Shown piece after piece: positions 1 to 25,129 of a stretch of DNA of 25,129 bases. Source of the DNA: Candidatus Altiarchaeota archaeon (lineage in GTDB: Archaea; Altiarchaeota; Altiarchaeia; IMC4; SCGC-AAA252-I15); the NCBI GenBank assembly GCA_018815265.1, contig JAHIYG010000277.1, positions 1-25,129 of the forward strand, given 5' to 3'. Every line of letters begins with the position of its first letter. Within the stretch, counting starts at the first letter, position 1. A program made the translations under genes and the position numbers. Below the pieces are notes generated by a model. That model worked only from the letters and a program-made list of their open reading frames with translations. It did no database searches and was not told the DNA's origin.

Positions 1-2
1 CT

Positions 3-401
3 GAAGCGCCCTTTGAAAACAACTACAACGGCTGCGAAGTCATTGGGGCCAACAACATCTCCCAGGATCCGCAGTACGGCAGCTACACACTTCAGGCCAG
101 CTCTCCCTGTATCAATGCGATACCCATTGGAAATCCGCCCAATGATCCGGTAACTGAAGACATAGATGGGACTGGCAGGCCCCAAGGTTCCGGGTTTGAT
201 ATGGGGTGCTACGAGTATGTTTATCAGACCCCCACCATCACATCCTTTATACCAACATCCGGCACCACAGGAACATCGGTCACCATTACCGGTACCAACT
301 TCACCGGGGCTACAGCCGTCGCGTTCGGGGGCACGGCAGCCTCCAGTTTCACGGTCAATTCTTCCACCCAGATCACTGCTACGGTCGGTTGTCAGATATA
401 G
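3..401 (+). CDS. Partial (5' end outside window) secreted/surface protein: choice-of-anchor Q-like segment followed by an IPT/TIG domain that appears C-terminally truncated
   Basis: Frame 3 is open from base 3: EAPFENNYNGCEVIGANNISQDPQYGSYTLQASSPCINA...EDIDGTGRPQGSGFDMGCYEY (DP..Y.L..SSPCI.A...DIDG..R....DxGxYE pattern), then PTITSFIPTSGTTGTSVTITGTNFTGATAVAFGGTAASSFTVNSSTQITATV (IPT/TIG). Stop TAG 399-401. The track ORF 201..401 is only the tail of this frame. Confidence 0.8.
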   Translation, partial: EAPFENNYNGCEVIGANNISQDPQYGSYTLQASSPCINAIPIGNPPNDPVTEDIDGTGRPQGSGFDMGCYEYVYQTPTITSFIPTSGTTGTSVTITGTNFTGATAVAFGGTAASSFTVNSSTQITATVGCQI

Positions 402-555
402 GCAATTTTCCACTCGTGCAGTCATGGTAAATGCGGTTGCATCATATGAGAGGAGTAAAATTAAAAGAGTCGCTTTCAAAACATGATATGCCATGGTCTG
501 CATGATAGAATTTAGTTAATCTTTAAGTAAATACCTAAATAATTCAGTATTTGAA

Positions 556-1599
556 ATGACTGATTCATGTGTATGTGCTGGGGTAGACATAGGCGGAGCT
601 AACCTTAAATGCTTTGTCTTTGAGCTCTACAAGGACGGCGGGTTCAAAAAACTATATTCAACTGTCCGGAGTTTTGAGCTTTCACTAGGTGATGCCTTAG
701 TGAAAATAAAAGAGGACGTGGGGGGAGTTGATGTTCTTGGCGTTACAAGCACAGCGGAATACAGCATGAGATACTTCAGGTCACTGGGTGATGGGATAAA
801 AAACTATGTTGATGACCTTATGCAGATGCATGTTCCCATCTACTGGATTACACTTGATGGGATATTTGTTAGAAACGAGCAGGCTCGCGATTACTATCGC
901 TTGGCTGCCGCCAACTGGGTTGCGTCATCTCTCTACATTGGGGAGAAAATCCCAAATTGCATACTGGTGGATGTAGGTAGCACAACAGCCGACGTAATAC
1001 CTATACTTGACGGTCGTCCTATCTCCATGGGGATTATGGATTTTGAAAGGCTCAGCTGCGGACAGCTGGTTTATACTGGTGTAATAAACACTCCGGTGGC
1101 TTCTATCTTAAGAGATATTAATGTCGGCGGAAAATCTGCGTGTGTGTCATCTGAGGTCTACTCAATATCGGCTGACGTGCATTTGATGCTGGGCAACATT
1201 AGCCAGAAAATATTTGAGGGTTATACCCACAATACTCCCCCAAGCGAATGCTATACCCGACTTGCCCACATGGTCTGCGCAGACGATGAACTTCTAAGGC
1301 GAGAGGACATTGCCTATATGGCGGAGCAAGTCTATGATAAGCAGGTAAGAGACATTGCAGAAGGCATAGAAGCGGTTTACAAATCTAATGCCGCCAGATT
1401 CGGCATATCAAGACCTCCTGTGGTAGTTGCTGGATTGGGTGCTGGTTTTCTCGCGGAAAAAGCAGCAAGAAAGGCTGGGTTTTCTGAAGTATTGCATGTC
1501 GGGAAAATGTTTGACGAGTGGTTTTCGATATCGTTGCCTGCTGCGTCTGTCGCATTACTTGCTGGCGAAAATTTTTTAGGTGTTTCAGATGAAGACTAG
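556..1599 (+). CDS. mfnF: MfnF-family protein (hydantoinase/oxoprolinase-like, H4MPT-linked C1 transfer Orf9 family), paralog 1
   Basis: Motifs GVDIGGANLK, TAE, AANWVAS, ILVDVGSTTADVIPI, DFERLSCGQLVYTGV..TP, SSE..SISADVHL.LG, RLAHMVCAD, VVAGLG match the MfnF/MJ0840 family; same cluster as mfnB and mfnE. Confidence 0.8.
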   Translation: MTDSCVCAGVDIGGANLKCFVFELYKDGGFKKLYSTVRSFELSLGDALVKIKEDVGGVDVLGVTSTAEYSMRYFRSLGDGIKNYVDDLMQMHVPIYWITLDGIFVRNEQARDYYRLAAANWVASSLYIGEKIPNCILVDVGSTTADVIPILDGRPISMGIMDFERLSCGQLVYTGVINTPVASILRDINVGGKSACVSSEVYSISADVHLMLGNISQKIFEGYTHNTPPSECYTRLAHMVCADDELLRREDIAYMAEQVYDKQVRDIAEGIEAVYKSNAARFGISRPPVVVAGLGAGFLAEKAARKAGFSEVLHVGKMFDEWFSISLPAASVALLAGENFLGVSDED

Positions 1600-2623
1600 G
1601 GTTTTGGGTTTGGACTTGGGTGGCCTGACAATAAAAGGGGTGGTTGTGGATGTGTTGTCTGACGGGAGCTACAAGTTTGTCTCTGAATTCAGCGAATTCT
1701 TCTACCCCCACAACCTTGAGGCCGTACTTTCTCAATATTCTGAAGATGCCGATGCTGTTGGCATTGCAAGCACAGCCGAATATGTATACCCTGATTATCC
1801 ACGGTTGTCTGACGGCATACGATTCTTTAGCGAAAAACTATCCAAAATCTTCAACAAAGATATCTTATGGATGAATCATAGCGGGTGCCTCACAGAAAAC
1901 AAGCATGTAATGCAGACGCCGTATGATGTAGCATCCACTAATTGGGTTGCTACATCCTATCTTCTAGGGGAGAAACTGAATGAATGCATTCTAGTAGATA
2001 TTGGCACAAGCTCAGCTGACGTGATACCAATCATTGGAGGATACCCTGCAGGTGATTGCAAATACGACTACCAGCGCCTCATAACCGGGGAACTGTTTTA
2101 TACTGGTGGGGTTTTCACGCAGATTTCAGCTATTGTGTCATGGCTTAATGTTGATGGGGTTAGGACTAGGGTATCATCAGAGTATTTTTGCAATTCAGGA
2201 GACATACATCTGATGCTTGGCAACATAGATGATAAAACACACAGTAAATACCTCCGCATGTTTATGGGGTTTTCAAATCCATGGGACTGCTATAACCGAT
2301 TAGCACACATGGTCTGCGCAGACGACAACATCCTTGACAGAGAGACGATGTTGGACATGGCTTCTCAAATTGAAAAAAAACAGATAGAAGACGTCGCTTC
2401 CTGCATTACCAAGGTATACACTAGGACAGAGGACATGTTTTCTGCGCATCCACCGATTGTTGTTGCCGGCTCGTCAAGCGCTTTCCTATGCGCCCCAGCA
2501 GCAAGGCATGCAGGATTTGAAAAAATAATAGGTTTTGGCAGCTTATTTGGGGGGATATCACATGCTGCTCCGGCATTGGCTGTTGGAGTGCTTTCCGGAA
2601 GAGAGATTTTAAATAGAGTGTAG
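1589..2623 (+). CDS. MfnF-family protein, paralog 2 (more divergent)
   Basis: LGLDLGGLTIK, STAE, STNWVATS, ILVDIGTSSADVIPI, DYQRLITGELFYTG, SSEYF, RLAHMVCAD; collinear with paralog 1. ATG at 1589 overlaps the upstream stop (track start 1580 is an alternative). Confidence 0.8.
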   Translation: MKTRVLGLDLGGLTIKGVVVDVLSDGSYKFVSEFSEFFYPHNLEAVLSQYSEDADAVGIASTAEYVYPDYPRLSDGIRFFSEKLSKIFNKDILWMNHSGCLTENKHVMQTPYDVASTNWVATSYLLGEKLNECILVDIGTSSADVIPIIGGYPAGDCKYDYQRLITGELFYTGGVFTQISAIVSWLNVDGVRTRVSSEYFCNSGDIHLMLGNIDDKTHSKYLRMFMGFSNPWDCYNRLAHMVCADDNILDRETMLDMASQIEKKQIEDVASCITKVYTRTEDMFSAHPPIVVAGSSSAFLCAPAARHAGFEKIIGFGSLFGGISHAAPALAVGVLSGREILNRV

Positions 2624-3289
2624 CTCCTTTTCACCTATCTTCCCAGAGTGTATTGCAGAACCTACCAAAACCCCTTCTGCATCTGCATCTTTGAGTTTTC
2701 GTATGTCCTTAACATCCCTTATCCCGCATCCGTATACGACCCCCCTACCAATTCTTTCGCTTATTTTCTTAACTAACTCCAGGTTCGGGCCTGCGTTGGT
2801 ACCCACTATATCCAAATCCAAGACTATTATGTCCTTGAATGATGTTTTCCTCAACCAATCAGTCAATTCACCGAGGCTGAACCCGCACGCACTAATCAGG
2901 CTCCCGCCTTTTGTGTCTATGCTGAAGACGTATTCCTCATGGTTGACTACGTGGCTTATGTTTGCAAGTGATTCGCTCGATATTATCGGCGAGAAATCCC
3001 ACACCATATACTCTGGAACCCGTTTCAATCCGATATCTGCCATAACCTTTAGGTTTGTATTGGATGCTATCTCATTTATTTTCTTAATGTTTGGTCTGAC
3101 CCCTGTTATCGCATCCAAGTCGGCGATGTATATCTCCTCGAAACCCCTCTCTTCATATGCTTTAGCCAACTTTAGTGGGTCACATCCGCTGCAGACCACT
3201 GTTTCCAATGGCATGTATTGGCTTCGGTCGCCTTTCTTGGCATGGACTGCAATGCCACCCATCACATCCAAAACAGGTATTATCCTCAT
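2609..3289 (-). CDS. HisA/HisF-related TIM-barrel protein of the methanofuran/C1 cluster type (Orf17/MJ0703-like), function unknown
   Basis: MRIIPVLDVMGGIAVHAKKGDRSQY, IYIADLDAI, IIVLDLDIVGTNAGPN, YGCGIRDVKD, GVLVGSAIH. ATGA overlap with the mfnB stop (3286-3289) and a GAGGAG SD-like sequence upstream. Confidence 0.85.
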   Translation of the reverse strand: MRIIPVLDVMGGIAVHAKKGDRSQYMPLETVVCSGCDPLKLAKAYEERGFEEIYIADLDAITGVRPNIKKINEIASNTNLKVMADIGLKRVPEYMVWDFSPIISSESLANISHVVNHEEYVFSIDTKGGSLISACGFSLGELTDWLRKTSFKDIIVLDLDIVGTNAGPNLELVKKISERIGRGVVYGCGIRDVKDIRKLKDADAEGVLVGSAIHSGKIGEKELHSI

Positions 3290-3996
3290 AGCTCCTCAAT
3301 TAGAGACTTTAAAGTCCTCACTTTCATCTCAGACAGGGTAGACATTCTGTCTGAGTCTTTGCATACTGCCCCCCGGACGCCGACGACATCTGGCTTTAAC
3401 TTTGAAACTGTCATTATGTCCGTAACATCCAGTGAACCAGCCAATCCCACACCTATTTTTTTCTTTTTAGCTTTTTTCACGAAATCACCAACTTCATCTA
3501 AGCTCATATAATCCAAGAGCGTCCTTCCGTCCTTGTTTTTTGTGTCTACCATGACATAGTCTGCTTTGGCTGATTTTGCAGTGTCAACCAAAATCAAGGG
3601 GTCTATCGAGCCCACCAGCCTCCAGTCGCCGTATCCTGCTATCACAACCTTTATTCTCCTGTCATAGTCTTTGACTGCAGAGACTATCGCGTCACACATT
3701 TTTATTGCGTCTTCTTTTTCTTCGGCTCCGAAAATTCCAGCCTTGACGTAGTCTACTCCTAAACTGGCTACCCCCACTGCTGCAAGTGATGCGGTGCCAG
3801 GCAGGTTCGGCAGGTCTCCGATGGTTGCGCTAACCTCTATCCCCTCTGGGACAGCACTCCTGATTTTTTTTATAATCCATGGAAAATTAGCGCCCAAAGA
3901 GCCCTCCAACGGGTTTTTGACATCTATTATGTCTGCGCCGCCGTTGGCTGCGATTTCAGCTTCCACTTCGTCTTTCGGACTAACCAACAGTTTCAT
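3286..3996 (-). CDS. mfnB: (5-formylfuran-3-yl)methyl phosphate synthase (4-HFC-P synthase, UPF0264/DUF556)
   Basis: MKLLVSPKDEVEAEIAANGGADIIDVKNPLEGSLGANFPW, VSATIGD, DYVKAG, MVDTKNKDG, GLAGSL, DVVGVRGAVC. ATG 3996 overlaps the mfnE stop (ATGA); track start is 4002. Confidence 0.92.
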   Translation of the reverse strand: MKLLVSPKDEVEAEIAANGGADIIDVKNPLEGSLGANFPWIIKKIRSAVPEGIEVSATIGDLPNLPGTASLAAVGVASLGVDYVKAGIFGAEEKEDAIKMCDAIVSAVKDYDRRIKVVIAGYGDWRLVGSIDPLILVDTAKSAKADYVMVDTKNKDGRTLLDYMSLDEVGDFVKKAKKKKIGVGLAGSLDVTDIMTVSKLKPDVVGVRGAVCKDSDRMSTLSEMKVRTLKSLIEEL

Positions 3997-4628
3997 ATGC
4001 AATCAACCACTGTCCCATAAACTACCCCTCCTCTCATGTAGTTTCTGAGTCTTTCAGGTTTTCTCCCATTTAGTATGATGCACCGGAGCTTATTACCTCT
4101 CAAGTATTTGTGGAGATTTCTGTCCACGCATGTCTCCCCAAGTGCTTTAAGCTCCTTGACACTTAATTGCTGTTGCAAAGTCTTTTTATGAAGTACGCCG
4201 TCTACATCCTTTAGGAGAATTAATTCCTTAGCATCTAACTTGCCTGCGGCATACGCTGCTACTGAGTCGGAGGTGTTGTCCCACGACGCATCCATGTCGC
4301 TTTTCAAAATATATCCTGCTGTCTGAAGCACTGGTATTTTGTTCCTGATTTTTTTAGCATCTTCTACATCCACGAGTTTGAATTTCTTGGACTGCCTAGC
4401 TAGCATCAAAGCCATCGCGTCCATGGCATGCAATGCCATCTCATGGGAAAGTTGCTCTCCTAAACTCAATCTTTTGTCAAGCTGCCTCACTGCATCAGCC
4501 AATTCTCCACCACCAACAACAATTGCGAAATCATGGTATACAGAAGCTTCAATCAAGGTATTCACTACCTTATCAAACACTTTCTTACTCTTTGTCAGAC
4601 TACCTCCGACCTTGACAACAAAAGCCAT
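3993..4628 (-). CDS. mfnE: [5-(aminomethyl)furan-3-yl]methyl phosphate kinase (amino-acid kinase family)
   Basis: VVKVGGSL, IVVGGGELADAVR, SHEMALHAMD, SWDNTSDSVAA, ILLKDVDGV; coupled to mfnB. Confidence 0.85.
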   Translation of the reverse strand: MAFVVKVGGSLTKSKKVFDKVVNTLIEASVYHDFAIVVGGGELADAVRQLDKRLSLGEQLSHEMALHAMDAMALMLARQSKKFKLVDVEDAKKIRNKIPVLQTAGYILKSDMDASWDNTSDSVAAYAAGKLDAKELILLKDVDGVLHKKTLQQQLSVKELKALGETCVDRNLHKYLRGNKLRCIILNGRKPERLRNYMRGGVVYGTVVDCI

Positions 4629-4742
4629 GTCTTTGCTAATCTTTTTTCCATATGACGAAATAAAATACCATTGGCCTAAGAATGATTAATATTTAGTCCA
4701 TGGACCTGTAGGATTAGTTCATTTTTATTGTTCTAAATGCGA

Positions 4743-4767
4743 AGCTTAGGCATCTTGCGTCTAAGCT
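4743..4767. other. Intergenic inverted repeat/hairpin
   Basis: AGCTTAGGC (4743-4751) pairs with GTCTAAGCT (4759-4767) with one G-T; 7-nt loop; between the divergent mfnE and UbiA-like genes. Confidence 0.45.
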
Positions 4768-4930
4768 ATTGTTTTCAACTGCTTATCCATATAGTCGATT
4801 TTGTTGCAGAAGAAGGCAGTCAGGGAATGCTATCTAAGGCCGTCAAGAACACGTTTGAGCTAAAAACATACCTTAAATTAAGGCTTTTATAAGAACTTTA
4901 GTAGTATTTTAGTAGTATATAAATTTTTTA

Positions 4931-5797
4931 TTGATTAATCTATTTAATCAAAAAATGCGCAAAAAAAATTCACTGGTTGTAGAGTTCACAAAAAGGTTTA
5001 TTAAATTCTATCGGGTTAATGAGTGGCTGCATATTCTAGGATTAAGTATGCTGGGGTATTTTTATTCTACAAAAAGCCCACACAACCTGTTTTCTATTTT
5101 GTTACTCATGTTGATTTCATCGTTGTATCTTGCTTTTGGATATTCATCCAACTGCATACTCGGCAAATTAGGGAAAAAAACATCTTTGAGTGATGTAGTC
5201 ATTTCTATACTGCCCTGTCTGGCCGGGCTTATTATATCCTATGTAGTCTCTTTCTATATTTTTATCTCCTTTTTGTCTGGGGCCATAATAGCAGTACTGT
5301 ACTCTGGGCCGATAGTAAATTTTAAAGGCACCCCCTACATAAGCCTTCTCAGTAATTCGTCACTTTTTGTATTTCTACTGCTGTTTGGGATTTTCATGGG
5401 TGGCGGATACTTAGGTACTGAAACAGTACTTTTTCTATTAGTTGTATTCATGCTAATCATTCCATTCCAGATTGTTCATGAGATAGAGCATAGAAATGAA
5501 GACAAGAAAGACGGCCTTAAAACTACAGTCAACTCATTAAGCCTAATCAATGCGCGACATATAATTTTTATGTCAATTTTACTTGTGTGTGGAATAGTAT
5601 TGTTCATGAAAATCAATTATGCCCCTCCTTTATTTTTTGCCGAAGTCACCATACTATTTTGTATTTCTCTGCTGTCGAATATCTACTCACTTAGTTACAA
5701 TACTAGAGTGGCTCTATCATGCCGGAAATTCATGAGATTGGCTGGTATAGTCTACGGTGCTGTGGTATTGCTTCTTTTTATTAGGAATGGAATTTAG
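4931..5797 (+). CDS. UbiA prenyltransferase-family membrane protein, degenerate first Asp-rich motif
   Basis: About 8-9 hydrophobic segments; N-terminal R...W, FGYSSN, and HEIEHRNEDKKDGLKTT resembling the second UbiA motif (D..D...D...G..T). TTG 4931 or ATG 4955 (TATATAAA at 4916-4923 favours the latter). Confidence 0.6.
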   Translation: MINLFNQKMRKKNSLVVEFTKRFIKFYRVNEWLHILGLSMLGYFYSTKSPHNLFSILLLMLISSLYLAFGYSSNCILGKLGKKTSLSDVVISILPCLAGLIISYVVSFYIFISFLSGAIIAVLYSGPIVNFKGTPYISLLSNSSLFVFLLLFGIFMGGGYLGTETVLFLLVVFMLIIPFQIVHEIEHRNEDKKDGLKTTVNSLSLINARHIIFMSILLVCGIVLFMKINYAPPLFFAEVTILFCISLLSNIYSLSYNTRVALSCRKFMRLAGIVYGAVVLLLFIRNGI

Positions 5798-5844
5798 TCT
5801 ATGTTTTTTTGAATTATTTTATTTCCTATGACTAATTACTAATT

Positions 5845-7266
5845 GTGAAAAAAAAGAGAGTCCGGCATTTGATAATACTGGCGCTGGTCCTCATTTTATC
5901 ATTTCACATATCGCAATTGTATAGTTCACTTAGCACTAACGACTTTATCTTCGGTCCTCCAGTTAGCATTTTCCTGAAAGACACCTACCCCATTTATCAA
6001 TTTAATAAAGACGACATAAAACACATGGATGAACTATACTGGATGCAGAAGACATACATCTACTATCTCTTTAAAGAACGCAATTTTTCATTAGATGCGT
6101 GGGATCACCCATACATCTACGATCAACCCCCGTTGGGCAGGTACATACTGGGTTTTGGTTTGGAACTGTTGGGGGGGGAAGTAGCGACTACTGAAGGAGG
6201 TCTTATGCTGTGGGAAAAGTCGTGTATGAGGCGACTTTGGGTTAACATCAACGAGAGAGATTATGATTCTTATGGGACTGATATCCGCGGTCTTTTGGAA
6301 TATGAGGATTACCTTAGAAAAGGAATCCGCAATTCTAAGATTTCACCTTTGGATTTGAATTACTTATTAAAGGCAAGGGAGATAGTATTTTTCTTTGGCT
6401 TACTAACAACTTTGTTGGTAATGCTGTTGTGTTATATTCTCTCCAGGGATACTATTGCATCCTTGGTTTCTGGGCTGCTTTTTTTGGACAACGATATATC
6501 AAAACTCGCTTTTACTGCAGTATTGACTGAAACCATATGTGCTTTCTTCATGCTGGCAATTCTTTTCACTGTTTTTTTCTATTTCAGACATAAGAGGCAA
6601 TTACGCGAAATTATTCCGCCCCTGCTCATTGGAATATCTATTGGATTTGGTATAAGTGTAAAATTCACTGTTTTCCACATGTTGGTGACGACTTTGCTTG
6701 TCTTCGGCATATATCTCTTCATAACCTTGAATAAGGGGACAGATACTCACAATAAACATCATAATAAGAAAATATTCATGACATTCATCTGTCACGTGTT
6801 TCTGATTTTTTCAACATCTATTGCAGTGTTCATACTACTTAATCCATTTCTCTACTCTGACCCCCTAGGGAATACAATGGCTATGATTGACCATAGGGTT
6901 AAGTACATGGAATTACAATGGCTGCACCAGCAGGTCCCGATTGATTCAACTTGGGATGGATTTTTGAATATGTACCGGCGCGGAATCCTAAGAGATGACA
7001 CATCTGGCCCGTTCAAAAATATCGGCACGCTTGACCTACTATACACTTTCTGTGTGCTAGTTGGTTTAAAAGAATTGCTTGTAGGCTCTCGCATTGAAAT
7101 AAAGCAAGGGTCTGTGGGGAAGGCAACAATCGCTTTTGTATGGGCGCTGTCGACGTTTCTAGTCTTTACCGTGGGCGTTCATATGGATTGGACGAGATAC
7201 TACCTATCAGTAATTATGGTTTCAGCAACCCTATTCGGCATTGGATTACACAAACTAATCCACTAA
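5845..7266 (+). CDS. GT-C fold glycosyltransferase (PMT/ArnT-like, GT39/GT83-type) membrane protein
   Basis: DHPYIYDQPPLGRYILG, AREIVFFFGLLT, LTETICAFF, GISIGFGISVKFT, WTRYYL; polytopic; GTG start. Confidence 0.75.
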   Translation: MKKKRVRHLIILALVLILSFHISQLYSSLSTNDFIFGPPVSIFLKDTYPIYQFNKDDIKHMDELYWMQKTYIYYLFKERNFSLDAWDHPYIYDQPPLGRYILGFGLELLGGEVATTEGGLMLWEKSCMRRLWVNINERDYDSYGTDIRGLLEYEDYLRKGIRNSKISPLDLNYLLKAREIVFFFGLLTTLLVMLLCYILSRDTIASLVSGLLFLDNDISKLAFTAVLTETICAFFMLAILFTVFFYFRHKRQLREIIPPLLIGISIGFGISVKFTVFHMLVTTLLVFGIYLFITLNKGTDTHNKHHNKKIFMTFICHVFLIFSTSIAVFILLNPFLYSDPLGNTMAMIDHRVKYMELQWLHQQVPIDSTWDGFLNMYRRGILRDDTSGPFKNIGTLDLLYTFCVLVGLKELLVGSRIEIKQGSVGKATIAFVWALSTFLVFTVGVHMDWTRYYLSVIMVSATLFGIGLHKLIH

Positions 7267-7293
7267 TGCTTTACATCCCACAATGATACACAT

Positions 7294-7348
7294 GGGCCCG
7301 CTGGGACTTCGCAAGACATTCGTCTTGCTTGCCCCAGTGGGTGCTAGT
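7294..7348. repeat. Structured repeat unit 2 of tRNA-anchored mini-array
   Basis: gggcccgctgggac-ttc-gcaagac attc gtcttgc-ttg-ccccag-tgggtgctagt; first 13 nt identical to the reverse complement of the tRNA-Arg 3' end. Confidence 0.8.
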
Positions 7349-7377
7349 AAGGAAGAGGTTAATAGATTGTAATGAAC

Positions 7378-7434
7378 GGGCCCGCTGGGACGTGCAAAAT
7401 CCATTAAGGATTTTGTGTCCCAGGGGGTACTGGT
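7378..7434. repeat. Structured repeat unit 1 of tRNA-anchored mini-array
   Basis: gggcccgctgggac-gt-gcaaaatcc attaa ggattttgt-g-tcccag-ggggtactggt; shares a 14-nt left edge with unit 2 and 13 of 16 nt at the right edge. Confidence 0.8.
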
Positions 7435-7463
7435 GACACCTTCTTGTTACAGTTGGTGTTAGG

Positions 7464-7679
7464 TGGGCCCGCTGGGATTTGAACCCAGGATCTACAGCTT
7501 GCTTCGAACCTCTGTGGCGCAGGCGGTAGTGTATTATGCCGCCGTATGGTGGCATTATTTATTTCGCCCGTGAACCGCAACGAAGACATTAGTCTTCGCA
7601 TGCACAAATGGTTTTTCCTTTGTCGTGGCGTGATGGTTCGTAGAAGGCTGTCGCCATATCCAGGCTTGGCTACGAGCCC
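7464..7679 (-). tRNA. tRNA-Arg (anticodon UCU) with intron at canonical position 37/38; exon 1 7679-7641, exon 2 7499-7464
   Basis: Spliced: GGGCTCG TA GCCA AGCCTGGATA TGGC G ACAGC CT TCT AA GCTGT AGATC CTGGG TTCAAAT CCCAG CGGGCCC A. All four stems pair. CCA not fully encoded (reads ACCT). Confidence 0.95.
7500..7640 (-). other. 141-nt archaeal BHB tRNA intron
   Basis: Perfect BHB: ACAGC-CTTC-TA^C-GAACC ... GGTTC-GAAG-CA^A-GCTGT (4-bp central helix CTTC/GAAG, two 3-nt bulges, outer helix GAACC/GGTTC). Confidence 0.92.
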
Positions 7680-7751
7680 AATATCTGAGTATATGAATAG
7701 GTTCAATAGGAATAAAAAAGTGATTTTATCATTGTTTACCTATTTATTAAC

Positions 7752-8552
7752 ATGGTTTTGGAGGCGCAAGTAAAGACTTACCCCTTAGCTGTGGATTTAA
7801 GGACATACATGACTTTGAGGGGATACAATGCATTTATTTTTCCTCTTTTTGCATTCATATTCCTCCCGCTGGGGTGGTTGCTGGGGTCTCTAGTCATGAG
7901 TGTTTTAGGGATGTTATTCCTTCTATTCACTCCATTTGCGCTAGTTTTTTTGGCTCTTGATTACGAATTATATCCAAGACAAATAAGTATTGATGGAGGG
8001 TATCTGAACATACCTGATTTCAGTGGTTTCCCTCTGTCCCTCATAGGGTTTTCAGGGGAGGGATACATCTTTGACTTCAAAAAAGAGCAGGTTTATATCA
8101 GGGTAAGGTTGTCAAACATACGGGAGGCGTATGTCGTCAAAGACCCTCATGAGAAGCCAAAACCTCTCAGGCAATTTGCTAGAGTAAGGGTGAAAACGAC
8201 ATATTCGCTAGCTCTTCCAACATTTAAGGGATATACTGTCTACACAAACAAGTACGACCAAACGCGATATATGCCGCCACTCACGAAGATTTCAGAAGAT
8301 AGATACATTTTTGAACCGGAGATACACAATCAACTAAAGGAAAAAATCAGAAATCATCTACATCGGCAATACGCCCACGACCAGGATTGTGTTGTCGCCG
8401 TAATGGTGAAAAATCTGGTGTTTACAGTGCCTGAAAATATAAGGAACAGGTACCCTAAACCGATAGAGTATCCTGTGTTCTCAAATGAGACAATCTATTT
8501 TTCAGTTAAAGATCCAGAGAAATTCATAGCAGATCTAAAATATGTCATTTAA
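7752..8552 (+). CDS. Hypothetical membrane protein (N-terminal hydrophobic hairpin, soluble C-terminal domain)
   Basis: 266-aa ORF filling the gap between tRNA and glyA; two hydrophobic helices near the N-terminus; C-terminal YFSVKDPEKFIADLK is reminiscent of PH-like domain tails (weak). Confidence 0.7.
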   Translation: MVLEAQVKTYPLAVDLRTYMTLRGYNAFIFPLFAFIFLPLGWLLGSLVMSVLGMLFLLFTPFALVFLALDYELYPRQISIDGGYLNIPDFSGFPLSLIGFSGEGYIFDFKKEQVYIRVRLSNIREAYVVKDPHEKPKPLRQFARVRVKTTYSLALPTFKGYTVYTNKYDQTRYMPPLTKISEDRYIFEPEIHNQLKEKIRNHLHRQYAHDQDCVVAVMVKNLVFTVPENIRNRYPKPIEYPVFSNETIYFSVKDPEKFIADLKYVI

Positions 8553-8653
8553 CTGAATAACCCAGCACCTCTTTGGTAGAGAACAGGAAATTCATACAGC
8601 GGCTATTTATTTATTGTTATCTTCATATTGTATCGATTGGGTGTTTTTTTAAA

Positions 8654-9901
8654 GTGGATGATTTGTTTTATGCCTCTTTGAAGGATGTTGATAGGGATGT
8701 TTTTGATGCTGTCTCCTCCGAGGAGGTGAGGCAGGAGGGCATAAATCTCATAGCATCTGAGAGCCTCACGTCGAAGGCTGTTAGGGAGGCTTGTGCGTCT
8801 GTCATGACTAACAAGTATGCTGAAGGCTATCCTAGGAAAAGATACTATGGGGGATGCGAGAATGTTGATGTCGTCGAGGAGTTGGCTATTGAGCGTGCCA
8901 AGAAGATTTTTGGGGCAGAACACGTTAATGTCCAGCCGCACAGCGGAACCCAGGCGAACCTCGCCGTGTATTTGGCGGTGTTGCAGCCAGGAGACAAAAT
9001 ACTTTCCATGGAGTTGTCCCATGGGGGCCACCTCTCTCATGGCTACAAAATAAATGAGAGCGGGAAAATCTACAGGGGCGAATTCTACACAGTCAACAAG
9101 GAATCTGGCATGTTGGATTACAACGAGGTGTTGGCGCGCGCAAAGGAAGTTAAACCCAAAATTATTGTATGTGGATACAGTGCATATCCGAGGACTGTAC
9201 CATTTAAGGAGTTTGGGGAGATTGCAGAAGAAGTCGGTGCGTACTTGATGGCTGACATCGCACATATTGCGGGCTTAATCGGCGCTAATGTTCATCCCTC
9301 GCCGGTGGCATACGCGGACTTCATCACAACCACGACACATAAGACATTGATGGGTCCGAGGGGCGCGATGATAATGTGTAAGGAGGAGTATGCAAAGGAT
9401 ATAGATAGGGCAGTATTTCCTGGAACACAAGGCGGCCCATTCATGAATGTAATAGCAGCCAAGGCGGTTTGTTTCAAGGAAAACCTCACTCAGAAGCGCA
9501 GAAATATGAATGCACAGATTGTGAAAAACGCCAAATCACTTGCAAACAAATTAACCACCATAGGATTCAATCTAGTGTCTGGAGGAACTGACAACCACCT
9601 GATGCTGGCTGATTTGACAAACAAGAACCTCACAGGCAAAGACGCTGAAGCAGCTCTTCAGGCTGCAGGGATAACATTGAACAAAAATACGGTTCCATAT
9701 GACAAACAAAGCCCATTCGTAACGTCGGGTGTCAGGATTGGGACGCCATGCGTCACAGTAAGGGGGATGAATGAAGGCGATATGGACAAAATTGCAACCT
9801 GGATTTCAGACGTCATAGAAAATCCCTCAGATGAAAATATGCGTTCTAAGATAAAATCCGAGGTTGCAGAACTTTGCGCTAAGTACCCAGTATACAAATG
9901 A
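8654..9901 (+). CDS. glyA: Serine hydroxymethyltransferase (bacterial/folate type)
   Basis: [59 protein letters not shown] (PLP lysine), [23 protein letters not shown] 8654 chosen because the track's longer N-terminus is non-homologous. Confidence 0.97.
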
Positions 9902-10728
9902 CTGTTATACTTGACGGAACGGGTGTGTCGAAGAAAATAAGGACTCAGCTGAAGAGGAAAGCATCTAAACTTAATGTGAAACCATGCCTTGCAGCAGTCA
10001 TCATCGGAGAAGACCATGCATCCAAAATGTATGTGTCTATGAAGGAGAAGGCATGCTTTGAGGCTGGATTCAAGTCAAAGGTTATACGGCTTGGGGGCAA
10101 GACTTCCGAGTATACCCTTCTGAAAAAAATCAATTCTCTAAACTGTGACAAGTCAGTCCATGGCATACTAGTTCAGTTGCCTCTGCCAAAGCACATAGAC
10201 GCGGATAGTGTGTTTCAGTCTATTGACCCGTCAAAGGATGTTGATGGTTTCACACCCGTTAGTATGGGGAAGCTTATGGCAGGTGATGAATCGATGGTTG
10301 CTGCGACACCTAAGGGTGTCATGATGCTTTTGGACGAATACAGGATAAAATACGAGGGCAAGGAAGTGGTCCTAGTAAATCATTCGACCGTAGTCGGCAA
10401 ACCATTGGCTATGCTTTTTCTAAATCGTTTAGCCACGGTCACAGTCTGCCACGTCAAAACCAAAGACCTGAAATCCCATACTAGGCGGGCTGACATATTG
10501 GTTTCAGCAACAGGGGTGCCGCACCTCATAAAAGCCGACATGGTGAAGAAGGGTGCGGTAGTAGTTGACGTCGGCGTGGCAAAGAAGGATGGCAAGACAG
10601 TCGGTGACGTTGACTTCGAGAAAGTCAAGAACAAGTGCTCGTACATTTCCCCGGTTCCAGGAGGTGCAGGACCCATGACAATCGCAGCACTGCTTCAAAA
10701 CACGCTGTTGGCTGCAAAGGGAAAGTAG
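9898..10728 (+). CDS. folD: Bifunctional methylene-THF dehydrogenase/methenyl-THF cyclohydrolase
   Basis: SKMYVSMK (YxxxK), [39 protein letters not shown]; ATGA overlap with the glyA stop. Confidence 0.97.
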
Positions 10729-10775
10729 GGTTTTTTTAACCCACTCCTCCTTAGTCTTTACTTGGTGGTTTTATC

Positions 10776-12323
10776 TTGAAGATATCCCGCGCCTTAATCA
10801 GTGTCTCAGACAAAAGGGATGTAGTTGATTTCGGAAGAGAACTCTCCAAATTAGGCGTGGAAATAATCTCCACCGGAGGCACAGCAAAGGCTTTATGTGA
10901 CGCAGGCATACCCGTCGTTAAGGTCTCTGAATACACTGGATATCCTGAAATGCTAGATGGTCGCGTTAAAACGCTTCATCCGAAAGTTGAAGCAGGCATA
11001 CTTGCTATAAGGGATAATCCGTCGCACATGGCAAAGCTCAAGGAACATAACATCCCACTGATTGATTTGGTCTGCGTGAACCTTTATCCCTTCAAGAAGA
11101 CAGTGGATAATCCGAAGTCATCGTTTGGGGAAGCAGTCGAAAACATAGACGTCGGAGGACCCACACTTGTGAGGGCTGCGGCGAAAAACCACAAAGACGT
11201 AGCGGTCATAGTAAACCCAGGTGATTACCAGAAAATATTGGGTGAATTAAAGTCAAACGATATGACACTGTCTGATAAGACACTGTCTGAGCTTGCAGTC
11301 AAGGCTTTTGCGCACACTGCGGAATATGACGCATTCATACACCGGTATTTCCACGATAAACTATGCCCTGGCGTATATCCTGAAAAGATGAACATAGTAT
11401 TGTCTAAGGCATATGACCTGCGATATGGTGAGAATCCGCATCAGAGCGCTGCATACTATTTCGACGAGACGGACCCATCAGACGTTAAATCCACAAAGGT
11501 CCTATTAGGCGACAAGAAGCTTTCATTCAACAACCTCATAGACGTTAATGCGGCGTTGGAGCTGGTTAAGGAGTTTGACAGCCCTGCTGCTGCGATAATC
11601 AAGCACTTGAATCCGTCAGGAGTAGGTGTTGCAGAAGATATCGCCTCCGCATATGGGGCAGCGCACAGTGCAGACCCCCAGTCAGCATATGGCTGCATAG
11701 TGGCGTTAAACCGGGAGCCTGATGTCAGGACCGCAAAGGATATTGTTTCAACATTTGTAGAGGTAGTTGTTGCGCCAAGGTACAGCAGGGAAGTGTTGGA
11801 TATACTTTCCACAAAAAAGAAGATGCGTGTTTTAGAGGTTGGTGAAATAACTAAGAAAATCAAGAACATGCAAGACTACCGCAGGGTCGTTGGCGGGATG
11901 CTGGTTCAGCAAGCAGATACCCGCGATGTCACAGAGGCGGACCTGAAGATAGTGTCTAAGAGAAAGCCAACGAAGCAGGAGTTGGAGGCAATGCTTTTCG
12001 CTTGGAGGGTCTGCAAACACACCAAATCCAACAGCATCATATTCGCCAAAAAAGGCCATACAGTCGGCATTGGAGCAGGCCAGATGAGCAGGGTAGATGC
12101 TGTGAAGATTGCGTCAATGAAGTCAGGGGAGCTTGCCAAAGATTCTGCGATGGCGTCTGATGCGTTTTTCCCGTTCCGCGACGGCATAGACGAGGCAGCT
12201 AAAGCAGGCATAACAGCGGTCATCCACCCAGGCGGTTCCATACGCGATGAGGAAGTCATAGCAGCAGCGGACGAACACAACATGACAATGGCCTTTACTG
12301 GAGTCAGGTGCTTCCTACATTAA
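10776..12323 (+). CDS. purH: Bifunctional AICAR transformylase/IMP cyclohydrolase (bacterial-type PurH)
   Basis: RALISVSDK, STGGT, GRVKTLHP, NLYPF, ENIDVGGPTLVRAAAKN, LRYGENPHQ, KHTKSN, GAGQMSR, ASDAFFPFRD, PGGSIRD; TTG start with GGTGGT upstream. Confidence 0.97.
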   Translation: MKISRALISVSDKRDVVDFGRELSKLGVEIISTGGTAKALCDAGIPVVKVSEYTGYPEMLDGRVKTLHPKVEAGILAIRDNPSHMAKLKEHNIPLIDLVCVNLYPFKKTVDNPKSSFGEAVENIDVGGPTLVRAAAKNHKDVAVIVNPGDYQKILGELKSNDMTLSDKTLSELAVKAFAHTAEYDAFIHRYFHDKLCPGVYPEKMNIVLSKAYDLRYGENPHQSAAYYFDETDPSDVKSTKVLLGDKKLSFNNLIDVNAALELVKEFDSPAAAIIKHLNPSGVGVAEDIASAYGAAHSADPQSAYGCIVALNREPDVRTAKDIVSTFVEVVVAPRYSREVLDILSTKKKMRVLEVGEITKKIKNMQDYRRVVGGMLVQQADTRDVTEADLKIVSKRKPTKQELEAMLFAWRVCKHTKSNSIIFAKKGHTVGIGAGQMSRVDAVKIASMKSGELAKDSAMASDAFFPFRDGIDEAAKAGITAVIHPGGSIRDEEVIAAADEHNMTMAFTGVRCFLH

Positions 12324-12488
12324 AATATATGGAGGCAATATTTTTTCATGGCTAACATTGACTATAATTCGCTTAGGGAGAAGATACTTGGTTGGTTTTA
12401 TTTTATCCTACATTTAATATTTGATTGGGTGCTAGTCTAAACCCATAATACGGACACTTTTGTTGCATCATATGCGGGTTCAAACGAA

Positions 12489-13502
12489 ATGGTTTCGAAG
12501 GTATTTTTCATTGACGGCGGGGATTACACAGGGAATTCAGAGAAATGCTTTAGGTTAATCTCTGAAAAATTCAGCGGCAGTGTCGCGTTGAAGACGCACT
12601 TTGGAGAGGAGAAAAATACGACACACATAAATCCTGAATGGATTACATCTCTTGGCACCTACTTCAAAAATCCTGTTTTTGTCGACTGCAATGTCTTGTA
12701 CCGCGGGATGAGGACTAGGAGAACAGACCATGTGGAGTTGGCGAAAAGACATGGGTTCGGATTCCTCCCAATAGACATATTGGACGGTGAAATGGGAGAG
12801 GAGGAATTAGAGGTGCCGGTAAATTTAGGCACTACAAAAAATGCCAGACTCGGAGCCGGAATCGAAAGATACGGAAACTGGGTTGCACTAACCCATTTCA
12901 AGGGCCATATTGCGACGGGATTCGGGGGTTGCATAAAGAATGTCGGGATGGGTTTGGGCTCTCGCGCAGGCAAACTGGACATGCACTCTGTTGTTTCGCC
13001 GGTTGTCAGACAGGAAAAATGTGTTGCATGTGGTAAATGCGTTGCCGACTGCCCTGCTGATGCAATCTCAATAAATGGTAAGGCCAAGATAGACTCTGAT
13101 AAATGCATTGGATGCGCTCACTGCATAGCGGTATGTCCGAACTCCGCGATTGACATACCCTGGGAGATGCTAGACAACACAAACAATGCCTTGATGGAGA
13201 GAATCTGCGAATACGCGTACGCTGCATTGAGGGGGAGAAAATGGTGGTTCATGAATTATATGGTCAACATAACCTATGACTGCGACTGCATGAACATAGC
13301 CCAAAAACCATTCATGAAAGATGTTGGAATAGTGCTGTCCGAAGATATTGTCGCAGCAGACCAGGCAAGCTATGACCTGATTTCTGAAGTAGTGGGCTAT
13401 GACCCGTTCAAGAAGAAATTTGGTGTAGATGGAGCATACCAGCTTGAATACGGGGAAAAGATAGGTTTAGGCTCCAGAAAGTATGTTCTTGAAAGACTAT
13501 GA
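12489..13502 (+). CDS. DUF362-family Fe-S protein with inserted 2x[4Fe-4S] ferredoxin domain (COG2768-like)
   Basis: [46 protein letters not shown] and [28 protein letters not shown]. Confidence 0.88.
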
Positions 13503-15157
13503 AAAAAGACATTGAAATAGCTCATGAGGCTAAATTGAAGCCAATAGGTGAGGTGGCTGAACTATTGGGTTTAGAATGTGCGGATTTGATGCTATACGGT
13601 AAATACAAGGCTAAGGTTTCCATTAAACTCCTGGATAAGCTAAAGAACAGGCCTTCTGGTAAGCTGGTTCTTGTGACCTCTATGAATCCAACACCCGCTG
13701 GCGAGGGAAAGACCACGACTACAGTCGGCTTAACGCAGGCAATGAGGAAAATCGGCAAAAACGCAGTCGCATGCATCAGGGAGCCGTCACTTGGCCCTGT
13801 TTTCGGCGTCAAAGGAGGGGCTGCAGGGGGGGGATACTCGCAGGTGCTGCCTATGGAGGACATCAACCTCTACTTCACAGGAGACATACCTTCGGTGTCT
13901 GCAGCAAACAATCTACTGTCATCGTTGATTGACAACCATATCTTCCAGGGGAACAGTCTAAACATCGACCCTACAAAGGTTGTATGGCGGCGCGTCACAG
14001 ACATGAATGACCGCTCATTGAGGAGGATATTCATCGGTTTGGGGGATTCATCAGGGCTGGCGAGAGAGGACAGATTCAACATAACAGCAGCAAGCGAGGT
14101 GATGGCAATACTGTGCCTTAGCACTTCATACCATGACCTCAAGGAGAAACTCGGGAAAATTGTTGTTGCATACACCTTCTTCGGCCAGCCGGTAACGGCA
14201 TCCCAGCTCAGGGCTGAAGGCGCGATGGCCGCGCTTTTACGGGATGCAATGAATCCGAACCTGGTACAGACACTAGAGGGCGGTCCTGCATTCATCCATG
14301 GTGGCCCCTTCGCAAACATAGCACACGGTACAAACTCCATAGTCTCAACTATGATGGCGTTGAAGCTGTCAGATATTGTGGTGACTGAAGCAGGATTCGG
14401 AGCTGACTTGGGGGCTGAGAAATTCATGGACATAGTCTGCCCTATCGCCGGATTTAAGCCGGATGCTGTTGTCATTGTCGCGACGGTCCGGGCGATAAAA
14501 CACCACGGGGGCGCAGCAGACCCTACAAAAGAGGATTTGGTTGCCCTCAAAAAAGGATGTCCAAACCTTAGAAAACAAATAGAGAATGTAATGGCATTCG
14601 GGGTGCCGGCTGTCGTAGCATTAAACAAGTTCCAGTCTGATACACTGGCTGAGATAGAATATGTGCTTGGGGAGTGTAGGAGGTTGGGTGTTGAGGTAGC
14701 ATTGTCTGAAGTTCATGAGCGGGGTGGTGACGGAGGTTTGGAACTTGCTAAATTGGTGTTGGATGTGTCATCCAAAAAAAATAATTACAAACCACTGTAT
14801 GACTTGGATTTACCGATTAAGGAGAAGATAAAGTCCATAGCCTGCAAGATATACGGGGCAGACGATGTCGACTACACAGACGAGTCGCAGCATATAATTT
14901 CCCTTTTTGAGCAGCAGGGTTTACGGGGGTTGCCTATATGCATGAGCAAGACTCAAAAGAGCCTATCTGATGACCCGAACCTGCTTGGTGCGCCGACTGG
15001 ATTCAAAATAACAGTCAGCAATGTAAAGGTTTCGGCTGGTGCAGGATTCATCGTCGCATACTGTGGGAAGGTACTGACAATGCCTGGCCTTCCGAAAAAA
15101 CCAGCTGCAGAAGGCATCGACATCGACGACGACGGAGTCATAACCGGGTTGTTTTAG
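13499..15157 (+). CDS. fhs: Formate--tetrahydrofolate ligase
   Basis: [78 protein letters not shown]; ATGA overlap with the DUF362 gene. Confidence 0.97.
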
Positions 15158-17055
15158 TCTTTGATTTTCATTTTGGAATCAACTAGTTCCCTGAGTTGCG
15201 GATAACTTCTTGCCCTCTCGTTTTGCCTTAGCATTCTGTCTGTCTCTGCAACCTGGGCTTTCAGTTGATTAAGCCTGGTTTCGTCTACATCGCTCAAACT
15301 CATGTTGTATTGGTCTGGTTTTTTAAGCATCCGGTTTATTACTGTATTCAGGTCCCGCCCTGTTGCCAGCATATTTCTAAAAAGTTCAGGTATTACTGGG
15401 ACGTTGTTTGGGTAGTCTTTCTCCCATCCGCTCCACCAATACGGGCAAGATATGAGTGATAGCCCGTAATTCTCCCAGCATGCCCTAATCTCCCTTGGCA
15501 TACTATCCTCATCCACGCCGGGGTTGTGCCTCATATACATGTCTGTTACCTCCTTAAGCGGCCCTTTATATCCTGAAAGCGTATTTCCTACAATATCTCT
15601 AAGCCACTGAGTCTGCGGGTTAATCCACAGGCCGAAGTCGCCGCTCCAGCTTGCGTCATATGGTTGTCTTTCCCGCTCTCTTTCTGAACCAACCATCTGA
15701 AGTGTCTTCCTAAAGGAGGCGACTTCTATACCATACTCCCCCAGTGTCTGCAGGAATATGTGGAAGGGGTAGGCTTCGCCTGGATGATGTAAACCAATGA
15801 ATTCGGCGTCATTTGCAAGTATTATTGCTGAATTCCTACCTTCATATAATGGGTTCCTCCATACTCCATGGTTTCTCTCCGTCCCAAAAAGGTCGGAAAC
15901 AAAGAGTCCCATGAGCCTTTTAGCTTCCAGATGCGCCCAACTAACCTCTCTTTCCGCGTTTAAGCCACTCAAGTCATGTTGCATCCTTTCGCGCTCTGAC
16001 AGCGGGTCTCCGCTGTTTACTGCATGGAATGCCATGGAGTCACAGGCGTTGAATGCTCGAAAGAATGCAGTCACATCAGTTGGTGGATTCCCTAACTCGA
16101 AATTGGTCGCCTTTGTTATGTCAAAGCCGGCGTTGTGGCGCAGCGAGTCAAAGCACACAATGAAATTAACTTTGTTTTTTGCCTCCACGTCAGTCAATAC
16201 ATGGAATAACTCATCAGTCTTCGCCTGTTCAGGGACATGCAGGCTGACCATCCCATCTTTTGGGGTGAAATGCGCGAGATAATATCTCAATGAGTGATCG
16301 TATTCTCGCATCATGTCGTCTCTTGAGAGAAGCGGGGCTATGGAGTGGTGTGCGTTGGACAAACCAACATCCAATGCATCTACTTCATGGGCCTTCTTCA
16401 TCCGTTCAAAGACATTCGGGTAAAACTGCTTTACAAGACGGAACGTAGTCTCAGGAAGCGTGAGCGTCAATGCATTTTTTACGCCACTTTCTGCAAGGAT
16501 TTCACCCATAACAATAATTGGTATTATCGTGTTCCTGACTGCCTTTCCTAAATATGTCTTTGCAGTAGAGGTTTCGTCAGTCAACGGTGTCTGGGCGACG
16601 AAGTCCCTAACTCTTGTGATGAATTCATCCCCCTCTATCATTGACTTATCTATTGAGTATGCGCTGCGCGGGTCTTGAGGGCTCATTATGACATTCTTGT
16701 TGACGCGAGGCTGGTATGCTTGGAACTCGATACCTACTACTGCAGTACCCAGTTCTATTCTGTTGTTTTGCCTTGTTCTTTCCAGGTCAACCTCAGTCAG
16801 CTTGGCATACTCCTCAGATGCTTCCTGGTCGCTATCCAGCAGGGCTGCTGCATTCTCTTCTGTGAGTTTGCCCTTTTTCAGTGCATAAAATGCGAGCTGC
16901 CCTTTTGTGTAGGATGGAAGGCTTTTACCCAACTCCAGTGCTCTTCTGCTTAGGCCTTTTTTCTCAATCCTCAGGCAGGGAAGCTCTTCTTTGCTGGCGC
17001 CACCGTCTTGTTCCGAGACTTTCGCGTTTTCAGCTCTCGTGTTCTGGGACTGCAT
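15154..17055 (-). CDS. Divergent glycoside hydrolase family 57 protein (DUF3536-like)
   Basis: GH57-like conserved regions in the right order: [29 protein letters not shown] (nucleophile Glu), [18 protein letters not shown] (acid/base Asp), [12 protein letters not shown]. Start at ATG 17055 or 17076; the track start 17106 overlaps folC. Confidence 0.65.
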
Positions 17056-17094
17056 AGTTGATATATTATCGTGCATTACTCTGTTATATAATCT
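17056..17094. promoter_or_regulatory. Candidate overlapping divergent TATA promoters for GH57 and folC
   Basis: TTATATAA at 17084-17091 lies about 30 nt upstream of ATG 17055 (-); ATATATTAT at 17061-17069 lies 26-34 nt upstream of GTG 17095 (+). Geometry fits leaderless archaeal transcripts. Confidence 0.4.
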
Positions 17095-18336
17095 GTGGAC
17101 TATCAAGAGTCGCTTGATTACCTGAAAATACTTGAAAAACTCGGCATCAAATTCAGGCTAGAGAATACAAGGGAACTGATTTCTGCATTGGGGTTTGACT
17201 ATGATGGACTGGTTGTCCATGTGGCGGGTACAAACGGAAAGGGCTCATGCGCTGCAACGCTAGCCTCGATAATATCTTGTTTCGGGAAAAAGGTCGGACT
17301 CTACACCTCCCCCGAGCTTGTTGATTTCAGGGAGAGGATAAAGGTCGACGGTGTTATGATTTCTCCTGAAAAATTCTCTGAAATAACCTCAAACTTGAAA
17401 CCATTGATTGATTCAATGCAGGACAAACCAACCTTCTTCGAGGCTACTACTGCGTTGGCGCTTAAACATTTCGCAGACGAAGGTGTTGATGCTATGGTTT
17501 TGGAAGCAGGTATGGGTGGCAGATTAGACAGCACAAACGCAATACCTGGTGACATGTCTATAATAACAAACGTCTCCCTTGACCATATGGGATATCTTGG
17601 CTCCACAGCTTCAGAGATTGCATTTGAGAAGTCAGGCATCATCACCCCTGGCACCTGCCTTGTTACCTCTGCAAAAGAGCCAGGGCTTTCAGTTTTGCAT
17701 CGGGAGTCAATAAAGAAGAAATCTGAAATCATGCGTCTTGGCAAGGAATTCAGAATATCTAATGTGGTGCCCACTTTACTGGAGACGTCTTTCACAGTGG
17801 AGACTGCAGCTGACACCTATATATTGAAGTCGCCGTTGATTGGGGATTTCCAAGCTGAAAACATAGCCTGTGCAGTGGTGGCAGCCGAAAAAATAGGGAT
17901 TGCAAAAGACAAGATAGTGGAGGGCGTTTCGAGGACTGTATGGCAGGGTAGAATGCAGACTGTTTCAGAGAAACCACACATAATAGTCGACTGCGCCCAC
18001 AACCCGGAAGGCTTCAAGAGAACTCTTGACTTCATAAGACATCGGGGCAAGTACAGGAAACTCATATTGGTTGTCGGATTCTCAAAGGACAAAGACTACT
18101 CTTCCATGCTGTCTCACATCAGTCTCTCAGACACTATCATAGCAACAAGGTACCAGGGAGAGCGTTCACTGTCGCCTGATAAAATATTGGAACATGTTAA
18201 TGGACTAGCCTATCATGACCTGCAGTCGGCATTAACCTATGCGACATCGACTGCGTCAGATAAAGACATTATATTGGTGAATGGTTCCATATACCTTGCT
18301 GGCGAGGCATTGAGGCTATTTTCTCCTACTAACTAA
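17095..18336 (+). CDS. folC: Folylpolyglutamate synthase/dihydrofolate synthase
   Basis: HVAGTNGKGS, GLYTSPEL..FRERI, TFFEATT, LEAGMGGRLDSTN, ITNVSLDH..YLG, WQGRMQ, IVDCAHNP, GSIYLAGE. Confidence 0.96.
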   Translation: MDYQESLDYLKILEKLGIKFRLENTRELISALGFDYDGLVVHVAGTNGKGSCAATLASIISCFGKKVGLYTSPELVDFRERIKVDGVMISPEKFSEITSNLKPLIDSMQDKPTFFEATTALALKHFADEGVDAMVLEAGMGGRLDSTNAIPGDMSIITNVSLDHMGYLGSTASEIAFEKSGIITPGTCLVTSAKEPGLSVLHRESIKKKSEIMRLGKEFRISNVVPTLLETSFTVETAADTYILKSPLIGDFQAENIACAVVAAEKIGIAKDKIVEGVSRTVWQGRMQTVSEKPHIIVDCAHNPEGFKRTLDFIRHRGKYRKLILVVGFSKDKDYSSMLSHISLSDTIIATRYQGERSLSPDKILEHVNGLAYHDLQSALTYATSTASDKDIILVNGSIYLAGEALRLFSPTN

Positions 18337-18771
18337 CTCCCCCCAAACTGTGACTTCATTAATAAGATTCGGCCTATCCTTCTGTTCTGGACCCCACCAG
18401 ATATTTCTAGCTTCATTGTCTGTGAATTTCCCCAGTAGGTCTTTAACAGAAGGTTTCATCTGAGTGGTATGTGATGTTTCATCCATCTTCTGAACACATA
18501 TTTTATCTCTTGTGCTGTTTCTTGGGTCGCAGCTGTATCTTACCCCTGCATAGTCTCTGAAGTCGATGTCCATGCACTCTCCAGTCTCTAAAACCCTCAC
18601 TGCCTGCTGGTCTGAAGACCCTGATGAAACCTGAATCCATTTTCCATCAACCTTTATGATATCCTGAGCATCAGGCCGTTTTCCTGGCTGAAGTTGAGGC
18701 TGTGCAACCGCGAACTCCTTAACCTCCACAGGAATAACCTCCATGGGGTTTCTCCCCCTATCTCGTAGCAT
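18316..18771 (-). CDS. Hypothetical protein
   Basis: Open frame with ordinary composition filling the gap between folC and the lipoprotein gene; ATG at 18771 or 18744 (track start 18831 overlaps the upstream gene). No family recognised. Confidence 0.55.
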   Translation of the reverse strand: MLRDRGRNPMEVIPVEVKEFAVAQPQLQPGKRPDAQDIIKVDGKWIQVSSGSSDQQAVRVLETGECMDIDFRDYAGVRYSCDPRNSTRDKICVQKMDETSHTTQMKPSVKDLLGKFTDNEARNIWWGPEQKDRPNLINEVTVWGELVSRRK

Positions 18772-18802
18772 CAAATAAATTTGGGGGCATCTAGAATAAA
18801 TC

Positions 18803-19282
18803 TTAACTACACCTGCATTTCGGCCCTCCACCAGCTTTGAGGTTTCCTGGGGAGTACTCGCATCTGTCTCCGGTTGTGTAGCAGCATCCCATTTTACAAT
18901 TGTCTGGGCTTGGATATCTTATCTCGCTGCAATGAAGCATGCAGGGTGCAGTAGTGGTTGACGTAGTAGATGATGTCGTCGTGGATGTTGATGTGGTTGG
19001 TGGGTTATGATGGCCTCTGAACGCTTCAATCACATCGTCTGTCACATTGAAGCCATATATTGTGGTTGTTGATGGCTTTGTGGAGGTTGTAGATGAGCTA
19101 GTAGTGGTTGATGTGGTTGCCACATTCTTTGTCTGGTTGTTGACGCTCAATTCCTTTGTCAGGTATTCTTTTATGAACTCGTCGTCTTCGGATTCATTAA
19201 CACTACTATCTTCTTTGTTTTCCTCGTTCCACAGACACCCTAGAAACAGTATGACTATGATAATTGATGCAGCGACCTTCAC
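18803..19282 (-). CDS. Predicted lipoprotein/secreted protein with Thr/Ser-rich linkers and 8-Cys C-terminal domain
   Basis: MKVAASIIIVILFLGCL (archaeal lipobox-like), acidic stretch, TTSTTTSSSTTST and PPTTSTSTTTSSTTSTTTAP, then CMLHC...C...CC...C...CRCS. Confidence 0.8.
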   Translation of the reverse strand: MKVAASIIIVILFLGCLWNEENKEDSSVNESEDDEFIKEYLTKELSVNNQTKNVATTSTTTSSSTTSTKPSTTTIYGFNVTDDVIEAFRGHHNPPTTSTSTTTSSTTSTTTAPCMLHCSEIRYPSPDNCKMGCCYTTGDRCEYSPGNLKAGGGPKCRCS

Positions 19283-19292
19283 AGGTTAACTA

Positions 19293-19390
19293 TAGCAAAT
19301 CAGCTAAATATGTGAACGCATGCTGATTCGCTAGTAACCGATAAGGTTTAACAAAGGTAAAAGTTCAAAAATTTGCCTTATCGGTTATTA
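19293..19390. repeat. Two abutting inverted repeats filling the lipoprotein/purN intergenic region
   Basis: TAGC-A-AATCAGC (19293-19304) / GCTGATT-C-GCTA (19322-19333); perfect 12-bp TAACCGATAAGG (19335-19346) / CCTTATCGGTTA (19376-19387). Confidence 0.8.
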
Positions 19391-19418
19391 AATACTTTTG
19401 CCTAAAATATCTTCCTAT

Positions 19419-20057
19419 ATGGCTCGTATTGGGGTTTTGGCGTCAGGGTCTGGAAGCAATTTCCAAGCACTCATAGATGCAGTGGAGTCAGGCTACATCC
19501 CAGATAGTAAGATAGTTGTTTTGATATCTGACAAACCAGGTGTTTTGGCGTTGGAGCGGGCAAAAAAACATGGGATAGAAGCCGTATATGTTGACGTGAA
19601 ATGCTTTCACACACGCGAGGGCATAGACAATAAAATCGTCTCAGAGCTGAGTAAAAGAAAGGTGGAGATAGTATGTCTTGCAGGATATATGCGGATTGTA
19701 ACTCGTGTGTTATTGAAAAAGTTCCCAGAGAGGGTCTTAAACATCCACCCTGCGCTGCTTCCTAGTTTTCCAGGGTTGCATGCCCAGGCCCAGGCATATG
19801 AGTACGGTGTTAAAATAAGTGGTTGCACTGTTCACTTCGTCGATGACCGTGTCGACCACGGCCCCATAATAATACAGGCTGCAGTTCCTGTTTTGGAAAA
19901 TGAGGATAATGAGTCCCTTAGGAAAAGGATTTTGGCTGCTGAACACAAAATATACCCTCACGCACTGAAATGGCTTGTTGAAGGCAGATTGAAGGTGGTG
20001 GGTCGTCGTGTCAAGGTAGAAGGAGTCTCCCAAGCAGCGCAAGTGTTAGTGGAATGA
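19419..20057 (+). CDS. purN: Phosphoribosylglycinamide formyltransferase
   Basis: IGVLASGSGSNFQALI, LAGYMRI, LNIHPALLPSFPG, SGCTVHFVDDRVDHGPII.Q, EHKIYP. ATG 19419 (TTATTAAATA at 19385-19394 upstream); track TTG 19398 is an alternative. Confidence 0.97.
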   Translation: MARIGVLASGSGSNFQALIDAVESGYIPDSKIVVLISDKPGVLALERAKKHGIEAVYVDVKCFHTREGIDNKIVSELSKRKVEIVCLAGYMRIVTRVLLKKFPERVLNIHPALLPSFPGLHAQAQAYEYGVKISGCTVHFVDDRVDHGPIIIQAAVPVLENEDNESLRKRILAAEHKIYPHALKWLVEGRLKVVGRRVKVEGVSQAAQVLVE

Positions 20058-20595
20058 CTATGTTGTCGTCCCAGAAGCTGAGTAATTCTATGACTGCACC
20101 AACAAAAGAGAAGAGTAGTGCATGTGTTGGATTGATGAAAAATGACGTGGCTACTGCTGCTGTCACAAAGAAACCTAGTGTTCCTTCAATGCTTTTCTCC
20201 CCGATTTTATGTCTTCCGTATCTTCTCCCAACAAGGTTTGAAAAACTGTCCCCAACACTTAATACAAGTATTGCAGCCACGGCATAGTCTGTTGGAAGAA
20301 GAACTATCGGGAAAATAATGCCATACCCGTAAAATATGGCTCCTTTGAACGGGAAACGTTCGATGTCCTTTTTGCGTTCGAAATGATACATGAGATGGTT
20401 CATTATCTTGAGTTTTGGCCTTATCTTCGGAAGAACATGCAATAAAACCAATGCAATAAGGAGAGGCACTAGAAGCCATAAATCATATGCTGGTTTAAGG
20501 TAGTGCACAGCCAAAGCTATCGCACATCCGTTCAACAGATGCACAGCCTGCCGTTTAAATTCTAAAGAGTTTTCGTCCAAACTAGACACCAACAC
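20011..20595 (-). CDS. Dolichol/phytol kinase-like membrane protein (CTP_transf_1/SEC59 family)
   Basis: KRQAVHL, GDSFSNLVGRRYG, KSIEGT, IELLS.WDDNIVIPL; polytopic. Confidence 0.85.
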   Translation of the reverse strand: MLVSSLDENSLEFKRQAVHLLNGCAIALAVHYLKPAYDLWLLVPLLIALVLLHVLPKIRPKLKIMNHLMYHFERKKDIERFPFKGAIFYGYGIIFPIVLLPTDYAVAAILVLSVGDSFSNLVGRRYGRHKIGEKSIEGTLGFFVTAAVATSFFINPTHALLFSFVGAVIELLSFWDDNIVIPLTLALLGRLLLP

Positions 20596-20631
20596 AGATT
20601 ATATTCAATTTCTGACTAAAATAGAATACTA

Positions 20632-20667
20632 AAGCAATAATGCCACGGCATTGCTTCAGTTTTTTTT
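20632..20667 (+). terminator. Hairpin followed by T8 tract (terminator-like; no directly upstream + strand gene)
   Basis: AAGC-AAT-AATGCC-AC-GGCATT-GCTT (20632-20656) then T tract 20660-20667, in the divergent kinase/GT2 intergenic region. Confidence 0.3.
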
Positions 20668-20733
20668 ATTGTTCTTGAGGAGGAGATATTTATTATATTA
20701 GGGGGTAATGTGTAATCTGGTTTACTACTTAAA

Positions 20734-21999
20734 ATGGCGTCAATTCACCTATCTTTGCTTTACACGGTCTGGGTTTTACTGACCTACTTTTTCATGCTAA
20801 CTATAGTCACACTCTTCAGAAACAGAAGTGACTTTCATAAAAGTCCAGAAAAAAAGCATAATCTTCTCCCGCGAGTTGCCATATTGATACCTGCATACAA
20901 CGAAGAAAGATGCATTGAAGACACTATCAAATCATGCCTTGAAATAGAGTACCCACGGAATAAATTTGAAATTCTGGTTGTAAACGATGGTTCAAAGGAT
21001 AATACTGGCGAAATCTGCAAAAAATACGCCGCATCAGGCAAAATCAAGTATTTGGAAAACCAGCCCAATCAGGGGAAAAGCACAGCACTAAACCGTGGCT
21101 TTGAAAATCTGGATGCAGAATATGTAGCCACAATAGATGCGGACACAATTGTCGAGAAAGACATAATCCATAAGGTATTGCCTTACTTTACGTCAGATGA
21201 CATAGCGGCTGTGACTGTTGCGATAAAGGTGAGAGATGCAAAAAACCTACTCCAGAAGGTTGTGGAAATAGAATATGAGCTTGGAAACGGCTTTTACAAC
21301 AAAATACTCACATACCTCAACTGTCTTTTTGTAACTCCTGGTCAGTTCAGTATATACCGCCGAGAAAAAGTTTTAGAGCTTGGCGGCTTTGACAAAGACA
21401 ACATCGTAGAAGACACTGAAATAGCATATAGGATGCACAAAAATTCCATGAAAATAGCATGTTGTCCAAACGCAAAAGTATACACCATTGTACCCAACAA
21501 CATCAAAGACCTTTACTACCAGAGGAAGAGATGGTATACTGGGACCATACAGACTATTTTGCAGCATAAGGATGTTATATTCAACCGCAGACTCGGAGCG
21601 TTCGGAATGTATTTCGTGCCATTTAACTATGGTGGGACCATATTTGCAACCTTTCTGTCGATCTCTCTTCTTTTAATGATATTCAGCAACCTCATGCATT
21701 CAGTCTCAAACATGAGCCTTATAAATTTCGACTTAATACCCCTTATTAAACCCGCGTTGACGCAGGATTCTTTGGATCCACTAAATCTTAGCATGTACTA
21801 TCTGCTTGGCCTCACACCCCTTTTTCTGCATGCTACTGCATCATACCTTGGTCTGAAAACAATGGGCAACAGTGTCAGAAGAAACATTTCAGGATTTGTA
21901 GGCTTCATGTTTTTTTTCATACCATACCAAATTATGTGGGTTTTATGCATGTATTTTGCAGCTGCAAAAAGGAGAGTTAAATGGCGGGCGGGAATGTGA
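20734..21999 (+). CDS. Processive GT2 glycosyltransferase (IcaA/PgaC/cellulose-synthase-like)
   Basis: N-terminal TM, ILIPAYNEE, VVNDGSKD, GKSTALN, TIDAD, VEDTE, YQRKRW (D,D,D,QxxRW), C-terminal TMs. Confidence 0.9.
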   Translation: MASIHLSLLYTVWVLLTYFFMLTIVTLFRNRSDFHKSPEKKHNLLPRVAILIPAYNEERCIEDTIKSCLEIEYPRNKFEILVVNDGSKDNTGEICKKYAASGKIKYLENQPNQGKSTALNRGFENLDAEYVATIDADTIVEKDIIHKVLPYFTSDDIAAVTVAIKVRDAKNLLQKVVEIEYELGNGFYNKILTYLNCLFVTPGQFSIYRREKVLELGGFDKDNIVEDTEIAYRMHKNSMKIACCPNAKVYTIVPNNIKDLYYQRKRWYTGTIQTILQHKDVIFNRRLGAFGMYFVPFNYGGTIFATFLSISLLLMIFSNLMHSVSNMSLINFDLIPLIKPALTQDSLDPLNLSMYYLLGLTPLFLHATASYLGLKTMGNSVRRNISGFVGFMFFFIPYQIMWVLCMYFAAAKRRVKWRAGM

Positions 22000-22709
22000 G
22001 AAACTTCATCTATGCAGCGGTAATGACCGCAGTATTGTTTGCTCTTATCTATTCTATGAACCTTTTTCTAGACTCAAAAAGGGAGGTGAATGTTGAAGCA
22101 GGCCAAGAGGACATAATCGAAGACATTGAAGATATCGAGGCATCATATTATCTGATAGAGTACCTTGAGGGCAAAAACGGCTCATGTGAGGCACTTTTGC
22201 AGCAGCTTAATTATCTAGAGTCTCGCCTTTGGAAATTCGACGAGAAAATAAGAAAATACAAGGAAGCCCAGGAAGAGTTTACAGGCGATGAGTTCTACCT
22301 CAAGCAGAAAAGAAGGCTAAACAGGAGGGAGATAATACAACTTTCACTTTTGGAACGAATGAAAAAAGCATGCGGATACAACAACACAGTAATTCTATAT
22401 TTTTATGGAAATTGTAAGACAGAACCAAATTGCGGAGAACAAGGCTTTGTGCTAAGCTATATAAATGAGCTTATTGACCCGGAAATATCAATTTTGTCCT
22501 TTGATGGCGACAGTCATACAGAAGTCGTTAAGACATTAATGAATGCATACAACGTTACTGGATATCCATGTGTCATCGTTGAGGGAAGTACCCACTGTGG
22601 GCTTCAAAACAGGGAAAATATTGAAAAAATACTCTGCGAAACATCTCCTTATCTGTCGATTTGTAGCGCTAATATCAACTCGACCCAAGATTCTGAAAAT
22701 GATAGATGA
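21981..22709 (+). CDS. Membrane-anchored helical protein with C-terminal thioredoxin-like domain
   Basis: N-terminal TM, helical/charged middle, ILYFYGNCKTEPNCGEQGFVLS, SILSFDGD, YNVTGYPCVIVEG; GGAGAG upstream; overlaps both flanking GT2 genes. Confidence 0.7.
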   Translation: MAGGNVRNFIYAAVMTAVLFALIYSMNLFLDSKREVNVEAGQEDIIEDIEDIEASYYLIEYLEGKNGSCEALLQQLNYLESRLWKFDEKIRKYKEAQEEFTGDEFYLKQKRRLNRREIIQLSLLERMKKACGYNNTVILYFYGNCKTEPNCGEQGFVLSYINELIDPEISILSFDGDSHTEVVKTLMNAYNVTGYPCVIVEGSTHCGLQNRENIEKILCETSPYLSICSANINSTQDSENDR

Positions 22710-23976
22710 ACTACTTGCAGTAATCTTTTCAATCTCTATTTTCACATTTACACTTTGGAATATCCTTGCATTACTTCCAGAAAGAAAAAACAAAAAAATT
22801 ATGACCTATCCGACAATCAGTGTTGTAATACCTGCCCACAATGAGGAAAAGGTTATAAAATCAACAATACAAAGCGTCTTGGATGCAACCTATCCAAAGG
22901 ATGTCGAAGTCATTGTTGTCGATGACGGATCAAAGGATGATACTTCAAAAATAGTGTCTGGCATCGCTCGAAAACTTAAAAATGTCAGGCTTTTAAAAAC
23001 AAACCATCTTGGTAAGGCGAAGGCTGTGAATCACGGCATAAAAAACACGGACGCTGAAGTTGTCATAATGCTAGATGCCGACTCTTTCATCTTGCCTGAC
23101 GCACTTATCAAATTCATAGAAGTTTTTCAAGACTCCAATGTAGGCGCAGCATCAGGCATAATACGTGTTGTTTTGAACAAGAATCCTCTCGTATGGTACC
23201 AAGATTTTGAATATGTCTTAAGCTCTATGTGGAGGTACATAATAGACAAACTAGATATTACCTACATCCTCCCTGGCTTTTGTGCTTTTAGGAGAAGGGC
23301 TATAATTGAAGTTGGCGGATTTGAAACAGATACATTATCCGAAGATTTTGACATAGGCTTAAAGCTTAGAAAAGCAGGCTGGCATATAATAATGGGTAAA
23401 TCAGTCATGCACACAAATGTGCCTCAAACCCTAGGCGGTGTTGCAAGACAAAGAATTAGGTGGGGTAGGGGCACAATGCAGGTTATAAGAAAACACAAGG
23501 ATATGGTCTTTAACCCACGACATGGGTTCATAGGTCTTTATGGCCTTCCAAACCAGATATATTTTTTCGTGCAAGGGATAATAATTTTGCCAATAACGTT
23601 CTATCAGGTTTTTGAGGGATATTACAAGTATTTCGTCTCAAACGGACATTACCTAAGTGTTGAGGCGTTAAAGTATTTTTTTGGTTGGGCTTCAGCTTTT
23701 GGGGCGATAGAGCTAATCTACAACGTTAATGCTGGTGTCTGGCCCATGAGTTGGACATTCCCGTTTTTCCTCGTATCCTACATCCTGACAATCTCCTACC
23801 AGCTTCTTGCATGTAAGAAAATGGATGGCTTCAAACCACAGCTTATTTTTTCCCTGGTCTTTTTCTTCCCATACTATCTCTTCACCCTGCTGTTTTTTGT
23901 GATCCCACTACTATCTGAAATAAAACCTAAGAAAAAACAAAATAAGGACGTAAACATCTGGGAGAAAAACATGTGA
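22699..23976 (+). CDS. Second processive GT2 glycosyltransferase
   Basis: SVVIPAHNEE, VVDDGSKD, GKAKAVN, LDAD, LSEDFD, RQRIRW. Real start is ATG 22699 (MIDELL); the track's first 52 residues lie inside the upstream gene. Confidence 0.9.
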   Translation: MIDELLAVIFSISIFTFTLWNILALLPERKNKKIMTYPTISVVIPAHNEEKVIKSTIQSVLDATYPKDVEVIVVDDGSKDDTSKIVSGIARKLKNVRLLKTNHLGKAKAVNHGIKNTDAEVVIMLDADSFILPDALIKFIEVFQDSNVGAASGIIRVVLNKNPLVWYQDFEYVLSSMWRYIIDKLDITYILPGFCAFRRRAIIEVGGFETDTLSEDFDIGLKLRKAGWHIIMGKSVMHTNVPQTLGGVARQRIRWGRGTMQVIRKHKDMVFNPRHGFIGLYGLPNQIYFFVQGIIILPITFYQVFEGYYKYFVSNGHYLSVEALKYFFGWASAFGAIELIYNVNAGVWPMSWTFPFFLVSYILTISYQLLACKKMDGFKPQLIFSLVFFFPYYLFTLLFFVIPLLSEIKPKKKQNKDVNIWEKNM

Positions 23977-23981
23977 AAAAA

Positions 23982-25129
23982 TTACATGCTGCAGATAAAG
24001 GGTACTACAGGGCAAAGACTGACATTTCCTCCTCTGCTGTTGAATTTTTCAATATATGGTTTGTCAATATTTTCAACAGGCGCGCATTTTATGCCTTCCC
24101 TATATAGTGTGTAGTCTTCATTTTCTTCAACGACATATTTTTCTAAATCTTGTTTGTCGATGGATATATTTTCTAGGTTATTTGATTTGAAAATCAATAT
24201 CCACTTACCCTCATTAATTTCTTTTTCAAAAAATTCATATCTTGGCTGTGCTTCAGTAGGTATATCAAAATAGTTTAGATATACCCACCCATTTGACATC
24301 CCGATGCAGCTTCTGTCAACAATTCCAACTGCCTTATCTAGTCCCTTTGGGGGTTGAAGTTGGATATATGCGGCTGTTGCAGTATATGTTAAAAGGGAAA
24401 AACAGATCAAAAACGCAATTTTTTTCCTTTCACAGTCTATTATATGCTCTGAGAATTTTGTTGAAAAATACCCTATTGGAAGTATTAGATTATAGAGATA
24501 TCTCAATTCTTTGAAGGGAGTAAATACATATGAGACTATTGTAATTAGAAAAAAAACAATCATTAATTTACTATTTTTATCTAAACCCTGTTTCAACTCT
24601 TTGATAAATCCTGCAAATGCAAGGAGTATATACATTATTAGGGATGGTGCAGTATCTGAAATTTTTGGACCTGTGAAACCACCATCTTTAACAATCACAT
24701 TGAAAAAATATGAAGATGCCATTGAGTAGAATGGATGGCCTTTTAAAATGAAGTTGTATGTCATCCATGGCGTAAATAAGATGAAAATTACTAAAAAGAA
24801 TTTTAATATCTCCTTTTTGTCTTTACGAAATAGATAGATTACCGCATAAGGGGCGTTTGTGTATCTTGAAAGCAGTGCAAGCCCATAGCTAATTGGGGAT
24901 TTTATGTTGTTTATGTATGTTAGAGAAAGTATGAGAAGGGAAAGTGTTAGAAGTTCTGTTCCTGCTAGAAATCCGAAATTTAATGTATATGAGTTTAGTA
25001 CAAGCGCGTAGAAAAGAATTTTGTTTATTTTTGTTTTTTGGCAGAATTTAAGGCATGAAAAAAGAAAAAGGGCAGATACGAGGAAAATATAGATGTATTC
25101 CCCTGGTTTGTATCCGAAAGAATTTAAAA
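23982..25129 (-). CDS. Partial (5' end outside window) GT-C fold glycosyltransferase-like membrane protein
   Basis: I translated the frame upstream of the track ATG 24764: it is open to the window edge (...FLAGTELLTLSLL...SYGLALLSRYTNA...FTPWMTYNFILKGHPFYS...KELRYL), a PMT/ArnT-like pattern. Confidence 0.75.
   Translation of the reverse strand, partial: LNSFGYKPGEYIYIFLVSALFLFSCLKFCQKTKINKILFYALVLNSYTLNFGFLAGTELLTLSLLILSLTYINNIKSPISYGLALLSRYTNAPYAVIYLFRKDKKEILKFFLVIFILFTPWMTYNFILKGHPFYSMASSYFFNVIVKDGGFTGPKISDTAPSLIMYILLAFAGFIKELKQGLDKNSKLMIVFFLITIVSYVFTPFKELRYLYNLILPIGYFSTKFSEHIIDCERKKIAFLICFSLLTYTATAAYIQLQPPKGLDKAVGIVDRSCIGMSNGWVYLNYFDIPTEAQPRYEFFEKEINEGKWILIFKSNNLENISIDKQDLEKYVVEENEDYTLYREGIKCAPVENIDKPYIEKFNSRGGNVSLCPVVPFICSM

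Follow-up and report, generated by a model that had tools for sequence, protein, structure and literature searches.

A tRNA-Arg(TCT) gene in the window (the whole 25,129-nt stretch of Candidatus Altiarchaeota DNA that was analysed) bears an intron and has two units downstream, 87 and 84 nt long, both of which end in an exact copy of tRNA positions 60-72/73. This locus raises the question of whether the units form a repeat-spacer array processed into small RNAs or result from serial insertions by a tiny tRNA-targeting element; an earlier sequence-only reading had proposed both. Comparison across loci and species supports serial insertion: the same architecture is found at many tRNAs, the non-tRNA parts are common between loci, and sister species differ in the elements they carry, with decayed copies and arrays of up to four units. 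We consider it probable that the units are two independent, gene-less mini-cassettes, members of a family of DNA-level insertions at tRNA 3' ends in this archaeal family.

The tRNA-Arg(TCT) gene and its two units

The tRNA gene (7464..7679, minus strand) was identified by manual reading, by ARAGORN with introns permitted, and through its orthologues in relatives, which contain no intron and are called Arg-tct. A default ARAGORN run misses the gene, and the run allowing introns detects it but miscalls it Gly-tcc. On the minus strand, exon 1 (7641-7679) is separated from exon 2 (7464-7499; CCA is not encoded) by a 141-nt intron (7500-7640) at position 37/38, with a bulge-helix-bulge (BHB) motif. 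The intron contains a hairpin, CGAAGAC ATTA GTCTTCG (7581..7598, strand not assigned), that is identical to the inner hairpin of unit 2 at 13 of 14 positions; apart from this pair, the 1.58-Mb assembly has no AAGAC-ATTN-GTCTT hairpin. The segment re-copied in both units (7464..7477, minus strand) runs from T60 through the 3' strands of the T-stem and the acceptor stem to discriminator A73. On the plus strand, the 13-mer GGGCCCGCTGGGA occurs at 7294, 7378, and 7465 with 0 mismatches and periods of 84 and 87 nt, confirming the coordinates and counts reported before; the chance expectation is 0.26 matches (at most 2 mismatches), and the observed count was reached in 0 of 100 shuffles. The identity of the right edges of the two units, at 13 of 16 positions, was likewise reproduced.

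Unit 1, the proximal putative mini-cassette (7377..7463, minus strand, 87 nt), matches the covariance model R1 with 38.5 bits (E = 5.7e-9). Its conserved element part, formerly taken for a spacer, spans 7428..7463 (minus strand) and contains the boxes CTAACAC and GTGTCAC, 23 nt apart. Next comes an inverted arm (7418..7427, minus strand) complementary to tRNA positions 60-69 except for one C.C mismatch, which forms the outer stem together with 7381-7390. This stem encloses an inner hairpin of the 'ACACAA' subfamily (7395..7415; on the plus strand CAAAATCC / GGATTTTG, with the loop ATTAA), and the unit closes with the direct core copy (7377..7390, minus strand), identical at 13 of 13 positions and with the discriminator replaced by G.

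Unit 2, the distal one (7293..7376, minus strand, 84 nt), scores 43 bits against R1 (E = 1.7e-10). The boxes in its spacer (7342..7376, minus strand) are degenerate and 21 nt apart, and the sequence TCATTAC..TAAC within it is similar to the spacer of a unit behind tRNA-Arg(gcg) on contig C313. The inverted arm (7333..7341, minus strand) complements tRNA positions 61-69, with one A.C on the tRNA strand that is G.T on the plus strand, and the outer stem joins 7297-7305 to 7333-7341. The inner hairpin (7311..7328; on the plus strand GCAAGAC / GTCTTGC, with the loop ATTC) belongs to the 'AAGCAAG' subfamily, and the direct core copy (7293..7306, minus strand) is identical at 14 of 14 positions, including the discriminator A. 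The two window units match two different inner-hairpin subfamilies, both of which are also found at other loci. Neither unit contains an open reading frame.

The array occupies the gap between the tRNA and a convergent gene for a GT-C/PMT-type glycosyltransferase (5845..7266, plus strand). With a distance of 26 nt to the end of unit 2, the stop codon of that gene limits the array on this side. An exact-protein look-up of the glycosyltransferase gave no record, and the genes flanking the tRNA in the window have no synteny with the surroundings of tRNA-Arg(TCT) in relatives within 1.5 kb. As to placement, a glyA search gave mostly bacterial matches and two Atlas look-ups only hints of Bathyarchaeota/Thermoproteota; the lineage is archaeal. 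Misassembly, which had been raised as an explanation, finds no sign here, since a 418-nt Logan contig from the source sample covers 7278-7695 with 0 mismatches. In a sample search the locus was found in the source study only, as contigs, with no variants among them, and no RNA run contained it.

Related units at other tRNA genes

Our genus set consists of five genomes (G000-G004, G000 being that of the window; completeness 71-92%), in which we scanned for a downstream copy of each tRNA's own last 12 nt, with at most 1 mismatch. A search for other tRNAs followed by their own 3'-end units, which the sequence-only reading had suggested as a check, finds them: downstream copies are present at 42 of 115 tRNA genes (6 of 20 in the window's genome) and upstream copies at 2 of 115, while we estimate the chance expectation of a downstream copy at ~0.006 per tRNA. 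As a negative control, a metagenome scan with the T-arm plus acceptor yielded 72 usable tRNA ends; among these tRNAs of other organisms with an identical 3' end, none (0/72) is followed by a core copy. A metagenome scan with exon 1 gave no match. The covariance model R1, a kind of model that the same reading had envisaged for the unit, matches copies in all five genus genomes (17 in G001, 17 in G002, 4 in G003, 3 in G004, and 2 in G000), and its matches are confined to one family, f1, with 0 of 28 genomes of other families matching.

Across dozens of loci the units are ~75-95 nt in size and have the same internal order, and their non-tRNA sequence shows homology from one tRNA to another and between species. 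The sequence AAGCAAG..CTTGCG, for example, is common to unit 2, the Arg-gcg unit of the same genome, and the Arg-tct unit of G004. The length of the tRNA-derived repeat varies from 13 to 18 nt. In sister species, the number of units behind the same tRNA ranges from 0 to 4, and their classes differ. The syntenic tRNA-Val(tac)-NUDIX locus contains a single two-hairpin unit in G000 and four type-B units in G001, the last of which ends 7 nt before the ATG of the downstream gene. Decayed copies exist as well, such as that at Gly-gcc in G001. Identical tandem units at Val-tac (2+2 in G001, 2 in G004) show that local duplication does occur. Behind tRNA-Gln in G002 there are 1.5-kb cassettes encoding VapBC, a membrane protein, and a PIN protein, bounded by copies of the tRNA-Gln core and interleaved with type-B mini-units. 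No clean pair of empty and filled sites with alignable flanks was obtained, because the intergenic flanks are too diverged between species, and this counts against the cassette reading.

Alignment of the units also revises the view of their spacers. The lengths given earlier stand (30 nt at 7435-7464 and 29 nt at 7349-7377), but the claim that the spacers are unrelated does not: they have diverged from each other as copies of one conserved part of the element, with the consensus TnnTATC..GTnTCACGAAC. It contains two GTATCAC-like boxes at a modal spacing of 21-22 nt, and the summed box score is 286, versus 229 +/- 5 in shuffles. The element ends are asymmetric, nTAGTATC on the left and ..AGAAT or ..CACG on the right. 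Thirty-one units, with stems that differ, retain the composite hairpin; the outer stem pairs at 87.7% versus 71.9% in shuffles, with 57 versus 15 double-changed cells. The 'covarying hairpins' described from the window are accurate as a description, and are explained by an outer stem derived from the tRNA combined with two inner-hairpin subfamilies. A BHB intron at the T-loop inserts is unlikely: by eye, the ends of the insert pair as a short closing helix (CGC/GYG) that adjoins the T-stem, without the two 3-nt bulges. An Rfam scan of 6800-8200 (E <= 10) gave only chance-level matches, none over the units.

Insertion weighed against RNA, scar, terminator, and array

The units could be functional RNA within the tRNA transcript, with tRNA-like 3'-trailer mimics of a minihelix from which tRNA-processing enzymes would release small RNAs, or which would serve as signals for processing or stability. 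They lie on the tRNA strand directly past the gene, fold into stable hairpins (-30 to -35 kcal/mol) whose outer stem mimics the acceptor/T-arm stack, and accompany about a third of the tRNAs in the genus, which could reflect selection. We nevertheless regard this as quite unlikely, as there is no preference for the tRNA strand in folding energy (difference between strands, -1.4 +/- 4.8 kcal/mol) or in G-U pairs (74 versus 93), and in both window units it is the opposite strand that folds better. Furthermore, in DNA terms the inverted arm complements the 3' strand of the tRNA, exactly so at 10 of 12 informative G.U positions, and does not copy the 5' strand, although RNA would tolerate G.U pairs. 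The units turn over, decay, and are not retained at orthologous tRNAs; mirror-image 5' stubs, which occur upstream of tRNAs, cannot be 3' trailers; and the conserved boxes, ~21 nt apart, look like DNA-binding sites. Judging from these features, processed RNAs from the units are unlikely. The related proposal of a CRISPR-like array, in which the repeat is duplicated with each uptake of a 29-30-nt foreign spacer, we consider extremely improbable. Homology between the spacers of different tRNA loci and species, together with their two conserved boxes, means that they are not acquired sequences; CRISPR arrays combine near-identical full-length repeats with unrelated acquired spacers, whereas here only 13-14 nt are common to the tRNA and the 'repeat', and Cas1 was found in 0 of the 5 genus genomes. 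The nearly constant spacer lengths and the repeat-spacer layout are what this proposal has in its favor.

A plain-scar origin, whether from two full-size integrative elements deleted down to their att-flanking ends or from one scar duplicated by slippage or unequal crossing-over, is unlikely in our view. The tight clustering of size and the constant internal order, seen at dozens of loci, are not expected of independent random deletions, and the window units differ in both spacer and inner-hairpin subfamily and are therefore not recent duplicates of each other. Such an origin would nonetheless account for the direct repeat from T-loop to tRNA 3' end, the classical attL/attR signature (PMC8371274), and is in line with the gene-carrying cassettes of G002, which are bounded by the same repeats, and with the identical tandem units at Val-tac in G001 and G004. 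Transcription terminators shared by the tRNA and the convergent glycosyltransferase gene are very unlikely as the primary explanation. The position of the array between two convergent genes, the four-T run on both strands of unit 1, and the inner hairpins of a G001/G002 subfamily (AAAAAGCC-GAA-GGCTTTTT), which lead into oligo-T on both strands, agree with such a role, but unit 2 contains no T run, a scan using bacterial criteria found no terminator-like site in 7293-7463, and the direct and inverted tRNA-end copies, the conserved boxes, and the 5' stubs would be left unexplained. It is possible that units have been co-opted as terminators.

Enzymes, known systems, and implications

The searches for a mobilizing enzyme count against the mini-cassette reading. 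Tyrosine recombinase (PF00589) was not detected in G000, G001 (92% complete), G003, or G004; it occurs in G002, and 25 of 41 relatives have it. No Cas1 (PF01867), Y1-HUH transposase, TnpB, reverse transcriptase (RVT_1), or small GIY-YIG nuclease was found in the five genomes, the sole GIY-YIG match being a UvrC-sized protein, and we accordingly rejected casposon, IS200/605, TnpB, retroelement, and small GIY-YIG homing-nuclease routes. An autonomous parent with the same ends was not found either, which likewise weighs against the reading: among viral contigs the inner-hairpin pattern gave 0 matches, the two-box pattern gave 92, the estimated chance level, with the R1 hairpin at 0 of the 80 loci fetched, and no contig combines boxes and hairpin. 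A putative mobilizing enzyme may reside on viruses or plasmids that were not binned, or may be of an unrecognized type.

We found no published description of such units, but several known systems share features with them. In integrons, cassettes are arrayed at one anchor site and cargo-less cassettes exist; the integron attC site and the folded single-strand attP of CTXphi are hairpin sites in which structure is kept and sequence is variable. The units resemble attC in having an imperfect hairpin of conserved structure and variable sequence, a likeness and not proof of homology, and their order (core, rest of element, inverted core, loop, core) is what would be expected from integration of a folded hairpin site. 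Unlike integrons, they come with no attI, Pc promoter, or IntI/Xer-type enzyme (in 4 of 5 genomes a tyrosine recombinase was not detected); they lack the R'/R'' consensus, with no GTTRRRY-type boxes in alignment A2, and the repeat is 13-17 nt of tRNA sequence in place of a 6-7-nt box. The integron/CTXphi comparison is offered as an analogy only. The 178-bp repeats downstream of E. coli tyrT, each containing the 3' end of tRNA-Tyr, are also in tandem behind a tRNA gene and end in a copy of its 3' end, but they are longer, confined to a single locus, lack an inverted copy or composite hairpin, and do not form a genome-wide family with common non-tRNA sequence. Casposons, which depend on Cas1 and generate a 14-15-bp target duplication, often at tRNA 3' ends, are similar in target and duplication length; the units differ in having no terminal inverted repeats, a repeat of 13-18 nt, and no Cas1 in the five genomes. 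REP/REPIN sequences are hairpin repeats mobilized by RAYT transposases and, like the units, are short, abundant, intergenic, and non-coding, without a strand-specific RNA signature, whereas no Y1-HUH transposase was found in the genus genomes and the unit arms copy the neighboring tRNA end instead of a fixed palindrome. MITEs, miniature elements that depend on a transposase, have terminal inverted repeats and a fixed-length target duplication; the units have asymmetric ends and a repeat of 13-18 nt.

The closest parallels are integrative elements at tRNA genes, in which a direct repeat from the T-loop to the tRNA 3' end regenerates an intact tRNA; here, the tRNA is intact and its 13-14 nt at 7464-7477 recur at 7377-7390 and 7293-7306. 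Such elements have an integrase encoded either within them or elsewhere in the genome, whereas the units contain no ORF and PF00589 was not detected in 4 of 5 genomes. Their non-autonomous derivatives, the cis-mobilizable elements (CIMEs) of streptococci, are described as accreting in tandem (PMC5704250), and the units are comparable in accumulating in tandem at one tRNA without a recombinase gene. They differ from both integrative elements and CIMEs in being only ~85 nt long with no cargo, in occupying about one third of all tRNA genes with an integrase undetected in 4 of 5 genomes, and in the downstream T-loop position, where a hairpin stands next to the inverted tRNA-end copy. A classical attR would have an intact 7-nt overlap at the T-loop, and the hairpin in its place counts against the cassette reading.

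For the mini-cassettes, we propose the following scheme. A unit of ~85 nt consists of a left part with two GTATCAC-like boxes separated by about two helical turns, a composite palindrome made of an inverted copy of tRNA positions 60-69 and a variable inner hairpin, and a closing direct copy of tRNA positions 60-73. Insertion would leave the tRNA intact because the segment from T-loop to discriminator ends up on both sides of the insert, and repeated insertion at one tRNA would produce the 87/84-nt 'array'. We infer that the unit corresponds to a circularly permuted, cargo-less attP-like site with arm-type boxes and core, on which a site-specific recombinase would act in trans, with crossover in the stretch from the T-loop to the tRNA 3' end. 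Within tRNA genes, both the T stem-loop and the 3' end are established as att sublocations, and the tRNA is regenerated on integration (PMC8371274, summarizing Williams 2002). A double-stranded circle of 85 bp is a difficult recombination substrate, an observation that counts against the cassette reading. So does the tRNA specificity of the repeat, as the family would have to adapt to a new tRNA.

A broader scheme, possible but doubtful in our estimation, is an undescribed cassette system anchored at the tRNA genes of this lineage, in which modular hairpin DNA elements enter at the three loops, and which would also be a source of archaeal tRNA introns. Insertions in the anticodon loop would persist as BHB introns, while those in the T-loop or D-loop would persist by way of a re-copied gene end, with stubs of the 3' end left downstream and of the 5' end upstream; the ~85-nt units would represent the minimal, cargo-less form of cassette. 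The palindrome folded from the tRNA's own end would serve as the recombination site, as in integron attC or CTXphi attP, and the enzyme would have been missed by current profile models.

If these readings are true, a large share of tRNA genes in widespread uncultured archaea are flanked by tiny, self-contained recombination-site cassettes, and tRNA genes would be general landing pads in genomes with almost no known mobile-element enzymes. This would account for the breaks at tRNA genes in assemblies of these genomes, and would warn annotators of tRNA stubs and of intron-bearing tRNAs missed by default tools. The conserved GTATCAC boxes provide a handle for finding the candidate recombinase. 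Finally, 3' stubs, 5' stubs, and hairpin modules common with tRNA introns would be tied together. An origin of archaeal tRNA introns from attP-like sequences has been proposed (Sugahara 2012, as cited in PMC8371274), and the units would offer a concrete, testable route by which these long-debated introns could have arisen through such sequences.

The units behind tRNA-Arg(TCT)

The tRNA-Arg(TCT) gene lies on the minus strand at 7464-7679 (exon 1, 7641-7679; exon 2, 7464-7499) and is interrupted at position 37/38 by a 141-nt intron (7500-7640) with a perfect BHB of textbook form (ACAGC / CTTC / TAC / GAACC ... GGTTC / GAAG / CAA / GCTGT). ARAGORN with default settings reported no tRNA in the window, thus missing this gene; with introns allowed it was found, miscalled as Gly-tcc. 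Orthologues in relatives, intron-less or otherwise interrupted, are all called Arg-tct: the tRNA is intron-less in three congeners (G001, G002 and G004) and carries introns of 79, 105 and 201 nt in three further relatives (G016, G006 and G017, respectively). The window's own genome (G000) is that of an archaeon rich in BHB introns, which interrupt 11 of its 20 tRNAs. The nearby serine hydroxymethyltransferase gene (8573-9901) has its best tblastn relatives among species genomes at 54-61% identity, most of them in bacteria and others in Methanosarcinales/Methanothrix; it may be of bacterial type.

Two units follow the 3' end of the tRNA on the same strand, unit 1 (7377-7463; 87 nt) proximal and unit 2 (7293-7376; 84 nt) distal. 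Three positions, 7294, 7378 and 7465, carry the 13-mer GGGCCCGCTGGGA (0.26 expected). At the end of both units, T60 and the 3' strands of the T-stem and the acceptor stem are copied without change, and each unit folds into a composite hairpin. The layout is thus as described by the sequence-only reading, apart from its claim that the spacers (the unit parts before the inverted arm) are unrelated. In an independent assembly of the source sample, a contig of 418 nt spans 7278-7695 with 0 mismatches, giving no sign of misassembly. Both spacers fit one family of mini-cassettes, which we call type B: unit 1 retains the box GTGTCAC, with CTAACAC 23 nt upstream of it, and unit 2 opens with TCATTACAATCTATTAAC, similar to the spacer TCATTACCCTCTGGTAAC of the Arg-gcg unit on contig C313 of the same genome. 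The inner hairpins belong to two different subfamilies. That of unit 1 (GACACAA..TTGTG) is known from G001 and G002; that of unit 2 (AAGCAAG..CTTGCG) is also found at Arg-gcg in G000 and Arg-tct in G004, with near-variants (AAGCGAG, AAGCAAC) in the congener G003 and in G005 and G016.

Cassette classes, 5' stubs and intron modules

Type-B units aligned across five species and over 15 different tRNAs all have their parts in one order. The left part starts directly after the discriminator and contains two GTATCAC-like boxes, mostly 21-22 nt apart (summed box score 286, versus 229 +/- 5 in shuffles); next come an arm that repeats tRNA positions 60-69 in inverted orientation, a 6-9-bp inner hairpin that differs in sequence between subfamilies, and a direct copy of positions 58/60-73. 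Pairing in the outer stem reaches 87.7% across 31 units, versus 71.9% in shuffles, with 57 double-changed cells versus 15. Where the tRNA has a G.U pair, 10 of the 12 informative positions of the arm follow the exact complement of the 3' strand rather than the 5' strand of the tRNA itself (in the window, CCC in the arm against CTC in the tRNA). Therefore, what the arm copies, as inverted DNA, is the end of the gene and not the tRNA 5' half. The sequence-only reading had also suggested a repeat-spacer array processed into small RNAs. Folding of 44 units gives no preference for the tRNA strand over its opposite (difference, -1.4 +/- 4.8 kcal/mol; G-U pairs, 74 vs 93), the more stable fold of either window unit is on the strand opposite the tRNA, and the spacers are homologous across the family, so that this proposal is not supported.

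A second class, type A, consists of a direct copy of tRNA positions ~48-59, a conserved 58-nt two-hairpin insert (CGC-hairpin-GCG CAC-CAAAAC..GTTTTG-AGTG) sitting exactly at T-loop position 59/60, and then positions 60-73. Examples are found at Gly-gcc and Gln in G000, Val-tac (two identical copies) and Arg-tcg in G004, Asp (three copies) in G001, and Arg-tct in G006. CGC/GCG-flanked hairpins number 25 in G000, versus 4 in a shuffled genome, and most lie beside tRNAs. The two-hairpin module (CGCGGAGCAGAC..GTCTGCTAGCG TACCAAAACAGCG..GCTGTTTTGTGTA) also follows a protein gene at C152:13431-13500 in G000, with no tRNA detected nearby; therefore, the module is not strictly tRNA-bound.

Copies of tRNA 5' ends, running exactly from +1 to the D-loop, are the mirror image of the 3'-end phenomenon. 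These 5' stubs lie upstream of 29 of the 115 tRNAs of the genus (G000-G004), versus 1 downstream; in G000 they precede intact tRNA genes on contigs C188 (tRNA-Asn), C7, C96, C177, C261, C284 and C301. Two stand in tandem at C188:4320-4640; there the D-loop of the stub, between positions 1-21 and positions 21 to ~43, holds an insert of the same two-hairpin type. In G000-G003, upstream cassettes end in a conserved ATGCAC-hairpin-GGAAGA motif and an A-rich stretch, ~20-50 nt before the +1 of many tRNAs (in G000, on C96, C177, C188, C284 and C301); this motif may represent a promoter that arrived with the cassette. Cassette modules also recur within tRNA introns: introns compared with tRNA flanks by BLAST gave 20 matches, some involving doubtful ARAGORN gene calls, versus 2 for reversed introns. 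The window example is consistent with this, as the intron hairpin at 7581-7598 resembles that of unit 2 at 13 of 14 positions, and the two are the only such hairpins in the assembly.

Recurrence, turnover and gene-carrying cassettes

For each ARAGORN tRNA, we searched the flanks within 450 nt for a repeat of its 3'-terminal 12 nt (at most 1 mismatch). Downstream copies were found for 6/20 tRNAs in G000, 12/30 in G001, 13/26 in G002, 5/18 in G003 and 6/21 in G004, versus 0, 1, 1, 0 and 0 in the upstream control (42/115 vs 2/115 for the genus); by our own arithmetic, chance would yield ~0.006 per tRNA. Further diverged or contig-truncated copies were recognized by eye on C7, C85, C47 and C184 of G000. 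Copies of the 3' end, mostly of longer cassette classes, also occur at tRNAs sampled outside the genus, both in the rest of the family and in further families of the order (G005, 4/6; G006, 2/4; G016, 3/7; G014, 1/7; G010, 1/10; G030, 5/7; G023, 4/6; G024, 2/9; G029, 1/7; G026, 0/6). The control comprised 72 tRNA 3' ends from unrelated metagenome contigs, all identical in T-arm and acceptor strand; no core copy lies downstream of any of them. With the type-B covariance model, R1, G001 and G002 yield 17 copies each and G000 only the two window units; across the order the matches of this model are confined to the family of this genus, with 0 in 28 genomes of other families. The relative G010 (contigs C4, C38 and C59) has over 120 tRNA matches; many of these stand head to tail in dense arrays, ~80 nt apart, which could be a tRNA-array element or a contaminant.

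The number and class of units differ between sister species at the same tRNA. The syntenic tRNA-Val(tac)-NUDIX locus has one type-A unit in G000 versus four type-B units in G001, the latter occupying the entire gap to 7 nt before the gene's ATG. Units also decay; at Gly-gcc of G001 the direct copy is mutated and the arm intact. This is evidence of insertion and turnover rather than vertical, functional conservation, and the earlier suggestion of a tiny tRNA-targeting element gains support from the same units at many tRNAs, their turnover and their decay. In G000, two different tRNA-Pro loci, one at the end of C85 and the other at the start of C47, share a near-identical 53-nt module that breaks the assembly. 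Contig breaks inside tRNA-linked cassettes lie at these two ends and at the starts of C184 and C313; cassette repeats probably contribute to the fragmentation of this assembly (317 contigs) and its low tRNA count.

Behind tRNA-Gln in G002 (C30:606-4100; L027, L264) lies a small island of ~1.5-kb cassettes encoding a VapBC pair, a 447-aa membrane protein and a PIN protein. These are bounded by tRNA-Gln core copies, each cassette ending in one, and type-B mini-units are interleaved; therefore, the mini-units belong to the same system as the gene-carrying cassettes. The ends of cassette 1 are inverted repeats that resemble a T-arm (AGGTTCGAACCCTACCC / GGGTAGGAATCAAACCT). At another G002 locus (L020), low-complexity GTCTTCGGTC / GACTGTGG repeats lie 90-260 nt downstream of tRNA-Gly(gcc) between two core copies, another kind of filling.

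Known systems and a possible mechanism

Among known systems, the closest to the units are tRNA-targeting integrative elements with their non-autonomous, tandemly accreting derivatives, the tyrT-linked repeats of E. coli, REP/REPIN repeats, casposons and, by analogy of the hairpin site, integron cassettes; integron- and casposon-defining features were tested for and not found. The same is true of the defining features of CRISPR arrays and MITEs. Full-text literature searches found no description of ~85-nt cargo-less cassettes re-copying tRNA ends in archaea.

A T-loop-to-discriminator repeat beside an intact tRNA is the classical result of site-specific integration at the T-loop / 3'-end sublocation (PMC8371274). 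Read as a circle, a unit contains two direct, arm-type-like boxes and a core, and so amounts to a full attP devoid of cargo or any other part, which leads us to favor mobilization of the mini-cassettes in trans by a recombinase, a step that we infer. Several observations count against a simple attP version: the hairpin occupies the place of the expected intact T-loop overlap; the tyrosine recombinase profile PF00589 found a match in a single genome out of the five in the genus; searches of all five detected no Cas1, Y1-HUH, TnpB, reverse transcriptase or small GIY-YIG nuclease; and a search of viral contigs found no parent element. The order core / rest / inverted core / loop / core would be expected from integration of a folded hairpin site, which integron attC and CTXphi exemplify, here by way of analogy. 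The points of greatest interest are the missing enzyme and the link that joins the cassettes, the 5' stubs and the tRNA introns.
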